IMG/VR virus record: IMGVR_UViG_3300031344_000002
Coordinates: 154,382-218,381 of that record
Length of the DNA stretch: 64,000 nucleotides
Strand: one strand, 5' to 3'
Shown one piece after another: positions 1 through 64,000 of the stretch. Both the position numbers and the translations under genes were made by a program. A model generated the notes under the pieces. It worked only from the letters and a program-made list of their open reading frames with translations. It had not been told where the DNA came from and did not search any database. Positions within the stretch are counted from its first letter, which is position 1. Each line of letters opens with the position of its first letter.

Positions 1-330
1 AATACTTATAAAGTAAATCATTGTAATTCTTGTGGTAATGAATGGGAAATGTATAAAACCAAACCAATTTCACGAACTAATATATTAAATGTTGCTTTTA
101 AATATTTGAAAGAAATATTGGAAGACCCAGAAAAAAATAAACAAGATTATAAAATGGAAGCCATACAGGTTTTTGAAAATTCATATGCAGAAACATTGTA
201 TGAACTTAATGTATGGGTGAGAACTGATATTAAATTATCTGTTTTAAGAAAACATTATAAATCAGTATATGACAAATATATATTTCCACAAGTTTCTCAA
301 TCATTTGTTGATAAATATATTAAAGAATGA
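1..330 (+). CDS. Hypothetical protein, 5' end outside the window
   Basis: Frame is open from base 1 (NTYKVNHCNSCGNEWEM...) into ORF 49..330 and contains a CxxC. Confidence 0.7.
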   Translation, partial: NTYKVNHCNSCGNEWEMYKTKPISRTNILNVAFKYLKEILEDPEKNKQDYKMEAIQVFENSYAETLYELNVWVRTDIKLSVLRKHYKSVYDKYIFPQVSQSFVDKYIKE

Positions 331-366
331 TAATATTGAAATAATAATATTTAAAAATAATTTTTT

Positions 367-780
367 ATGGAAAATAAAGAAATAAAGATTAACGTACCTG
401 ATGGGTTTGAAATTGATAAAGATAATTCTACTTTTGAATTAATTAAATTCAAACCTGTTGTAAATAAAGAAGATAATAAATCCAAAGAAATGTCGGATTT
501 ATTATTCTCAATGTTTAATAACACTGTGTGCAAAATTACTGGTGAAAAAGAAATAACTTATTATAAATTAAATGGATATAATCCAAATTCTGATGATAAT
601 GAGTGGTTATTTCAACAGGATTGGAAAAACGGTAGATTATGGGTAAAATATTCACTTATTTGGAAGGTTTTTGAAGAAAGATTTGGTCTTAACTACGACC
701 AAATCAGAGATTTCATTCAAGATTGGGTGGAAACCAACCTAAATTGGAAGGGTTTAACACCAATTCAAGGCGGATATTGA
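367..780 (+). CDS. Uncharacterised phage protein whose C-terminus (VETNLNWKGLTP) is encoded by repeat 1 of the array
   Basis: 137-aa ORF; codons 727-762 coincide with repeat 1; the TGA stop (778-780) lies in spacer 1. Confidence 0.85.
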   Translation: MENKEIKINVPDGFEIDKDNSTFELIKFKPVVNKEDNKSKEMSDLLFSMFNNTVCKITGEKEITYYKLNGYNPNSDDNEWLFQQDWKNGRLWVKYSLIWKVFEERFGLNYDQIRDFIQDWVETNLNWKGLTPIQGGY

Positions 781-959
781 CGACAGCAAAAGGTGGAAAC
801 CAACCTAAATTGGAAGGGTTTAACACCGTTGCCAGTAATGCCCTTGCGGAACTATATGGTGGAAACCAACCTAAATTGGAAGGGTTTAACACCAGAAAAG
901 GATAACTGGTTTTCCTATTGTTTGGTGGAAACCAACCTAAATTGGAAGGGTTTAACACC
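726..959 (+). CRISPR. CRISPR-like mini-array: 4 identical 36-bp repeats, 3 unique 30-bp spacers, no cas genes in window
   Basis: GGTGGAAACCAACCTAAATTGGAAGGGTTTAACACC at 726-761, 792-827, 858-893, 924-959. Spacers 762-791, 828-857, 894-923 are each exactly 30 bp. Paired termini GGTG/CACC and inner stem AAAC/GTTT. The 36/30 geometry and paired ends resemble type VI-B repeats. Confidence 0.85.
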
Positions 960-986
960 AGATAAATAAATTAATAAGAAAAAATT

Positions 987-1551
987 ATGAATAAAATTAT
1001 ATTAAAAATAATTGATAAAAAAATAGTTGAAAAGGATTTCAGTTTGATAACTAAAAAGTTTGAAACTATTGAAGAACAAATTATAGAAACGAAAAAAATG
1101 TATGAATTTGAGAATGATAAAATTCAAATGAATAAAATTATTAAACAAATAAAAAAAATATAAAATTAAAACTATGCAATATCCTTTTGAATTTAGAGAA
1201 TTATTATTAACTGATTTACTTCTTAAAGAATTTGGATTTGTTAAATGGACAGATGATTGTGGAGATTCTAATCATTGTTCAATAACACTTGCAGGGGTGA
1301 AAATTGAAATTCATGAGACCGATGAATTAAGTGATGGTGGTGTAGGTAGTTATGCAGAACCTGAATATTCTTCTGCACATTTTACTGATAAAAATTTTTA
1401 TCCAATATATTTTCTTCATGATTTATATGAATATATGATATCATTTAAAAATGAAGATGTTATATCAGAATTTTTAAAATTATGTAAAAAGAATAATATG
1501 TATAATTATATTGAAACATATATTAATTATAAAACAACATCAAAAAAATAA
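987..1551 (+). CDS. Two hypothetical proteins (987..1163; 1174..1551)
   Basis: Co-oriented, closely packed ORFs; no motif recognised. Confidence 0.6.
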
Positions 1552-1575
1552 CTTTAAATGTTTAGTTTATGAAAA

Positions 1576-2112
1576 GTGGCTATAAAAAGAAAACCCAAAC
1601 AAAAACTTATATCAACAATTGAAATTGAAGTAGCAATTGCAGAACTTTTTGATGTAAGAAAACACATAATTGTTCCAAATATTTCTTGGGGTTTTAATTC
1701 GCACGAAATGGACATGGCACTAATAGCTAAAACAGGTTTCTTAAAAGAAATTGAAATAAAAATAAGTAAATCTGATTTTATAAAAGATTTTAAAAAAAAT
1801 CATCATCATGTTGATAGATTTCATAGAATTAATCAATTTTATTATGCAATGCCATTATATTTATATGAAAAAGTTAAAGAATTAATACCTGAAGATGCTG
1901 GAATTATAACATGCAATAATATTGAATATAGGTCAGGATTTTATGTACGAACAACAATTTTAAGACAAGCAACAAAAATTAAAGATAGTAGAAAACTTAC
2001 TGTTGAAGAACAATTAAATATAGCTAGATTAGGTACAATGAGGATTTTTAAATTAAAAAGAAAATTAATTGTATTAAATAATGACATAAAAAATTTAAAA
2101 ATAGTCAAATAA
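1576..2112 (+). CDS. PD-(D/E)xK-fold nuclease, MmcB-like
   Basis: HEMDMALI...KEIEIKISKSDF resembles the D...ExK catalytic signature. Confidence 0.6.
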   Translation: MAIKRKPKQKLISTIEIEVAIAELFDVRKHIIVPNISWGFNSHEMDMALIAKTGFLKEIEIKISKSDFIKDFKKNHHHVDRFHRINQFYYAMPLYLYEKVKELIPEDAGIITCNNIEYRSGFYVRTTILRQATKIKDSRKLTVEEQLNIARLGTMRIFKLKRKLIVLNNDIKNLKIVK

Positions 2113-2153
2113 TTAAAAATAAATAACTATCTTTGTGTTTTAAATTTTAAATT

Positions 2154-2720
2154 ATGAATGACAAAACAATTTGGAATTATTTCTATGAATGGATTGATTA
2201 CCCACAAGAAGTAGCACATAACCCAATTCCTTATGGAACTGTTTGGTGTTATATATCTTCAACATTTTTAAATGGATTTATTAATTATGTTACTCCAATT
2301 AAATGTTATTTAATTGATAGATATACACCAAATAATGAAAAAGTTGATGATAATCATACAAAAGGCGAATTAAAACAGAAAATTTTATATGGCGAAAATG
2401 AAATGTTTCATACCGAATTAAATTGTTTTAGAGACGATATTGTTATTCTTGCTGAAATTGATGCAGAAGATTATGATTCTAATAATAATAAATTAAATAA
2501 ATTTATGTTTTTTTATTTTGATGAAGATGTTTCGGATTGTTGTATTGGTAAATTTGAAACTAATGATTCGAAAGAAGAAGTTATACAATCAATAATTAAT
2601 TGGTTGGAAAGAGAAAAATTAAATAATATTGGTAGAACAGTTAAAGAACATACTGAGAGTGGAATTATTAATTATACTGAACTTCCATTATCTTTTATCA
2701 AAGGTTGGGTTAAATTTTAA
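2154..2720 (+). CDS. Hypothetical protein
   Basis: 188-aa ORF downstream of TATCTTTG box at 2128-2135. Confidence 0.7.
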   Translation: MNDKTIWNYFYEWIDYPQEVAHNPIPYGTVWCYISSTFLNGFINYVTPIKCYLIDRYTPNNEKVDDNHTKGELKQKILYGENEMFHTELNCFRDDIVILAEIDAEDYDSNNNKLNKFMFFYFDEDVSDCCIGKFETNDSKEEVIQSIINWLEREKLNNIGRTVKEHTESGIINYTELPLSFIKGWVKF

Positions 2721-2732
2721 TGAATATTAAAA

Positions 2733-3326
2733 ATGGAAATAAAAAAATTTAATAATAGACCAAATGACCATATTATGTATGGTTTTGATTCTCAATCATC
2801 AGATGTTAAAATAAGACAGGATTATTGGATAAGCAGGTCTGTTACTACAGTTGGTATTGTATTTGTAATTCCTTCATTTAGTGATATGCAGATTCTTATT
2901 ACTCAAAGGTCAAATAAAATGCGTGACGAAAAAAATAAATATTGTTTACCTTGTGGTTACGTTGATTGGAATGAAACAATTTTTGAATCAATGATAAGAG
3001 AAGTTTACGAAGAAACTAGTTTATATCTTCCAGATTATAAAGATTTGTTAATTACAAATTATAATGAAAAACCAATAGAAATTAGGGATAATCCGGGTAA
3101 TCATCTTCAAAATATATCATTTATATATCTTTCAGTATATGATTTTACTAAAAATAATGAACGTTTTCCAATTGAAATTGAAAAATATTCAGATAAAGAA
3201 ACAAAATTAGTTAAATGGATATCACTTAATAATTTTTATAATAGTTATGATAAAGAACTTAATTGGGCTTTTGGTCATAACGAAACAATAAAAAGAGCAA
3301 TTGAATTTTATAAAATAAATGAATAA
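2733..3326 (+). CDS. Nudix hydrolase
   Basis: Nudix box GYVDWNETIFESMIREVYEETSL. Confidence 0.85.
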   Translation: MEIKKFNNRPNDHIMYGFDSQSSDVKIRQDYWISRSVTTVGIVFVIPSFSDMQILITQRSNKMRDEKNKYCLPCGYVDWNETIFESMIREVYEETSLYLPDYKDLLITNYNEKPIEIRDNPGNHLQNISFIYLSVYDFTKNNERFPIEIEKYSDKETKLVKWISLNNFYNSYDKELNWAFGHNETIKRAIEFYKINE

Positions 3327-3329
3327 AAT

Positions 3330-4980
3330 ATGACTAATTTTAATTCTGATATAGATTGGATTGCTAATAAAATAGCAACAAAACCTATAAATGAAAACAC
3401 AAGAATGGAATTTTTAAATGATGTCAATAATTTAAAATATAGAATTATTTGTTATTTTGAAAATCATATTAATATTGATGATATTAAATTTAATGGATTA
3501 GATGAATATAAGATAAATCCTGCTGATTTATATACTGCTTGTCTAATTAATAAACTTGAACCATTTTCAACTGTTGTAAATAAGAAAGATTATATTGATT
3601 TTATTGGTGGAATTAGAGTTAGAAAAATTGGAGAAATAAATACATATAATTGTGCTAACTTTGATAATTTTTCAATTAAATATTATAATCCATATCAATT
3701 AACTAGATTTGAATATTATTTAATTGAAAATAACAATAGTGATTTTTATGATAATATGGAATATGGACGTTTTTTAAATGAATGGCTTTTTTATTATCGG
3801 TTTCCGTTTACAACAAAATGTAAAGTTTATTTATTATCTGATTATAAAGATATTGGATTTTATTGCAAGGGATTTTGTGATTTAATTGTAATTGATAAAC
3901 TAACCAATGTCGAAAATTTCAAGAAATTTAAAGAAACTTGGGATTATAAAATAATTGAATTTCACGATAATTTGAATTTTTAAAAATTATGTTACAAATT
4001 TTTGATGAAGAATATTCAAATTTACAGCCAGTAATACCGGAAAAAAATGCTGTTGCTGTTTTTAAGATTAAATGTGCAAAAATGGCATTTCAACATCTAC
4101 GTATGGATTTTGTTATAGCATTAAATGAAAAAACTAATAAATTTGCATATTGTTTTAGTGTAAAAGAATGTGAAGATTTTTTTAGTGAATATAATGAAAG
4201 TATTTTTAAAGTAGATGATAGAGTTATGGCTTTTGATGGTGTTGAATGGTCAAAAACTGGTGATTCACCAGAAGGAAATGATAAATTTTATAAACCTGCA
4301 ACAGTAAAATTTATTAGAATTGATAAAATGTCTGGAAGATGGCTTGCTGATATTATTTTCGATTTTGAACAAAAAGATAAAATATTAAGTAGAGGTCATT
4401 TTCAAGATGGATTAAAATTGATTTCTATTGATTATGATAAAATTTAAATAAAATTAAAACTATGAAAAACAAAGAATTGTCAATAAGAGAAATGGTTATT
4501 AAAGCAAATATAGCTTATTTAGATGGAAAAACATTTAAAGATAGATGGAACGAAGAAGATATCACCGATGCTGCTTTAATACGTGAAATAATAATTAATA
4601 ATGAAAATAAATATTATGTTGAAAATTTTAAAGGTGGTATTTTATCTCTTAGAACAAAAATAAAAGAATCTCCAATAACCGAAAAAACTTTATTATCTTT
4701 GGGTTTTGAAAGAGAAGATGTTTCTGCAGAAGAATCGGGTGATGAACCATATTTTTACTTTATATATAATTTAAAAAACGAAAGAGCAATACTAATTTCA
4801 TGTGCAAATGATGAATGTAAAGATTATCCTTATAATGATGATAATGCTGATATAGATTATGATAGTAGATGTAATAATTATACGGTTGAATTCTTTAATG
4901 AAGAAGATGCTGGATATATCGATAATGCAAATGTTCTTGAAAGTTTAGTTAATGCTTTAAAATCTTTGAAAAATAACTAA
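3330..4980 (+). CDS. Three hypothetical proteins (3330..3983; 3989..4447; 4462..4980)
   Basis: Long, tightly packed co-oriented ORFs; no motif recognised. Confidence 0.7.
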
Positions 4981-6464
4981 TGAGCGAAGAATTAATAACA
5001 GATGATGATATTTTAAGTTTCTTAGATGAAGAACCTGAAGAAAAAGTAACGGATAATCAATTATTACTTTCTTCAGGTAAACTTATTACTTTCAATGACC
5101 AACAATTCGAAGCAATTAATAAAATTAAGAAATGGCTTAAAGAGAAAGATAAAACGTTCTTTACACTGGAAGGACAGGCTGGCAGTGGAAAATCGACAAT
5201 TATTAAAAAAATTTTGGATGATTATCGATATGGTGTTGTAGTGTCAGCACCCACGCACAAAGCTAGGAAGGTAATTGAGGATTTTACTGGAATACAAAGT
5301 AAAACTATTCATTCTTTGCTTGGATTAAAACCGGATTGTGAAATTGAGGCGTACAATCCTAACGACCCTAAATTTGCACCAATTGCCCCCTCAAGAATTA
5401 CGGAATATAATTGGGTCATTGTCGATGAAGCGTCACAAATAAATAATGAACTTTTTGAACTTATTAAAGAAAAAGTAAATGATAGTAGAACAAAAATATT
5501 ATTTATGGGAGATGCGTGTCAATGTCCGCCTGTTGGTGAAAAGATTTCGGTTATTTTTAATCAATTAGATATTGAAATTTTTACACTTAATAAAATTGAA
5601 AGACAAAATGTTGGAAATCCATTAATTTTATTATTTAATATATTAAGAAATAATTTAAGCTCAATTGATGGTGGATTTGAAAGAAAAACAAATGTAAATA
5701 AGAAAGGGGAGGGCATAATATTTACGGTTGATAAAAAAGAATTTCGTAAAGCAATGCTTGAGAAATTTTGTTCGGAAGAATTTCAAAAAAATGACGATTT
5801 TTGTAAAACGATTGCATGGAAAAATGATACAGTCATGGCATCAAATAAAATAATTAGAACAGCAATTTTTGGTAATAATACTGAAATTATTAATATTAAC
5901 GAATTATTATTTGGTTACAGAACCATAATGGATGAAAAACAAAGATATAATATTATTGAAAATTCTGCTGATTATCGGGTGGTTGAAAAATCAAATTTAG
6001 AAGAAAATGAATATGGTATAAATGGATATCGTGTAAAATTAAAAGAAGACCTTGCCAGAGGAAAATTTAAATTTCAAGATGTTTTTATTATAAATTCAAA
6101 TAATCATGAAAATTTACATCTTTATGCTCAAATGCATGATTTCTTTAGAGATATGGCAAAAAATAATAAAAAATTGTGGAATAAATATTATGAATTTCGT
6201 AGACAAAATTTATTAATGGAAACAATTGATAAACATCAAAATGGTCAACTTAGAAGTTCTAAAGATATTATCGTTAAAGACATTTCATATGGATATGCCA
6301 TTACGGGGCATAAGAGTCAGGGAAGCACATATAACACGGTTTTCGTTTTAGAATCTGACATAAAAGATAATTGGATGATTCGTGAGCGAAATCAAATTTT
6401 TTATGTAGCCGTAAGTCGTCCAACAACTTGTGCTTATGTCCTTTGTAATAGAATTGATAAATAA
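4980..6464 (+). CDS. SF1B helicase, T4 Dda/RecD-like
   Basis: Walker A GQAGSGKST, DEASQ, GDxxQCPPV, YAITGHKSQGSTY, YVAVSR. Confidence 0.9.
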   Translation: MSEELITDDDILSFLDEEPEEKVTDNQLLLSSGKLITFNDQQFEAINKIKKWLKEKDKTFFTLEGQAGSGKSTIIKKILDDYRYGVVVSAPTHKARKVIEDFTGIQSKTIHSLLGLKPDCEIEAYNPNDPKFAPIAPSRITEYNWVIVDEASQINNELFELIKEKVNDSRTKILFMGDACQCPPVGEKISVIFNQLDIEIFTLNKIERQNVGNPLILLFNILRNNLSSIDGGFERKTNVNKKGEGIIFTVDKKEFRKAMLEKFCSEEFQKNDDFCKTIAWKNDTVMASNKIIRTAIFGNNTEIININELLFGYRTIMDEKQRYNIIENSADYRVVEKSNLEENEYGINGYRVKLKEDLARGKFKFQDVFIINSNNHENLHLYAQMHDFFRDMAKNNKKLWNKYYEFRRQNLLMETIDKHQNGQLRSSKDIIVKDISYGYAITGHKSQGSTYNTVFVLESDIKDNWMIRERNQIFYVAVSRPTTCAYVLCNRIDK

Positions 6465-6553
6465 TTATAATTTTAGAAAAGTATTATAATTATGCAACAA
6501 TTTAAATATTTTTTCGTAATATTGCATAATATTTAATCTTAATTTAATGTATT

Positions 6554-6754
6554 ATGGATAAAACAATTGAATTAAATGGTGATATAATATCATCGGATGA
6601 ACATGTTTTTACAACCAATAATGGTTTAGTAAAAGCAAAAGAATTAAAAATTGATGATGAAATCATTGGTTTTGATGGAAACACCATAAAAATCACGAAA
6701 ATCATGAAATGTGGTAAAAGACCTGACGCACCAATTATTGGTAATACGATTTAA
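6554..6754 (+). CDS. Small stand-alone Hint/intein-like fragment
   Basis: SDEHVFTTNNGLVKAKELKIDDEI resembles intein block B and the following strand; no block A Cys or terminal HN. Confidence 0.45.
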   Translation: MDKTIELNGDIISSDEHVFTTNNGLVKAKELKIDDEIIGFDGNTIKITKIMKCGKRPDAPIIGNTI

Positions 6755-6775
6755 AAACATTAATTTAAAAATATC

Positions 6776-7039
6776 ATGGCAAAGAAAAAAACAAAATCAC
6801 TAGAATTACCCAAATATGTGAGTTTAAAAGGAGTTGCAATGCGTTTAACACCACATGAAGAACAGTATTATAGGCATGCTGGTCAATGGGGAGTTTATTA
6901 TAAAATAGTAGATGGAAAAGTATTTTCGAAATGTCCACACTTACCTTGGATACATAATGTTGAATTAATACCAATAACTGAAGAACAATGGAAAATTGAT
7001 AATCAAGGTTATTTACCTAATGACAAAGAGATTGAATAA
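6776..7039 (+). CDS. Hypothetical protein
   Basis: 87-aa ORF in operon context. Confidence 0.65.
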   Translation: MAKKKTKSLELPKYVSLKGVAMRLTPHEEQYYRHAGQWGVYYKIVDGKVFSKCPHLPWIHNVELIPITEEQWKIDNQGYLPNDKEIE

Positions 7040-7056
7040 ATAATAACATAATAATT

Positions 7057-7542
7057 ATGGAAAGAATAACTGATAAATATGTATTTTTTTATAAATCAAG
7101 AATATCTAATTGGCACATGTGTCAATTTAAGTATAAAGGAATTACATTTTTTAATACCGAACAAGCATTTATGTGGGAAAAAGCAATTTTCTTTGGTGAT
7201 ATGGAAACAGCAAAGAAAATTGTTGAAACTCCAAATCCTGCTGAAAATAAAAAACTTGGTCGCATGGTTAAAAATTTTAATACGGAAAAATGGGATGATG
7301 CTTGTTTTGATTTTATGGTAGCTGTTAATTATGCTAAATTTAGTCAAAACAAATATTCAAAAGAATTGTTATTATCAACTAATGATAAAATACTAGTTGA
7401 AGCGAGTAAATTCGATAAAATATGGGGTATTGGTTTACACTGGAGTGATGATGATGTACTTGATGAAACTAAGTGGCAAGGTAAAAATTTGCTTGGAAAA
7501 GCGTTGATGGTAGTAAGAGAACAATTAAAACAAGAAAATTAA
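7057..7542 (+). CDS. NADAR (YbiA-like) ADP-ribosyl/N-glycosidase
   Basis: SNW...F.NTEQAFMWEKAIFFGD, LVEASKFDKIWGIG, WQGKNLLGKALM. Confidence 0.9.
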   Translation: MERITDKYVFFYKSRISNWHMCQFKYKGITFFNTEQAFMWEKAIFFGDMETAKKIVETPNPAENKKLGRMVKNFNTEKWDDACFDFMVAVNYAKFSQNKYSKELLLSTNDKILVEASKFDKIWGIGLHWSDDDVLDETKWQGKNLLGKALMVVREQLKQEN

Positions 7543-7547
7543 AATTT

Positions 7548-7577
7548 TGTAACAATTTCAATAATTATTCGTATAAT
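7548..7577 (+). promoter_or_regulatory. Representative of dispersed phage promoter-like motif TGTAACA-N13-TTCGTATWAT (about 20 copies)
   Basis: Also + at ~6493, 11732, 16864, 18168, 24075; - at ~39255, 40630, 41630, 46010, 48495, 50090, 52510, 55720, 56010, 56645, 58347, 58811, 60455, 62136; always intergenic and oriented with the downstream gene. Confidence 0.85.
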
Positions 7578-7599
7578 TGCAATATTAATTAAAGTAATT

Positions 7600-8028
7600 A
7601 TGAAAAATAAAAATAATATAAAAGAAGACTCTTCAAAATATTTGATTATTTTGAGGGGTCTTCCTTAACTTGGTTCGGGAAAAAGTTCATTTGCAGAATT
7701 GTTAAATACTAAAGCTATTTGTTGTGCTGATGATTATATTACACGTAATGGTGTATATAATTGGAAACCTGAAACTGTAAATGCTTCACATGAATGGTGT
7801 CAGCGTAAATGCCGTAGATTCATGAAAATTGGCGTTGAACGTATTATTATTGCCAATACAAATACAAGAATGAAAGAAATGCAACCATATTTTGATATGG
7901 GAAAACAATTTGGGTATAAAATTTATTCGGTGATTATTGAAAACAGACATAATGGTACTAATAATCATAATGTACCAGAAAAAACAATTGAAAAGATGAT
8001 AAATCGTTTCGAGATGAAATTAAAATAA
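7600..8028 (+). pseudogene. P-loop kinase/ATPase (AAA_33/PNK-like) with an in-frame TAA inside Walker A
   Basis: Reads ILRGLP*LGSGKSS; removing 6 nt (TAACTT, 7666-7671) restores GLPGSGKS; continues in frame into ORF 7699..8028. Confidence 0.75.
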
Positions 8029-8262
8029 TGAATAGAATTGAAATTAAAACAATAATAAAACCTGAAACAGGAATTGAAATTGCAATTATAAATGATGCTG
8101 ATTTTATTATTGGTGCAAATTGGGGAAAAAGCAAATAGTCTTATTAATGGACTTTTAGTTGAAGGTTATTTAGACCTTTACGTAAAGTTTTTTCATTGTG
8201 ATAATGCAACTGGTGATAAATCACAAGAAAATTATGAATGGTTTAAAAATTTAATTAAATAA
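8028..8262 (+). pseudogene. Hypothetical gene with apparent 1-nt frameshift
   Basis: Frame stops at 8136-8138 just after GGGGAAAAA; the +1 frame stays open to TAA 8260-8262. Confidence 0.45.
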
Positions 8263-8268
8263 TTAATT

Positions 8269-9169
8269 ATGAAAACTGTAAAATTTGAAGAACAGAAAAA
8301 AGAAAAGATTTCAATATTAAGAAATGTTGAAGCAGGTAAAATAGTACGATTTGAACATATTTCTTATGAAGAAGCAATAAAAGATGATTTATTTTATTGT
8401 GTTGTTGGAAAACCTAAAGATAATAGGATTAAATTATTTTGCATAAGTAATGCAGAATTAATTGAAAGAGATGATGATTGGAGAGTGATTGAGCATGAAA
8501 GTAAATTATATGTTAAACCAAACATAATATAAATAAAAATGAGTGATAACTTAGAAAATAAAACTTTTTTTGAAGAATTAAAACAGCAACATATTAATGA
8601 TGGTGGTAAATGTCCAGAAGCATTTGCTATTACCGAATTAATTGAAAATGCAATTCGTAATAAAAATTATAAAATTTATTGTGGTGGTGGTGGTTACGAA
8701 TATAATACTGAAAACGAAATAAAAAAATTTGATATTGTTGTTTGGTTTAGTTGGGGTGGTGACCCTCATTTTCAGGTGTGCATAGATAATTCAGAAGGTG
8801 ATTCTTGTATTTTAATTAATTTTAATGATAAGGGTGAACTTGTTCAAACAATAAAATAATTATGAAAACATTCGTTGATTTTCTTAGAGAGGATGCCCCA
8901 ATTATAACATTTTTGTTTATTATGTTATTACTTCTTATTATTATAGGATTAAATGAATTTTCTTTTAAAAAGAAATAATTATGAAAACAATAACTATTTC
9001 ATTTGATATTAGTGTCCGCATTAAATGGAAATGTCCTCATTGTGGCGCAGAACAAGAAACATTATTTAGTGCTTCACCATATAGAAGTATTGCTGAAGAC
9101 CCGCCTGATGAAATGTGTAAAAAGTGTGAGGAATTTGTAACACTTAATTTTTATAAAAACGAAGAATAA
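8269..9169 (+). CDS. Small hypotheticals (8269..8532; 8539..8859; 8981..9169, the last with CPHC/CKKC zinc-ribbon)
   Basis: Packed co-oriented ORFs. Confidence 0.65.
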
Positions 9170-9187
9170 ATTTTAAAAATTAAATAT

Positions 9188-9316
9188 ATGTTCGAACTAT
9201 TATTGGGTCATCTTTGTGGTGATTTTCTTTTTCAGACGGAAAATATGGCTTTAAACAAAAGTAAAAATACTTTTAAGGGTTGGTATTATGCCATAATTCA
9301 TTGCCTAACTTATTAG
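9188..9316 (+). pseudogene. Truncated DUF3307-like membrane protein
   Basis: MFELLLGHLCGDFLFQ...IIHCLTY* (HxxGDF.xQ...H pattern), cut where the IS right-end fragment begins. Confidence 0.6.
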
Positions 9317-9371
9317 GAGTGATGACTTACGAAGCTCATCCCATCGCCTTTGGCGTGGGTGGGTAGTTCAC
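9302..9371 (+). mobile_element. Orphan IS200/IS605 (tnpB) right-end / omegaRNA 3' fragment
   Basis: Aligns with the tnpB 3' end at 61744-61807 (TGCCTA...GGAGTGATGAC.TA.GAAGC...GGTAGTTCAC); has hairpin CCCATCGCC-TTT-GGCGTGGG. Confidence 0.8.
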
Positions 9372-9404
9372 TTTGTAACACATTATGTATAATATAATTA
9401 AATT

Positions 9405-10720
9405 ATGAGAGAAGGTATTTCTAAACACTTAGCATTGATATGTATTAATTATTATGAAATTAGTGATAATTTCATTTATAAATTAAGAGAATCACATCCA
9501 AATCCACAACAAGCATTTGATTATCTTCCCAAGTATACAATTAATACTAACGAAAAAGGTAATAATCAAATTATTGAAGCAGAATATTTTTTACAATTTG
9601 CTGGTTGTTTTGAAAACACAAATGAAAATCCAAAATATTTGATGTTTGATATTGAAACATTGGATGCCACACTTAATCAAGAAATAAGTGATGCAGGTAT
9701 TGATGAGGTTTTTAAAAACATTGATTTTAAAAACATATTATCTGTTTTTAAACCACAAACCGAAGAAGATGAAATGAGTTTTGTATTTCCAAATTCAAAT
9801 TATTTAACTTTTGAAATATCATATGACACTTCATATAATAATGAAAATGGATATGATTGTGAAGTGTATTATAAATTTATAGGTTATCTTGACGATATTA
9901 TGAATGTGGTTTATTTTAAAGAATAATTTTTTATTATTCTTGCATTTCTTCCGAAAATCAAATATATTTGTAATTAAATTAAAATAAAAATTATGAAAAA
10001 ATTTGAAGTAGAAGCAACTGGTCTAGTTTCTTTATTTATAGATAATATTGAAGCCGAAAATAAAGAAATCGCCAATGGAAAAGTATTAGAATTACTTGGG
10101 TGTGAACCCAATGAATTGGGTGGTTATTCTGTTACTTTCGAAAATTTAAGACTTCCAAATGGAATTGTTTTAGATGAATTAAGTATGTGTTTTAAAACAT
10201 TTGTAGTCCCAGATGATATCGTTAAAGATTTAAATGAATGTTTTAATACTGACGAAATTGAAGAAAATGATGATGTGTCATATAATTAAAATAATAATAT
10301 GAATTTAGAAATTGGCGATAAATTAAAATGTTTAAATTCAATATATAATATTTTTCAAAAACCATTATTCATTAAGAATTATATTTATGAAGTATTAGGT
10401 GTTGATGGAGATGAAATAACATTGAATCATATATTATATGCTAATGAATATGATAGTTATAATATAAATTTTATTTTAGAAAATTTTGAAAAACAATAAT
10501 TAATATTAAATAATAAAATAATATGGAAATCGTAAAAGTTTATTCACCAATTGAAGACAAAAACATTCAAAAGAATCTTCAAGACTCACCAATTTGGAAG
10601 AATGCCCACCACTTTGATGAACTTACAGATACACAAATGAAATATGGAAATATGTTTGAGTATACCATAAAATTTTCTGGATTGCAGCCAGTAATGGTAA
10701 CTAAAGTAAAGAAACTTTAG
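9405..10720 (+). CDS. Hypotheticals (9405..9926; 9993..10289; 10299..10499; 10523..10720)
   Basis: Packed co-oriented ORFs. Confidence 0.65.
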
Positions 10721-10749
10721 AGTATTTATATATAGTAAAATTAAATACT

Positions 10750-11499
10750 ATGTATAAAGGTGTTATTTATTGTGCAATCTCTCCATCAAATAAAAAATAT
10801 TATGGACTTACTTTAAATTTTTCAAGAAGAAAAAATGGTCATAAAAGATGTGCTGAATTTAAAAAATGTCGTTTTTATATTGCAATTAAAAAATATGGTT
10901 TTGATAATTTTATTTGGAATATAATAGAAACACATGAAAATGAAAGTAAAGGGAATCTTCAAAATATTTTAAATGAAAGAGAAAAATATTGGATTGAAAA
11001 AGATAAAACATATTATTCTGAATTTGGATATAATATGACTCGTGGAGGTAATGGTGGTGATGCATTTACAAACAAATCTAATGAAGACAAGGAAAGAATA
11101 CTTTTATGTAAAAGTAATAGATTTAGTGGTAAGAATAATCCAATGTATGGAAAAAAGGTTTATGATATTTGGTTAGAAAAATATGGAAAAGAAATTGCTG
11201 ATGAAAAATTAATGGAAAGAAAAAAAAGAACAAGTAATTCGCTTAAAGGAAAAAGTCATCCTTGTTCAAATGAAACAAAAGAAAAAATAAGAAAAAAACT
11301 TTTAGGACATAAAATTTCGGAAATTTGTAGACAAAAACGTTTAGGCAAAAAAAATGCTGCTGGAAAAAGAAATGATGAATTTAAATTAAAAATGAGTATA
11401 TCTCATAAGGGATTACCATCACCAAGAAAGGGATGCCATCTTACAATTGAAACAAAAAGAAAAATTAGTGAATCAAAATTAAATAAAAAGATTAATTAG
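10750..11499 (+). CDS. Free-standing GIY-YIG homing endonuclease with NUMOD3-like repeats
   Basis: VIY...YYG dyad, ERE.YWI, GYNMTRGG, NPMYGK, basic HxxETKxKI repeats. Confidence 0.85.
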   Translation: MYKGVIYCAISPSNKKYYGLTLNFSRRKNGHKRCAEFKKCRFYIAIKKYGFDNFIWNIIETHENESKGNLQNILNEREKYWIEKDKTYYSEFGYNMTRGGNGGDAFTNKSNEDKERILLCKSNRFSGKNNPMYGKKVYDIWLEKYGKEIADEKLMERKKRTSNSLKGKSHPCSNETKEKIRKKLLGHKISEICRQKRLGKKNAAGKRNDEFKLKMSISHKGLPSPRKGCHLTIETKRKISESKLNKKIN

Positions 11500-11539
11500 T
11501 ATTTATATTGAAATAATATGAAAATAATATTCTATATGA

Positions 11540-12615
11540 ATGAGGGTATTGAGAATTGTAATGTTCGCAATGTATTTTCTTATTTATGGATATTCAATGT
11601 CAAAAACCACAATTGAACCAAACCGTCCTGTTTGGGGATACATATGCACATTGGTATTTTCGATATTATCTATATGGGGCGTGGTAATTTTCATGGAAAA
11701 TAATAAAAAAGATGAAAAGAACAAATGAATTTGTAACAATTTTTTCTAATTTTCGTATATGAACTATTAATTAATTAAATATAATATTATGAAAAATAAT
11801 GAAAAATTTACACCAAGAATTAGCATGAAAGAACGTTGGTCATTAGAAGGTATGGCTAAAACGAACAAAATGACTGTTGAAGAATTCTTAGAAAATATCA
11901 AATTTCGGGAAGAATATAAACAGAAATGTATTAAAAGTTTCATGGATAATGGTATGAATAGAGAAGGTGCTGAACTACAAACTATGAGAATGATGTATAT
12001 TTGTGGATAAATTTATAAAATAATTATGCATAAAAATTTTTTTAAATCTAATTCTGAACGTAATTTATGGATTAAATTAAATGCTGAACGCATTATGTAT
12101 TCAAATCATGTTATCAATCCTGCACTAAATGAAGATATAGGGGGTGTTGATGAAATAGATACACCAATGTATATTTCAAGCAATCAATTGGGATATGATG
12201 AAAATGAACGTAATGTTCCTCGTTTTAGTTTTGAAGAACTTCTTTTACTTTCGCCAAATGATTTATTTAAACTTGCTAATGAAAGACATGGGATTAAAAC
12301 GCAAGAATTCTCTGATATGAATGGACAACAGACCAAGTAAAACCAAAATAATTAAATTAATTAATACTTAATATTATGCTAAAAAATAAAAAGAATATTC
12401 TAAAGAAAATTGAAGAATTAAAGAAAATATATGAAATTAGACATCTATATGCAGGAACTTGTGGTATTAAATTGAATTGCGATTGTTGTGGTGGTGAAAC
12501 ACATAATGTTGAAAATCTTTATAATAAAGATTCTGAAAAGAAAGATGGAATTAATCTTTGTTTTGATTGTTCAATATTATGGAGAAATAATATTCCAATT
12601 AATGTTGTGGTTTAA
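11540..12615 (+). CDS. Small hypotheticals (11540..11728 membrane; 11789..12010; 12026..12340; 12376..12615 CxxC)
   Basis: Packed co-oriented ORFs. Confidence 0.6.
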
Positions 12616-12626
12616 AATAATATGAT

Positions 12627-12634
12627 TATATTTG
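12627..12634 (+). promoter_or_regulatory. Representative Bacteroidota sigma70 -7 box (TAnnTTTG)
   Basis: Also + at 2128, 9963, 20080, 32830, 52590; - at 37411, 50500, 52538, 61850, 62659. Confidence 0.65.
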
Positions 12635-12669
12635 CAGTCTTAATTTTGTTTAACTAAAAACTTGAAGTC

Positions 12670-13611
12670 ATGAAAAAAAATAACTTAGTTCCAAATAAAG
12701 GTTTATCTCTTTCACAAGCACAGTCAATTTCTAATCTTTGTAATCAAAGAGCAAATGAAATTGCTAATCAATTATCTGCTGTAAATAATTACAGTAAATC
12801 TGTAATGGTTGAAGGTAAATCACATGAAACAGTTAAAGGTGTTAAACTTCCTGACGATGTTATTTCATTATTACAAGAAAAAGCAAAACTTCACTCTTGT
12901 CAGGCGTTTCTCATGGAAAACATGAAAGCAAAAGAAAATTTGCTTAGTGTTGCAAAAAAAATTGCATATACTATACCTGATGGTTTAAAAAGTATTGCTC
13001 CTGAAAGACCTAAATTCGTTACTCCTATAATTTTATCACAAGTTAATGAAGAATTTGGTTGGGAACAACTTACTGCAGCCGAATATAATGAATATCTGGA
13101 AGCTGAAGCATATGCTTCACACCTTGGTGAATTTATTCATAAAGGTTCAATTCTTGCAGGTTTACGTAATGAAATAAATAGTATTCCTTCAGTTGAATGG
13201 ATGGTTATTAAAGGCGATGGAACTAAAACTCCTGTTGAAATAAAGGTGCATCACACTCCTGAACAACTTCTTACCATTCACGAAAAACTTGCTACAATAC
13301 ATCGTGCCTTCGAACAAAATGTAAATTATTATAAAGCAAAAGTTAAAAATCTTACTACTGAAGAAAATGCACGTATTGCTAAACTTAATGCTGATGCTCA
13401 AAATGATGCAGAAAAAATTAACAATGACCTGCAACTTACTTACGATACTGCAATGAAAAAAGTGAGCGAAGCAATTAATACTGCTAAAGCTGAATTTGAA
13501 AAAGACCGTCAGGTAAAAATTAAAGAAATTGCCAGTATGCGTATTGAAATCGATTTAAGATTTCAAGAAACAATTGATTTATTTTTAAATCAACTTCCAA
13601 AACAAGAATAA
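12670..13611 (+). CDS. Uncharacterised helical/coiled-coil protein, 313 aa
   Basis: Long ORF after TATATTTG box 12627-12634; A/K/E-rich heptad-like composition. Confidence 0.8.
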   Translation: MKKNNLVPNKGLSLSQAQSISNLCNQRANEIANQLSAVNNYSKSVMVEGKSHETVKGVKLPDDVISLLQEKAKLHSCQAFLMENMKAKENLLSVAKKIAYTIPDGLKSIAPERPKFVTPIILSQVNEEFGWEQLTAAEYNEYLEAEAYASHLGEFIHKGSILAGLRNEINSIPSVEWMVIKGDGTKTPVEIKVHHTPEQLLTIHEKLATIHRAFEQNVNYYKAKVKNLTTEENARIAKLNADAQNDAEKINNDLQLTYDTAMKKVSEAINTAKAEFEKDRQVKIKEIASMRIEIDLRFQETIDLFLNQLPKQE

Positions 13612-13935
13612 AAATTTAAGGTGAAAGACAGATAGAGCACAAGCCGAGTTTGTTTTTCTTTGTATCATATGATGAGTTCTTTAATATATATGAAAAATTA
13701 ACAACGTTAATTAGAAAATGTCCCTTCGGGGGCGTTTCCGACATCTGAAAGTAAAATCGCTTCCTTTGCAAAAAAACAAGTTTTCTATGGGATTTTTACA
13801 AAACCACCATGACTACTAACTAAGTTACCTTCGGGATAATTAGAGTAGGAAAACGACTTCGCTTTTGTCCTTGCCATTGTGCAATGGAAGGTCTGTAACT
13901 TTGGCGTTAACATTGATTTTATCTATATAAATTCA
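13612..13935 (+). ncRNA. Candidate structured ncRNA
   Basis: About 320-nt gap with no long ORF, GC-richer than flanks; two C(UUCG)G hairpins (13720-13733; 13813-13848) and CCTTGCCATT-GTGC-AATGGAAGG (13869-13891). Confidence 0.6.
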
Positions 13936-13978
13936 TCATATGGTAACTTATTTTTAAATATTAAATAATAATAATATT

Positions 13979-15444
13979 ATGGGTATTAAACACGTAAGTT
14001 GGATGCCGGGATTTAATGGTGAACCCCCCAAACCAATGTATTATACAATTGGAATTACTGAAGAAATGTCTAATGCTGATTTAATGTGGCAAATTAGATG
14101 TTGTAAAGAACCGGGAAAAGTAGAATTAATAGCAGCATTTAAAGAAAGTAAAGACGCAGTATCTTATATGACATCTGTTATATTTAAAAATAATAAAAAA
14201 GATAATGAAACAATATTAGGCGGAAGTATTGAAGGATGTTCTTATTTTATTGAATATAATTCTTCAACCGAATATATGGTATTAACAACTTAGTGGTAAA
14301 AATTATGGATAGATTAGAACAAATCGAAAAAGAAATTGAAATACTTGAAAATAAAGTAGATGAAAAGAATAAAATTTGGGATGATAAATTCAGAAGTAAA
14401 CTTTCTTGGGATGAATATCAAATGTATATGTTCAAAGAATGGAAAGCAATTGCCAAATTAGATAGAGAAAGACGAATGATAATGCCATATAAACTATCTG
14501 AATTACCAAATTATGGCGATGTAATGTCTTTAAATGATTTTATTAAATGTGTTAAATGTGGCGGATTTATTGATTATGATGGTTTTGGCAATTATGTTAA
14601 AGATGGTAAAGAAACTGACATTGTAATACAGCCAAGTGATGTTAAATATAAAGCAATTAGAAAAGATTTTGATACAATAATTTGGTATAATAGATAATAT
14701 TATGATAACAAAAATAAAAGAAATTATTAATAGTGCTAATGATAAAAAATCATTAATTTCTGAAAAATTTGATAATTCTAATAGGACAATTTCTAATATA
14801 GCTGAATACTATATGGATAATTCTAATGCATTTATTGAATTACTTGGAGATTTAAATAAAATATTGGATAAAGATGAATCATATTGTACTTGTGGAAATC
14901 CAAGTAAAGAAGGTAATTGTCATTTTGAAGGTGATGAAAATTTAATATATTGTTGTGCTGATTGTGGTAAACAAGTGAAAGATAACGAAAAATTTAGTGA
15001 TGATGAAAATTAAAAAAGGGGATAAATTAAAATTATTTAATTTATTAATTAGTTTTGGTTTTATTAAACATATAACTCAACATTATATAATGTTTATAAA
15101 AGATAAACAACTTTTAATTTATCCTAAAGGTAAATTAAATATTCAACATTTTGAATCAGCAAGACATCAATTAGATATGAATGGTCATATAAATAAAAGA
15201 GAATTTGCTTTAATGTTTAATTTTTTAATTAAATGAAATTATGAAAGTAGAAACACAAGTTCACATCTATGTGATAGATGGTAAAGAAACTAAAGTAGGT
15301 GACAACAAAATTCTTAATGTTAGAAATGTTTGGAACAGAAACCAATTAGTAGAAATACAGATTGGTGAGAATGGAGAAAAGGTTGTCGTTCATGAAGTTG
15401 ATTTAATTAAGGCAATTAGTAATGCAACAGGTAATGAACGATAG
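13979..15444 (+). CDS. Small hypotheticals (13979..14293; 14293..14697; 14702..15013; 14997..15236; 15241..15444)
   Basis: Overlapping or abutting co-oriented ORFs. Confidence 0.65.
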
Positions 15445-15469
15445 ATATAAATAATTTAATAAATAAATT

Positions 15470-16024
15470 ATGATATTTGAAATAATTCCAAATCAGCAAA
15501 CTCCATGTATATTCGAACTTGTTCATGATTTCGAAGCCAATAAAGAAATATTTAATACATTTCTCGAATTTGCTTCTAATCATCGCAATGCGGTTGGACT
15601 AGCAGCAAATCAATGTAGTATTGATGGAGAAAGATTTATGCAAAATGTCTTTGCTCTTAGAAATTTAAAAATCAATACTTGGAAATTAATTATTAATCCA
15701 AAAATCGATTTATATTTTGGAATGGTTGAACCCAAACTTGAAGGTTGTCTTACTTGGGTAGGCAAATCTATTCTTGCTGATAGATTGCGTGCGGTTAAAG
15801 TTAGTTATGATGATATTGATGGTAATCATTATACTAATCAAATTTATGGTGGTTTTGAAGCTCAAATCTGGCAACATGAGATTAATCATCTTAATGGTAT
15901 TGAAGAAAATGTTGTCGATTATAATTATAAATTACCACCAATAAAAAAGATTGAAAGAAATGATAAATGTCCTTGTCTTTCAGGTAAAAAATATAAAAAC
16001 TGTTGTTTAATATTTGAAAGTTAA
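15470..16024 (+). CDS. def: Peptide deformylase with C-terminal SEC-C motif
   Basis: AVGLAANQ, EGCLT, QHEINHLNG; tail RNDKCPCLSGKKYKNCC. Confidence 0.9.
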   Translation: MIFEIIPNQQTPCIFELVHDFEANKEIFNTFLEFASNHRNAVGLAANQCSIDGERFMQNVFALRNLKINTWKLIINPKIDLYFGMVEPKLEGCLTWVGKSILADRLRAVKVSYDDIDGNHYTNQIYGGFEAQIWQHEINHLNGIEENVVDYNYKLPPIKKIERNDKCPCLSGKKYKNCCLIFES

Positions 16025-16035
16025 AACAATTTATA

Positions 16036-19000
16036 ATGAGAAAACATACTATATTGATACAATATTTACGTAAATTGGGATTTATTATTGATATGCAACC
16101 AGATGAAACTGTTTGTACACATGGAAATAATATAATTGTATTTAAACGTGGTAAATTAAGTGAACCGCATTATCAGGTAATTAAAACGCAATTGATGTAT
16201 CAAGGTTATAAAATTCCTGATTATGATTCATTATTTCTTACAGCAAAAAAATATAATAAATTCGTTTATGTTACGGTTGACCCCTTATTAGAAGAAGTGA
16301 TTTGTGTTCATGCTAAACCAAATAAACTATGCTCTATATGTAATGACACATATTTTACCAGAATAAAAGAAGATTCATTTTATCTACTATATGAAAAAAA
16401 AATGTTAATTAGAACAAATTTAATTATATTATGATAACAAAATTTGAATTAAACGAAAATGAGGCTAAAGCAGCAGAAGAATTTATTGCTAAATTGCCTA
16501 AGAAATATAAAAAAATGTCACAAGAATTAATTATTACTTCTGGTGGTGGTATTGGTATTGGCGTAACAATTAGAGTTGGAGATAGAGAAAAAGATATAAC
16601 TGATTATAATGCTTGGTAATATGAAAAAACAAATAACAATTGATTTGGATTTAACTGAAGAACAAATATTAGAATTTATTTCAAATGAGTCAACAAATAA
16701 TTATTCAATGTTTAAGATAGCGGATAAAGCATTGAGTGAAGTTAGTTGGCATAATAATATGCCCAAATCAAGTAAATTATACTATATCGCAATGTTACAA
16801 AAACACATCAATGCATTTTTAAAAGATATTGATTATAATAATGATTTAAATGTGTTATGATTTTGTAACATTTTTCATTAAATTTCGTATTAATGCTCAT
16901 GATGATACCAAAAGAACATATTGAAAAGCAAAAGGAATTTGTAATGACTCTTCAAGATAGTAAATATCTTCATTATCGAGATATTTACAAAAATATTGAT
17001 AAATACAATTTTCAAATTTGTACTAAAGTGGATTTTAAAGCTGTAGGAAATTCTTGCGGTGATATTTTTGAAACATGGGATAAGCTAAAACAAGCAAGTA
17101 AAATCACATATGAAGCCAATACCAAATCAGGTAGTAGGTATTTTATTGATGAATACAATAATGTATATCGACTTTCAAATCATTGGGGTGCAGTTGCAAC
17201 TTGTGAATGGACACGAGAAGGTAAAGGTCAATTAAGTATGTCTATTTTTGAAACAGGTGAATGGGAAATTGGTGTTGCTAATCTTAAAGATTTTAAAATA
17301 TTTAGAAGAAAACAAGATAGAAATATAGATTTTATAATTAATCCTAAGTGGCTTAATCAAATGAAAGAAGTAATTCAACTAAAAAAGGAATTATTTAAAT
17401 TAAAATCTTTACCAGAATTTAAAGAACTTCCTGTTGAAGATAAAATATTAATTGGAACTTCTTATCATTTTTTTAATAAAGAATTGGGTGGAATTGAAAA
17501 AAGAAAATGATAAAACAAAAAGAATTTATATTGTGTGCAGCTATTGATTATAATGGAACAATTATTTGTGGGCATAGACATAGTGATTGTTATTTTGTTT
17601 TAAAAGAATTAATAACGAATCCAGTCTTACCACCTAGAGAAAAACAAGGTTTTCTTACTTCGAAAAATCGTTTTGTCAATAGAAGTGAAGCATGGAAAAT
17701 AGCTAAAGAAAATAATCAAATAAAATATGGTTATGATGCAAGTGAAAATGATGAAGATTCAATACTTATTTCTGAAAATTTATACTAAAATTTAATGTAT
17801 GGGATGGCGACTTGAAATAAAAGATGAAAAATATCGTATCTATAGTACAGTAGTTGACGATTATATTTCTAATTATATGAATAAGAATGAATTAATTAGA
17901 TTTTTATTTTGGCATAGATTTGAAGAATTAATGAGAAAAATGTTAGAAGATATAATCATTTTTCCAAACAATTGGATAGATAAAGAAACTGAAAAATATT
18001 TAAATTGTGATGAAGAAAAACGTAATGAATTCTTTACGATGCTAAATGATAGAAAAAAGGTATTTGAACAGTTTTTCACTAAAATAAAAGACGTGGGAAT
18101 TGATATTTCGTTAAGTGATATTGATGGCGTTGATATACATACTAAAAAGTTAATATAACTTAATTGTTGTAACATTTTTAATTAATATTCGTATAATCAT
18201 TTGTTATTAGTATTCACTAAAAAAGAAAGAAGATGAAAAAATTATTTAAAATCACAGTCTTATTAGTTGTTTTAGGAATTTTTGCATTCAGTTCAAATCC
18301 TATAATTACTAAGGTTAGAACCTTTACTATTGAAAATGGCAAGAAAGCCTATGATTATTGCACTGGTTCGTTGAAAGAAAGTAAGAACGAAACTGTTAAG
18401 AAATACAGTTCAATAATTCTTTAATCTCAGAAATATGGTAAGAACTATAGAACAAATTAATGAGCAACTTGATAGAGTTGCAGAAGCCGAAAAGAATGGC
18501 GGAAAATATCATGGAATGACCTATGAAGGAGGCGTAAAATACGCACTTGATTGGATATTAGGTAACAGTGAAGATGAACCAATGCCAAATGAAGAATAAT
18601 TATGAAAAATTTAGCAGGAGATAAAGATGCAGACAAAATCGTAAGAGAAGAACTCTGGCTTGCTGACATACCAATGGAAAAAGAAATATCAAAAGGTGAA
18701 GTACCTTATAATACTATTGGTAAAATTGCTAATTGGACTTTTAGACGTGCATGGTATTATTGGATAGTCAATATACCTGATGGCGAAAAAGGTCTACCTT
18801 TAGCAATTGCAATGGAATTGCATCTGAGAAAAAATCCAACTGATGGCAATAAAATCATGGGTAATTCAATTAGATGTGGTGGTCATGCAGGTGCTCCTTC
18901 TCCTATAGAATATGGTTCTTATCCATTTTATGATGAAAAAGGTGAACCAACTATTGAACGTTATGTCAGTTCTTATCATGTTGATGACCAAATTGGTTTG

Positions 19001-20430
19001 AATATGTTAGCGGACGTGCTGAAAAAATATTATCATTTATAAATTGAAATATTATGTTAATGAATTCAGAAATACAAATAAGTAATCCAAGTGTAAATCA
19101 AATAGTATTTTTTAAACCTTGGCAGGATAAATATGATAAAAGAAGAAAAGCATATCCTGTCATAATTAATTCCGGTCATTATGAAATTGACGGTAGACTT
19201 TCAAATTTCTGGTATTGGCAAAGAATATCTCCATCAGGTAAAATTAACCCAATTGTTGAACATGGTTATGGTAATTTTACTGAAGCTACTGGATATGAAG
19301 TTAAAAGAAAAATAATAGTTATAAAATGAGCATATATTCTGATAAAAAGATGGATATTTGGTATAATGGCGATATAATACAAATACCAATAGCCAGAATA
19401 CAAATACGCAGTAAAAAAGCAAAAAAAATTCTTAAAGACCCAACTAAACATTATCCAAATAAGAATGAAATGCGTTTATTGCGTAAAATAAAAGCAGAAA
19501 CCGGGTTAAGTGAAGAAGAAATACGTGCAGATAAGAAGTATCGTAAAATGCTTTCAGAAGCACAAAAACAAGGTCAAAAAGGTAAAAAAACTGAACTTGA
19601 AAAGTTTTATCGGAATCTTATTAAAGAAGCGTGTAAAAAAACTGGTTTAGTACCACAACATCCAGATACATTAGCTGCTCTCGATGAAATAATAAAAGAA
19701 AGAGGTGGTCAGGATTTTTTTAAGTATTATCATGCTTCTCTGACTACTGCAAAAAGTATTGTTAAATATTACTCAAAATGAAATATTCACAACTTATAAT
19801 ACAAACCCTGTAATTAATCATTGCAGGGTTTTTTATTGTCATTAAGTATTTATATTAAAATACTCATGGTAGATATTAAACAAATTGTTAAAGAAGAATC
19901 TCAAAAGTTTTTAAATGAGGTTGATGTTGCTAATTTTCCTTCTTTTGGTGACCATTTACCTAGTATAAGTGAAGAAGATGAAGAACAAAATCAAGAATTA
20001 ATAACAACAGTATTAAAAGAAATAAATAATTTTATTAAAAAATATAAGAAAAAATAATTGTTATTAAATAAATTATTAGTATATTTGCCCTTGTAATAAT
20101 ACAAGGGTTTTTTATTTAAAATAATAAACATTAAAATTCACTAATATGAGTATGTCAACTTACATTAAAGCATTCACTCCAGATACTGACCCTGAATATC
20201 AGAAACATAAAAAACTTTGGGATATTTGTGAAGAAATGGGAGTAAGTCTTCCAAAAGAAACTGAGGAGTATTTTAAAAATTGTGATACACCCGAAGATAA
20301 ACTTGAAATCGATTTAGAAAAAGATGTTCATTTTGAAGAATATGAAGATGATTCAAGTCAAGGTGTTGAAGTCGATATTACAAAACTTCCAAAAGGTGTA
20401 ACAAAACTCAGATTTTATAATAGCTGGTAA
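16036..20430 (+). CDS. Run of hypotheticals (16036, 16431, 16609, 16893, 17507, 17799, 18233, 18602, 19054, 19326, ~19866, 20146)
   Basis: Packed co-oriented ORFs; 17507..17788 is paralogous to 58844..59113 (ICAAI...H..C...QGFLTS..RFV.R.E...IA). Confidence 0.65.
19803..19834 (+). terminator. Intrinsic terminator
   Basis: AAACCCTG-loop-CAGGGTTTTTT. Confidence 0.7.
20088..20113 (+). terminator. Intrinsic terminator
   Basis: CCCTTGT-AATAAT-ACAAGGG-TTTTTT. Confidence 0.7.
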
Positions 20431-20463
20431 AAAAATAACTTTATATATAATCAATAAAAAATA

Positions 20464-20907
20464 ATGTCAAAAAAAGTAATTTATTTAATAGGTAGTTTAA
20501 AAAATGAACAAATACCTCATATTGCCAATAAAATCAGAGAATTAGGATTTGAAGTTTTTGATGATTGGTTCAGTCCCGGTCCTGAAGCAGATGATTTTTG
20601 GCGTAATTTTGAAAAAGTTAGAGGCACTACACATAAACAAGCACTTAGCAATTATGCTGCGAAACATATTTATGAATTTGATAAGTTTCATATAGACAGA
20701 AGTAATATGGGTGTTTTAGTTATGCCAGCAGGAAAATCTGGTCATTTGGAATTGGGTTATATGATAGGGCAAGGTAAACCTTGTTTTATTTTATTTGATG
20801 AAGAGCCTGAAAAATGGGACATAATGCATGCTTTCACTAAGGAAAATGGTGGTGACATTTGTTATTCTTTTGAAGAATTACAAGAAGGATTAGAAAAATT
20901 AAAATAA
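20464..20907 (+). CDS. Nucleoside 2-deoxyribosyltransferase-like protein
   Basis: IYLIGS...GFEVFDDW...DKFHIDRS...GKSGHLELGYMIGQGKP. Confidence 0.65.
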   Translation: MSKKVIYLIGSLKNEQIPHIANKIRELGFEVFDDWFSPGPEADDFWRNFEKVRGTTHKQALSNYAAKHIYEFDKFHIDRSNMGVLVMPAGKSGHLELGYMIGQGKPCFILFDEEPEKWDIMHAFTKENGGDICYSFEELQEGLEKLK

Positions 20908-23900
20908 TTGAATTTATTTAAAAAATTAAAACATATGAATTTTATCACATCACATATTATATTAACACTAATTTTAATATTATATTTAATTGGTGTTATT
21001 TATTCGTATTATTACTTCAATAAAGAAGTTAGGAAAGAAATAATACTTTTATCAACACGAAATTATTTTGGTTTAATAATTATTTCATTATTAAGTTGGT
21101 TTTCATTAATTATTGAAAAATATAGTAAATATAAAACAAATGAATATGATTAAACAAAGTAATTCAGGTATGGTAAATTATAATACTGATTTAAGTACTG
21201 CAATTAATACACCAATAATAACCATTGAAGAAGTGTTACAACAACAATCCAAACCCGATGGTTGGATTTGCCTTGATTGTATTCATCATGATGGTAATTT
21301 AAAGTGTGAGAAAAATATGTTTATATCCTTTGTTGGTTGTTATACAAAGGATTGTCAAACTTTTAAAGAAAAAATTTAATATTTAAAATAATGGAAGAAG
21401 TAAAAAATGAAATCGATGCTCTAATTCAACAGAAAGAAAAAGAAATTAAGATTTGGCAAGATATGTTGAACGAAACCAAATTTGAAGGACTTACAGTAAT
21501 GTATAAAATTATGTACGAATTACATATATCTCAAACTAAAGATATAATTGAAATTCTTAAAATTTTAAAAGAAAAGTAATGAAAAAACAAAAATTAGAAG
21601 CATCTAATTCGATTATTATTGATGCTGGAATAGATGTATGGAAACCAACAAATAATCTTAGATTTGTGTATAAGGATATGAAATATCCAAAAGAACATTG
21701 GGTAGATGTTATAAGAGAAAAAACATTACAACAAATGTGGATTTCAAATTTAGGAAAAGTAGATTGGAGAGATATTGAACTTGTAAATATAGTTATTTAA
21801 TGATATCATAAAATTTTAAAAGCAAATGAAAAACAGCGAAATTCATCATGGTTTAGAAAAAAGTGAAATAAGAGATTTCCTTTCAATTGGATTGTTAAAA
21901 TTAAATAAAGAAGAAAGTGAAAATCAAAAAGAAAATGTATTATTGAAACACAATATTCTTCTTGATAGAGATGACTCATTTGAATGGTGCATAAATGATG
22001 CGAAAGCACAAATTATCTTCTTAGAAAAATATATTAGAATTAATAGAAGTAGACAAGCAATCATAACATTAATTAAAATGAATGGTTGGGAAGAATTTGA
22101 TGTAAGTGATTTAACAACTGAAACTGATACAATGTGTTTCATTGGTACTGCAGAAGAATATAATAAATTATTAAGTAAAATCGAAGATTTATATTCATAA
22201 ATAATGAAGAAAGTTTTATTAAATGGTAAGTTTGTTGATGCAACAATAATTGATGCAAATAAACATAAATTTATTGGTTTGTTTAGAACACCAACACAAC
22301 CCGATACATCATTTTTAAATGAAAATAATATAAAAGAATCTGCAGATATTTATGCTTGCCCATGTGGACAAATGCTATGGACAATTAATGGAATATTTAA
22401 CCATTGGAGAGATGGACATATGGATATACCGCAATATATTGATATTATATAAATTAAATAATAAATAATGCTACCTACGCCTATAATAAAAGAAATAATA
22501 TTTTCGGGAATTAAATTTTCTTACGAAAGTTATAATTATAAAAAAGCAAAAGCTGAAGTTGAAGCACTTAATACTATACAACCATCAACTCCATTTCCAC
22601 AAAATTTTTTTAAAATGGCTGGCATTCATGGTAATGGTATTCCTAATGAAATAAAGAAAAATCACGTGGTTTGGCGTACAGGTAAATTATGGGAAGTAAA
22701 ATTTAATCATACTGGTGATATTACTTCATTAAAAATTGGAAGATACTATGGTTATTTTAAAACTTTTTTTATATCTGAATTTGGTGTTAAATTTAAACCA
22801 TTATTATTTAAATCCGAGGATAAATATGATTTAATTAAACAAGGTCTAGCAATTGAAGAAACAATATAAATTAAAAATAATAAATATATGAAAAGAATGT
22901 TTAAATTTTCACTTAAATGGTTAATTATTCTTATAATGACATTTGGATTCTTAGCTATGTGTAACTGGTCATATCATCTGGCAAGTTGGAATGGTTTTTC
23001 AAGATTTATTCTTGGAACAGAAGGAATTTTATTTCTTCTTGATTTATTTCATGAACTATAAAAAATAAAATATTATGAACATATCTTATTTCAGCAAGTA
23101 TGAAGGTGAAGTAAAAACACTAATACTTAAAAAAAATCCATTATATTATGGATTAGGAAACTATACTGATATTAATGGAATTGTTTGGGATGTTATGTGT
23201 GTTTTTGGTGCAGGTGTATTTAATGATTGTAATAAACCAGTGATAAATGCACGACCAGTAACTGATATTCCATATTATTCTACAGCTACTAATGCAAATT
23301 CATATGGAATTCATGAATGGCTACCATATTATTTCGAAGTACAAGAAATTGGAGCAAAAGAACAAAAACCAACTATTTTTATTGGAGTTATTGCAAAAAA
23401 TATTAAAGATTTTATTAACTGGAAAGAAGAAAATCTTCATGTTGCAACACATAAAGATACACAAAGAATATATACTGTCGATAATACAACATATGTTTGT
23501 TTATCTTCTCCAAATCATTGTAAAGGTTATAGTTTTGATGAACTCAAGGAAACAAGTGCAGCATACCTTAATCCAAACTATCAAAAGATATTGGAATGTG
23601 TGAAACATAATCTTAAACCATCAAATGAATTTAAAATTTAATTATGGAAATAATTAAACAAACTAAATTTCTCATCTTTGTTCAACTAACACGTGATAAA
23701 GATAGAAAAACTGAAGTTGTTACAGTTAATAACAAACACCACAACATGACTATTGGTGTCATTAAATGGTATGGGAGTTGGCGACAATATTGTTTCTTTC
23801 CAAATGGTGAAACAATTTGGAATAAGGATTGTCTTGATGATATTAATTCAGTTATTCGGGATTTAATGAATTTAAAAAATAAGAAAAAATTAGAAAAATT

Positions 23901-25952
23901 ATGAGATATATATTTAGTGTTCTGGTATTATTAATTTACTTAATTATTATAGGAATTGGTATGTTTTTCTACATTATTTGGTATTTAAAATTACCAAAAC
24001 ATAAATATCGTGCAAAAATTATAAAAGAAGTAAAAAACTGGTTTTGATAATTTTAATTGAAATTAGATATTTTTTGTAACATATTTAAATATTTTTCGTA
24101 TTATTGCATAATATTTAATTTAAAATAAAAATATATTATAATGAAAAAACTTGATATTCAATACGATTTAAAGCCAAATGGTGCTGTTATTCGAATAAAT
24201 AATTACAGTGGTTGCATATTTAGAATATGTAGAATACCTAAAGAACTTGTCTTTGATGAAAATGGTAATGTTAAAGAATTTATTGATTTAGCTTATCCAC
24301 AATCAAAAGTTATTAAAGAAGATTTAGAAAATAACATTTCTAAGTGTAAAGAAAATGACTCATATCAAACTGATAGTGGTATATATTTGTTTTATATATG
24401 ACAATAAAACATAAATGTGAGGATAAGACTATTTCAAATAAAGCAACATTTGAAACAGTTAGAACCAGTCATATCATGAAAATTTTAATTATGATGGTGA
24501 TGGCTGGTCATATTGGGATGAAACAACGTTTTATGTAAAAAATTGTAAAAATTGTGGTGAATCACATACAATAGAGGAAGAAGAATTATTATGAAAATAG
24601 AACGCAAAGGATTTGTTCAAGCCATGAATGGTGAAGAACTTTGGGTGAATACTGAACAAGATGAAATGGTTAAATTTGTTGTAAAAGATAATAATCTGAG
24701 GTGGAAATTATATTGTGCTCATGTAAAAGTAACTATAGAAATTATTGATTAAATGGAAAAACCAGTAGTTAATGAAGTTTTTACAGATAATGGAGAACAT
24801 AGTCATTGGAATTTGATTGATGCTGAAACAGGTGAAAATCTGTGGTCTGAATTTCCAGAAGAAGATTTAGCAAGAGGTCATCCAGTAAAATCATTCGAAT
24901 ATGGTGATGAAAAATTAAAAATAAATAACACTAGTATTGAAAAAAAACTTGGACGTAGATATTATAGAGATTGGATTCAAAAACTAGCATGGGAAGAAGA
25001 AGATTAATAATTAAAATATAAAATGATGAAAACTGTAGTTCAATTAATACTTATGATAGTTATTATAATTATCTTATCAATACTTGTTAATATATTTAAG
25101 TTTGAAACTATTGTAATTGGTGCTTTAGGAGTAATAATTTCAAAAATGATTGTAAATGAAATCTGGAAACAATAAAGTTGTAAAAAAATACTTACTTAAT
25201 TTAATTGATTATGATTTACGTAAGTTACGTACTGCAATAAATTTTCTTTTGTTAAAAATAAAAGAAAATCCTGATGATACTTATTGGATAAAAAGAAAAG
25301 ATACTACAACAAAAAAATTACAAACAAGAGAAAAATATTATCAGAAAATATTAAATGAAAAATATTTTGCGCAAAATATGAAGAAAGCAAAGACTTCAAT
25401 AAGGATTGATAAAACAATTGAACAATTAGAAAAAGAAATTGATGATTTATCCACTAAGTTAATTGATTTAACCTTTGAATTAAATTATAATAAAGAAAAG
25501 GAATTACTTGAATTGGTAAGAGAAATTTATAAAAGCATAAATGAAGAACTTGTTTGTAAAGAAAGTAGACTAACAAAAAAACAAATTCTAATGAATATTA
25601 AAAGATATTTGGAAGAATTTGCAAAAAATACTAAACTAAAATTATGAAAATTTTAATTACAAATTGTAGCGGTGAATATTATTGGTATGGAAATGATATT
25701 GGAAAAACATTTGAACTTGTCTCAAATCAAATTTGTTTTAAAGGTGTAAAACATCAAGTAATTAAATCAGGTTTTTTAGAATATTTCGTTGATTATAACG
25801 ATGCTAAAGTTATAGATGAAGTTGATATGAATCATGAAGTATTGCTTGATTCAAATTTTATGTATTGGCTAATGACAAATAAAAACTCGACTTGGATTAG
25901 TTTAATCGAAGATATAAAATTATACAAATTAATTAATAATTTAAAATCATGA
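20908..25952 (+). CDS. Run of small and medium hypotheticals (20908 to 25644 starts in the ORF track)
   Basis: Dense co-oriented ORFs; no motif recognised. Confidence 0.6.
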
Positions 25953-27079
25953 AAACATTAAAAATTGAAATTGGCGATAGGATTAGAATAAATAGTAATC
26001 CTAATATATGGTCTGGTTCTGCTGGCGGTCAATATCCGGGAAATTTAAAGTACCCCGTAGAGGGTGTTGTTAAAAATAAAAAACAGTGTTCCGAACCTAA
26101 TTTTATTGCTATTTGTATAACAATAGATGGTGTAGATTATGGTTTTAGTGATGATGAACTTTTTCCAGTTTGTGAATTACTACCTAAATTCGACAAACTC
26201 CCAGAAGAATACATAGTTGAATGTAAGAATCAGGAAGAAACAAGAAAGATAGTGAATGAATTAAACTATGAATATCGTTGGAGTTATTGGAGTTATGTTA
26301 TAAAATCTAATAAATTTGATGGGGATGATAATGTTGCTCTTCAAAATTCAATTGGTTCGAAATTTATTCATCTTCCAGTTTTAACATTCCAAGAATGGGA
26401 AGAATTATATTATACTACCTCGGTAAATCCTGCCAATAAAAATGTTGATTTGGATTGTGACCCAAATTCTGCTAATAAAATAGCTGATTTGTATTGTAAA
26501 CCAAATACTGCCAATAAAATAAAAGAAGCTGATTATTATAAATTAAAAGAAAATCTTGAGCTTGCGCTTAGTAAGGTTAACGAAACTTTAAAAAATATAA
26601 AACCTAAATATGAAGTAAATGATATTGTTACTTGTTTACCAAAATTTCAAAATGGTAATTATTCTTATGATAAAGATATGGGAGGGTGCGGATATGAAAA
26701 GGGTTTAACATTTAAAATTGGTAAAATAACTGAAACAAATAAAGATTATAATGTTTTATGGTTTGGTCATAATAATAATGGTGTTTATGATTATGCTGTT
26801 CGCTATGCTACATTAGAAGAAATAGAAACATTTAATAAACAAAATATTACTATTTCTGGTTATAATGCCGATATATATAGAGACAAAAAATTTGTTAAAT
26901 TCGGTTGTAAATCAATAACATTAAAAGAACTAGAAGCGGTTTTAACTGTGATAGAATTAAACAAAAAATTTGAATTTGCTTTTTTGGTTGGTTCACATAA
27001 TATCAAACCCTCAACAGGGAATGAATTTGAACAAGTTTCAAAGGAAACCATTGAAAAACTCATTAATTTAATTAAATAA
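25949..27079 (+). CDS. Modular hypothetical protein, 376 aa
   Basis: C-terminal module (ITISGY...VKFGCKSITL...ELNKK) shared with 48990..50066. Confidence 0.75.
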   Translation: MKTLKIEIGDRIRINSNPNIWSGSAGGQYPGNLKYPVEGVVKNKKQCSEPNFIAICITIDGVDYGFSDDELFPVCELLPKFDKLPEEYIVECKNQEETRKIVNELNYEYRWSYWSYVIKSNKFDGDDNVALQNSIGSKFIHLPVLTFQEWEELYYTTSVNPANKNVDLDCDPNSANKIADLYCKPNTANKIKEADYYKLKENLELALSKVNETLKNIKPKYEVNDIVTCLPKFQNGNYSYDKDMGGCGYEKGLTFKIGKITETNKDYNVLWFGHNNNGVYDYAVRYATLEEIETFNKQNITISGYNADIYRDKKFVKFGCKSITLKELEAVLTVIELNKKFEFAFLVGSHNIKPSTGNEFEQVSKETIEKLINLIK

Positions 27080-27083
27080 TATT

Positions 27084-28678
27084 ATGAAATACTATAATGG
27101 TGACATGGATGAAAAAATGTTCTTAAGATATGTTGAATCACATAGCGAATCAGAACGAGCATTATTTTCTAAAGCAATGGTTGCGGAAATATGTGAACTT
27201 AATGATGACCACGAAACAGCCGAAGCAGTTTCAAACGGAATTAAAGAATGGTTTAGTATTGATATGAGGGAAGATGTAAAAGAAATTCGTGCAAAGAAAA
27301 AAGTTATTGAAAAACAATGTGATGTAAAGGAAGAAATGAAAGAAGAAATGAAAGAAGAAATGTATTATATCCAAAATGGATATGTGGGCAATGCAATACT
27401 TTGGTGGGCAATAAATTCTAAAGGCTATACAACTGATTTAACTAATGCAGGTAAATATACTAAAGAACAAGCCGAAAAAATCATTGAAAGACCACAAGAT
27501 ATTGCATGGAAATGTTCTTATGTTGATAATTGTATAGATGCCCAGAAATTAATTATTGATGGGCAGTATCTTGATGGCAAATATAAACTTGTTGGTAAAA
27601 TTAAATAATTATAAAATGAAAAATCAGGTAATTGAAGTGTTAAATTTAGAACACGGACAGAAAGTAATCAAATACTGGAAAAGTAAGGGTGTGAAGAATG
27701 CATCAGCATTTTTGGGTACTTATACTAAAGAAGCTGGGGAATCTCATCGTTATTATGGTATAATTAATAATCATTTTAGTAATTATTCAGAAAACACAGT
27801 AAGACAATATAATGCTGAAATTATAACATTACTAACATTTCCTAGAAAAATGTTAGTGTGGGATTATCATGAAAAGAATGCAATAGAAAAAATTGTAATA
27901 CGTGATTTAGGTGTAAAAGTTAAGAATCGTTATATAGCTGTTAATACTTTTAATGTTGAGGATTACGAAGAAGGGAATAAATTTTCAGTTACTACTTGGA
28001 ATTATGCTAAAGAACTTTCCAAAATAAATAGTAAAAAACAAGAATTATTAAATAAAGCTGACGAATTAATCCAAAATGCAAAAGAGTTAAAAGAACAAGC
28101 TGAGGAATTATGAACTATTTTCAAAAAATAAATGATTATGAAAATAAATTTTGAATATAAAGAAACTAAAATGATATTAGATTATGATAACGAAGGTTAT
28201 TTAAATCATATCACAAATTCTGAAACTGGTAAGAAAATGATGGTTGAATATACTCAATATGGGAGTGGTTATGAATTTACTCATAATAATGGATATGTTG
28301 CTATGGATATGTGTCATGCAGTTTATGTAAGAATAATGGAATTAGATTTATTCATTCCAAAATTCATTTTCATACCAAACAAAAAAGAATAATATGGACA
28401 GTATGTGCTTCAATTTAAGGATATTTAATATTCACATTCAAGTTTTTCGTAATTTTAAAATTAAACCAATATGTAAATGGTATGATTTGTGGATAGGGGT
28501 ATTCATAGACACTAATAAATGTTGTACATACATATTTTTATTACCAACATTAGGAATACAACTAATTGGTTTTAGATTGGTTGTTAATCAAAAATATTCA
28601 TTTAAGAAAGATTCAATAATACGATTGATTCAATGTGGTAACAACTATTATCCAATGCAAGATTATAATAATATATAA
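27084..28678 (+). CDS. Hypotheticals (27084..27608 with KEEM x3; ~27616..28113; 28132..28392; 28394..28678)
   Basis: Packed co-oriented ORFs. Confidence 0.6.
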
Positions 28679-28853
28679 AAATAAAAATTATTAATATAAT
28701 GAGAAAAGTTAAGATTTTTTTTATTAAATTTGCATATTATTATGCTAAGAAAAATTATGAACACCATGAAGTTTTTCATTCTGAAAGAGAATGGATATTA
28801 TTTAAATGGTATTTGTTGAGAAAAATAATTAAAATTAATGAAAAAAATTTAAT

Positions 28854-29885
28854 ATGAAAAGAAAAGAATGGCGGGAAAATTCCGAAGTAAGAGAAGAAAA
28901 ACCAGCAATTATATTTGAAGAAGATGCAGAAAGAAAATCAACTACATCTGATAATTATTGCGAATGGATTGAATCAAAAAATAATAATTATATTCCAACA
29001 TCTCCATTAATAATTAGAAAAAAATTACCTGCAGGAATTTATGATATTAGTTGGGATGGTGAGAGACATGTTTATATTTTCAACAAACAAAAACTTGAAT
29101 TGGATGAATTATTAAATCTACCAAATCCATTATTTAAACAAATTTTAAATGATATGGAATATTTCTGGGACAATGAAGATAAATTCAAGAAATATAAATT
29201 TGCATATAAAAGAGGCATTTTACTTCACGGTCCAGCAGGAAATGGTAAAACATGTTTAAGTGCATTATTAACTCAAATGATAATAGATACTAAACAAGGT
29301 GTTGTTTTTTCCATTAAATCAACAAGAGACTTAGAAAATTACTTTGATGCAGTTACTAAATTTTTTAGAATAATAGAAGAACATACACCAATCTTAACAA
29401 TTATTGAAGACCTTGATGGATTACTCGAATATCAAGAAAATGAAACGAGGCTGTTAAACATACTTGATGGGTTTTATCAATCACAAAACATTGTTTATCT
29501 CGGTTGCACAAATTATCCTGAAAAATTAAAAGATAGAATATTAAATCGACCCTCAAGATTTGATAAACGATATTATATCGGTAATCCTGAAGCAAGTGTT
29601 AGAAAATTTTATTTTGAACATAAAATAAAGGGTGATGATTTAAAAAAAATTAATATTCAAGAAATGGTCGATAATACTGAAGGTCTATCATTATCACATT
29701 TGGGTGAATTAATTAAGTCTGTTTTTATTTTTGGTAAAAATATAGATGAATCAATTCAAGAATTAAAAAATATGGGCAAGTTTATTTCTAGTACAAAATA
29801 TAATGATAAACCCACAGGATTTACAGCAGGTATTTCAAAAGCAGCAAGTATTTCAAAAGCAGTAGATAAAATAAATGATAAATAA
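28854..29885 (+). CDS. AAA+ ATPase
   Basis: GILLHGPAGNGKT, IIEDLD, LLNILDG, TNYPEKL, RPSRFD. Confidence 0.9.
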   Translation: MKRKEWRENSEVREEKPAIIFEEDAERKSTTSDNYCEWIESKNNNYIPTSPLIIRKKLPAGIYDISWDGERHVYIFNKQKLELDELLNLPNPLFKQILNDMEYFWDNEDKFKKYKFAYKRGILLHGPAGNGKTCLSALLTQMIIDTKQGVVFSIKSTRDLENYFDAVTKFFRIIEEHTPILTIIEDLDGLLEYQENETRLLNILDGFYQSQNIVYLGCTNYPEKLKDRILNRPSRFDKRYYIGNPEASVRKFYFEHKIKGDDLKKINIQEMVDNTEGLSLSHLGELIKSVFIFGKNIDESIQELKNMGKFISSTKYNDKPTGFTAGISKAASISKAVDKINDK

Positions 29886-29891
29886 ATAGAA

Positions 29892-30803
29892 ATGAGAAAT
29901 ATTATAATTGAAAAAATAAGTGAATTAATTAACTTGACTAATGAAAACGATGAAGTTAGTGTTAAATTGATATTGTGTTCATTAAAAGGTGCAATATTGG
30001 CAAATGACGATGAATTACTTGCTAATATGGTTGGTGAATTTACTAAAAATGTATTATTGCCAAGGCTAGTTCAAAAACAAAATGAACATTTAAGTAGAAA
30101 TAATTAATTAAAATTAATGTTATGTTAAAATACGCATATTTATACAAAGAAAAAATACAAAAATTATTAACAATGAATGTTGTTACTGATAGATGTAAAT
30201 ATTATCAATTAGGGGGATATGTTAGATTTGAGACCGAAATTGATGATAATAATTACTATAAAGACCAATATGTATCTATTGATGCAAATAATAACATTAT
30301 GGGTTATTTATGTGCTTATATAGATAGACCAATAAATAATGTTAGTCAAATTGCTGCAATGTCATTTCCTGATTGGAATAATTGTAATAAAAGTATTTGG
30401 ATAGAAGATAAACACGAGTTTTTTCGTCTAATGTTAGAAAAACACAACAAAATTAAATTTTCAACATTGGTTGGAAGTAATGGCGAAAAAATGTGGGATG
30501 CATTGGTTGAAAAAATGAATGGCAGAATCGTGGGAATATTTAAAAATGATGAAATGAATACTGAAGGCAAGATTTTCGACCAAAAATGGTATGAAATATT
30601 AAAATAAATATAATATAATGAAAACATTTTGGATTATTTATGGAATAATTGCTTTAATAAATGGAATATGGGCAATTAAAATGCAAAAGAAATATCATCC
30701 ATTATCTATGGAATGGTGGCGAATAACATTAGTATTTGTATTAAATAGCATTGGATTTCCAATTACTATTCCATTGGCAATTTATTTTAAAAAACTTTGG
30801 TAA
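29892..30803 (+). CDS. Hypotheticals (29892..30107; 30122..30607 possibly GNAT-like; 30618..30803 membrane)
   Basis: Packed ORFs; fold guess is weak. Confidence 0.55.
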
Positions 30804-30805
30804 TA

Positions 30806-31242
30806 TGAGAAATAGATACACAATTGGAATATATTTTGATTCTTCTTTAAAGAAAGTGGCATTAATTCTTAAAAGAAGACCAGAATGGCAAGTAGGTAAT
30901 TATAATTTTCCCGGTGGACATATAGAAGAAAACGAAAATGGTTATGCCTGTGTAATTCGTGAGTTTAAAGAAGAGTGTGATATTAATACAATTACTTCTG
31001 ATTGGCGTTATATTGGTATTATTAAAGGTGATGATTATACTGTTGAAATTTTTACTGCGCTTCATGGTTTAAAACACGGTAATTTAACCACAATAACAGA
31101 TGAACTTGTAACTTGGGTTAATATTAATGAAATACCTAATAATATAGTACCAAATGTATCATGGTTATTACCATTTGCAATTAATTATTGGAATGATAAA
31201 AATTTAAAATTTGGAACTTTTGAATATAATGAACTATTATAA
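30806..31242 (+). CDS. Nudix hydrolase
   Basis: NFPGGHIEENENGYACVIREFKEECDI; probable start ATG 30806. Confidence 0.85.
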
Positions 31243-32207
31243 ATAATTAAAACTATGAAATTAAAAGAAGCAATGTCGATTATCAATGAAAAAGAAAAAG
31301 GTTTTATGGTAAGTTTTGAAAAAAGAAATGGCGGTATTTTATCGAATGACCATTTTCCAGATAAGCATGCTGGTGAAGGTTTAATAACAACTGAAAAATA
31401 TGCGTGGGAATTAGCAGAAAGATTTGCAAAAGCTACTGATGATACTTATGTGAATATTTATGTTATTGATAATAATTTTTCGCCTGTAATAGGATATGAA
31501 GGAAGATTATTGAAAAAATATTAATAATTGACCTAAAGAAAATTTATAATGAAAATCGAATATAATAAAGCAATTGAAGTAAACAAGGAACAATATGATT
31601 TCTTGGTTAGAGAATTTTCTGGCATTATTGCACATAGTAGAAAGCATGATGGAAAAGATGGTTATTTTATTTTTGTGTGGATAATGAAATATGCTTCAAT
31701 AATTGAGCAATTTATCGAAAAAACTGCAAGAGGCATCCATATCACAACTCAATAAAATGATATAATTGTCATGAAAAAGAATATACAATATCATGTATCA
31801 TATAATTTCGATGCCCCAACATTAAAATTTGAATGTAATAATTGTGGTGAAAAATTGGAAATCAAATTTCCTGAAACAATGAAAGAATTATCTGAAATTG
31901 GTATAAGCAATCCTACTAAAGAATGCATTTCTTTCATAGAAAAACATGATAAATGTAAAAAGAAAAATAATGTTAAATTATTAAATAAAAGGAAATAAAA
32001 ATCATGTGGCGTTCATTAAAAAATAGTAGACCTCATGAAGGAATAAGAGTTAAGTTAAAACATATAATAACTGGAACTGGAGCACCTGAACGTGAAGGAT
32101 GGGAAAGTACCGGAATATATAAAAATGGAAACTGGATTATTAAACAAAATGAAACAGTAAAAATTGAACTCAAACCAACTCATTGGGACTGGATACCAAA
32201 ATAAATC

Positions 32208-32588
32208 ATGAAATTAATGTTTGTTGGAATGCATAATAAGATTGGTAAAATGCCTTTATGTAGTAGTACAAGGTCAGGGAAACTTATTGATAAAATTATC
32301 GATAAATTAAAACCAATTGAATGTATAAAAACAAATTTATATGATGTTGATTATCTTCCTAAAACTAATGAAGAAAAGTTTAGTTTAGCTGCTGAATGGC
32401 ATAATAGAATTGAACCAAAATTAAATGATATAATTGTTTTACTTGGTGCTGAAGTTCATAAAAACTATATTTTAATTTCAAGTAATAAAATTATAAAAAT
32501 TGCACATCCTAGTAGCAATAGAAGTCATGAAGCAATGAATAAATATGTTTCAAATACTGTCGAAAAAATAAATAAAATTTTATTATGA
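32208..32588 (+). CDS. Uracil-DNA glycosylase superfamily-like small protein
   Basis: LMFVG...SG.L...TNL...IVLLG...AHPS motif order. Confidence 0.5.
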   Translation: MKLMFVGMHNKIGKMPLCSSTRSGKLIDKIIDKLKPIECIKTNLYDVDYLPKTNEEKFSLAAEWHNRIEPKLNDIIVLLGAEVHKNYILISSNKIIKIAHPSSNRSHEAMNKYVSNTVEKINKILL

Positions 32589-32880
32589 AGGAAGAACAAA
32601 TACATTATCACAAACTAACTAATGGTGATATGGGAAGATTTTATTTTTATTCTCTGTGTAGAAAAAAACTAACATTACCTATCTATTACCCTAATTCCAC
32701 TAGTGTTCCAGAATATGTTACTTGCGAGAAATGTTTAAAAATGCTCAAACAAAAACATTTAATATGAAATTAATCAATGATAACAATAAAAAATAGTCAT
32801 AATTTATTGTTTATTATTGAAATTATTATTATATTTGCCGTTGAAATTGTTTATTATTAATTAACTAAATAAATTTTATT

Positions 32881-33798
32881 ATGAAAACACCTAAGTATGA
32901 CAATAATGTTTATAAAAAGAAACTTATTGAATGTCAATCACAACAATCAGCAACATTAGAAACTATAACTCCTGCAGTTGCTGCTCGTTATCTTGCTTCA
33001 AATTATATTGATAAAGAAAATCGAGTTAAAAACAGGGAATTGGATGATAAAACCATTGCTAGATACATGAATGATATTAAAAACGGTAGATGGGAAGTTG
33101 CAGAACCTATATTATTTGATAATCAAAATCGTTTAATTGATGGTCAGGGCAGATGTACTGCCGTAATAAAAACCCAAACACCTATTATTTCTTGGGTAAT
33201 AAGAGGATTATCACCAAATGCATTTGCTGTAATTGACTGTGGTAAAAAAAGAAGTCTTAAAGATAGTCTTACTACATTAATGATAGAAAATTCAGAAGGT
33301 CATTCACTATCACTTAGTAGTCCTGCACGTGTTGGAACTGCCATTAATATTATGCATAATATGAATAACAATTCTCCAAATATAGATAAAGATAGATATC
33401 TTACTACACCAGAAATTACTGAAATGGTAAGAAATGATTTTGATTTCTATGAAGAACCATTTCAATTTGGTGGTAAATCCAAAATTAAATTCTGGCAAAA
33501 AAGAATTAAATATTCAATTCCTGCAAGTTATTTTGCTGCATTTTATTATATGTATAAAAGAACTTATGGCGATACTACCGATGAATTTTTAAATGTTTTA
33601 ACTTCTAATGATAATACTACTCCAGTTATTGTCAGAAAATTCAGGGATGATGTTCTTGAAAATAAAAACAGAAATTCATTCGATAGAAAATATTTAAAAG
33701 CCAATGCAATTATGAAAAGAATCGAAGTACTCTTTTCATATTATGTGCAAGGTACTCTAAATCGAAAAAAAGAATTCACAAAGAAAGATTTAGAATAA
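32881..33798 (+). CDS. ParB/Srx N-terminal-like domain protein
   Basis: ITPAVAARYL..N..NR.L....I.RYMNDI..G.W...PI.FD....LIDGQGR..A. Confidence 0.6.
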   Translation: MKTPKYDNNVYKKKLIECQSQQSATLETITPAVAARYLASNYIDKENRVKNRELDDKTIARYMNDIKNGRWEVAEPILFDNQNRLIDGQGRCTAVIKTQTPIISWVIRGLSPNAFAVIDCGKKRSLKDSLTTLMIENSEGHSLSLSSPARVGTAINIMHNMNNNSPNIDKDRYLTTPEITEMVRNDFDFYEEPFQFGGKSKIKFWQKRIKYSIPASYFAAFYYMYKRTYGDTTDEFLNVLTSNDNTTPVIVRKFRDDVLENKNRNSFDRKYLKANAIMKRIEVLFSYYVQGTLNRKKEFTKKDLE

Positions 33799-33807
33799 AA
33801 TGAAATT

Positions 33808-33841
33808 ATTAAAGGCATTATTTAATTATAATGCCTTTAAT
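33808..33841 (+). terminator. Perfect 13-bp inverted repeat, terminator-like
   Basis: ATTAAAGGCATTA...TAATGCCTTTAAT. Confidence 0.6.
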
Positions 33842-33867
33842 TTATAAATAAATTAATCTTAAAAGTT

Positions 33868-35895
33868 ATGAATGTTAATGAAATAATTAATGAACTTCTT
33901 ATAAAAGAAACGGAATTAATTGAAAAATGTCATTCACTTGAATTAGAAAATATTAAATTAAAAACAGAAAATGATGACATGAATAAATTTTGCGAACATC
34001 TGTTTTCTGAAATAGATTTTTTAAAAACAACAACAACAAAAATCCCTGTTCCACAAACTGTTTCAAATGAATTAGTTGTTCCTCACCCTCAAATAATTAT
34101 TAAAAATAATGAATATAATCAATTGCTTAATGATTATGGTGAAAATAAAAAAGAAGAAGTACTTATTGAATTATTTGATAAATTTCCTAATAAATATAAT
34201 TATATTTTAGATGAAATAAGAGATATCCTTCCTGAAAATATTAATGAATTAGCTCAAAAATATAATTTTGAAAAGGATTTGGAATTACTACTTAAATCAA
34301 ACAAATTAATTAATAAAAATGATAAATTTGAAATAAATACGCCAGATGAATTAGTAAAAAAATATGTTCATGGTTTTAATAAAAATAATAAAAAGACTGC
34401 ATATCGTTATTTAAAACAAGCATTATTATTTTTTCCTTTAACATATAAAGAACAATTTTTAGATAAAATTCAAGTATTCGAAGATTACGATAAAAAATTT
34501 GAAGAAATATTTAATGAATTATATGGGGAAAATAATGACGCAAAAATTCAAACAATTAATAAGTTTCATATTGACTATACCAAAGAAACAATCGTTAATT
34601 TAATTAATATAACAAAAGACAAAGCCAATCCAAGACAACGTGCATTATTGGTCGTTGAAATGTTAAGAAAAAAATTAAGACCAGAATCCGATATCAATCA
34701 ATTTAAAGAAGGAATAAATAATGAATTAACCAAAAAAATTTAAAACATGAAAACTAAAACCATCGATGTGGTTATAACCACCTATAATTTTTTAAATGAG
34801 TTATTTTTATTAACAAATACTTGCCCTATTTTATTAACAGATTATAAATTAAAACCATATAAAGCTAAAATATTAAAATATTCATTAGAATTAAAAAATC
34901 TTAATATTCTTGAAAATATAAATGAAAAGGAAATTCTATGGATTGGTAATAATATTCCGCCTACAATTGAATTGGCGTATAATTTCCATTGTGCTATTAT
35001 GAAAAATTCAAAAACTTTTTCGGATATAAAAAATGTTATAGAAAATCCAGAAAATTATAGTATTTCAGAATTAAGAGAAGCTATTGAACTTAATAGCTTA
35101 TATGAAAATGAAACAAATAAAGGATTTGTTAATAATCAAGAAGAAGGTGATTTAGCTGATAACATATCTTTAACAGAGGAAAATAAAGAAATTATTAATT
35201 TAATTAATAATTCTGATTATACTATAGCACAAATGTTGCGGAATAAATATGCTCCAGATGTTGAATTGGACACATATAAAGCAAGAATTAAAAAAAGAGT
35301 TCAAAGACTAAGAAAAAAAAGTTTAGATTTATTGGAAAACGTTCAAGAAACCAAAGAAATTGAATTTCCATTTACAGAAGAACCGATAACAATAACAATG
35401 TTTTCAAAAGAATATAAAGAACTTAATGAAAAGTTTTTAAAATTAGAAAAAGAACATCAAGAACTTAATACAAAATATCTTTTTTCTGTAGAAGAAAAAA
35501 AGTTATTAGAAAAATCGATTGAAAAGAATAAAAACATTACTGATAATAGTGGTGGTAATAATAATGAAATGTTTGAATCTATGGGTATAATTGTTAAACT
35601 TTTAGATTTAATAACTAAAGATACGTGTAAACTTGATAAACTTGAACCATTACAAGGGTCGTTTCGTAAGGTTATTGGTATGCTTACTACAATTCAAATG
35701 AATAGTGTACAACAATCAAGGATTCTTTATTCAATCCTTATGGATATGCAATTAGATTTTAATGGTACTAATATTCATGAAGGAATTTCTAATCGTAAAC
35801 AGAATATTGAAAATGCGCTTCGAATTTCAGATGAATTAATTAAACATAATGATAGTGTCGCTCATTATCTATATAATGGGAAAAACAATAATTAA
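33868..35895 (+). CDS. Two large helical hypotheticals (33868..34743; 34747..35895)
   Basis: 291 and 382 aa, coiled-coil-like segments. Confidence 0.75.
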
Positions 35896-35898
35896 AAT

Positions 35899-36807
35899 AT
35901 GGAAAAGAATGATGCATTAATATATGGTGTAAAATCAAATAATAAATTTCATTATATTGGTAAAACCATCAAGAAAATAAAAAATGATAATGGTACTATA
36001 AACAATTCTAAAATTAATGTACAGTATCATAATTTATCTTTACGTGATATATTTAAAAATTATAAAAATGTTAGTGTCGAACCTATAATTCTTGTTCCAG
36101 AAAACAAATGGTATTCAGAAAAACTTAGAGAAGTGGTTGAACATAATGAACATCCACTTGTAAATGCTAAATGGATGCTTGAAGGCAAAAATGGGTATTG
36201 GCAGGGCAAAAAAAGAGATGCCAATACATTATTAATGCTATCACAAAGTAAATTTAAACAATTCGTAGAATACGATAAAAATGGACAATTAAAGAAGATA
36301 TGGAAAAGTGGGAAGGAAATTGGAATAAAAATCTTTAAAGATTATGAAATTGTTAATGGAAGTGGTTCAACAAAATTATATCAAATTACTTTAAATCCTT
36401 CAATAAAAAAAAGATTTAAATTTAATTCATATTGGTTTAAATTGGATGAACTTATTATACATTTTAATGGAATTCCGGAAAAACTTAATATACAAAGTAT
36501 AATTAAAAAAGAAAACGAAAATCGAAGATTAAAAAGAGAAAATGAAAAGGAAAGTAGAAAGCAAATGGGAATTTATAATGCTAAAAGATATTCTGTTGTA
36601 CGTTGCGAAATAACCACTGGAGATGTAATTACAATATATAAAAATGTAAATGAAGCAGCATATAAACTTAAATTATGTATTCAAACCATAAGACGTTTAT
36701 GTACTGGTAAAAAAATCAAACCAGTTGGTTTTATATTAAAATATGGTGAAAAAATATCACAACCAAAAAATATTTCCTATCCTAAATCAATACATAGTTC
36801 AAGTTGA
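35899..36807 (+). CDS. Divergent GIY-YIG endonuclease with NUMOD1-like domains
   Basis: LIYGV...HYIGKT; VEYDKNGQLKKIWKS..E; YKNVNEAA..L...I..LC.GK. Confidence 0.6.
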   Translation: MEKNDALIYGVKSNNKFHYIGKTIKKIKNDNGTINNSKINVQYHNLSLRDIFKNYKNVSVEPIILVPENKWYSEKLREVVEHNEHPLVNAKWMLEGKNGYWQGKKRDANTLLMLSQSKFKQFVEYDKNGQLKKIWKSGKEIGIKIFKDYEIVNGSGSTKLYQITLNPSIKKRFKFNSYWFKLDELIIHFNGIPEKLNIQSIIKKENENRRLKRENEKESRKQMGIYNAKRYSVVRCEITTGDVITIYKNVNEAAYKLKLCIQTIRRLCTGKKIKPVGFILKYGEKISQPKNISYPKSIHSSS

Positions 36808-36823
36808 ATTAAAAACTCTTTAC

Positions 36824-36856
36824 TGTTTATTATACTAATACGCAAGGTAATTACAA
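36824..36856. repeat. 33-bp element, copy 1 (inverted copy at 55447-55479)
   Basis: TGTTTATTATACTAATACGCAAGGTAATTACAA; 32/33 identical to the reverse complement of 55447-55479. Confidence 0.9.
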
Positions 36857-36906
36857 TGAATATTATCAGGACAATAATCTGGACATTTAATGTCCGGATT
36901 TATTTT

Positions 36907-37338
36907 TTAATACTTCCAATTTGGTGGTTGTTTCTTAAACTTTTTAAAATACATTTCATCCAATTTATCAAGTAAGCCAAAACACCTATTCTTTAATAAA
37001 TTATAAGGATGATGAATTTTTTCATAGTGGTCTAACCATAGTTGTCTGGCTAATTGTGGCGAATGTCTGTATTGTTTGAAATACATTTCTTTCATCCTAT
37101 CTTCAATCTCAAATGCTGGCATAGATAATCTTCCCACATAATCCAACGCCCTTATTATTTCTTCATATACAGTGGTGTGGATATTACCATCAATTGATTT
37201 TTCTGTTTTTAATTTTTCGATTTTTTGTTTTAAATTTTCAATAAAATCCGTTGCTTTGCTTAATTCATTACTATGATTTGGTAGGTTAAAATCATATGTT
37301 ATAAATTCTTCTTCTTTTAATTCTTTTAGTTCTTGCAT
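36907..37338 (-). CDS. Hypothetical protein
   Basis: 143-aa ORF, first of the minus-strand block. Confidence 0.7.
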   Translation of the reverse strand: MQELKELKEEEFITYDFNLPNHSNELSKATDFIENLKQKIEKLKTEKSIDGNIHTTVYEEIIRALDYVGRLSMPAFEIEDRMKEMYFKQYRHSPQLARQLWLDHYEKIHHPYNLLKNRCFGLLDKLDEMYFKKFKKQPPNWKY

Positions 37339-37443
37339 GTTCTATAATTGCTAAACACTTCCAGTTATTTTTTGCAATTTAATATACATGTTTTATATTA
37401 AATTGCTATACAAATATATGAAATAAATGCGAAATTAAAAAAG

Positions 37444-37470
37444 AAAACCTCATAAATATTATGAGGTTTT
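37444..37470. terminator. Intrinsic terminator-like hairpin
   Basis: AAAACCTCATA-aatat-TATGAGGTTTT. Confidence 0.6.
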
Positions 37471-37503
37471 TATTATTACATTTAAAGATTGAATTTCACT
37501 AGT

Positions 37504-37986
37504 TTATTGGTTCACATTCTTTTCTGGTAAATCTTTTTCACTTAAAACATATACTGTTACTGGCACAGTAATAATTTCTTCAATTATTTTCTCAATTACA
37601 TTCCAATCTCCCCCGGCAAGACCTGCCCCGATTTTCGGCATATGTATTGTTGCACCAGTACGATATGCCATGTCATTAACGATATTTAAACAAGTACGTA
37701 CTGCATTATAATTTATTGGTGAATTATTTTCTGCAGAACGAATACCATGTTGTGCAATCATATTTGCAACAACAATATCGTTTTCTACACGAACAAAATC
37801 AACAAAACCAAGAATATATTTCTTTTTTAATCTATATGCAACTTCAGGCATTTTCCATTTTTCACTAAGGGCAACCACGAAACCCAATCCCCAAAACCCT
37901 AAATCATTGCAAATATGTGGGATAAGTTTATTACCATCACCTTGTGGTTGTGTTGCATCGCCTACTATATAAGTTATCTTTGTCAT
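37504..37986 (-). CDS. Macrodomain protein (Poa1p/TARG1/DarG-like)
   Basis: YIVGDAT...PHICND.G.WG.GFV..L...IHMPKIGAGLAGGDW..IE.II. Confidence 0.88.
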   Translation of the reverse strand: MTKITYIVGDATQPQGDGNKLIPHICNDLGFWGLGFVVALSEKWKMPEVAYRLKKKYILGFVDFVRVENDIVVANMIAQHGIRSAENNSPINYNAVRTCLNIVNDMAYRTGATIHMPKIGAGLAGGDWNVIEKIIEEIITVPVTVYVLSEKDLPEKNVNQ

Positions 37987-37987
37987 A

Positions 37988-39234
37988 TTATTTTTTTCCT
38001 AAATCGCCTAATATTCTTATTTTTCCTTCAGGTATTTTTTCATCTGGTTGTTTAGAAAACATAATATCATCAATATGTTTCCAAATATTCCACTGATTTT
38101 CAAATTTAAAATAAAATTCATTAAATTTTTCGGTTAGTGTATAATCACTAATGTTTCTTTCACCATCTGAATTTGGTGATTCAATGAGATAACGATGATT
38201 CAATTTTAAAGTATCCATAATTAATTAAATTAAATTTTTTGAATGTAAAACTAATAAATATTATTGAAATAAACTAATTTTTCATTATGTTTATTATGTT
38301 TTATTATTTAAGAACCTAACAATCTTTTCTAATAATTCATCACCTTCTTTTTTAGACAAGAAAGAGCATAAGACAAGTCTTTCATTTTCCTTGCCATTAT
38401 CATCAATAACTATCTTTGCTATTGGTGTACTACTCCATTTACGCTTATCTCTGGATATTCTGTACATTATTATTTATTTAAATTATACCACTTAATAAAT
38501 TCAACAACTGATTTCCATGCAGGGATAATTTCAACTATAATGCTCATATTTCTTACTCCGCTAGTTTGTTCGGGATAGGCAAGACTATATTTAGCAATTT
38601 CATCGATGACAGGTTTTAACCAATCCCATGATGAATGAAATTTAAAATCATCTACTGTACATTTGTTGCTATATCCTTGATGCCAAAAAGGAGGTAATGG
38701 ATTTGATTTTGATTTGTTAATATAAATATCACCAGCCTTAACAAAACCCATGAATTCAGCTATTAATTTATTATTTTCAATTATTATTTGATTATCCATG
38801 TTTAGTTATTATTTAGATTGATTTATATAATTTTCAATACAATTAATTATTTTTTCGGCAATAAAACCTAAAGCACAAATTAAAACAATTAATGTCAGTA
38901 CTTTTAATGTTGCTATTATTGTTATCATAATATAATATTAATTGTTAAATTCAATTGTTGCTTGTTTATATGGTTGTTGTTCTTCCAGATATTTTTCAAT
39001 TGCTTCAATATATTTAAGTTGAACATCAATAGTGATACCTATAATATAATTCTTATAACCAATTGAACTGGCTTTAATAATTGTACCATCATCTGCATGA
39101 CGTGTTACCGATGCTTCTGGATTTTGTTTACAGAGTTCTAAAAGCCTATCAGATATGCGCATATTTAATGCTTTAACTTTATTCTGCAAGTCTTGATATT
39201 CTTTACGATATTCTTTTACTGTTTTACGTTCCAT
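37988..39234 (-). CDS. Small hypotheticals (37988..38218; 38470..38799; 38938..39234)
   Basis: Co-oriented ORFs. Confidence 0.6.
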
Positions 39235-39284
39235 TATATTATGTTTTTATTTATTATACGAAAATAAAATAAATATGTTACAAA

Positions 39285-39312
39285 AAACCCTGTATATTAT
39301 TGTACAGGGTTT
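39285..39312. terminator. Terminator-like hairpin
   Basis: AAACCCTGTA...TACAGGGTTT downstream of rIIB-like gene. Confidence 0.6.
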
Positions 39313-39332
39313 AAAATCAGAGAAACACAATA

Positions 39333-40589
39333 TTAATCTTTAATCATATTAATACCATCTAAGTCCACAATTCTTGACTCAATCATTTTCATTAATTCAG
39401 TCATTGGTCTTGTTTCTTCTTCTGCATTAATTGCGGTTTCGATTGGTAATTCATTGGCTTTGATAAGAGCAATTTGCTTTTCTAATTCTTCAATTTCGTA
39501 GGCACAATAATCGTCTTCATAGTAAGGCAACTCAATAATATCAATTTTTCCGTCAGTATATGTAGCCATTCCATAAGGAAAATAGGAATTTACCCTCATT
39601 TTAGTACACTCACTTTTTGGTACTGAAATTACATTTGCCGGATTAACAAGACAAACTAGAATTACTGAACCACTATCTGCGTAACTACTTACATATGAGG
39701 TACATCCAACATGTAACCCAAAAGAACAGTCTTCATCTGGACTGCCATTACATTCTTTTCTTTCCATATGAACTGGTACACCAAGTTCAATATTCATTGT
39801 TTGACTATACATATCAGTATACTTTGCAGTAGCTTCAGTGCTTTCTTTATCTTCACTATTAACGATAGCAGAGAATAATTCACCGAGTTTACCAAGTATT
39901 TCAACACCCTTTTCTTTTTCATTCCAATTTTCAGCAGTTTCAATTTTGGTTATTTGATAAGTGAAATCTTCAAAATCCATATCATCAATTTCACCATCTT
40001 CAGCATAAGTTTTCTGAAAATCTTTATATACTACATATTTATTCGGAGAGCATTTCCAATCTTTCTTAACGTGTAACGCTTGATTGGTAACAAATTCTTC
40101 AAATGTATTGTCTTTTTCTTCACCATTCTTACGATAAACTGCTTTGTAAACGACCATGTAACCTTTGTCGGTTAAAACGAAGTCATGGGCGGTGATAAAA
40201 TCAAAAAGACTTGTACGAACTCTCACATCGGGATTAATCATTAATAATTTCCAGAAATTAATGATTGCATCTAAAGGATATCCATTTTCATGGTATTCTT
40301 TAATGGTATCAATGAGAACCATTGGTAAGGGTGTATTAAACCCTGCAAGATATACTTCACCACTTTCGCTATCAGCTTCCAAACCAGCCATCATTGCAAT
40401 TCTTGTTTTTTCATTAAGGTATGAACGAACCTTTTTAATATTTTCATCAGTGGGATTTTCTTTTGCTATTAGAACTAATTTAAATAGTTCATTTGCTTCT
40501 TCAGGACTACCACAATTCTTTTTATGAAGTTTTCCATCTATTGATAGATTTACTACATTCCCGGTCTTGATAGCATTAATGTTTTTCAT
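39333..40589 (-). CDS. rIIB: rIIB-like protein
   Basis: AIINFWKLLMINPD...LFDF...LTDKGYMVVYKAV; CSFGLHVG..SY; LVNPANVISVP. Confidence 0.8.
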   Translation of the reverse strand: MKNINAIKTGNVVNLSIDGKLHKKNCGSPEEANELFKLVLIAKENPTDENIKKVRSYLNEKTRIAMMAGLEADSESGEVYLAGFNTPLPMVLIDTIKEYHENGYPLDAIINFWKLLMINPDVRVRTSLFDFITAHDFVLTDKGYMVVYKAVYRKNGEEKDNTFEEFVTNQALHVKKDWKCSPNKYVVYKDFQKTYAEDGEIDDMDFEDFTYQITKIETAENWNEKEKGVEILGKLGELFSAIVNSEDKESTEATAKYTDMYSQTMNIELGVPVHMERKECNGSPDEDCSFGLHVGCTSYVSSYADSGSVILVCLVNPANVISVPKSECTKMRVNSYFPYGMATYTDGKIDIIELPYYEDDYCAYEIEELEKQIALIKANELPIETAINAEEETRPMTELMKMIESRIVDLDGINMIKD

Positions 40590-40705
40590 TTTAATTTTTT
40601 TATGTTAATAAATTATGTTTCTCTAAATTCTATGTAATAATACGGAATAAATTTAGTAATGTTACAAAATTACTTAATTATTTTATTCTATATTAGTAAC
40701 TAATA

Positions 40706-41040
40706 TTAATAACCTTTACAATGTCTTAAAAAAGAATACAATTCCGGGTCTTCAATTTTTGCATCATTAAAATTTGCAAAACTTTGTCTTATCACAGCTT
40801 CAATTGCTTTTTATCAATATCTGTTGTAGCTTGTGTCCATTCATAATGAAACTTTACCAGTTCCTGACGTTTACCTTCAACATAGCTTTGTGTTTGTTCA
40901 AATACAGTTCTGTTCGCATTCTGTTGTGCTTTACCAACTGTTTTGGTATAACCAACACCTAAATATCCCAATCCAAAAGCTATTCCAATCATTATTGCTG
41001 TTCCTAGAACAACAAATAATATCCATTTAATTATACTCAT
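40706..41040 (-). pseudogene. Membrane-anchored protein with 1-nt frameshift in an A-run
   Basis: Adding one base to the 5-T run at ~40808-40812 extends ...DIDK into KAIEAVIRQSFANFNDAKIEDPELYSFLRHCKGY*. Confidence 0.6.
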
Positions 41041-41044
41041 ATAT

Positions 41045-41626
41045 TTATTCTTTTACGTTTATGGTGCAAATATTATCCGGTAATGGAAATGGTACAACAG
41101 TAATTTTAGGTTCTATATACAGAGGACATGGATTACCCGTTTTAGGATTTACTAGTAAAACCCAAGTACCTTCTGCACTAGCAGGAGAAAATAATCCATT
41201 TGGGTCGGCTTGTGGTAAGGTAATATAACCTTGTGCATAAAGTCTTTCTATTTTTTGCGGATTAGTAAATTGTGTTGCATAAGGTATTGGGAAACCAATA
41301 CATTTACCAATATAAGAAAACTTACCAGTTACTTCAGAAAAAACATAGGCATAATTTAAAATCTTGTTGTTATCTCTGAGTTCATAAATCCATTTAAGAG
41401 TTTGTTTTTCTTGAAAATTTACAATAGCTGGCATTCCAATTTGACGTGTTCCTTCTTGCAAAATCTTTTCTTGTTGTTCTTTTTGAATTTGGTCAGAATT
41501 TGGTGATTCATCACAACTAACACCTAAATATCCTAAACCCAAAATAATTCCAATCATTGTTAAAAAATAAAATAATTTTTTCATAATTTTTAATATTTTA
41601 ATTGTTAATAATATATTTATGTGCAA
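41045..41626 (-). CDS. Putative lipoprotein
   Basis: Basic N-terminus, hydrophobic stretch, LGVS-C lipobox-like. Confidence 0.6.
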   Translation of the reverse strand: MHINILLTIKILKIMKKLFYFLTMIGIILGLGYLGVSCDESPNSDQIQKEQQEKILQEGTRQIGMPAIVNFQEKQTLKWIYELRDNNKILNYAYVFSEVTGKFSYIGKCIGFPIPYATQFTNPQKIERLYAQGYITLPQADPNGLFSPASAEGTWVLLVNPKTGNPCPLYIEPKITVVPFPLPDNICTINVKE

Positions 41627-41666
41627 TATTACGAATAATATTTAATAATGTTACAAAATTACTTAA

Positions 41667-43179
41667 TTATTTTTTAATTAATAATAGTCCTTGATATAAA
41701 CCTTCTTCTAATGCTTCTTCATGAGTATCAAAATACGTATCATCTTCACTCTCTTCTAATATCTTATCAGAAATTAAAGTATAATCGTATGTATCATCAC
41801 TATAAAGTTTTACACATAAATGTATGTCATGTACTTCTCTTAACCATTTTTGTAACAATGCCTGTGTAGGTGCTAATACATAGTTTTCATAAATTCCTGA
41901 TATTGAACACCATCTTTCTAATTCGTTATTATGATAACAAAGTTCACAACCATTAAATTCTTTAAAACCTAATTCATGTGCTAATACAGCTATTTTCTCT
42001 GAAATTAATTCTTCCCTCATAATTCTTTAATTAAAGTAAGTGCCTGATATAAACCTTCTTCTAATGCTTCTTCGTAACTTTTATATCCAGCAAAACTTCC
42101 TGTTAAATGATTATATTCTTCATTACATTGGGTTAAATCAAATAATTGATAATTCCAATTTAAATCATCATTATTTAATGCTATATGAATATTATGTTTC
42201 TCTCGTAACCAACGTTGTAATAAATTTTGGGTTGGACAAGCTAAAGTGGTTTTATTATTATATACACCCTCTGGTTCATACCATAAATTATCCTTTTTAT
42301 TGTTAGCAAAAGATTTACCATAATAATTGGTACATTCTTCTCCAAATTTTATCTTTTTTGCAAGTATGGCTGTTTTAAATGTTACTGATTCGTCCCTCAT
42401 AAGTTATTTAATTAAATTAAGTGCAGCTTGTAAACCTAATTCTAAAACTTCTTCATAACTTCTTTCAATATCATCATCAAAATTACTTTCTATATATCCC
42501 ATTACATTTTCCACAACCCAATTCCATTGACCACAAGAATTTTCAACATAAACCAATTGTTTTTTATTTGTTGGTAATTCTCTTAAATATTTTTGAAGTA
42601 AACTCTGGGAAGGTGCATAATATTCGATTAATGTAGATTCTTCTTTTGCAGTAATATTACAATTACTAAGAGTTAATTCTCCATTTTGATAAGACATTAC
42701 ACAATATTCATTAAACCCTATTTTTTCTTTAGCAAGTTTAGCAGTTTCCAGTGAAATTATTTGTTCTTCCATAATTATTTAATTAAATTAAGAGCTAATT
42801 CTAACCCAAATTCGAGTGCTTCTTCATATGTGGGATATTCGCCATTATCACCATACATAGAAGTGCATTTATCATGATTTTCACAATCTTCTAATTCGGG
42901 TGCATAACAAAGAACTTGAACACAATAATTAATTCCTGTTGTGTAAAATTCTGGTTGAATTATAACATGAAGATTATGCACTTCTCTTAAATATTTTTGT
43001 AAAAAACTCTGAGTACAAGCTGCATAATATTCTCCATCATAATTAAAATCTATTCTACGTGTTCCATCTTCTAAATATGGTAAAATAGAATTAAAACTAT
43101 CTGAATAACCATCGTTATATTTTATTCCTACCGCTTTTGCAAGTTTGGCAATCTTAAACGAAATTAATTGTTCTTTCAT
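41667..43179 (-). CDS. Four tandem paralogous hypotheticals (41667..42020; 42017..42400; 42404..42772; 42775..43179)
   Basis: Shared IS...A.LA...G / PTQ.LLQ.WLRE.H..H / YEEALE.GL..AL.LIK. Confidence 0.85.
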
Positions 43180-43646
43180 AACTAATTATATTTTTTACAA
43201 ATTTAAATAAATTTTCGTTCATCTGCAATATTAATCTGAATTTAATTCCTCTTTAAATTCCTCAATATTTTCTAAAAAATCTTTATATGTAAAAAATTTA
43301 AAACACCAAATAAATGTTAATATTGCACAAAACAAATATAATAGGTCTTTTAAAAAAAGTAAAATAAACAAAAATATGTATTTCATAGTATTAATTTTTA
43401 ATTAGAATTATTTGTTAATTTTATGTCCGCACATTTCACATCCGCTATTTCCTATTGGAAATATACTGCACTTTTCTGGCATTCTTCTTAATCTACATTT
43501 ATTTATTATATCTACGTTAACTGGTTCAGATATTTCAATAATATAATCTTTTTTTAAATCTCTAAGTTTAGTTAAAACCAAATGATGATTTTCTTTTAAC
43601 CATGCTTCAAAATCATTATCAATGAAAAGATTTTCCATAATCAATT

Positions 43647-45965
43647 TTAAAATTCCATAACCACTTGTAAGATAGTAATTAACTTATCATCAAAATTTTC
43701 CATTCTATAAGGTAAATTAATATACTGTAAAACTTTTTCATTCTTTGCTTGTAATGCCAAAACTTCATCAATTTGTTTTTCCAATTTCTTTTGTGCTGCA
43801 GTTATTTTTATATTTGACAGGTCAAAATATGTAGATAAATATGGTTGAATATTAGCAATCTTATTTTCTCTACTTTTTGCAGGAATTGCAACAATACCAG
43901 CTTTAACATCATTGATTTTCTTACCCCATTTAGCATTTATCATAACAAATGATTTGTTGGTATATAATTCATGAATCTGATTGTATTTCTCAATAATCAT
44001 ATTGGTCTGAAAATACTGCATAATAGTATCAGATTTCCTATATAGTATCTTATTGAAGAAATCATCAACTTTATATGCTTTCTTGCAATATTGCATATAT
44101 TTAAGGTTATTTTCAGCCAATATAATGAACATTATACTTTTCTTACTTGCACCAGACCTTCTGTTTGAAAACTGATGGTCATAATCACTGTAATAAGTTA
44201 CCGGAATATCTTCACCAAATAATGTTGTGAATATTCTATATATTTCATGCAATTTGCTTTCATCAGCTTGATTACCATAGAAAATTGGACAATTATAATC
44301 AAAAAGACTTTCAAGTATAATTCTATATTTTGAATATCCACCTACGAACTTAACTGGAATGGTTGTATTGCGTAAGTCTTTGGACATTGAGTTTTTCTTC
44401 CTGTCAATCACAAAATCTTCTGGCACTTCCAATGTATCATAATTTTGTGCATGCTTACGTATAATCTCAAAATATTCTTCTTGCATTTCAAGTAATGATT
44501 GCATATAAGTTGTTGGTTTGCCTTTATCATCACATGTACTAGTAATTTGTGTATGAAAAAGGTCAGCAACATCATTTTGAATAAGTGAAGATGAATTACT
44601 AATGATATTGTTTTTTTCAATAATATGATATGTTTCGTACAAAGACTTTAAATATGCTTGCTTAACAATCTTGCGTACAAACATATCTTCAATATATAAT
44701 AAGTTTTTATTGTTATGTAATTCATCATAACCACCATCAAATCCATTACTAGTGCTGCTCCAACGACTTTTACGAGGTTTCTTACCATAAATACGAGATT
44801 TAAAAAAGAACTTGAATAAATGCTTATCAGAAGGCATTTTCATAAAACCATATTTGAAATTTGGAAAATCAACATCAGATTGTTTAATAAGTTTGCCAGT
44901 ATTAATACTACTACCATTACTAAAATTCAATACTCCAAAATTTTGTTTTACACTAAAGTATTCTTCTAATGTCTGGACATTCTGATATTGTTTTGAAATT
45001 AAAGCAATAATTTCTTTCTTAGCTGCTTCAAGTTTTTTCTTTAATATTTTAATCGTGTTCTCATCGTAATCCAGAGTTTCACGACTTATATTTACACCTA
45101 CTTCACCAACTTCAAGTTTTAATGCAATTGGAAGTTGATAATCACTTGAACTTAAATTAAGTATATTATAATCTATAGGATATGCAACTTTACCTAAACA
45201 TACATGCATGATAGTACCATAATCATCACCTCTGAATAAGAAAGATTTTCCACGAATGATTTGATATTTATTTGTCAGGGTTTTATCATAGCGAGTACTA
45301 TTATCATCATCTTCGTCAAATCCTTCGAAAACAACATTTTCAAAATAATAGAGTTGACGTACCATTTCTTTTGTAAATGTCTGCAGGTCTTTTTCTAATA
45401 CAGGTATACGAACTTCTGTGCCATTGTGTTCGTCAGTTTTCTCGCTGTGAAGTAATGATATTATAGGAGATTTTTTACTTTCATATATTTGATATGTATA
45501 TTTGATATTATCAAATATTGTAATAATAAAATAAGAATTATCATATTCACCTTCTCCAAAACCTGTGCTACGCTTGTAAGCCAGAGGACTCTTACTGCCT
45601 AACCCCCATTGACCGATTTGTTGAATATCTTCACGTTTTGTACTACTGAACATAACTGAAAATACATTATCAATTCTTTCTGTAGACATACCTACGCCAT
45701 AATCAATAAAAGAAACATAATAATTATTTGCTTGTTTATCAAAAATTTTCTTAATTATAACCGGAGTTTTAACACCAGCTTCAACATGACTATCAAAACA
45801 ATTTGAAGTTATTTCACGTACAACACTACCAATAGGATTGGTGTAAATGTTTTTTGAAAACATTTGAAAAATAATTGTTGCAGAATCTTTTGCTAATGTA
45901 ATATTCTTTTCTACTGTAGTTGTTTGTGTTTCAACATCTGAATAACTATTAACATTTAATTTCAT
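43647..45965 (-). CDS. rIIA: rIIA-like protein with N-terminal GHKL (HATPase_c) domain
   Basis: REITSNCFDSH, IDYGVGMS, STKR..IGQWGLGSKS, NGTEVRIPV; 772 aa, upstream of rIIB-like gene. Confidence 0.8.
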   Translation of the reverse strand: MKLNVNSYSDVETQTTTVEKNITLAKDSATIIFQMFSKNIYTNPIGSVVREITSNCFDSHVEAGVKTPVIIKKIFDKQANNYYVSFIDYGVGMSTERIDNVFSVMFSSTKREDIQQIGQWGLGSKSPLAYKRSTGFGEGEYDNSYFIITIFDNIKYTYQIYESKKSPIISLLHSEKTDEHNGTEVRIPVLEKDLQTFTKEMVRQLYYFENVVFEGFDEDDDNSTRYDKTLTNKYQIIRGKSFLFRGDDYGTIMHVCLGKVAYPIDYNILNLSSSDYQLPIALKLEVGEVGVNISRETLDYDENTIKILKKKLEAAKKEIIALISKQYQNVQTLEEYFSVKQNFGVLNFSNGSSINTGKLIKQSDVDFPNFKYGFMKMPSDKHLFKFFFKSRIYGKKPRKSRWSSTSNGFDGGYDELHNNKNLLYIEDMFVRKIVKQAYLKSLYETYHIIEKNNIISNSSSLIQNDVADLFHTQITSTCDDKGKPTTYMQSLLEMQEEYFEIIRKHAQNYDTLEVPEDFVIDRKKNSMSKDLRNTTIPVKFVGGYSKYRIILESLFDYNCPIFYGNQADESKLHEIYRIFTTLFGEDIPVTYYSDYDHQFSNRRSGASKKSIMFIILAENNLKYMQYCKKAYKVDDFFNKILYRKSDTIMQYFQTNMIIEKYNQIHELYTNKSFVMINAKWGKKINDVKAGIVAIPAKSRENKIANIQPYLSTYFDLSNIKITAAQKKLEKQIDEVLALQAKNEKVLQYINLPYRMENFDDKLITILQVVMEF

Positions 45966-46063
45966 TTTATTTGTGTTTTTGGTTTATACTAAGTTTCTCT
46001 TTGATATATGATACGAATAATATCAAAAAATGTTACAAAAACATTATAATTTTATTAATTTAA

Positions 46064-46096
46064 AAAAGGAAAGGTTACAAAAATGCAACCCTTCCT
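46064..46096 (-). terminator. Terminator-like hairpin
   Basis: AAGGAAAGGTTAC...GCAACCCTTCCTT with A-run on the left (U-tract on minus strand). Confidence 0.5.
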
Positions 46097-46204
46097 TGGG
46101 CAGTCCGGCACAAATAGTCCACGAAACTTCATCCACCAATCAATTTATCTTACGATAAATGATATTTTTATATTTTCGATTAATTTTTTCATTATAATAA
46201 TTTT

Positions 46205-47098
46205 TTATATATTACAAAAAAATTTAAATAATTCATTATATGTATTAAAAGAGAATTTGTAATTTCCCTGAAACAAATTATAAATTAGTGCTGCTCTATC
46301 ATTAGGATTAAAAATTCTTTCTTCTATAGATGAAGTACTTTTATAATCTTGTACCAGTTTATATAACAATTTTTCAACTTCTGTTTTAACATTTATAATT
46401 TTTTTATTTGCTTTCTTCTTATCTATTACTTTATTGATTATAGAATTGTTTTTAGGTTTTTTATGCGATTTAAAATCATATGTTACAACACTTTTGTTAT
46501 TATTTATAATAGTAGTTTTTCGAGGACTTTTAACAGTTTTGACACCCTCAACACTATAATCATATATTTTTTTGGTTTTGCTTGACATTTTATTATTAAT
46601 TTATTAATTCATCTTGCACTTTTCCACATCTTAAGCATTGTCTTTGCTGCCTATAATCATAATATCTTTGTCCATTATCACGAGAAATCATTGTTTGTGA
46701 ATATTGTATCCATTTGCCCCATTTATGTTTCCAGAAGCAACTACCTGAAGAATTATCATTTTCCATAATAAATTTTTTAATGTTTATAATATGTTAAATG
46801 CGAATAAATAATTAAAAATTGTAAGAACGATAAGCACTACAATTATATAATAGACACTTGGATGTCTTTTATACATACCAATAGTATTTTTTATCGGATG
46901 TTTAGTGAAAATAACATCGAGTATACATCTATGAGCAATAATATATGGTAGAATTGAAAGAATTATTATTATGGCACTAATAAATCCAACAATATACGGA
47001 TTTGATTTGGTTTCTGCAATAATAATCGGAATCCAACACGTAATTGCCATAGCAAAATAATCTTTACCTCGTTTTAAATATTCAATTTTTTCTTCCAT
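46205..47098 (-). CDS. Hypotheticals (46205..46588; 46784..47098 membrane)
   Basis: Co-oriented ORFs. Confidence 0.55.
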
Positions 47099-47259
47099 AT
47101 TAACTATTTATTTAATTTACTAACTAGTTCTCCATTGTTTCCCCATAAAACTAAGAATAATATTAAAACTAATTTCCAGTCATAAAATATCCAAGCTAAA
47201 GCCAATCCTATAAAAAGAATTAACGTTCCAAAAATTTGTAATTTTTTCATAAATAATAT

Positions 47260-47814
47260 TTATTTATTTTTCAATTTATTTAAATGTTCGATATCTTGTG
47301 GTGTTCCACTGAAATTAATCATTTCAAACCATGCTATTTTTAGGTCATCAGAAATTAAATCATCATCATATTCATAAGCCACATCAGCTTTAACCCATTT
47401 AGTAAATAATAATTCATTTTGCCCCCAATCATCTAAATCTTTGAAATAATATTCATTGCCTTTCCAGATGATAGGAAATTCATTACGACAAAAACCAATC
47501 CAAGCCGATAATCTTTGTTTACCATCAATTACTTGAAATGTTTTATGTTCGTGATGAATAAATGACATCATAGAGATGTTTAGATTTTTTAAAATTGATA
47601 ATATTAATTCTTGTTTCTGAAATAATGTCCAGACAAAAGGACGTTGTAAGTTCATTTTCTTTGTTGGTAAGTATACATCGAAATCTAAATCATATGGAAA
47701 ACTATCATTTTTCTTTTTTTCTATTATATCTTTTATATTAAATGCAACCAATCCATAGTTAATATGAAAAGGTAACTTTATTCTTACATCAGTTAATTTA
47801 AGTTCTTTTTTCAT
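47260..47814 (-). CDS. Stand-alone DUF262 (GmrS/ParB-like) domain protein
   Basis: LQRPFVW....QELILSIL...VIDGKQRL. Confidence 0.75.
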   Translation of the reverse strand: MKKELKLTDVRIKLPFHINYGLVAFNIKDIIEKKKNDSFPYDLDFDVYLPTKKMNLQRPFVWTLFQKQELILSILKNLNISMMSFIHHEHKTFQVIDGKQRLSAWIGFCRNEFPIIWKGNEYYFKDLDDWGQNELLFTKWVKADVAYEYDDDLISDDLKIAWFEMINFSGTPQDIEHLNKLKNK

Positions 47815-48811
47815 GATTTTGATTTTTCAATTAGACTTTTTACCCAATTCATATAGTCTTTAAACTCTTTATCTGAATAATGCCATACCATTTCAATATA
47901 AAGTCCTGACACTATTCCTTTATATCCAAATTCGGCAGTCATAACTTCTTCCATTCCACATTCAGCAATTTCAGTAAGTCGTTTTCTAGTTCTTTCTTTT
48001 AATTCAGGCTTTCTATATTCGTAAAAATGATTGCTATCAATATCAAAGCTAAAGCAACTACAATTTAATTTTCGTTTCCACGTAATTCTATAGTCTTGAT
48101 ATTCATATTTAATACCATCACCCCTTTGAATATAATAGCAATCATTTTTTTCATCATATCTTCCAAGTAAAATGGTTGTAAAATCTTTTACTTTAAAAAG
48201 ATATATATTATCTAAATTGCCATTGCTATCAATATCTAATAAATTTTCCATAATTTTAATTAAATTAATTGTTTCCTTCAATAATACCTAACCATTTTTG
48301 AATTATTTCGTCTTGAATATCTCCATCAATATTTTCCCATTCTTGTCTTAAACCTCGTCTATCCGATAAATCACTAATAATATCATAGACTTTAGCTATA
48401 TTACCTTTTGCTCGTTTTCCATCTAAAACTTGCTTGTAATATGCTTTGTAATGTTTTGAAGTAGGATTTAACATGGTTTTTATTTTTTATTAATTATACG
48501 AAAATAAAATCAAAATGTTACAATCAGCTAATTCCTATTTGATTTTTTTCTTTTTTAGTCATTTTATCATATTCTGCAAGCGAATAATAATGATTACAAT
48601 GATGACATTCAATACCTTTATTTTCACATTCCCTATGCCAAAAAGAATGACAATTTTTTGTTGTATATGATTTTTCATATCTTTCTTTATGTTCAGAAAG
48701 ACTAATTAGATAATGAGTTTTTATAAATTCTTCAACCGAAATTTTATCTTCTTTGGCAAGTTTGATAATTTTATTTAAATGCTTTTTATAATAATCTTCA
48801 AAAGTTTTCAT
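47811..48811 (-). CDS. Hypotheticals (47811..48281; 48265..48474; 48524..48811)
   Basis: Co-oriented ORFs. Confidence 0.6.
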
Positions 48812-48989
48812 ATTTTAAGAACAATGAATTAAAACCATTAAATTATAATCATCTTGAAGCATAGCACCAATCATTGCAGTCGCCTTTGCTTGTTTATTGG
48901 TCAATATTCCATCAACAAGTTTTTCTTTTTCATTTGATGTTAATTGGTCTTTTCTTTTAACTAATTTTTCAATTTGTTTTGTTGTCATA

Positions 48990-50066
48990 TTATTTAAATA
49001 ATTTCATTAATTCGTCAATATTTTTTCTAGTTAGTTTTTGATTTTGATATTCTGAAATTACAATTTGTTCATTGGAAATAATAATATTACCATTATATTC
49101 TTTATTCAAATTCATTAATTGAATCATGGCTTTAAAATCTCCTAATGAAAATTCTTTACAACCAATTTTTACTCTATCATTTTCTTTATCATATATTGCT
49201 TTATATCCTTCAATAATAATTTCTGGTTCTTTTACGATTTCCGCCCATTTACCATTTAAATATATTGCAGGATTAGAACAAGAATCTTCCCATTCACTTT
49301 GTGGTACTTTCGTTCTTAAGACATTTTTAGAATAATAATAATCATAATAATCAAAATCACTATATTCTCCAATGGTATTAATAAAATCATGCCCATCAAT
49401 GTTTTTAAATCTAGTTCCTACTTTAAATCCTTTGTGCTTTGCTACAATAATTAGAAATTCTTCTACTTGTTTAGGTGTTGCTTTAACTATAGAACCAAAA
49501 TAATCATCATTTTCTAAAACATGGTCATATTGGTCATCTATAACATCACCATCTTTTATTTGATATAATTCAGAATAATGATAGTGATTATTTTCAAATT
49601 TTTTGAATTTAAACAAGACTTTATTAACATTATCACCTTTCCAACTACAGTATAACCATTCTCCGAGTTGATATTGATGTGCTGTTTCACTTTTTTTATT
49701 AATTTTGTAATCAAATTCGTTTAATTTTTTAAGAAGTTCGACTTTTAAATTTTCAAATTCTTGTTTAATGTTATTGTTTTTCATATCAATTTTATTAGTT
49801 TTTATGACAATATTTCTCGATTCTTCTTTTAAAAATTCATTAAATGATAAAATAATACAACGAGTATAATCAGTTATATCATAACTACGAGAAAATCTAT
49901 CGGAATATTCGACATAAATATCTCTATCATCACACCAATATTCTTCCAATAAATTGGTGGGTTTATCGCCACTGTACCATTTCCAACCTTTCTTTTCAAA
50001 TATTTCCAAAACTTTATTAAATTCTTCTCGTGTTTTACAACATATTACTTTTCTTTTATTTTCCAT
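48990..50066 (-). CDS. Modular hypothetical protein, 358 aa
   Basis: C-terminal module shared with 25949..27079. Confidence 0.75.
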   Translation of the reverse strand: MENKRKVICCKTREEFNKVLEIFEKKGWKWYSGDKPTNLLEEYWCDDRDIYVEYSDRFSRSYDITDYTRCIILSFNEFLKEESRNIVIKTNKIDMKNNNIKQEFENLKVELLKKLNEFDYKINKKSETAHQYQLGEWLYCSWKGDNVNKVLFKFKKFENNHYHYSELYQIKDGDVIDDQYDHVLENDDYFGSIVKATPKQVEEFLIIVAKHKGFKVGTRFKNIDGHDFINTIGEYSDFDYYDYYYSKNVLRTKVPQSEWEDSCSNPAIYLNGKWAEIVKEPEIIIEGYKAIYDKENDRVKIGCKEFSLGDFKAMIQLMNLNKEYNGNIIISNEQIVISEYQNQKLTRKNIDELMKLFK

Positions 50067-50512
50067 GACGTTATTTATTGTTGTTAATTAATACGAATAT
50101 TAATTAAATTTGTTACACTTAATTGCTTATTTTTTCTTTAATCTTTATTTCTTTACCATCTAGTTTTTCAATAGCAATATTTTTTAATAGTTCATCATGA
50201 CAATTATTATATTCTAAAGGACGAAATCGTTCACTTTTAAAAGAATAATGTGTTGGTGGTGAAATATTGGAAAAACAAAATCTACAAATAGCAATATCGC
50301 TTGTAAATTTTTTACTGATTGAATAAAATATAAGTCCGGTTACACCACAACTGGAACAAGCATACATTTCATCAATAACATATATTTCATTTAATTTTAA
50401 TTCCGGTACACCTGAATTATCAATACATACAACTTTTTGCCCAATTTTAAACATAACTATTTATTTTTTTATTAATATTAAAATCTAAAAAATAGATTAC
50501 AAAGATAATGCA

Positions 50513-50935
50513 TTATTTATCACTTTTCCAAAATAATTTAGATTTAAGCATATTCATATCTGCAATATTTATTGCTTCTGTTATGTTATTATTTATATAA
50601 GCTACTCCAACACATACTTTTTCATTAAGACAAATCATATTAAATTCATTCGAAAAGAGTATAAATTCATCACCAGCATATCTTACAAAAATATCATTTT
50701 CTCCTAATTGAACTGAATTAACAATATTTTTTATATATTCATCACCAGCAGTATGACCGTTCTCATTTATTTTACGTAAATCATTAATATCTATGAAATA
50801 GACATAATTGGTTTTAATTTGGTCAATATTTTTATATAACCAATTTCTATTTAATAAACCAGTTAAAGAATCGTGATACGCTAAGTATTTTAATTCTCTA
50901 TATTCTTTTACTATTTTTCTAATTCTGGAAAACAT
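50513..50935 (-). CDS. Stand-alone GGDEF-domain protein (AGDEF active-site variant)
   Basis: AYHDSLTGLLNR, FIDINDLRKINE.GHTAGDEYI, VRYAGDEF. Confidence 0.85.
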   Translation of the reverse strand: MFSRIRKIVKEYRELKYLAYHDSLTGLLNRNWLYKNIDQIKTNYVYFIDINDLRKINENGHTAGDEYIKNIVNSVQLGENDIFVRYAGDEFILFSNEFNMICLNEKVCVGVAYINNNITEAINIADMNMLKSKLFWKSDK

Positions 50936-51193
50936 AATTTAAATTCTTTAATTGTTAAATGAGTCCACCAATTATTAATATTATCATTATTAAACATCAC
51001 TGCAATATGGTTTACTTTTGGTCGGCATGGTATATTATCCGCTTTACACCAACCAATAGCATATTTTCTTATAATATTTTTATTTAAAACAATTAATTCA
51101 GTTCTGTGTGGTATTCTTAAATTATTAATAATACTTCCACTTCTCCAAGTCAACCAATCAAAAGATTGCTCATTAAAATGTTCAATATAAATA

Positions 51194-52180
51194 TTATTCA
51201 TGTAATTCACGATATTTATTATTATGTGAAATGCAAACATCAAGGCAATTTTTACGGCATATATCATCTTTATAGCAATCATGGTTTTTAAACCATTCTA
51301 AGCGTTCTAGTCTCATATTTTCTGAAATCCTACCGATTGGCTCACCCTTTTCTCTCATGTAAATAACACAAGGAAAATGATAATCTCCGGCAATAACAGA
51401 ATCATCTAAAACTATTGCACATTTATTATAATCACTTTCACACATTCCTCTCACATTTTTGCCATTAGCAAAATTATTTATTCTATATTTCAAAATAGGA
51501 TGCGCATTAATTATTCCTTCTTCAACTTCATTAAGTCTTGGTATTGGTATATTCCACTGAGCAGCAGAAATAATACGAATATCTGCCACACCCAATTTAT
51601 GGGCAAATCTTATCGTTTCAATAGTTTTATCAATATTTTCTGGAGTTAATACAACACCAACAGTAACATAAGTTAATTTGGATATTGCTTTAATATTATC
51701 AACTACTTTAAACCAAGAATCCTTAATACCACCAGCCATTTTATCGCCATCATCAGCACAACAAGCATCTAATGATATTGAGAAATCATTACAACCAGCA
51801 TTAATAAGTGCCATATATAATTCAATTTTATTTGAACCATTAGTTGATATTGCAATTCTATTTATACCTTTATATTTAGCATAAGTAATTATTTCCACAA
51901 TATTTTTATGTAATGTTGGTTCACCGCCAGAAAATCTTATATTTTCTAATGGAATATCTTTACACCACAAATCAATATTATGTTTAATTTCTTCTAATGA
52001 AAGTTCTTTAATTTTTCTCTGTCCATATATTTCAGCTTTTAAACCTCTACAATAATTACAACGAAAATTACAATATTCGGTTATAATCATTTCACATCTT
52101 TTCATTTGAGATGTTATTGATACATTTCTCACTCTTTCATCAGATAATGTATAAAACCCAATTTCTTTTAAATTCATCAT
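51194..52180 (-). CDS. Radical SAM protein with Cys-rich C-terminus
   Basis: CNFRCNYC, IRFSGGEPTLH, ISTNGS; distal C...PC...C...C..VC. Confidence 0.9.
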   Translation of the reverse strand: MMNLKEIGFYTLSDERVRNVSITSQMKRCEMIITEYCNFRCNYCRGLKAEIYGQRKIKELSLEEIKHNIDLWCKDIPLENIRFSGGEPTLHKNIVEIITYAKYKGINRIAISTNGSNKIELYMALINAGCNDFSISLDACCADDGDKMAGGIKDSWFKVVDNIKAISKLTYVTVGVVLTPENIDKTIETIRFAHKLGVADIRIISAAQWNIPIPRLNEVEEGIINAHPILKYRINNFANGKNVRGMCESDYNKCAIVLDDSVIAGDYHFPCVIYMREKGEPIGRISENMRLERLEWFKNHDCYKDDICRKNCLDVCISHNNKYRELHE

Positions 52181-52485
52181 AATATATTTAAAGTTTCAAT
52201 AATTCCTTCAGTTAAAGCTGATTCAAAAGTATAATGTAAACCAACTTTATCATCTAATTCTGGGTATTCAATTACACCCCAGATGTACCCATTACCTATC
52301 TTTTCGTTTGTAGTGTACATACAATTAAGATGAATATTTTTATCATTCCTTAACCAACGTTTAATGAACGATAATGCCAGTAAATTTAAATCATCGTCAT
52401 TACAAAAATCAAATACAGGTAATTTCATTCCCTTGCTAGAAGCAAGATTGAGTAAATCATGAGAAAGTTTAATAAGATTTTCCAT
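52177..52485 (-). CDS. Distant fifth member of the 41.7-43.2 kb paralog family
   Basis: LA..KG...FIKRWLRNDKNIH...FESALTEGIIETL. Confidence 0.5.
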   Translation of the reverse strand: MENLIKLSHDLLNLASSKGMKLPVFDFCNDDDLNLLALSFIKRWLRNDKNIHLNCMYTTNEKIGNGYIWGVIEYPELDDKVGLHYTFESALTEGIIETLNIL

Positions 52486-52594
52486 GTGTAATGATTATAT
52501 GTTTTAATTATAATACGAAAATTATTAAATTTTGTTGCAAATATATAAAAATAATTTAAATAATAGTGGTTAAATCTAAATATTTATATTATAT

Positions 52595-55339
52595 TTGCAG
52601 AAGAAAATAAAAACTATGAAAACGAATAACGAAATTGTTACTATTAAACTAAATGATACGGTAAAAACAAAACATGGTATTGGTCTTGTTGTAGATGTTA
52701 TAGAATGGAACGATGGTATTACAAATCATATTGAATATGATGTTGAAACTCAGATTGGTAGTTATAGATTAATGAGAAGCGAAATTGAAAAATAAATTAA
52801 AATAATAAAATTAAATTATGGAAAATGAAACAAAAACTAACATACCTGATGGGTTTGAATTTGTTAACCCATGACCCTGTGGAAACTAATCTAAATTTGA
52901 AGTGTTTAATACCACAAATTTGTTCGGTTATACTTCCTAAATCCGTGGAACTAAAATAATTAAAAATAAATTATATATGGAAAAAGAAGATTTAATACTA
53001 TGTGAATGTGGTTCTCCTGAACATCAAATTATTATTCAAAAGGACGAAGAATTTAAAGACAGAATGATTTATTTGCAAATTCATTTAAGAACTTACAACA
53101 ATTTCTTTAAAAGAATTTGGATTGCAACTAAATACATCTTTGGTTATAAGTGTAGATATGGAAATTGGGATGAATTTATTCTCACAACAAATAATTATCA
53201 ACCAATGAAAAATGCTATTGAATTTTTAGAAAACGATATAAACAAAAATGAAAACGATATTTAAAACAATCATAAAAAATGCACTATTAATAATTATGGC
53301 TATCGTAACAACAATAGGACTGTTATCAACAGGATATTTTTTAATTTTTATTGAGTGTAAAATATATACCCTAATAAGTTTTATTATTACTTGTGCTGCC
53401 ATATCAGTAATGGAATACATTAATTTCGATAATAAAGAAAAAATCTTTAAAAAATTTTAAATTATGAAAGCAGAAGATATATTAAAAATTGACTGGAAAA
53501 CCACATCGTTAATAGCTATTGATGAATGTAGAATGGGATGTGATGGAAGACCAACATTAACCATTGGTCGTTCTTATCATCCAACTCATTATAATACAAG
53601 CTGGATAAGAATTTTTGATGATTATAATGAAGAACATCATTTCGAATATGATACACTTCAAAATTATTTTAAAATTGTGGCTAATGAAAATTTAGAAAAC
53701 ATATGTACGGCAAGTAAAATTAATGTATTAGAAAACCTAAAATGTGCTGTAGGATTTGATGCAAACAATACTTATCCCGCATTATTTCAACACTTAGGTT
53801 ATAGAAAATTAATTGCCGAACAACTATTAAGAGGTGGTGAAACAAATAAAATGAAAGAACTTGAAGAATTGTATGAACAAGTCAATATTAAAATAAAATT
53901 AATACTAGGACTACTATAATATGAATGTTGATAAAGTAAATATAAAAGATTGCCATCAGAATGCTTGCGCAAATTTCTTAATTGAAGAACATACGATTGG
54001 TGATTTAAGAGATGAAGCAGATTTTGATAATGTAGTTTATCATGCAAAAAAATCATTAATGTTTGCAAAAGACTTAATATTAAATATTGATGGAACTAAT
54101 GAGGAAAAGGCAAAATTTATTGATGATGTAATTCTGGATTATGATAAGTTTAAAGTAAATGGGCAAAGTAAAGAAGAAGTTTGTCCTAACTGTGGTTCAA
54201 AATTAAAACCTTCAATGTATGCATATATAAACGTTCAGTGTACAAAATGCGATTATAAAAGATAAAATTATGAAAGTAAATATAAATGAAATAATTGAAT
54301 GTGGTCATAAATTATATTATGACATCAATCCAAATAGTGAAATGGATGTGCCTTCTATGTTCTATGAACGATTAGAAAAAGAATGGGTAAAATGGAAAGA
54401 AAGTGGAAGCGAATTATCATTCTATGAATATTGTAAGCACAGCATATCTGATGTTGATGATTCATTACCTACTGATATTGAAATGGACGAACAAATTTTA
54501 AAAATAATGAATGAAAATTTGGTTGCTGGTACTGTTGCTGAAAATACAGAAGGAATTATTTGTAATAAATTTGCTACATCATTAAAAATTGTTCATTACA
54601 TAAAAGAATTAATGAAAAAATAAATAATAATAATATGGATATTAAAGAACCAGATTTAACGGCTGGCGGTATGGCATAGTTATTTTTTCTATCACAAAAC
54701 TAAATTAAAAGATATGGCTTACGATATTTATGGACAAAACTTAGCGAGCGGACACTGTGAGGTACATCCGTGGGTTGCGGAAAGTTATCCGTGCAGTTTA
54801 TGTTATGCAGAAAGCAAACCTAAACACGACCCAAGACAAAAGGAGTATGAACGTGCGGAGGCAGAACACTACGCTGAAATGGAGCGAGCGCACTACGAAG
54901 AACTGGCAAGAAAAAATAATTTGCTATACCGCTTGTTATGCTATGTGGCACTTGCAGTAAGTAAATTAAACGAGCGAGTTCAAAAATATAAGGAAAAAAT
55001 GTTAAGCAGAACGGTTGGTAGATTAATTCATAAACAATGATAAAAGAAGAAAAATCAACACAAGAAATAACAATTCATCACAAATATTGTGATGATTGCG
55101 GAGTGGAAATAAAGCGTGGTATGGCTTGTTCTGCTGCAAAGTGTGAGATGTGTGGTAAGGACTTGTGTGATAAGTGTGTTGAACATGAAGATAATGGCTC
55201 TGGTGATTACAGAATCGTTTATTGTTCTAGGTGTTGGCGTATTGGTCTCGAATATTTTGAAAAAATAAAAATATATGTAGATGAAATAGAAAATTTAAAT
55301 ACTGAATGGTTAAGAAAATGCCTTGATAAACAAGTGTAA
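52595..55339 (+). CDS. Plus-strand island of small hypotheticals (52595, 52977, 53248, 53464, 53921, 54270, 54714, 55037 Cys-rich)
   Basis: Co-oriented ORFs after TATATTTG box 52590-52597, divergent from the 52.5 kb promoter. Confidence 0.7.
52818..52959 (+). pseudogene. Internally deleted paralog of 367..780 retaining start region and repeat-spacer-partial repeat
   Basis: MENETKTNIPDGFEF (cf. MENKEIKINVPDGFEI), TGA at 52872-52874, then in the +1 frame VETNLNLKCLIP-QICSVILPKS-VELK*. Confidence 0.8.
52878..52950 (+). CRISPR. Degenerate repeat + 30-bp spacer + truncated repeat
   Basis: TGTGGAAACTAATCTAAATTTGAAGTGTTTAATACC (52878-52913) is 30/36 identical to the array repeat; exactly 30 bp later (52944) comes CGTGGAA. 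Confidence 0.7.
54655..54941. repeat. attC-like imperfect inverted arms
   Basis: TTTAACGGCTGGCGGTATGGCATAGTTATTT (54655-54685) vs AAATAATTTGCTATACCGCTTGTTATGC (54914-54941). Confidence 0.5.
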
Positions 55340-55446
55340 TAAAGAAACTTTTCCTGATTGGAAAGCAAAAACAGAATGTTTATAAAAAAACCCTACAGAG
55401 TCACAACTTCTGCAGGGCAACAGTATAAACCAATATATTGTCCCTC

Positions 55447-55479
55447 TTGTAATTACCTTGCGTATTAGTATAGTAAACA
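55447..55479. repeat. 33-bp element, copy 2 (inverted relative to 36824-36856)
   Basis: TTGTAATTACCTTGCGTATTAGTATAGTAAACA. Confidence 0.9.
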
Positions 55480-55504
55480 AAAGAACGGGACTGAGAAAAA
55501 TCCT

Positions 55505-58500
55505 TTATTTTCTTTTATATTCTTTTAATTGTGCAGCCAAACTTAAATTCTCATGGCAAAATCCAGCTATTTCCCAAGCAGTTCTCTTATCTATGGTTAT
55601 AGTTAAAAAATCCTCACAACTTGGATAAACGCAAAATGTTATTTCAACATTCCCATCTTTTGTTTTCCGTATATCAGATATTCCAGTTTCCATAGTTTTT
55701 ATTATTTTATTTCAATTATATACGAATATTAATTAATAATGTTACAACATTTCCTCAATTTCAGCTAAAGTCTTTTTGTCTTTCTCTGGTAAATGAAAAT
55801 GTTTCATACCATTCTTAAATTTTTTACTGTTTATAATTTCTTTTAAATAAGAAACCATAAAACCATTAACAGTATCAACAGCACATATTGAATGTTGACC
55901 AGTACCAAAACAATTTATGATTGAGCATATAACTTTTTTTTGCTCATCATTTAATTGTAAGAAATGTAATGTTGGTAATTTTTCCATAATATTTATGTTT
56001 TTTATTATATATACGAATCTTATTTTAAAATGTTACAACAATATTAATAAAAAAGTAACCACCTGCAAATTACTGTTAATTAATTATGAGTAGATTAAAC
56101 AGATGCAAGTGGTTACAACACTAAAAATAAAAAGCTGCTCAATGACTTTCGTAAAGATACAACAACTTTTTAGATTTACCTAACATTTTAAAATGAAAAA
56201 CCCCTGCAATTCTTTTCGTATCTGTACAACGTACAGTTTCAGGAATAACAAGGGTTTTTCTACTTGGCTCATCATGGACAGATGAATGTCCTCCAAATAA
56301 CCATTGCCGTGAGGATATCATCCTGTATACCATCCGCTTACTTGACAACCTAGCTATGGTAAATCATTTTCAGCAGACTTTCGGTTGGTTTTCGTATCTT
56401 AAATATCTTTAGAACGTTTTGGTTTTTCAAATAAAATCTTTGTTACAATATCAGCAATATAAGTTGTGATTTTAATAATAATCATTATTGGAAATATTAT
56501 CGTTACAAATCCAATTAAAAAATCATCATCTTCAATCATTTCAAATTTTACTAAAATATTGGTAAATATTCTTCCCAAAATTAAGTAAATGATGATGCCT
56601 ATAATTATATGAAATGCTATTGTCATAATTTTTTGTTTTCTTTATTATACGAATTTGAATTAAAAATGTTACAAATTATGGCTTAATTATTATTTCACCT
56701 TCCCAAACTCCCCAACTAGACTTTTCACGAAAATACTTATAATGCGTAACAGTATCTTCAGTCAATACCCACATGTCACTTTCTTTCCAAGTAATATTAA
56801 TTAATTTCTCATTTGCTTTTAATTCAATTTCCATTGTTCCACCAAAAGTTTTCGTTCTAATATTTTCAGTACAAGAAGAAAATATTATTATTGCTGAAAT
56901 CAATAATGTTAGGAACAACCACCAATAAAAATCATTTTTTTTCATAAATTTATTTTTTATTTAATTTTTTTAAAATTTCATATAATAAAACTTCTGTAGG
57001 TGTTGCTTCTCTCATAGACCCATTTGGAAAAATAATTTCAGAAGTTCCAAACATATCTTTTTTGTTTCTAATCTTAAATGGTAACATAAAAAATGAATTA
57101 TTATGCAATATTACAAATAATTTTCTAATTAATTACTATTTTTTCTAATTATTTTTTGGTTTATAAATAAATCTACCATCAATATTCTTTCTGGTTAATA
57201 CAAATCCATGTTTACGATAGAAAGCATATAACCTTCTTTTATTTGCTCCATAGATAGTTGTAGCGTATAGTTGTATTTGAATATTATATTTATTAGCTAA
57301 TGTTATTATCTCAGACATTATTATTGAACCCCAACCTTTATTTTGTTGAGATTTTTTGATATTAATTAATGCGAGATAGATATATGGGCATTCATTCAGT
57401 TCTTTATATTCTAATTTAAGGTTTTGAATAATATTCTTATATTTAACTTTCTTTAAATTAAATATTAAATCATCAAGTATATCCTGATTTAATAACATAA
57501 AACCTTCTAGTATTTTTTATAAATACAGAAGGTTAGTTTTTCTTTTTATATTTTAGATATAGTTCGTGAATAATACAAAACAAGATTAATAAACTAATGC
57601 TAATTGTGCAGTAAGGAAATTGCATATTGTTATATCATAATTATTGTTTAATTGTTAAAACCGCAGGATTTACTACTCCATCACCTTCATGTCCATATTC
57701 CTTATTGTGCCATTTCCGGAGTTCTTCACCATGTTTCCAGCATTGAGAAAGAAGATTAACAGCACAACCGTACATAAATCCAGTTATACCCATAAATCCA
57801 AGTTCATGCGAAGTTTTTTCGGCAATATCAACAAGTTTATTTCCTTTAGCTATTTCAACTTGCATAAGTTTTGCCCATCCTTCTGCATAATCCAAAGCAG
57901 CTTTTCCGTATGGGTCTGTATTTGCTTCACGGCTTTTATTCCATCCCTCGGTGTCTTTTAGTTCTAATTCAATACCATTAATTTTAGTATCAAATACGGC
58001 TTTTTCAGCAGCTTCTTTTTTACGGTATTCTTCAGCTTCATAAGCTGCTTTTTCTTCTTTAATTTTTGTAAGCCGTTTAAACTCTGCCTGTGTTTCTTTA
58101 TCGTATTTAGCAACGCAATTAGTACCAACAGTTTTCCATCCCATTGTCCACGAATTTGAGTAATCACGGTATAAATATTTTAATTTGGTATTTTTATCAA
58201 CCAAACATTTTACACCATTGAAATCAAATTCAACCACTATGTTTTTTTCTGTGGCTATTTCTTTAGCTTTTAATGCTACATTGTCAAATGTATTTCCGCA
58301 ACTTGCTTCTAATTTATAAGTTTTCATAATATATGTTTTAAATTATTATACGCAAAAATATGATAAATGTTTCATTTATTCACAAGATTTTTCTCATATT
58401 GTTTTACGTGACCTGAATTAACTCTATATAATTGATTTGTTTTTGGATTAGCGATAACTAAATCCTGAATATATGTTTTAAGAACAGATTTATATTCATA

Positions 58501-60346
58501 TTTTTGCCGAGTTTCGGCAACAATAAAATAATCAACATCCAATACGTGGTCATTATCAACATCATTGATAATACCAATAATATATAATTCACTTCCATCA
58601 AATCTCGTAACACTTGAACAATCAATTATTATAACTCTATCACCAATTTCCTTTTTGGTTTTATCATGTTCACAAACATCATGTTCATTAAGAAAATCTT
58701 CAATATCGGAAAAATTAATTTTATCTCTCATTGCTAAATATATTTAATTTTGATTTAATTCTTTATATACACTGGTATTGGCGTATGTTTTTCACTTTTT
58801 GTTTTATTTATTATACGAATTTTAATGAAAAATGTTGCAAAAACTAATATAAATTTTCACTGTATAAGTTATCACCAAATATTTGCTTCATATCAATTAT
58901 CTGATTATTTTCTAATGCAATTTTTAAACCTTCTTTACGGTCAACAAATCTTCCAGTACTGGTTAAAAATCCTTGATGGTATGGATTTCTTGAAACCTTT
59001 TCTGATTGCCATAAACAATTACAGTGTCTTAGACCACAATATATTAATGGTTTACCTGCCATATCTTTTTCATCAGGATTGTGAATTGCTGCACAAATTA
59101 TTTTTTCTTTCATTAATTTTTATATAATTTATAAATAATGTTCGTGTTTCTTACCTTAATATATTTTGGTTTTTTATAATAGTCTAGCATATTAAGCGAT
59201 AAATCAGATTTTTCAATTGATATTGGATATTCTAATAATCTTGTAGTAAATTTCATAAACAATTATTTTTTGCTTGTAATTTACACATACCATCAAAACC
59301 AAATATTTGCTTGGTTGCTATTTCAGAATCTTTTTCATCTGACTCTATTCCAAGTGTAAATGATTCACCAAAACAATTAACTTCTTCTTCACTAATATAA
59401 CAAAACCCTGCAGAAACAGGTTTTCTACTTTTAAATAATGAATGGTCGATTATCATAGGAAATATGATTATACTATCATCTTCCAATTTAACATACTTTT
59501 GTTTATTGTCAAACATATAATTATTTTAATTAAATTTTAAAATCCAACCTTTTTCAAATATTTTATTGAAAACTTCATTAGCTTTATCTTTTACTAATTT
59601 TTGTGAATAAAAACCTCTATGATGGTCTCCTGCTTTATAATATTCATAATGAGAAGGATATTTATCAATTTCCCATTGTTCTAAAACATTAGTTAATTGA
59701 ATTTTATATGTACTAAACATTGGAATACTATGATTTCCCACTGAATAATTATGATTAGAATCTTTCATTAAATCAGGATAACCAATTTCCAAATTACCAT
59801 AATAATGAATAGCATCTGGACTAGTACCTCTCCAAGTATTGATATTACATTTTACGATATGTCTGTTTTTATAAAATCTTGTTGTATATGCTTCACCACT
59901 ATAAAGTAATTTAATTCCTTCACCATAATTTAAAGAAATTGTGTGTCCAATACATTGATAATCATATTCGGGAATTACTTTTTCTAAATCCCAACCATTA
60001 TTATTTAATATTTTAAAATCCGAGTTCATAATTAAGGTGCTATACCAATTTCATATAAATATTCGCCATCGTTTTCATATGATTTAACCAAATCAATATA
60101 TTCCTGAGAAGGTTCATCTAAACTAATTCGATATTCTTTTTCACCATCTTCCCATTTAGCTTCCTTAATAATAACTTTAGTTCCTTTAAGGATTCTCACT
60201 ACTTGGTCAAGTACCCAAGTTTTATGATGGTCACCATCAATTCCACCATATTGGAAAATAAAATATAATACCCAATCAGCAGGTTTATAATATTTAAATA
60301 TGGTGTCATTAACATCAATAATTGTTTCTCCTAAATATCCGTTCAT
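55505..60346 (-). CDS. Run of minus-strand hypotheticals (55505, 55742, 56399, 56676, 57641, 58372, 58844, 59253, 59526, 60032)
   Basis: Co-oriented ORFs, many preceded by the TGTAACA-N13-TTCGTATAAT motif. Confidence 0.65.
56050..56398 (-). ncRNA. Candidate structured non-coding region
   Basis: GC-richer gap; inverted pairs GTAACCACCTGCA/TGCAAGTGGTTAC and GAAAAACCC/GGGTTTTTC; no convincing ORF. Confidence 0.35.
57145..57498 (-). CDS. GNAT-family acetyltransferase
   Basis: LINIKKSQQNKGWGSIIM (motif A QxxGxG), LYAFYRKHGF. Confidence 0.75.
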   Translation of the reverse strand: MLLNQDILDDLIFNLKKVKYKNIIQNLKLEYKELNECPYIYLALINIKKSQQNKGWGSIIMSEIITLANKYNIQIQLYATTIYGANKRRLYAFYRKHGFVLTRKNIDGRFIYKPKNN

Positions 60347-60563
60347 AGTTTTATTTATTAATTATTAATATTCAAAATATTTTTTGTATAATGCTAAAAT
60401 GTAATGTTTTTGTTGCCATTATTTTTGTGTTTTAATTGGTTTATATATGTGATTATACGAAATTTAATGAAAAATGTTACAAATATAATAAATTTATAAT
60501 AATAATTAAATTATTTTAAAGAAAAATGTTTTTTCTCTAAAATTTTAGTATTTATATGAAATT

Positions 60564-61802
60564 ATGATTAAAGCATATAAATATCGAATCATGCCAACTA
60601 AGGCACAACAAACACTAATCAATAAACATATTGGTAGTTGTCGATTTGTATATAATCTTGCTTTAGAAACCAAACAAATTGCTTATGCGGGTAATAAAAT
60701 TAATTTATCTTGTTTTGACCTAATTAAACAACTTCCTGCTTTAAAAAAAGAATGTGAATGGTTAAAAGAAATTAATGCACAATCATTGCAACAATCAATA
60801 ACACATTTAGATAATGCTTTTACTCGATTCTTCAAAGGACAATCAGATTTTCCTAATTTTAAAAAGAAATGTGCTAAACAATCATTTAATATACCACAAA
60901 GTGTAATTCTTGATTTTGATAATAATAAACTTATCATACCCAAATTTAGAAAAGGAATTAAAATAATTTTACATAGAACTTTTAAAGGTACTATCAGACA
61001 AGCAACTATAAGCAAAACTCCAACAGGTAAATATTTTGTAAGTATATTAGTTGAAAATAATGTTGTGATACCAAATAAAGTAAATATTGAAAGTAATAAT
61101 AGTATTGGTATTGATTTAGGTCTTAAATCATTCTTAATAACTTCTGAAGGTGAGACATTTAATAATCCCAAATATTTAAGAAAATCACAATCTAAATTAA
61201 AATATATACAAAGTAAATATTCAAAATATAAAGGCAAAAAAACAAAACATAAATTAGCTCTTTTGCATGAAAGTGTTGCTAATCAAAGAAAAGATTTTTT
61301 AAATAAAATATCAATTAAACTTATTAGTGAGAACCAAACAATATGTTTAGAAGACTTGAATATTAAAGGTATGTCAGCAAGATGTAAACCAAAACAAGAC
61401 GAAAATGGTAGATATTTACCTAACAGTCAAAGTGCAAAATCAGGACTTAATAAGTCTATAACTGATGCTGGTTGGGGTATGTTTGTTGATATGCTTAAAT
61501 ATAAAGCAGAATGGCAAGGTAAAAACATATTACAAATTGGTAGATTTGAACCATCAAGTAAAACTTGTAATGTTTGTGGCAATATTAATAAAGAGTTAAC
61601 TCTTGATAATAGAGTTTGGACTTGTAGTAATTGTAATACTGTTCTTGATAGAGATGTTAATGCAGCAATTAATATTAAAAATTTTGCTTTAAGAAATTAC
61701 ATTAAATTGTGTAAGGAACTTACACTTGAAAATCATAGCGAACTGCCTACATTAGTGGGAGTGATGACCTATGAAGCCAACAAGTCTTTAGCTTGTAGGT
61801 AG
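60564..61802 (+). CDS. tnpB: RNA-guided endonuclease TnpB (IS200/IS605 family)
   Basis: HTH_OrfB start (KAYKYRI.PT..Q...I....G.CRFVYN); RuvC D (GIDLG), E (LEDL), D (DRDVNAA); zinc finger CNVC/CSNC. Confidence 0.95.
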   Translation: MIKAYKYRIMPTKAQQTLINKHIGSCRFVYNLALETKQIAYAGNKINLSCFDLIKQLPALKKECEWLKEINAQSLQQSITHLDNAFTRFFKGQSDFPNFKKKCAKQSFNIPQSVILDFDNNKLIIPKFRKGIKIILHRTFKGTIRQATISKTPTGKYFVSILVENNVVIPNKVNIESNNSIGIDLGLKSFLITSEGETFNNPKYLRKSQSKLKYIQSKYSKYKGKKTKHKLALLHESVANQRKDFLNKISIKLISENQTICLEDLNIKGMSARCKPKQDENGRYLPNSQSAKSGLNKSITDAGWGMFVDMLKYKAEWQGKNILQIGRFEPSSKTCNVCGNINKELTLDNRVWTCSNCNTVLDRDVNAAINIKNFALRNYIKLCKELTLENHSELPTLVGVMTYEANKSLACR

Positions 61803-61807
61803 TTCAC
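61744..61807 (+). mobile_element. tnpB right end / omegaRNA 3' region; predicted guide begins at 61808 (TTGACCCATATTATTT)
   Basis: Subterminal hairpin ACAAG-TCTTTAG-CTTGT followed by GGTAGTTCAC; no tnpA in window. Confidence 0.65.
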
Positions 61808-61890
61808 TTGACCCATATTATTTATTTTTTAATAGAATTATTTTCCTTGCAAATATAAATCATATTTAATTAATATGCAAGCAAATTAAT

Positions 61891-62115
61891 TTAACTTCCA
61901 AACTTTCTTATTTTAGCATCACTTGTTAAAAACCAACTTCTTAAATCCTTATCCCAAACGTAATCTTGATTATCACCTTCAAAATAAAAATCCAATACTT
62001 TTATTGCACCAGCACTATAACCTGCTTTAGTAAATGCATCAGCAATACCATCATCAACATCGGCATTGATAACTTCTCTTTTGCCAGTCATCCAAAATAA
62101 TGTAAAATTTTTCAT
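61891..62115 (-). CDS. Hypothetical protein
   Basis: 74-aa ORF with upstream promoter motif at 62136-62164. Confidence 0.65.
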   Translation of the reverse strand: MKNFTLFWMTGKREVINADVDDGIADAFTKAGYSAGAIKVLDFYFEGDNQDYVWDKDLRSWFLTSDAKIRKFGS

Positions 62116-62181
62116 TTACTTCATGTTTTTATTATTAATACGAAATAAAATAATAATTGTTACATTAATTATTAAAAATAA

Positions 62182-62214
62182 AAACCTTCATTATAATTAA
62201 TATAACGAAGGTTT
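62182..62214. terminator. Terminator-like hairpin
   Basis: AAACCTTC...GAAGGTTT. Confidence 0.5.
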
Positions 62215-62229
62215 AAATAATAATCAAAT

Positions 62230-62619
62230 TCAATCTTTAACTTTTTCCCATAATTTTGAGAAATGTTTTTTTCTTTTCTGTATTCCAATAAAATATAATC
62301 CCTTTTCAAGAATTGTTGGTCTATGGTCTGCTATTTCAGTTACTTGATTCTTATTCCAGTATTCAGGAACTAGATTTTCAAATCTGGTATGATTTAAAGT
62401 ACAACCATCTGTTCCAACTTCAATTACAAAACTATTATCTTTTTCTAATTCGTATAAATCATAATCACCACACATTGCATGACAATGACCAGACTTTTCT
62501 GATTTTGCAATAAATGTCTTTCCAATTTTCTTACATCCTTCGGGAAGTTTACTTATTGAAAATATCTGAACGTCACCTTGCATTCCAGCAAATTTGTTGT
62601 TAAAATTTAAATTTTTCAT
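62230..62619 (-). CDS. Hypothetical protein (QGDV...SGHCH), downstream neighbour of the repeat protein
   Basis: 129-aa ORF. Confidence 0.7.
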   Translation of the reverse strand: MKNLNFNNKFAGMQGDVQIFSISKLPEGCKKIGKTFIAKSEKSGHCHAMCGDYDLYELEKDNSFVIEVGTDGCTLNHTRFENLVPEYWNKNQVTEIADHRPTILEKGLYFIGIQKRKKHFSKLWEKVKD

Positions 62620-62703
62620 AATTAATTATTATTAAGTATTATTTTTAATTTTCTTTTGCAAATATAGATAATTTTATTTAAATATCAATCCCTTTTATTA
62701 TTT

Positions 62704-63999
62704 TTAATTTCTACTATTCCAAAAATAATCCAATTCTTTTGGTATTTCATTTGGTCTATGATATTTAGCTGCTTCTATACAATCATTAAAACTACTGTCA
62801 GTTGGTATTAAATAATTTTGTCCAGTTGAAGGACATGTCATCTTTAACCAAGCTAATGCTGCAGGACTATTACCATTTAAATCCTCTTCTTCATTAAATA
62901 CTTCTTTAGTCTTATATAATATAAATTCTTCATCACCATGTGCATGTTTAATAGTTTTCCTATCTACTTCAACAGCATCAAGAAATTTCATCATTTCTCC
63001 CTCACCTTTGCTTTCAATTATTTCATAAATACCACCCCTAACGTCTTCATTGGTTTCATTTATAAAATCTGTTTTAATTAATGAATTGTTATTTGCTTTT
63101 TCAAATATCAATTTCGGCATTTGTCTTCCATGAATATAATAACAATCAAACTTTGTTTCTTCAATTGTACATCCCCATTCAACAGCTAAACCATTTGTAT
63201 TATGTAAATTATTGTTATTATCTCTATATATTTTCTTTGGATATTTTGAAACAACACATAATAATTCAGAAAAAATTGCTGAATACACACCAGAATCTAA
63301 ATATAAATCATTCCAAGAATTTAATGTAATTCCAATTTCTCCACAATCAATTTTAAATTCATCTTTAATAAATTTCCACCAAGCCAATGAAACATTAGAA
63401 TAAACATTTGCAGTAAATAAATATGAATTATTATAATTCTTTAGTGTATTGTTTAGTGTATTCTTTAGTGTATTGCGTAGTGTATTGCCTAGTGTATTGC
63501 CTAGTGTATTGCTTAGTGTATTGCGTAGTGTATTGTGTAGTGTATTGTCTAGTGTATTGTCTAGTGTATTGTCTAGTGTATTGCGTAGTGTATTGTATAG
63601 TGTATTGCGTAGTGTATTGAGTAGTGTATTGTATAGTGTATTGAGTAGTGTATTGTATAGTGTATTGCCTAGTGTATTGCCTAGTGTATTGTCTAGTGTA
63701 TTGAGTAGTGTATTGTCTAGTGTATTGCCTAGTGTATTGCCTAGTGTATTGTCTAGTGTATTGTGTAGTGTATTGTCTAGTGTATTGTCTAGTGTATTGA
63801 GTAGTGTATTGTATAGTGTATTGTCTAGTGTATTGAGTAGTGTATTGCGTAGTGTATTGTATAGTGTATTGTCTAGTGTATTGAGTAGTGTATTGTATAG
63901 TGTATTGAGTAGTGTATTGTATAGTGTATTGCCTAGTGTATTGCCTAGTGTATTGTCTAGTGTATTGAGTAGTGTATTGTCTAGTGTATTGCCTAGTGT
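62704..63999 (-). CDS. Tandem-repeat (xNTL)n protein with DUF6745-like C-terminal domain; start outside window
   Basis: Minus frame is open from 63999 through the repeats into NYNNSYLFTANVYSNVSLAWWKF and ORF 62704..63387. Confidence 0.8.
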   Translation of the reverse strand, partial: TLGNTLDNTLLNTLDNTLGNTLGNTLYNTLLNTLYNTLLNTLDNTLYNTLRNTLLNTLDNTLYNTLLNTLDNTLDNTLHNTLDNTLGNTLGNTLDNTLLNTLDNTLGNTLGNTLYNTLLNTLYNTLLNTLRNTLYNTLRNTLDNTLDNTLDNTLHNTLRNTLSNTLGNTLGNTLRNTLKNTLNNTLKNYNNSYLFTANVYSNVSLAWWKFIKDEFKIDCGEIGITLNSWNDLYLDSGVYSAIFSELLCVVSKYPKKIYRDNNNNLHNTNGLAVEWGCTIEETKFDCYYIHGRQMPKLIFEKANNNSLIKTDFINETNEDVRGGIYEIIESKGEGEMMKFLDAVEVDRKTIKHAHGDEEFILYKTKEVFNEEEDLNGNSPAALAWLKMTCPSTGQNYLIPTDSSFNDCIEAAKYHRPNEIPKELDYFWNSRN

Positions 64000-64000
64000 A
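63442..64000. repeat. 12-bp tandem repeat TAGTGTATTGnn, at least 46 units, runs off the window
   Basis: Direct reading; apart from one unit at 63454, only the last two bases of each unit vary. Confidence 0.98.

What the first reader, a model, noticed from the sequence alone, without database searches (positions are those of the whole stretch)
367..968. CRISPR-like array built into the coding 3' end of a small phage gene
Seen: four identical 36-bp repeats separated by three unique spacers of exactly 30 bp. Repeat 1 is not downstream of gene 367..780; it encodes that protein's last conserved-looking residues (W-VETNLNWKGLTP). The 66-bp period is 22 codons, so every repeat is in frame. The repeat ends in CC, so the junction codon is always Pro. 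Spacers 2 and 3 are open (LPVMPLRNYM, EKDNWFSYCL); only spacer 1 has a stop. The repeat folds into a bulged stem (GGUG/CACC, AAAC/GUUU, CCU/AGG). Established: 36/30 geometry with paired termini is typical of type VI-B (Cas13b) arrays, common in Bacteroidota, and phages carry cas-less mini-arrays. Inference: (a) a phage array that borrows host Cas13b or Cas1-Cas2 and is processed from the mRNA; (b) the 137-aa protein is the cognate partner of its own guide RNAs, a compact RNA-guided system; or (c) 30-bp insertions diversify the protein tail. A repeat doubling as conserved coding sequence is not a standard CRISPR arrangement.
Basis: partly seen in the sequence, partly recalled or inferred. Interest (0 to 1): 0.92.

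Follow-up and report, generated by a model that had tools for sequence, protein, structure and literature searches.

The report
CRISPR array growing from phage gene
A small, conserved gene of a giant uncultured phage ends in 36 bases that are both its last 12 conserved codons and the first repeat of a Cas13b-type CRISPR array with no cas genes, and this gene-plus-array module recurs throughout a large phage protein family, pointing to an undescribed way phages may exploit or disarm RNA-targeting CRISPR.

Summary
In detail: four identical 36-bp repeats with three unique 30-bp spacers (726-959). Repeat 1 encodes residues 121-132 of the ORF 367..780.

It is not a one-off:
- The same phage (218-kb contig) has two more gene::array modules and one decayed copy.
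- Relatives, including four distant lineages read at DNA level, start their own 36-bp arrays inside their own homolog.
- A profile search finds 703 family clusters; 41 of 66 informative gene calls repeat their own terminal 12-mer.

The repeat evolves like a highly conserved peptide: nonsynonymous change is near zero and synonymous change equals the gene body. Yet it keeps rare codons and an invariant 3' ACACC, and it resembles published type VI-B repeats (z 5-6).

The gene side behaves as the leader. Distal repeats decay, an identical strain differs by exactly two gene-proximal units, and the ancestral gene end lies after the last repeat.

No cas gene, host array or spacer target was found.

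Best reading: a cas-less, VI-B-like viral array whose leader and first repeat lie inside a gene, probably loading or decoying a host Cas13b. Tail diversification is rejected. This is a new variant of a known kind.

The parts
367..780 (+). Small phage gene (137 aa). Its body is the functional 'leader' of the array, and its last 12 conserved codons are repeat 1. The present stop lies in spacer 1.
   Evidence: ORF. Family of 703 clusters. Body pN/pS 0.3-0.6. AlphaFold2 pLDDT 85.6, with residues 121-132 structured.
726..761 (+). Repeat 1, which encodes VETNLNWKGLT and the first two bases of the Pro codon. It is the template copy from which the other repeats derive.
   Evidence: pN is about 0 with pS like the gene body. 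Rare codons are retained.
762..791 (+). Spacer 1 (30 bp, 40% GC). It supplies the present C-terminal tail IQGGY and the stop codon. It is absent from the otherwise identical strain L016.
792..827 (+). Repeat 2
828..857 (+). Spacer 2 (30 bp, 47% GC). Absent from strain L016.
858..893 (+). Repeat 3
894..923 (+). Spacer 3 (30 bp, 30% GC). This is the oldest spacer and is shared with strain L016.
924..959 (+). Repeat 4 (distal end of the array)
960..969 (+). Displaced ancestral end of the gene. In frame it reads (P)-D-K-stop. The same 'AGATAA' follows the last repeat in distant family members.
52819..52965 (+). Decayed fourth module. The gene's N-terminus (MENETKTNIPDGFEF...) is joined to a degenerate repeat (6 mismatches, at 52878-52913), followed by a spacer-like stretch.

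Best explanation
This is a genuine CRISPR-type repeat-spacer array of type VI-B-like units (36-bp repeat, about 30-bp spacer). It has no cas genes of its own, and it grows out of the 3' end of a conserved small phage gene.

Anatomy (shown):
- The gene body takes the place of the leader.
- The last 12 conserved codons are repeat 1.
- Every further repeat is a copy of those 36 bp.
- Each insertion lands directly after repeat 1. It replaces the protein's last few residues with spacer-encoded ones and pushes the original end (...TP-DK-stop) downstream.

Mechanism (inferred):
- Insertions are made by a Cas1-Cas2-type integrase supplied in trans, most likely by the host. Bacterial VI-B arrays, which lack their own adaptation genes, acquire spacers this way.
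- The gene's transcript carries the array. A Cas13b-like host enzyme binds each repeat and cuts at its 3' end. This would release spacer-repeat guides and leave an mRNA without a stop codon.
- The phage thereby fills the host's RNA-targeting effector with guides of its own choosing. The benefit is a decoy or anti-CRISPR effect, and possibly attack on rival phages.

The biochemical function of the protein itself is unknown.
For: Architecture and generality:
- There are three intact modules plus one decayed copy in one phage.
- Every related locus starts its array inside a homolog.
- Four distant lineages have their own 36-bp repeats and 28-32-bp spacers.
- The family has 703 clusters, and 41 of 66 informative gene calls repeat their own terminal 12-mer.

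CRISPR-like behaviour:
- Spacers are unique, 28-32 bp long (28 of 35 are 30 bp), and richer in GC than the phage (0.35-0.37 against 0.26).
- Distal repeats degenerate.
- An identical strain differs by exactly two gene-proximal units.
- The native stop is kept after the last repeat.

VI-B likeness:
- Alignment to published VI-B and VI-F repeats gives z 5-6, with 0 of 400 shuffles as good. The match is in the sense orientation and is better than to VI-A repeats (repeats from PMC13187072).
- The rare codon AAG (13% usage) and an invariant 3' ACACC are retained.

Mechanistic precedents:
- VI-B arrays acquire spacers in trans (PMC8092290).
- Cas13b cuts at the 3' end of the repeat, and an extra first-repeat crRNA sequesters Cas13b and weakens defence (PMC13187072).
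- The phage modules lack the masking leader-repeat hairpin found in host arrays.
- The phage carries other counter-defence genes, namely a Tad4 homolog.
Against: - No array with this repeat was found in 185,579 species genomes or in JGI metagenomes outside this phage family. Known viral mini-arrays match their host's repeats.
- No Cas13, Cas1 or Cas2 was found in the 64-kb window or in about 20 kb around eight other modules. About 150 kb of this phage's genome could not be read.
- No spacer target was found in the phage itself, in related loci, in deposited phages or in IMG/VR.
- Synonymous sites of the repeat drift as fast as those of the gene body, and the repeat hairpin is broken without compensation in many variants. 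This is unexpected for a scaffold that Cas13b recognises as a hairpin.
- Transcription, processing and any effect on immunity are untested.
Confidence: 0.55

Rival explanations
1. The arrays are functionless by-products ('neo-CRISPR'). The conserved 3' end of the gene happens to be, or descends from, a sequence that host CRISPR integrases accept as a repeat. During infections, spacers are occasionally mis-integrated there. These insertions are nearly neutral because repeat 1, and therefore the protein, stays intact. Only the protein is under selection.
For: - The repeat shows peptide-level constraint, while most synonymous sites drift at the body rate.
- The hairpin is not conserved.
- Some members have a single repeat and no spacer (L007, L013).
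- Arrays are short, and no spacer target was found.
- Strains with different tails coexist.
Against: - Arrays are the rule across a deep family, with several modules per genome.
- Rare codons matching the VI-B core (AAG-GG) and the 3' ACACC are retained against codon bias.
- Resemblance to VI-B repeats persists in lineages with under 30% protein identity. This would require every lineage to stay acceptable to its host's integrase without any selection for it.
Confidence: 0.2
2. The module is an autonomous phage system. The small protein is the partner of its own repeats. For example, it might bind the repeat RNA or DNA, direct insertion into its own gene, or recruit a nuclease. The physical overlap would then keep protein and guide scaffold co-evolving.
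For: - Gene-array linkage is obligatory throughout the family, and no cas gene or host array has been found.
- The protein has a confident fold with no known relative.
Against: - The protein has about 120-140 residues, with no nuclease, integrase or RNA-binding signature in Pfam, NCBIfam, PHROGs or PADLOC.
- Co-variation of repeat and peptide follows trivially from their being the same DNA.
- The repeat resembles VI-B repeats, which already have a known partner.
Confidence: 0.1
3. It is a coding tandem repeat or a device for diversifying the protein's C-terminal tail. On this view the 22-codon units are translated and selected as protein.
For: - The 66-bp period equals 22 codons.
- Some gene calls read through several units. 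One example is the 227-aa call in L024 with six in-frame units whose decayed copies keep an L-x-E...K...L-T-P pattern.
Against: - Spacers are no more open in the gene frame (18 of 30) than in the other two frames (22 and 12 of 30).
- 7 of 35 spacers have lengths that break the frame.
- Most proteins stop within the first spacer.
- Spacer GC differs from that of the phage.
- Identical strains carry different tails.
Confidence: 0.04

Closest known systems
Cas-less CRISPR arrays and mini-arrays of viruses, including huge phages (PMC11656645; PMC7162821)
   Same: Short arrays in a viral genome with no adaptation or interference genes, thought to use host Cas proteins. The window comes from a 218-kb phage contig.
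   Different: - Known mini-arrays are intergenic, match the host's repeats exactly, and mostly target related viruses.
- Here the leader and first repeat are coding sequence.
- No host array was found and no target was found.
- The repeat drifts at synonymous sites.
Solitary repeat units / RNA anti-CRISPRs (Racr) (PMC10651486)
   Same: A phage-borne copy of a CRISPR repeat that could sequester Cas proteins. Single-repeat family members exist (L007, L013).
   Different: - Racrs are small non-coding RNAs with their own promoter.
- That survey found none for type VI, and its pipeline masks ORFs before searching, so this class would be invisible to it.
- Here the repeat is translated.
Bacterial type VI-B arrays (Cas13b): the extraneous first-repeat crRNA and in-trans adaptation (PMC13187072; PMC8092290)
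   Same: - 36-nt repeat and 30-nt spacer.
- Sequence resemblance to VI-B repeats (z 5-6).
- Transcription runs from leader to array in the sense orientation.
- No adaptation genes next to the array.
   Different: - No cas13b gene is present.
- There is no leader-repeat masking hairpin.
- The termini are GGTG...CACC rather than GTTG...CAAC.
- The whole-repeat hairpin is not conserved.
- The leader is a protein-coding gene.
Off-target 'neo-CRISPR' formation by Cas1-Cas2 at repeat-like genomic sites (my recollection of Nivala et al. 2018; not checked here)
   Same: A repeat-like sequence outside a CRISPR locus, even inside a gene, can seed an array by duplication of the target plus insertion of a spacer.
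   Different: Those are sporadic laboratory events. Here the arrangement is conserved across hundreds of lineages.
C-terminal diversification systems (diversity-generating retroelements, shufflons; my own knowledge)
   Same: Variation is concentrated at the 3' end of a gene.
   Different: - There is no template/variable repeat pair, reverse transcriptase, inverted repeats or recombinase.
- The inserts are unique 30-mers that often contain stop codons.

Membership tests
CRISPR array (generic) | Three or more near-identical direct repeats of 23-55 bp separated by unique spacers of similar length | tested here: met
   Four exact 36-bp repeats with three unique 30-bp spacers. Across the family, 35 distinct spacers measure 28-32 bp.
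CRISPR array (generic) | Polarity: a leader end that gains units and a distal end with degenerate repeats | tested here: met
   Distal repeats are degenerate in L001 array 1, L004b, L011a, L022 and L024. Strain L016 differs from the window by two gene-proximal units. A deletion cannot be excluded.
CRISPR array (generic) | Associated cas genes | tested here: not met
   None in the 64-kb window or within +/-10 kb of eight other modules. The rest of the 218-kb genome was not readable.
CRISPR array (generic) | Spacers matching mobile elements or other targets | tested here: inconclusive
   No match in the phage itself or related loci at up to 6 mismatches, in deposited phages, or in IMG/VR for two spacers. 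Source-sample metagenomes could not be searched.
Type VI-B (Cas13b) array | 36-nt repeat and 30-nt spacer | tested here: met
   Geometry of VI-B as given in PMC13187072.
Type VI-B (Cas13b) array | Repeat sequence related to known VI-B repeats, in the transcribed orientation | tested here: met
   z 5.5-5.9 against F. columnare and P. gingivalis VI-B repeats, with 0 of 400 shuffles as good. Scores are weaker for the reverse complement and for VI-A repeats. The resemblance is about 60-65% identity, not family-level identity.
Type VI-B (Cas13b) array | Hairpin spanning the whole repeat, which Cas13b recognises | tested here: inconclusive
   The window copy folds (-10.9 kcal/mol). Across 13 variants there is no covariation, and three pairs are often broken.
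Type VI-B (Cas13b) array | cas13b in the locus or in the cell | not testable with these tools
   Absent from all sequence read here. The host is unknown, and no Cas13b query sequence was available to scan the rest of the contig.
Viral mini-array / solitary repeat unit (Racr) | Repeat identical or nearly identical to the host's CRISPR repeat | tested here: not met
   No array with this repeat in GTDB species genomes or JGI metagenomes, even with 10 positions left free or with the termini freed. The single genome hit is a chance match inside an unrelated gene.
Viral mini-array / solitary repeat unit (Racr) | Non-coding, intergenic RNA element | tested here: not met
   Repeat 1 is translated, conserved coding sequence.
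Coding tandem repeat protein | Units and linkers kept in frame and open by selection | tested here: not met
   Open in the gene frame in 18 of 30 spacers, against 22 and 12 of 30 in the other frames. 20% of spacer lengths are not a multiple of 3.

The most novel reading that the evidence does not exclude
The 36 bases are one element with two functions, and the small protein and its array form an autonomous phage system. For example, the protein might recognise its own repeat RNA or DNA, or direct insertions into its own gene. Alternatively, this gene family may be evolutionarily tied to the origin of type VI-B repeats. Either reading would mean this is not simple borrowing of a host array.
Probability: 0.12. 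Interest if true: 0.95.

Novelty: new variant of a known kind. Interest (0 to 1): 0.78.

Why it matters
If the reading holds:
- These would be the first type VI-like CRISPR elements found in phages. A systematic survey found viral solitary repeats for every CRISPR type except type VI, and its method masks ORFs.
- It would be a first case of a CRISPR leader and first repeat that are protein-coding, so that each spacer acquisition rewrites the end of a protein.
- The family is large (703 clusters at 50% identity) and unannotated. A whole class of phage-borne arrays has probably been discarded as 'repeats inside genes'.
- It gives a directly testable candidate for a natural anti-Cas13b or Cas13b-hijacking strategy.
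- It is a natural experiment on how much sequence and structure a Cas13b-type repeat can lose while staying usable.

Tried and rejected
- **Rfam:** no family at gathering scores, and only chance hits at E up to 10.
- **Pfam, PHROGs, NCBIfam, PADLOC on the protein:** only a sub-threshold Ntox23 hit (E 0.005-0.018, 15-17 bits against a cut-off of 26.2), treated as noise.
- **Foldseek:** nothing in the PDB. In BFVD, only uncharacterised phage proteins at TM 0.5-0.65.
- **The 772-aa window ORF as a compact Cas13:** it is a GHKL/Topo VI-B-like ATPase.
- **The 1225-aa ORF in L022 as Cas13b:** no Cas hit.
- **Host search:** two genome scans and one metagenome scan. The single genome hit (Bacteroidales MAG, L020) lies inside an unrelated 509-aa protein and is a chance match.
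- **Erwinia phage ChrisDB gp84:** a borderline DNA match to the repeat, but unrelated by profile comparison.
- **Cultured relatives:** tblastn of two family members against 50,697 deposited phages found nothing. Only the N-terminal 30 codons resemble a crAss-like phage.
- **Protospacer searches:** all negative.
- **Literature string search:** a VI-B repeat recalled from memory returned nothing. Published repeats were used instead.
- **Promoter and terminator scan:** uninformative in this AT-rich DNA.
- **Literature search for precedents of gene-embedded arrays:** none found.

Full report
**1. The observation**

The window holds four exact copies of one 36-bp unit at 726, 792, 858 and 924 on the + strand. 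They are separated by three unique 30-bp spacers. No shuffle of the window gives a single match.

ORF 367..780 (137 aa) runs through repeat 1, which encodes VETNLNWKGLTP, and stops at a TGA in spacer 1. All repeats share the gene's frame. After repeat 4 the frame reads D-K-stop at 960-969.

The window is about 26% GC, while the repeat is 47% GC. Rfam has no matching family.

**2. It is a module, not an accident**

The window is part of a 218-kb viral contig. That contig carries further copies of the same arrangement:
- About 1 kb upstream of the window, a 135-aa paralog ends in the same 12 residues and is followed by six repeats, the last one degenerate.
- Elsewhere on the contig, a third paralog starts a six-repeat array. 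Its repeat differs at two positions, both synonymous in the gene's frame.
- A fourth, decayed copy lies in the window at 52819-52965.

A first protein search found 26 homologs at 40-100% identity. All end in the same motif followed by a variable tail, and some gene calls read on into repeat 2. Every locus recovered from metagenomes with a degenerate repeat pattern again has its first repeat at the 3' end of a homolog.

**3. The family is deep**

A profile search of 1.84 billion representative proteins gave 703 clusters at E <= 0.001.

Distant members carry their own versions of the terminal 12-mer. Examples are VEEHLKLEGFTP, LETHLKNGGLTP and VATALNCKDFTP. In 41 of the 66 gene calls with a tail long enough to judge, that same 12-mer recurs in frame about 10 residues later. 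Several others show frameshifted or decayed copies.

DNA from four distant lineages (L021, L022, L023, L024/25) confirms arrays of three to six 36-bp repeats with 28-32-bp spacers, each starting inside the gene.

All contexts look like phage genomes and none has cas genes. No deposited phage encodes a recognisable family member.

**4. How the repeat evolves**

- The gene body is under purifying selection, with pN/pS 0.3-0.6.
- In the 12 repeat-encoded codons, pN is 0-0.07 while pS is as high as in the body.
- Of nine variable repeat positions in the close family, seven are third-codon positions (p = 0.0025).
- AlphaFold2 (pLDDT 85.6) places these residues in the fold, at the end of a helix plus a strand. 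The peptide is therefore real and strongly constrained.
- There is also nucleotide-level signal. The repeat is built from codons that are rare in this phage (GTG 9%, ACC 11%, AAC 11%, CTA 6%, AAG 13%). Lys-AAG, Leu-CTA, Thr-ACA and the 3' ACACC persist even in distant lineages.
- The proposed hairpin has no covariation support and is often broken.

**5. It behaves like a CRISPR array with the gene as leader**

- Spacers are unique, tightly sized, and richer in GC than the phage.
- Distal repeats decay.
- A strain from another sample is 100% identical on both flanks. It lacks exactly 132 bp, namely spacers 1 and 2 with their repeats, at the gene-proximal end.
- The same 'AGATAA' (D-K/N, then a stop) follows the last repeat in the window, L004, L021 and L022. 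This marks the original end of the gene.
- Spacers are not enriched for open frames, and 20% break the frame. Translation of the units is therefore not what is selected.

**6. Which CRISPR type**

I compared the repeat with published first repeats of type VI systems (PMC13187072).
- The window, L021 and L023 repeats align to VI-B and VI-F repeats with z 5-6. The best partners are Flavobacterium columnare and Porphyromonas gingivalis. None of 400 shuffles scores as well.
- The match is in the gene's orientation, and it is better than to VI-A repeats or to the reverse complement.
- The conserved K-G of the peptide is encoded by AAG-GG, which corresponds to the GAAGGG core of VI-B repeats.

This is resemblance, not proof of membership. 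No cas13b was seen, and no host array with this repeat exists in 185,579 species genomes or in JGI metagenomes.

**7. Most likely mechanism**

The anatomy described in sections 1-5 is shown. The following steps are inferred:
- A trans-acting Cas1-Cas2 inserts the units. This has been demonstrated for a VI-B array lacking its own adaptation genes (PMC8092290).
- The mRNA carries the array.
- A Cas13b-like enzyme binds each repeat and cuts at its 3' end (PMC13187072). This would give guides plus an mRNA without a stop codon.

That paper also shows that an extra crRNA made from the first repeat sequesters Cas13b and weakens phage defence, and that host leaders mask the first repeat with a hairpin. 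The phage modules show no such hairpin. A phage that expresses unmasked repeats would therefore be expected to dilute the host's guides. Use of the spacers against rival phages is also possible.

The phage carries a Tad4 homolog, which shows that it invests in counter-defence.

**8. Rivals and limits**

- A by-product model (mis-integration at a repeat-like gene end) explains the free synonymous sites and the single-repeat members. It does not explain the retained rare codons or the persistence of arrays across the family.
- An autonomous protein-plus-guide system is not excluded, but nothing beyond the linkage supports it.
- Tail diversification is rejected.

The main gaps are these:
- The host is unknown.
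- About 150 kb of this phage's genome could not be read.
- No spacer target was found.
- No expression data exist.

**9. Novelty**

Cas-less arrays in huge phages, viral mini-arrays and solitary repeat units are all known. What is new is a type VI-like viral array whose leader and first repeat are conserved coding sequence, and its spread across a large unannotated family. The main survey of viral repeat units masks ORFs and found none of type VI. Literature searches found no precedent.

Noticed in passing
L001 7732-8450 (same contig, about 1 kb upstream of window position 1): A second gene::array module: a 135-aa paralog followed by six repeats, the last one degenerate (...ACATA), and five spacers.
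   Followed up: yes
L003 2892-3625, minus strand (same 218-kb contig); also in L002, L010 and L014: A third module. The gene call (166 aa) reads through spacer 1 and repeat 2. Five repeats carry the ACT-AAT variant. The fifth repeat has the window's ACC-AAC form, which suggests exchange between arrays.
   Followed up: partly
window 52819-52965 (+): A decayed fourth module. The gene's N-terminus is fused to a degenerate repeat, with most of the gene deleted.
   Followed up: partly
window 57641-58327 (-): A 228-aa protein with a strong match to Tad4, an inhibitor of type I Thoeris defence (E 4e-36).
   Followed up: no
window 60564-61802 (+): An IS200/IS605-type TnpB RNA-guided endonuclease (NCBIfam E 9e-108) inside the phage genome. 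Its guide RNA was not looked for.
   Followed up: no
window 367-456; P0027-P0030; crAss-like phage cr116_1 (MT774389, 9318-9407): The first ~30 residues (KEIKINVPDGFEIDKDNSTFE...) form a separate module. It is shared with otherwise unrelated phage proteins and with an unannotated stretch of a crAss-like phage from human faeces.
   Followed up: partly
L024 10001-10684 and L025 2025-2708: A 227-aa gene call reads in frame through six 22-codon units. The repeats decay with distance but keep an L-x-E...K...L-T-P pattern, and the units include two different repeat types.
   Followed up: partly
P0031 (760 aa) and P0050 (588 aa): Proteins with five copies of the family domain, each followed by reiterated 12-mers. 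These are probably tandem modules read through in a GC-richer genome.
   Followed up: no
window 43647-45965 (-), 10750-11499 (+), 15470-16024 (+), 47260-47814 (-), 51194-52180 (-): Other annotations: a GHKL/Topo VI-B-like ATPase (772 aa), a GIY-YIG/NUMOD3 homing endonuclease, a peptide deformylase with a SEC-C motif, a GmrSD_N-domain protein, and a radical SAM protein.
   Followed up: no
window around 36-37 kb and 52-56 kb: GC skew and gene strand switch at these points, marking boundaries between divergent gene blocks.
   Followed up: no
L017 1-1800 (276-kb ENA contig that overlaps the window's start): OmpA-like and ice-binding-domain proteins are encoded a few kb upstream of the modules. This may hint at a cold-environment Bacteroidota host.
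   Followed up: no

What the first reader, a model, noticed from the sequence alone, without database searches (positions are those of the whole stretch)
50513..50935. Phage-encoded minimal diguanylate-cyclase-like protein in a probable Bacteroidota phage
Seen: 140 aa, short N-terminal helix, DxLTGLxNR, metal-binding D, and AGDEF; the C-terminal part looks shortened. Established: AGDEF variants can be active; many Bacteroidota lack GGDEF signalling, and their CBASS STING receptors sense c-di-GMP. Inference: the phage could make c-di-GMP or a decoy dinucleotide, drain GTP, or bind nucleotide signals, thereby manipulating immunity, motility or receptor display.
Basis: partly seen in the sequence, partly recalled or inferred. 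Interest (0 to 1): 0.6.

Follow-up and report, generated by a model that had tools for sequence, protein, structure and literature searches.

The report
Huge-phage mini GGDEF cyclase with radical-SAM partner
A large tailed phage carries a stripped-down 140-residue version of the bacterial enzyme that makes the signal c-di-GMP, and across many related phages this gene stays next to a radical-SAM enzyme and a small unknown protein, pointing to an undescribed phage pathway for a guanine-nucleotide product.

Summary
ORF 50513-50935 (-) encodes a 140-aa GGDEF-domain protein (Pfam E=3e-12), modelled at pLDDT 92.8, and its best structural matches are all diguanylate cyclases. Every residue needed to bind GTP/Mg and to catalyse is invariant or nearly so in 42 relatives. 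The motif is AGDEF in 41 of 42. The domain is cut down: helix alpha3 (about 24 aa) and the last strand are missing, there is no RxxD inhibitory site, and no sensor domain.

It is not a recent capture. At least 269 relatives of 133-150 aa were found, on phage-like contigs up to 540 kb.

In 20 of 21 distinct related contigs a radical-SAM gene lies within about 6 kb upstream on the same strand, and usually a conserved ~90-aa unknown protein overlaps the GGDEF start codon. The flanking genes are not conserved.

The radical-SAM enzyme folds most like nucleoside- and nucleotide-tailoring enzymes (BlsE, DesII, MoaA, viperin). It also occurs without the GGDEF gene, whereas the GGDEF gene almost never occurs without it.

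Best reading: an unregulated GTP-using cyclase that serves a radical-SAM nucleotide pathway. A Bacteroidota host is plausible but unproven. Activity, product and dimerisation are untested.

The parts
50513..50935 (-). Mini GGDEF (AGDEF) protein, 140 aa. Predicted elements: N-terminal amphipathic helix (aa 2-20), DSLTGLLNR (aa 22-30, nt 50846-50872), metal-binding D49 (nt 50789-50791), guanine contacts N57 and D65, AGDEF (aa 87-91, nt 50663-50677), phosphate-binding K133 (nt 50537-50539).
   Evidence: ORF. Pfam GGDEF E=3.2e-12. AF2 model pLDDT 92.8. Foldseek top hits are all diguanylate cyclases, TMq 0.6-0.77. Residue conservation in 42 relatives. Alignment to 4urs.
50911..51201 (-). Small conserved protein of unknown function. 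The conserved part is about 90 aa. The longest ORF runs to 51282, but the conserved part and the relatives point to the start at M28 (nt 51201). Its end overlaps the GGDEF start by 25 nt.
   Evidence: Homologues lie directly upstream of GGDEF, overlapping its start, in about half of the related loci at 32-69% identity. In L018 it lies upstream of the radical-SAM gene instead. No Pfam, PHROG, NCBIfam, PADLOC or Atlas match.
51194..52180 (-). Radical-SAM enzyme, 328 aa. CxxxCxxC at C37/C41/C44, a GGEP motif, and five invariant C-terminal cysteines (C254, C271, C308, C312, C316), from which an auxiliary Fe-S cluster is inferred.
   Evidence: Pfam Radical_SAM E=2e-24. Best NCBIfam hit is MoaA, 89 bits, far below its cut-off of 284. 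Model pLDDT 86.9. Best folds are BlsE, DesII, MoaA, AbmM and viperin. Conserved at 60-90% identity in thousands of metagenomic proteins. It is the only radical-SAM gene in the 218-kb record.
52177..52485 (-). First ORF of the leftward gene block (102 aa). Its stop overlaps the radical-SAM start by 4 nt. It is not conserved in related loci.
   Evidence: No tblastn match in any related locus. No family match.
52486..52594 (.). Divergent intergenic region upstream of the cassette. It holds one TAnnTTTG word on each strand (52538-52545 on -, 52590-52597 on +). It is the likely promoter region for the cassette, but this is unproven.
   Evidence: Sequence. Motif positions, where the motif is not enriched in the window overall (132 found against 139 expected). 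No terminator-like site lies inside 49900-52800.
50119..50454 (-). Downstream Cys-rich 111-aa ORF, 58 nt after the GGDEF stop. It is a neighbour only and is not conserved with the cassette.
   Evidence: No match in related loci. No family match.

Best explanation
The gene encodes a streamlined, stand-alone GGDEF-family nucleotide cyclase. Inferred mechanism: two copies pair through the short N-terminal amphipathic helix, each binds one GTP-Mg, and together they condense the two GTP into pppGpG and then c-di-GMP. With no RxxD I-site, no helix alpha3 and no sensor domain, the enzyme would be constitutive and insensitive to its own product.

It does not act alone. It is the accessory member of a conserved phage cassette: radical-SAM enzyme, then a ~90-aa unknown protein, then the mini-GGDEF. 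The radical-SAM enzyme resembles enzymes that tailor nucleosides, nucleotides and nucleotide-sugars.

The most likely logic is that the cyclase either supplies a guanine dinucleotide on which the radical-SAM enzyme acts, or processes that enzyme's GTP-derived product. Either way the phage would make a guanine-nucleotide-derived small molecule during infection.

Shown here: family membership, fold, residue conservation and gene linkage. Inferred: enzyme activity, dimerisation, the product, and the order of the steps.
For: GGDEF identity:
- Pfam and NCBIfam hits.
- Profile match to the T. maritima cyclase 4urs, E=1.8e-16.
- Model pLDDT 92.8, and Foldseek hits are exclusively diguanylate cyclases.

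Active-site conservation in 42 relatives at 59% mean identity:
- D49, N51, N57, R85, Y86, G88, D89, E90, F91 and K133 are 42/42.
- D65 is 41/42.
- K/R137 is 37/42.
- N57 and D65 correspond to the guanine-binding N335 and D344 of PleD; K133 corresponds to the Lys of the YxAK motif.

Linkage to the radical-SAM gene:
- It lies upstream on the same strand within about 6 kb in 20 of 21 distinct GGDEF contigs. The two genes often abut or overlap, or have the small ORF between them.
- Gene order is permuted in L018, and insertions of 0.5-6 kb are tolerated in some loci.
- The flanking window genes (orf102, orf111, orf358) have no match in any related locus.
- In L002-L004 a GGDEF 60% identical to the window's abuts a radical-SAM only 28% identical. 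That GGDEF is not an outlier in the GGDEF tree, though the tree is poorly resolved.

Asymmetry of occurrence: the radical-SAM gene occurs without any GGDEF in 9 IMG/VR records, including a complete 82-kb phage, and in the 735-kb phage LR756501. The reverse is almost never seen.

Radical-SAM fold: the best matches are BlsE (TMq 0.65), DesII, MoaA, AbmM and viperin.

Support for dimerisation comes from relatives: one is a tandem of two mini-GGDEFs in a single chain (P0254), and others carry long N-terminal coiled coils (P0361, P0269).
Against: - No biochemical data exist.
- AGDEF domains are inactive in some proteins, for example NbdA.
- Loss of alpha3 and of the last strand could impair catalysis.
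- Gene linkage among related phages could be partly inherited synteny.
- The radical-SAM enzyme works without a phage GGDEF in some phages, so the two need not share a pathway.
- The radical-SAM substrate is unknown; structural similarity to peptide-modifying SPASM/twitch enzymes (SkfB, CteB, SuiB) is nearly as strong.
- No c-di-GMP receptor, phosphodiesterase or riboswitch was found in the 218-kb record, which is 66% complete.
Confidence: 0.5

Rival explanations
1. An autonomous, always-on diguanylate cyclase whose only job is to flood the host with c-di-GMP. That could alter motility, surface polysaccharide or receptor display, or exclude other phages. The radical-SAM neighbour would be unrelated and kept nearby only by shared ancestry.
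For: The active site is intact and no I-site is present. Small stand-alone GGDEF proteins with no radical-SAM neighbour exist in cultured Bordetella and Pseudomonas siphophages; the FP1 protein also reads AGDEF. Lysogens of those Bordetella phages overproduce biofilm (PMC8471281). Phages are known to raise host c-di-GMP through the YfiN-binding peptide Yip (PMC8085984). In L014/L015 the two genes are about 6 kb apart, with glycosyltransferase, ClpB-like and other genes in between.
Against: The linkage survives rearrangement, insertion, a change of gene order and replacement by a 28%-identical radical-SAM gene, while the flanking genes turn over. If the host is a Bacteroidota bacterium without c-di-GMP signalling, few host targets would exist; 141 of 301 sampled genomes and 5 of 5 TnpB-sharing genomes have no GGDEF domain. 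Where a c-di-GMP-sensing TIR-STING system is present, the product would trigger abortive infection (established knowledge, cited in PMC13725321).
Confidence: 0.25
2. A non-catalytic GGDEF domain that binds GTP or a dinucleotide and acts as a regulatory or substrate-delivery subunit of the radical-SAM enzyme.
For: The motif is degenerate in its first glycine (AGDEF, 41/42). The fold is truncated. It depends strictly on the presence of the radical-SAM gene, but not the other way round. Many degenerate GGDEF domains are receptors (general knowledge; an example is GdpX6, PMC7996900, listed).
Against: All catalytic residues (D49, D89, E90, K133) are invariant, which binding alone would not require. 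The usual c-di-GMP binding site of GGDEF receptors (RxxD) is absent. A relative is a tandem of two domains, as expected for a head-to-head catalytic pair.
Confidence: 0.12
3. A cyclase or nucleotidyltransferase with a different product. It could condense a radical-SAM-modified GTP, or make a mixed or linear dinucleotide that serves as a decoy or competitor for host immune signalling, or it could simply drain GTP.
For: The partner fold class includes MoaA and viperin, which act on GTP or CTP. Minimal palm-domain cyclases that make unusual dinucleotides exist: mCpol/OptS makes 2',3'-c-di-AMP (PMC12657218). With no product inhibition, high flux would be possible.
Against: The guanine-specific N57 and D65 are conserved, and there is no Ser of the Hypr type. 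A 3'-deoxy product of the viperin type could not be cyclised. Nothing in the locus identifies an immune target.
Confidence: 0.1
4. A decaying fragment of a captured bacterial GGDEF gene, with no function.
For: It is short, it matches only the first 92 of 161 Pfam positions, and the motif is a variant.
Against: There are 269 or more full-length relatives of the same size, with invariant catalytic residues. 16 clusters at 50% identity score E<=1e-30. The compact fold is modelled with high confidence. Near-identical DNA occurs in independent rhizosphere, pond and viral-fraction samples.
Confidence: 0.02

Closest known systems
Canonical GGDEF diguanylate cyclases (PleD, WspR, T. maritima TM1788/tDGC, SiaD, DgcB)
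   Same: Same Pfam family and palm-like fold. It has the DxLTGLxNR lead-in, the metal-binding Asp, the guanine-binding Asn and Asp, the [AG]GDEF hairpin and the phosphate-binding Lys. An N-terminal helix sits where SiaD, WspR and DgcB have their dimerising stalk.
   Different: Only 140 aa. Helix alpha1 is shortened. Helix alpha3 (about 24 aa) and the last strand are absent. There is no RxxD I-site and no sensor or receiver domain. The motif is AGDEF. It is phage-encoded and linked to a radical-SAM gene.
VCA0965 of Vibrio cholerae (an AGDEF diguanylate cyclase shown to be active; PMC3974145)
   Same: AGDEF in place of GGDEF, with the other catalytic residues kept.
   Different: VCA0965 is a full-length bacterial signalling protein. 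No close sequence relation was tested here.
Small GGDEF proteins of cultured phages (Bordetella phages FP1, CN1 and LK3, Yuavirus Pseudomonas phages, Bacillus phage G gp350, Bacillus phage SP-15, Clostridium phage Clo-PEP-1)
   Same: Phage-encoded GGDEF proteins that are short or have a single domain. The FP1 protein is 156 aa, 32% identical over residues 1-93, and also reads AGDEF. They are annotated as cyclases, and hyper-biofilm in lysogens has been reported (PMC8471281).
   Different: Only the N-terminal half aligns. No radical-SAM neighbour is annotated in the FP1 stretch shown. They are smaller phages of Proteobacteria and Firmicutes. None has been characterised biochemically in the literature searched.
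mCpol/OptS of the Panoptes defence system (PMC12657218)
   Same: A minimal palm-domain nucleotide cyclase with no regulatory domains that constitutively makes a cyclic dinucleotide.
   Different: A bacterial defence gene. It largely lacks the GGDEF motif, makes 2',3'-c-di-AMP, and is paired with a membrane effector. The protein here is a true PF00990 member and is phage-encoded.
Nucleoside- and nucleotide-tailoring radical-SAM enzymes (BlsE, DesII, MoaA, AbmM, viperin/pVip), for the neighbouring gene
   Same: CxxxCxxC core and overall fold: BlsE TMq 0.65, MoaA profile E=5e-12 over residues 30-194, partial hits to pVip models.
   Different: It falls far below every curated family cut-off (MoaA 89 against 284 bits, viperin 54 against 180). 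The C-terminal Cys-rich domain is its own. The substrate is unknown.

Membership tests
GGDEF domain / diguanylate cyclase (PF00990) | Profile match above the curated threshold | tested here: met
   Pfam 47 bits against a cut-off of 23.8, E=3.2e-12. TIGR00254 45.7 bits against 37.4. Only profile positions 1-92 of 161 align.
GGDEF domain / diguanylate cyclase (PF00990) | GG[DE]EF signature hairpin | tested here: inconclusive
   AGDEF is present. A87 is 41/42; G88, D89, E90 and F91 are 42/42. The first Gly is replaced. This variant is active in VCA0965 but inactive in NbdA.
GGDEF domain / diguanylate cyclase (PF00990) | Metal-binding and catalytic acidic residues (PleD D327, E370/E371) | tested here: met
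   D49, D89 and E90 are invariant in 42 relatives. Correspondence is by the alignment to 4urs and by the motif.
GGDEF domain / diguanylate cyclase (PF00990) | Guanine-recognising Asn and Asp (PleD N335, D344) | tested here: met
   N57 is 42/42 and D65 is 41/42.
GGDEF domain / diguanylate cyclase (PF00990) | Phosphate-binding Lys/Arg of the last helix (YxAKxxGR) | tested here: met
   K133 is 42/42 and aligns with K178 of 4urs. K/R137 is 37/42.
GGDEF domain / diguanylate cyclase (PF00990) | Complete domain fold, including helix alpha3 and the terminal strand | tested here: not met
   The model has a loop at residues 96-106 in place of alpha3 and ends in a helix. About 24 residues are missing relative to 4urs.
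GGDEF domain / diguanylate cyclase (PF00990) | Dimer of two GGDEF domains, needed for catalysis | tested here: inconclusive
   Indirect evidence only. There is an amphipathic N-terminal helix. One relative is a tandem of two domains, and other relatives have long coiled coils.
GGDEF domain / diguanylate cyclase (PF00990) | Synthesis of c-di-GMP from GTP | not testable with these tools
   Needs an enzyme assay.
GGDEF domain / diguanylate cyclase (PF00990) | RxxD allosteric I-site (common but not obligatory) | tested here: not met
   The Arg position is a gap in 21 of 42 sequences and is never Arg among the residues tabulated there. The Asp position is G in 22 and D in 15.
Hypr GGDEF (cGAMP-producing) | Ser in place of the guanine-specific Asp (PleD D344) | tested here: not met
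   D65 is conserved in 41/42.
mCpol / Panoptes OptS | Palm domain without the GGDEF motif, in an operon with the membrane effector OptE | tested here: not met
   A true PF00990 match with DxLTGLxNR and AGDEF. The neighbours are a radical-SAM enzyme and a small protein of unknown function. There is no PADLOC hit; that library dates from 2023 and may predate Panoptes.
MoaA, GTP 3',8-cyclase (neighbouring radical-SAM gene) | Equivalog-level profile score over the full length | tested here: not met
   TIGR02666 gives 89 bits against a cut-off of 284, covering only residues 31-205. The PDB profile match also covers the core only.
Viperin / pVip (neighbouring radical-SAM gene) | Equivalog-level profile score | tested here: not met
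   NF038283 gives 53.7 bits against a cut-off of 180. The PADLOC pVip models match only the N-terminal core. Foldseek TMq is 0.42.

The most novel reading that the evidence does not exclude
The radical-SAM, small-protein and mini-GGDEF cassette is a self-contained phage pathway. It would make a radical-SAM-modified guanine dinucleotide, or consume phage-made c-di-GMP. This would be a previously unknown virus-made nucleotide signal or anti-defence molecule. The phage would carry its own cyclase because its (probably Bacteroidota) hosts often lack c-di-GMP synthesis, while related phages of other hosts carry the radical-SAM enzyme alone.
Probability: 0.22. Interest if true: 0.85.

Novelty: new variant of a known kind. 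Interest (0 to 1): 0.62.

Why it matters
Nucleotide second messengers are central to phage-bacterium conflict. So far phages are known mainly to degrade or sequester them, not to make them.

- A widespread, constitutive, minimal cyclase in huge phages, tied to a radical-SAM enzyme of the nucleotide-tailoring kind, would be a concrete and easily cloned candidate (140 aa + 328 aa + ~90 aa) for virus-made signalling or decoy nucleotides.
- It also defines what may be the smallest natural GGDEF catalytic core, with no alpha3 and no I-site. That is useful for understanding what the fold needs, and as a product-insensitive enzyme for synthesis.
- If the host is a Bacteroidota bacterium, it bears on why that phylum has so little c-di-GMP signalling and uses c-di-GMP for STING-based defence.

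Tried and rejected
- Homodimer prediction of the GGDEF protein (two copies): score 0.01, no verdict. It is not used as evidence either way.
- c-di-GMP machinery elsewhere in the 218-kb record: no EAL, PilZ or HD-GYP domain, no c-di-GMP-I or -II riboswitch, and no Rfam family in the window. The record is only 66% complete, so absence is not shown.
- Bacteroidota promoter word TAnnTTTG: not enriched in the window (132 found against 139 expected).
- Sigma-70-like sites are no more frequent than in shuffles, and no terminator-like site was found.
- T9SS C-terminal sorting domain, Terminase_6N and Gp23 Pfam models: no hit in the record. The Gp23 control rang nowhere, so that result is uninformative.
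- The small protein: no hit in Pfam, PHROGs, NCBIfam or PADLOC. The Atlas feature hits scored 0.79, which is chance level.
- My guess that a 162-aa ORF downstream of the radical-SAM gene in L043 is a CYTH enzyme was not supported by Pfam and is dropped.
- Contexts of the more distant mini-GGDEFs P0254, P0361 and P0273: the contigs were too short or uninformative.
- P0383, a single ORF joining radical-SAM residues 1-149 to GGDEF residues 37-end, looks like a deletion or an assembly chimera. It is not counted as a domain fusion.
- Expression: a peat metatranscriptome holds only short, diverged pieces of orf111, the radical-SAM gene and orf102, and nothing useful over GGDEF. DNA carry-over cannot be excluded. 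Transcription is therefore not shown.
- The GGDEF tree is largely unresolved: 12 of 18 inner branches are open. It shows only that the L002 copy is not an outlier.
- GC content does not separate GGDEF-carrying loci from radical-SAM-only loci.
- Literature: no paper in the searched library describes a radical-SAM/GGDEF phage cassette or a biochemically characterised phage diguanylate cyclase.
- No alternative genetic code was needed. ORFs are dense under table 11.
Full report
**1. The observation**

The minus-strand ORF 50513..50935 encodes 140 aa. By direct reading and by translation it contains DSLTGLLNR (aa 22-30), FIDIND (D49) and RYAGDEF (aa 85-91).

Pfam GGDEF matches at E=3.2e-12, but only over profile positions 1-92 of 161. 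NCBIfam gives the same picture.

An AlphaFold2 model built on 42 relatives is confident (pLDDT 92.8). Its elements in order are:
- helix 2-20
- helix 30-39
- strand 44-50
- helix 61-74
- the hairpin 82-87 / 90-95 that carries AGDEF
- a loop 96-106
- strand 107-113
- a final helix 118-139

Foldseek against the PDB returns only diguanylate cyclases: SiaD, T. maritima tDGC, WspR, DgcB, PleD and DgcR, with TMq 0.6-0.77.

A profile alignment to 4urs shows where the protein is shorter than a normal domain. It lacks about 8 residues in helix alpha1, one residue before the GH motif, and about 24 residues after the GGDEF strand, which is helix alpha3. The strand that normally follows the last helix is absent as well.

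**2. It is a conserved family, not a fragment**

The word-based search found 269 proteins of 133-150 aa, the best at 55-68% identity over the full length. They sit on contigs of up to 501 and 540 kb.

That search cannot see longer or shorter kin, so I also ran the exhaustive profile search. It found 16 clusters (at 50% identity) at E<=1e-30 and 2,719 at E<=1e-10. Many further proteins of 135-190 aa match the whole short profile. Ordinary long GGDEF proteins match only its first 100 positions.

In the 42-sequence alignment (mean identity 59%) the conservation is as follows:
- Invariant: D22, L24, T25, N29, R30, D49, N51, N57, G60, H61, G64, R85, Y86, G88, D89, E90, F91, G110, K133.
- D65 is 41/42, A87 is 41/42, K/R137 is 37/42.

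By motif, and by the alignment, these are the metal-binding and catalytic acids, the guanine-binding Asn and Asp, and the phosphate-binding Lys of known cyclases. The RxxD inhibitory site is absent: the Arg column is a gap in half of the sequences and is never Arg among the residues tabulated.

Taken together, this is a cyclase that kept its chemistry and lost its regulation.

AGDEF is active in V. cholerae VCA0965 (PMC3974145) but inactive in NbdA, so the motif alone does not decide activity.

Relatives bear on dimerisation:
- P0254 is a tandem of two such mini-domains in one chain.
- P0361 and P0269 carry long N-terminal coiled coils.
- The window protein's N-terminal helix is amphipathic and conserved.

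**3. Context: the main new result**

The window is the last 64 kb of a 218-kb IMG/VR virus record that is 66% complete. The record carries tail sheath, baseplate wedge, DNA polymerase and SbcC-like genes. The window also has an rIIA-like gene and many small ORFs.

The GGDEF gene lies near the start of a leftward gene block. That block starts at a divergent intergenic region (52486-52594) and runs as follows:
- orf102 (52177..52485)
- radical-SAM gene (51194..52180)
- small ORF (50911..51201/51282)
- GGDEF gene

The successive genes overlap by 4, 8 (or 89) and 25 nt. No terminator-like site lies inside the block.

In related loci from ENA, JGI and IMG/VR, the radical-SAM gene lies upstream on the same strand in 20 of 21 distinct GGDEF contigs. 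The one remaining contig ends before the place where the gene would be expected. The arrangement varies:
- The two genes abut or overlap in L002-4, L007, L013, L016, L027, L028 and L037.
- They have the small ORF between them, overlapping the GGDEF start, in L005/6, L008, L011/12 and L039/40/51.
- They are separated by 0.5-6 kb of inserted genes in L009, L017, L019-L024 and L015/L033.
- In L018 the order is small ORF, radical-SAM, GGDEF.

None of the window's flanking genes (orf102, orf111, orf358) has a match in any other locus. The trio is therefore kept together while its surroundings change.

Three further observations bear on the linkage:
- At least 19 GGDEF hits share their longest-contig length with radical-SAM hits. 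Some of these contigs are only 1.6-2.3 kb, so the two genes must be adjacent there.
- The record holds exactly one GGDEF and one radical-SAM gene, and they are neighbours.
- In L002-L004 (a 209-kb contig with very different neighbours) the GGDEF is 60% identical to the window's, but the abutting radical-SAM is only 28% identical over its core. That GGDEF copy is not an outlier in the tree, which is poorly resolved. The pairing has thus been kept or re-created with a different member of the same enzyme class.

The relation is asymmetric. Nine IMG/VR records carry the radical-SAM gene (60-71% identity) and no GGDEF anywhere. One of them is a complete 82-kb genome with terminal repeats. The 735-kb phage LR756501 also has the radical-SAM gene (63% identity) and no GGDEF.

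**4. The partners**

The radical-SAM protein is very conserved: 77% mean identity in 23 sequences, and 3,557 hits. It has the CxxxCxxC cluster site and five invariant C-terminal cysteines.

- Sequence profiles place only its core near MoaA, far below any family cut-off.
- Its model (pLDDT 86.9) is most like BlsE (TMq 0.65), then DesII, MoaA, AbmM, the peptide maturases SkfB, CteB and SuiB, and viperin.
- PADLOC's pVip models match the core only.

A nucleoside or nucleotide(-sugar) substrate is the most economical inference, but it is not shown.

The small protein is a real conserved family with no detectable relatives of known function. Its conserved blocks are WLTWR-GS, IRxYAIG, CRPK, AVMF and WTHLTxKEFxxCFPEL.

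**5. Host**

The evidence favours a Bacteroidota host but does not prove one.
- 12 of 18 relatives of the window's TnpB gene (60564..61802) lie in MAG contigs assigned to Bacteroidota: Flavobacterium, Tenacibaculum, Vicingus, Ekhidna, Rudanella, Sediminibacterium, Chitinophagales and Bacteroidales. The two best hits, however, are in bins labelled Paceibacterota and Hyphomicrobium, and misbinned phage contigs are possible.
- The related phage L002 encodes a T9SS-associated domain protein.
- The radical-SAM gene is shared with the 735-kb Mahaphage, which its authors predicted to replicate in Bacteroidetes (PMC7162821).
- GC content is about 26%.
- The phage DNA occurs in rhizosphere, pond and viral-fraction metagenomes from several studies.

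- 141 of 301 sampled Bacteroidota genomes have no GGDEF domain, and most of the rest have one.
- None of 5 Bacteroidota genomes that share the TnpB gene has a GGDEF domain.

The literature states that c-di-GMP signalling is rare in this phylum because it interferes with c-di-GMP-based CBASS/STING defence (PMC13725321, citing Morehouse 2020).

**6. Mechanism and rivals**

The best-supported reading has two parts. First, the protein is a GTP-specific, constitutive cyclase that is insensitive to its product. Second, it functions with the radical-SAM enzyme, either by feeding it a guanine dinucleotide or by condensing its product.

The asymmetry of occurrence fits an accessory, substrate-supplying role, needed where the host provides no c-di-GMP. 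That last step is speculation.

The rivals are:
- an autonomous cyclase that manipulates the host, as is assumed for the small GGDEF proteins of Bordetella and Pseudomonas siphophages (one of which, from FP1, also reads AGDEF)
- a non-catalytic nucleotide-binding subunit
- a different product
- a dead fragment, which is excluded

**7. Novelty**

Phage GGDEF genes are already annotated in cultured phages and have been discussed (PMC8471281). Phages are also known to manipulate host c-di-GMP (PMC8085984).

I found no description of three things:
- this alpha3-less family
- its spread in huge phages
- its cassette with a radical-SAM enzyme

I file it as a new variant of a known kind. The cassette may turn out to be a new pathway.

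Noticed in passing
L047 7001-8884 (= L010); also L048 (= L024) and L049: The cassette's radical-SAM gene is split after about residue 208 by a 0.8-0.9 kb insertion. In L047 the insertion encodes a free-standing GIY-YIG/NUMOD3 homing endonuclease (7695..8477), which leaves two ORFs (aa 1-208 and aa 215-328). Rfam finds no group I intron there.
   Followed up: partly
window 60564-61802 (+): A TnpB/IS605 OrfB-type gene (HTH_OrfB_IS605, OrfB_IS605 and Cas12f1-like TNB domains) sits inside the phage. Its relatives at 50-76% identity are mostly on contigs of Bacteroidota MAGs.
   Followed up: partly
window 43647-45965 (-): A 772-aa rIIA-like protein (PHROG 612, E=1e-58, with a weak HATPase_c match) lies in the same leftward block of small genes as the cassette.
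   Followed up: no
P0254 (locus L081 1314-2291); P0383: One relative is a tandem duplication of two mini-GGDEF domains in a 325-aa chain. Another ORF joins radical-SAM residues 1-149 directly to GGDEF residues 37-end; it is probably a deletion or an assembly chimera.
   Followed up: partly
L085 (LR756501.1, 735,411 bp) 6001-6963; G310 (81.9 kb, terminal repeats): The same radical-SAM family (63% identity) is present in the largest published phage genome and in a complete 82-kb phage. Neither has any GGDEF domain.
   Followed up: yes
L014 5019-7103: In one lineage the mini-GGDEF gene is flanked by a glycosyltransferase-like gene (324 aa) and a Sir2-family gene (231 aa, Pfam E=2e-35). A ClpB-like ATPase lies upstream. 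The radical-SAM gene is about 6 kb away.
   Followed up: partly
L002 1107-4498 and 6589-12423: The related 209-kb phage contig carries two sigma-70-family factors, a class II tRNA-synthetase-like gene, a GIY-YIG/NUMOD3 endonuclease and a 1063-aa protein with a T9SS-associated domain around the cassette.
   Followed up: no
L084 (Bordetella phage FP1) 2989-3459: The 156-aa GGDEF protein of a cultured siphophage also has AGDEF (RIAGDEF) and a shortened first helix. It is 32% identical to the window protein over residues 1-93. This may be a broader phage-type mini-GGDEF group.
   Followed up: partly
window 1-64000: GC skew changes sign near 36 kb, again near 52 kb, and again near 56 kb. These points coincide with switches in coding strand. 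GC stays at 22-30% throughout. There is no tRNA in the window, and one tRNA-Met in the whole record at 61392-61480 (record coordinates).
   Followed up: no
window 50162-50346, 51521-51640, 52277-52429: A peat metatranscriptome run holds short contigs matching orf111, part of the radical-SAM gene and orf102 (2-18 differences each), but nothing useful over the GGDEF gene. DNA carry-over cannot be excluded.
   Followed up: partly

What the first reader, a model, noticed from the sequence alone, without database searches (positions are those of the whole stretch)
52818..52959. Second locus keeps repeat-30 bp-repeat after losing almost all of the gene
Seen: a start region clearly paralogous to gene 367 joins, out of frame, a 36-mer 30/36 identical to the array repeat, then exactly 30 unrelated bases, then the start of another repeat (CGTGGAA). 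Two of the five in-codon changes are synonymous (ACC>ACT, AAC>AAT), and the AAAC/GTTT stem survives. So the repeat evolved as coding sequence of a gene family, and the 30-bp insertion geometry recurs with a diverged repeat, which a single recent capture of a host array would not explain. It sits second in the transcript from the 52590 promoter. Inference: spacer-bearing tails are a family property; this copy may survive as an RNA-only unit (single guide or repeat decoy comparable to RNA anti-CRISPRs).
Basis: partly seen in the sequence, partly recalled or inferred. Interest (0 to 1): 0.85.

Follow-up and report, generated by a model that had tools for sequence, protein, structure and literature searches.

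The report
Fossil copy of gene-tail CRISPR array
The flagged 142 bases are a decayed, internally deleted copy of a phage gene whose last 12 codons double as the first repeat of a CRISPR-like array. The copy itself looks dead, but the gene family behind it is large, undescribed and unusual.

Summary
Window 52818-52959 holds 18 codons paralogous to the start of gene 367, then a stop. Next come a 36-mer matching the array repeat at 30/36 (shuffles reach at most 24/36), exactly 30 unrelated bases, and about 16 bases of a second repeat.

It is a fossil. The two "synonymous" changes are inherited from a variant repeat in an intact array of the same 218-kb phage contig. The four changes private to this copy are all G/C>T, and three hit invariant residues (W, G, T). 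The repeat hairpin is lost, the 30-mer lacks the downstream repeat that a guide-then-repeat crRNA (Cas13b or Cas9) needs, and two relatives lack the locus.

Gene 367 belongs to an unannotated phage superfamily (729 clusters). Its C-terminal peptide is under amino-acid constraint while synonymous sites drift. The coding tail is the first repeat of arrays of 2-8 copies with 27-33-nt (mostly 30) unrelated spacers. Distal repeats are degenerate and arrays differ at the gene-proximal end.

No cas gene, host repeat or protospacer was found. The builder and the function of the arrays remain inferred.

The parts
52590..52599 (+). Promoter-like motif TATATTTGCA (Bacteroidota-type -7 box TAnnTTTG) heading the unit of ORF 52616, locus 2 and ORF 52977
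   Evidence: Five copies in the window, all intergenic. The same motif precedes the orthologue of ORF 52977 in L135 and L136. Assignment to the Bacteroidota -7 consensus rests on established knowledge.
52818..52874 (+). Truncated 5' end of a family gene: 18 codons plus TGA, paralogous to codons 1-16 of gene 367
   Evidence: tblastn 73% over 15 aa; 19-base identical DNA core.
52878..52913 (+). Degenerate 36-nt repeat: 30/36 to the window's array repeat, 32/36 to the ACT-AAT variant of array C
   Evidence: Private changes are G1>T, TGG>TTG, GGT>TGT, ACA>ATA. Fold is -1.8 kcal/mol.
52914..52943 (+). 30-nt spacer-like insert, 30% GC, no match anywhere searched
52944..52959 (+). Truncated second repeat: about 16 nt, 13/16 with a 1-nt deletion, ending in TAA
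52825..52959 (+). Mechanical 44-aa ORF that reads the degenerate repeat in the family's frame (VETNLNLKCLIP). Probably not a gene.
   Evidence: No homologue in the window beyond the repeat itself.
367..780 (+). Intact family gene (137 aa). Its last 12 conserved codons (VETNLNWKGLTP) are repeat 1, and translation stops inside spacer 1.
   Evidence: AlphaFold model has pLDDT 81.9 with the last helix running into the repeat-encoded residues. No Pfam, NCBIfam, PHROG or PADLOC match.
726..959 (+). Array B: four identical 36-nt repeats (726, 792, 858, 924) and three 30-nt spacers (762-791, 828-857, 894-923)
   Evidence: An otherwise identical contig (L137) lacks exactly the two gene-proximal units, 132 bp.

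Best explanation
Locus 2 is a dead relic of a gene-plus-array unit.

How the relic arose (inferred). A paralogue carrying the ACT-AAT repeat variant sat in a variable slot behind the 52590 promoter. It lost nearly all of its coding body by internal deletion and lost the distal part of its array. It has since drifted under the genome's AT pressure. It is probably still transcribed passively with its neighbours. It has no sign of function as protein, guide or decoy.

The intact units, as shown.
- A small phage protein ends in a strongly conserved 12-residue peptide.
- The 36 bases from the third base of the preceding Trp codon to the second base of the final Pro codon are the first repeat of an array.
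- Further units, each a copy of that very tail plus about 30 unrelated bases of higher GC, lie downstream.
- The far repeat is degenerate.
- Related arrays share gene-distal spacers and differ at the gene-proximal end.

The intact units, as inferred.
- The units are added one at a time next to the gene tail by a CRISPR adaptation integrase with a 36+30 ruler. The likeliest candidate is the host's, of the Bacteroidota II-C/VI-B kind, which is known to work in trans on dissimilar repeats.
- The array is transcribed with the gene. Where the repeat still folds, as in this phage, it may load the host's Cas13b with phage-chosen or useless guides, for rivalry between phages or as a decoy.
For: Relic status:
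- 30/36 match against a shuffle maximum of 24.
- The ACT-AAT variant is present in intact array C of the same contig.
- The private changes are all G/C>T, and three hit invariant W127, G129 and T131.
- The fold is lost and the second repeat is truncated.
- The slot is empty in L135 and holds another ORF in L136.
- The repeat occurs in no other viral contig.

Coding constraint on the tail:
- Tail pN/pS is 0.11 with pS 0.48; body values are 0.51 and 0.54.
- Some family genes have the tail but no array: L008, L068, L070.

Array nature:
- Repeats within an array are 97.5% identical, while spacers are 27.7% identical, equal to random pairs.
- Spacer lengths are 27-33 nt, mostly 30, and include 29 and 31.
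- Spacer GC is 0.355 against 0.262 for the genome, P = 1.5e-4.
- Terminal repeats are degenerate.
- Three independent pairs share only gene-distal spacers: window/L137, L162/L156, L155/L160.
- Each array copies its own gene's tail variant.
- The 22-residue period holds in 26 of 27 clusters with widely different tails.

Link to type VI-B:
- A verified Cas13b-adjacent array (L050; NF038190, E = 4.5e-154) has a 36-nt repeat and 30-nt spacers.
- That repeat matches ours at 22/36 in register, 13/27 outside the search seed (P = 0.007).
- Ten different phage tails score 18-22/36 against it, P < 0.003.
- VI-B arrays take spacers in trans from the II-C Cas1 despite different repeats and leaders, and are transcribed from the leader end (PMC8092290).
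- A non-targeting crRNA competes for Cas13b and raised plaque formation about 1000-fold (PMC13187072).
Against: - No repeat of this kind was found in 185,579 species genomes.
- No Cas13b homologue was found in about 1 Mb of fetched phage DNA, and no cas gene among the ten of the window's 13 ORFs of 250 aa or more scanned, plus the radical SAM ORF; two went unscanned.
- No protospacer was found in the window, the fetched loci, 50,697 phage records or IMG/VR (two spacer cores).
- Synonymous sites of the tail drift about as fast as the gene body. The hairpin is lost in several array-bearing relatives (L007, -1.3 kcal/mol). So no conserved RNA-level constraint is visible.
- Arrays form on tails whose DNA differs widely, which is hard to fit with a sequence-specific host integrase.
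- Reverse complements of the tails match VI-B repeats almost as well, 16-21/36.
- In a second branch of the superfamily, spacers avoid in-frame stops (40 of 43). A pure non-coding array model does not predict this.
Confidence: 0.72

Rival explanations
1. Locus 2 is a working RNA-only unit. It would be a repeat decoy (RNA anti-CRISPR) or a single guide, kept after the gene was lost.
For: - It lies in a co-directional unit behind a recurrent promoter motif.
- One full-length repeat and the 30-nt geometry survive.
- Non-targeting crRNAs can blunt Cas13b defence.
- Solitary repeats act as anti-CRISPRs in other systems (PMC10651486).
Against: - The fold is -1.8 kcal/mol, no better than shuffles, against -8.3 to -10.9 for intact repeats.
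- Private changes fall in both arms of the stems.
- The 30-mer has only about 16 nt of repeat on its 3' side, whereas Cas13b and Cas9 guides carry the repeat 3' of the spacer.
- It is absent from the same slot in two relatives and from all other viral contigs.
- The same genome carries 16 intact repeats that would serve better.
Confidence: 0.07
2. The arrays are ordinary protein tandem repeats, a false-positive CRISPR. The 22-residue units would arise by duplication and the variable part would diverge.
For: - The unit is 66 nt, or 22 codons.
- The repeat is conserved as peptide.
- In one branch ORFs run through up to 8 units, and 40 of 43 spacers lack in-frame stops.
Against: - Repeats are 97.5% identical at DNA level, while inserts between them are no more alike than random pairs.
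- 19 of 73 distinct spacers are not 30 nt (12 of 29 nt, 5 of 31, one each of 27 and 33); the 29- and 31-nt ones break the frame.
- In the window's branch, stops occur in 13 of 30 spacers in the gene frame, the same as in other frames.
- Insert GC is far above the genome's.
- Relatives differ only at the gene-proximal end, and terminal repeats are degenerate.
Confidence: 0.08
3. A host CRISPR array was captured once and fused by chance to the end of a phage gene. The family then inherited it.
For: - Phage-borne mini-arrays with host-like repeats are known (PMC6858448).
- The 36/30 geometry and resemblance to VI-B repeats fit a host origin.
Against: - The tail peptide is conserved over a superfamily of 729 clusters, including genes with no array.
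- Synonymous sites drift freely.
- Every array copies its own gene's tail variant, even very diverged ones such as L013.
- No host genome holds the repeat.
Confidence: 0.06
4. The translated variable 10-residue pieces are the point. The gene would be a multi-core peptide precursor or display scaffold, with the DNA-level cassette insertion serving peptide diversity.
For: - Stop avoidance and codon-position periodicity occur in the frame set by the preceding repeat: 57 of 73 stop-free against 33.5 +/- 4.1 in shuffles, and chi-square P = 1.2e-5.
- ORFs span up to 8 units and keep a conserved end piece.
- Conserved flanks around hypervariable cores recall multi-core peptide precursors (own knowledge).
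- A radical SAM gene lies 640 bp from locus 2.
Against: - The window's own branch shows no bias (17 of 30), and gene 367 stops inside spacer 1.
- Frame-breaking spacers occur at the newest positions (L162, L141).
- The radical SAM protein is generic and is not linked to arrays in relatives.
- A simple filter against losing the conserved end piece explains the bias equally well.
Confidence: 0.07

Closest known systems
Virus-borne orphan mini-CRISPR arrays (Sulfolobales viruses, huge phages)
   Same: Short arrays in viral genomes without adjacent cas genes, thought to use the host's machinery (PMC6858448, PMC7162821).
   Different: There the repeats are non-coding copies of host repeats and the spacers hit rival viruses. 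Here the first repeat is the conserved coding end of a phage gene, no host repeat is known, and no spacer target was found.
Solitary repeat units / RNA anti-CRISPRs (Racrs)
   Same: Phage-borne repeat mimics that could tie up Cas proteins. Locus 2 was proposed as one.
   Different: Racrs are non-coding, sit just behind a promoter, and are at least 90% identical to a known repeat. That survey found none for type VI and masked confident ORFs before searching, so gene-embedded repeats like these would be missed (PMC10651486).
Type VI-B (Cas13b) arrays of Bacteroidota with adaptation in trans by II-C Cas1-Cas2
   Same: 36-nt repeat and 30-nt spacers. Four-base complementary ends (GGTG..CACC against GTTG..CAAC, with a compensated second pair). 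A shared central TTGGAAGGGT. Transcription from the leader end. An acquisition complex that tolerates dissimilar repeats.
   Different: No Cas13b or Cas1 found nearby, only 18-22/36 identity, and a hairpin not conserved across the family.
Neo-CRISPR arrays from off-target spacer integration (Nivala et al. 2018, as cited in bioRxiv 10.1101/148544)
   Same: New arrays seeded at a genomic sequence that happens to resemble a leader-repeat junction, with the duplicated 'repeat' being local sequence.
   Different: Those were seen in the E. coli chromosome under forced Cas1-Cas2 expression. Here it would be recurrent, in phage genomes, at one conserved coding site across a whole gene family.
TnpB/IscB guide RNAs overlapping the end of their own gene (own knowledge)
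   Same: A nucleic-acid element shares sequence with the 3' coding end of the adjacent gene.
   Different: The protein here has about 135 residues, no nuclease fold and no match in PDB or BFVD. The TnpB at 60564-61802 is unrelated to the arrays.

Membership tests
CRISPR array (generic) | Near-identical direct repeats of 23-50 nt separated by unique spacers of similar length | tested here: met
   Four exact 36-nt repeats with 30-nt spacers in the window. Over 33 arrays, repeats are 97.5% identical, spacers 27.7% (random level), and spacer lengths 27-33 nt. Locus 2 keeps one degenerate repeat, one 30-mer and a repeat stub.
CRISPR array (generic) | Polarity: new units at one end, old degenerate repeat at the other | tested here: met
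   Terminal repeats are degenerate. Three pairs of related arrays share only gene-distal spacers.
CRISPR array (generic) | Cas genes in cis, or a host system with the same repeat | tested here: not met
   No cas gene among the window ORFs scanned (11 of the 13 of 250 aa or more). No Cas13b in about 1 Mb of phage loci. Repeat absent from 185,579 species genomes. The host itself is unknown, so absence is not proof.
CRISPR array (generic) | Spacers match foreign genetic elements | tested here: inconclusive
   No match in the window, fetched loci, INPHARED or IMG/VR (two spacer cores). Spacer GC is foreign to the genome.
Type VI-B array | 36-nt repeat with paired ends forming one hairpin, and spacers of about 30 nt | tested here: inconclusive
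   Met for this phage's repeats (-10.9 kcal/mol, terminal 4-bp stem). Not kept in array-bearing relatives (L007, -1.3). Identity to a verified VI-B repeat is 22/36.
Type VI-B array | Processed and used by Cas13b | not testable with these tools
   Needs the host, small-RNA sequencing and binding assays.
Solitary repeat unit / Racr (for locus 2) | Non-coding solitary repeat at least 90% identical to a known CRISPR repeat and folding like it | tested here: not met
   83% to the phage's own repeat (89% to the array C variant), no known cellular repeat, fold lost.
Protein tandem repeat | Whole unit homologous between copies, with length a multiple of three | tested here: not met
   Inserts are unrelated. 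17 of 73 spacers are 29 or 31 nt.

The most novel reading that the evidence does not exclude
A large, unannotated phage protein superfamily carries, as its conserved C-terminal coding sequence, a seed on which CRISPR-type repeat-spacer units are built again and again. In some branches they stay in frame and are translated.

Either phages have turned a coding tail into bait that recruits host adaptation and Cas13b-type effectors. Or a ruler-type insertion mechanism exists that does not depend on a host-matched repeat, possibly involving the protein itself.

Locus 2 would then be one of many births and deaths of such units.
Probability: 0.3. Interest if true: 0.9.

Novelty: new variant of a known kind. 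Interest (0 to 1): 0.7.

Why it matters
CRISPR repeats are treated as non-coding elements shaped by Cas binding. Here the repeat is a peptide-coding gene end that drifts at synonymous sites, yet it still nucleates arrays with the exact 36+30 geometry in hundreds of phage gene clusters.

If host integrases build these arrays, this is natural, recurrent off-target adaptation into phage genomes. It would also be a possible first case of type VI repeat mimicry by phages. The published survey of viral solitary repeats reported none for type VI and masked ORFs before searching.

If they do not, an unknown array-building mechanism exists.

Either way, the family gives a tractable system for asking how arrays are born. 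For the flagged locus itself the message is modest: it shows that such units also die.

Tried and rejected
- Close relatives: megablast of both regions against 50,697 phage records gave nothing.
- Family in cultured phages: tblastn of four family proteins against the same records found no match to the core domain; only another N-terminal module matched.
- RNA families: Rfam gave nothing at gathering score over the whole window, and only noise at E <= 10 over the array.
- Protein families: Pfam, NCBIfam, PHROGs and PADLOC gave nothing for the family protein.
- Structure: a good model (pLDDT 81.9) had no informative match in PDB or BFVD.
- Host repeat: the first genome scan, with a permissive core, found nothing. 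The second, periodic scan found 45 loci, none with a similar repeat. It did yield a genuine Cas13b array as a yardstick.
- Spacer targets: none found. One 27/29 hit to a microvirus lies in a repeat, not a spacer.
- Orthologous slot: the downstream gene is widespread (63 loci), but synteny is not kept. Two closer relatives show the slot empty or otherwise filled.
- Sigma-70 promoter and terminator scans: uninformative in this AT-rich DNA.
- Distant family DNA: an alignment-based fetch failed. One look-up returned no DNA. A periodic DNA pattern worked.
- Deletion junction: it could not be resolved by alignment.
Full report
**The source.** The window has 26% GC. It is the last 64 kb of a 218,381-bp viral contig, IMGVR_UViG_3300031344_000002. 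Gene 367 maps to contig position 154,748, so the window runs from 154,382 to the contig end. It encodes rIIA-like, helicase, AAA and radical SAM proteins and a TnpB. No cas gene appeared among the 11 of its 13 ORFs of 250 aa or more that were scanned. A recurrent intergenic motif, TATATTTGCA, fits the Bacteroidota -7 promoter box (established knowledge). The N-terminal module of gene 367 resembles DNA of a crAss-like phage. The host is therefore probably a Bacteroidota member, but this is inferred.

**The observation.**
- 52818-52874 holds 18 codons paralogous to the start of gene 367, then TGA.
- Three bases later, 52878-52913 matches the array repeat GGTGGAAACCAACCTAAATTGGAAGGGTTTAACACC at 30 of 36.
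- This is the only such match in 64 kb on either strand. The best of 100 shuffles was 24.
- Then come exactly 30 unrelated bases (52914-52943).
- Then about 16 bases of a second repeat follow, 13 of 16 with one deletion, ending at the TAA of 52957-52959.

**Where the locus came from.** The same contig holds three intact gene-plus-array units.
- Unit A lies just upstream of the window and has 6 repeats.
- Unit B is gene 367 with array 726-959 and has 4 repeats.
- Unit C lies near the contig start on the other strand and has 6 repeats.

Five of the six repeats of unit C carry ACT-AAT instead of ACC-AAC. These are the very two "synonymous" changes seen in locus 2. So locus 2 descends from a C-type repeat and differs from it at four positions.
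- All four are G or C to T, the direction expected in a 26% GC genome.
- The three in-codon changes replace W, G and T, which are invariant or nearly so in the family.
- The predicted hairpin falls from -8.3 or -10.9 kcal/mol to -1.8, no better than shuffles.

The exact degenerate repeat occurs in no other viral contig. Two relatives share the downstream gene at 77-82% identity behind the same promoter motif. One has nothing between promoter and gene. The other has an unrelated 144-residue ORF. The slot is variable and the locus is not conserved.

In guide-then-repeat systems such as Cas13b and Cas9, the repeat lies 3' of the spacer. The 30-mer here has only a stub there. I conclude that locus 2 is a fossil: an internally deleted paralogue with the remains of its array.

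**The gene family.** Gene 367 has no match in Pfam, NCBIfam, PHROGs or PADLOC. A confident model (pLDDT 81.9: one helix, a four-stranded sheet, two helices) has no informative structural neighbour.

Thirty close homologues come only from metagenomic contigs, several of them 218-365 kb long. Over the family the body falls to about 40% identity, while the end W-VETNLNWKGLTP stays nearly invariant.

At DNA level the tails differ almost only at synonymous sites.
- Over 15 distinct genes, the tail has pN/pS 0.11 with pS 0.48.
- The body has pN/pS 0.51 with pS 0.54.

The tail is thus held as a peptide, not as a nucleic-acid motif. Some genes have the tail and no array at all (L008, L068, L070). A profile search of 1.84 billion representative proteins finds 729 clusters at E <= 0.001. 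The best 148 nearly all end in a related tail.

**The arrays.** Each array repeats its own gene's tail variant, even strongly diverged ones such as L013, L066 and L007.
- Over 33 distinct arrays and 73 distinct spacers, repeats within an array are 97.5% identical.
- Spacers are 27.7% identical, the same as random pairs.
- Spacer lengths are 27-33 nt, with 54 of 30 nt, 12 of 29 and 5 of 31.
- The 13 spacers of this phage average 35.5% GC against 26.2% for the genome (P = 1.5e-4).
- Far-end repeats are degenerate.

Contig L137 is 100% identical to window 300-1080 but lacks exactly the two gene-proximal units of array B. L162/L156 and L155/L160 likewise share only gene-distal spacers.

These are the hallmarks of polarised, one-unit-at-a-time insertion with duplication of the adjacent repeat. 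That is how CRISPR adaptation works, and I know of no other process that gives this pattern.

Among 150 representative proteins, 27 carry a second in-frame copy of their own tail. It lies 22 residues downstream in 26 of them and 21 in one, although the tails differ widely.

**Link to known systems.** The unit of 36 + 30 nt is that of Bacteroidota type VI-B arrays. A periodic scan of cellular genomes returned a true example, L050, with Cas13b at E = 4.5e-154.
- Its repeat matches ours at 22 of 36 in register, 13 of 27 outside the search seed (P = 0.007).
- It has the same four-base terminal stem, with a compensated second pair.
- Ten different phage tails score 18-22 of 36 against it (P < 0.003). 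Their reverse complements score 16-21.

In Flavobacterium columnare, VI-B arrays acquire spacers through the II-C Cas1 despite different leaders and repeats (PMC8092290). Non-targeting crRNAs can starve Cas13b of useful guides (PMC13187072). This makes host-built arrays and a decoy or rivalry role plausible.

The weaknesses are plain.
- No cellular genome holds the repeat.
- No Cas13b lies in about 1 Mb of fetched phage DNA.
- No protospacer was found.
- The hairpin is not conserved in the family.

**An unexplained twist.** A second branch of the superfamily has tails like VEEHYK.GVTTT and an hhalign probability of 96.8% to the first. It carries arrays of 2-8 units in 26 IMG/VR loci.
- There, 40 of 43 spacers lack stops in the frame set by the preceding repeat. 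The other frames give 27 and 16.
- ORFs run through up to eight units.
- These ORFs end in a conserved piece made of two old degenerate repeats and an old spacer.
- The window's own branch shows no such bias, at 17 of 30.

A filter against losing the conserved end piece would explain the bias. So would a real use of the translated variable pieces. I cannot decide between them.

**Verdict.** The functional reading of this particular copy is not supported.

The locus is an ordinary pseudogene of an extraordinary family. Published surveys of viral repeat mimics found none for type VI and masked ORFs before searching (PMC10651486). I found no description of CRISPR-type arrays seeded on a conserved coding tail.

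Noticed in passing
window 60564-61802 (+): 412-residue RNA-guided endonuclease TnpB (NF040570, 306.8 bits; OrfB_IS605 and Cas12f1-like TNB domains) in a phage genome. It is flanked by two copies of the TATATTTGCA motif on the minus strand (61857, 62666).
   Followed up: partly
window 63442-64000: 12-bp unit TAGTGTATTGTC repeated 46.6 times (89% matches). It runs to the end of the window, which is also the end of the 218-kb contig.
   Followed up: no
window 51194-52180 (-): Radical SAM protein (MoaA-like, below all NCBIfam cut-offs) 640 bp from locus 2 on the other strand. No link to the arrays was seen in relatives.
   Followed up: partly
window 43647-45965 (-): 772-residue HATPase_c protein of the T4 rIIA kind. 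In relatives L005 and L068 it sits next to rIIB and a few kb from family genes.
   Followed up: no
window 367-460 and 52818-52874: The first 30 residues or so (MENKEIKINVPDGFEIDKDNSTFE.IKFKP) form a module shared with other protein families that have different C-terminal parts (P0027-P0030). At DNA level (76%) it also matches a crAss-like phage, cr116_1.
   Followed up: partly
L137 versus window 300-1080: An otherwise identical contig from another sample lacks exactly 132 bp, the two gene-proximal repeat-spacer units of array B. The array therefore changes faster than any flanking base.
   Followed up: yes
L138-L140 (P0003 locus): The gene's own tail has mutated (GGGAAAAAC.., GKTNLNWKGLTP) while downstream repeats keep GGTGGAAAC. 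The array is identical in three samples, so this array looks frozen after the seed changed.
   Followed up: partly
L010 3617-3652 (array C of the same contig): One repeat of the ACC-AAC type sits among five ACT-AAT repeats, which suggests exchange between arrays of one genome.
   Followed up: no
L141-L166 (IMG/VR loci): In a second branch of the superfamily the spacers avoid in-frame stops (40 of 43) and show codon-position periodicity. ORFs of up to 290 residues run through eight repeat-spacer units to a conserved end piece.
   Followed up: partly
P0034 (760 aa), P0054 (588 aa): Long representative proteins contain five separate matches to the family profile, so tandem fusions of the whole domain also exist.
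   Followed up: no
window 52977-53264 (+): The 95-residue gene just downstream of locus 2 matches PHROG 12660 ('virion structural protein', E = 3.5e-10). It has relatives in 63 viral contigs with no conserved neighbours.
   Followed up: partly
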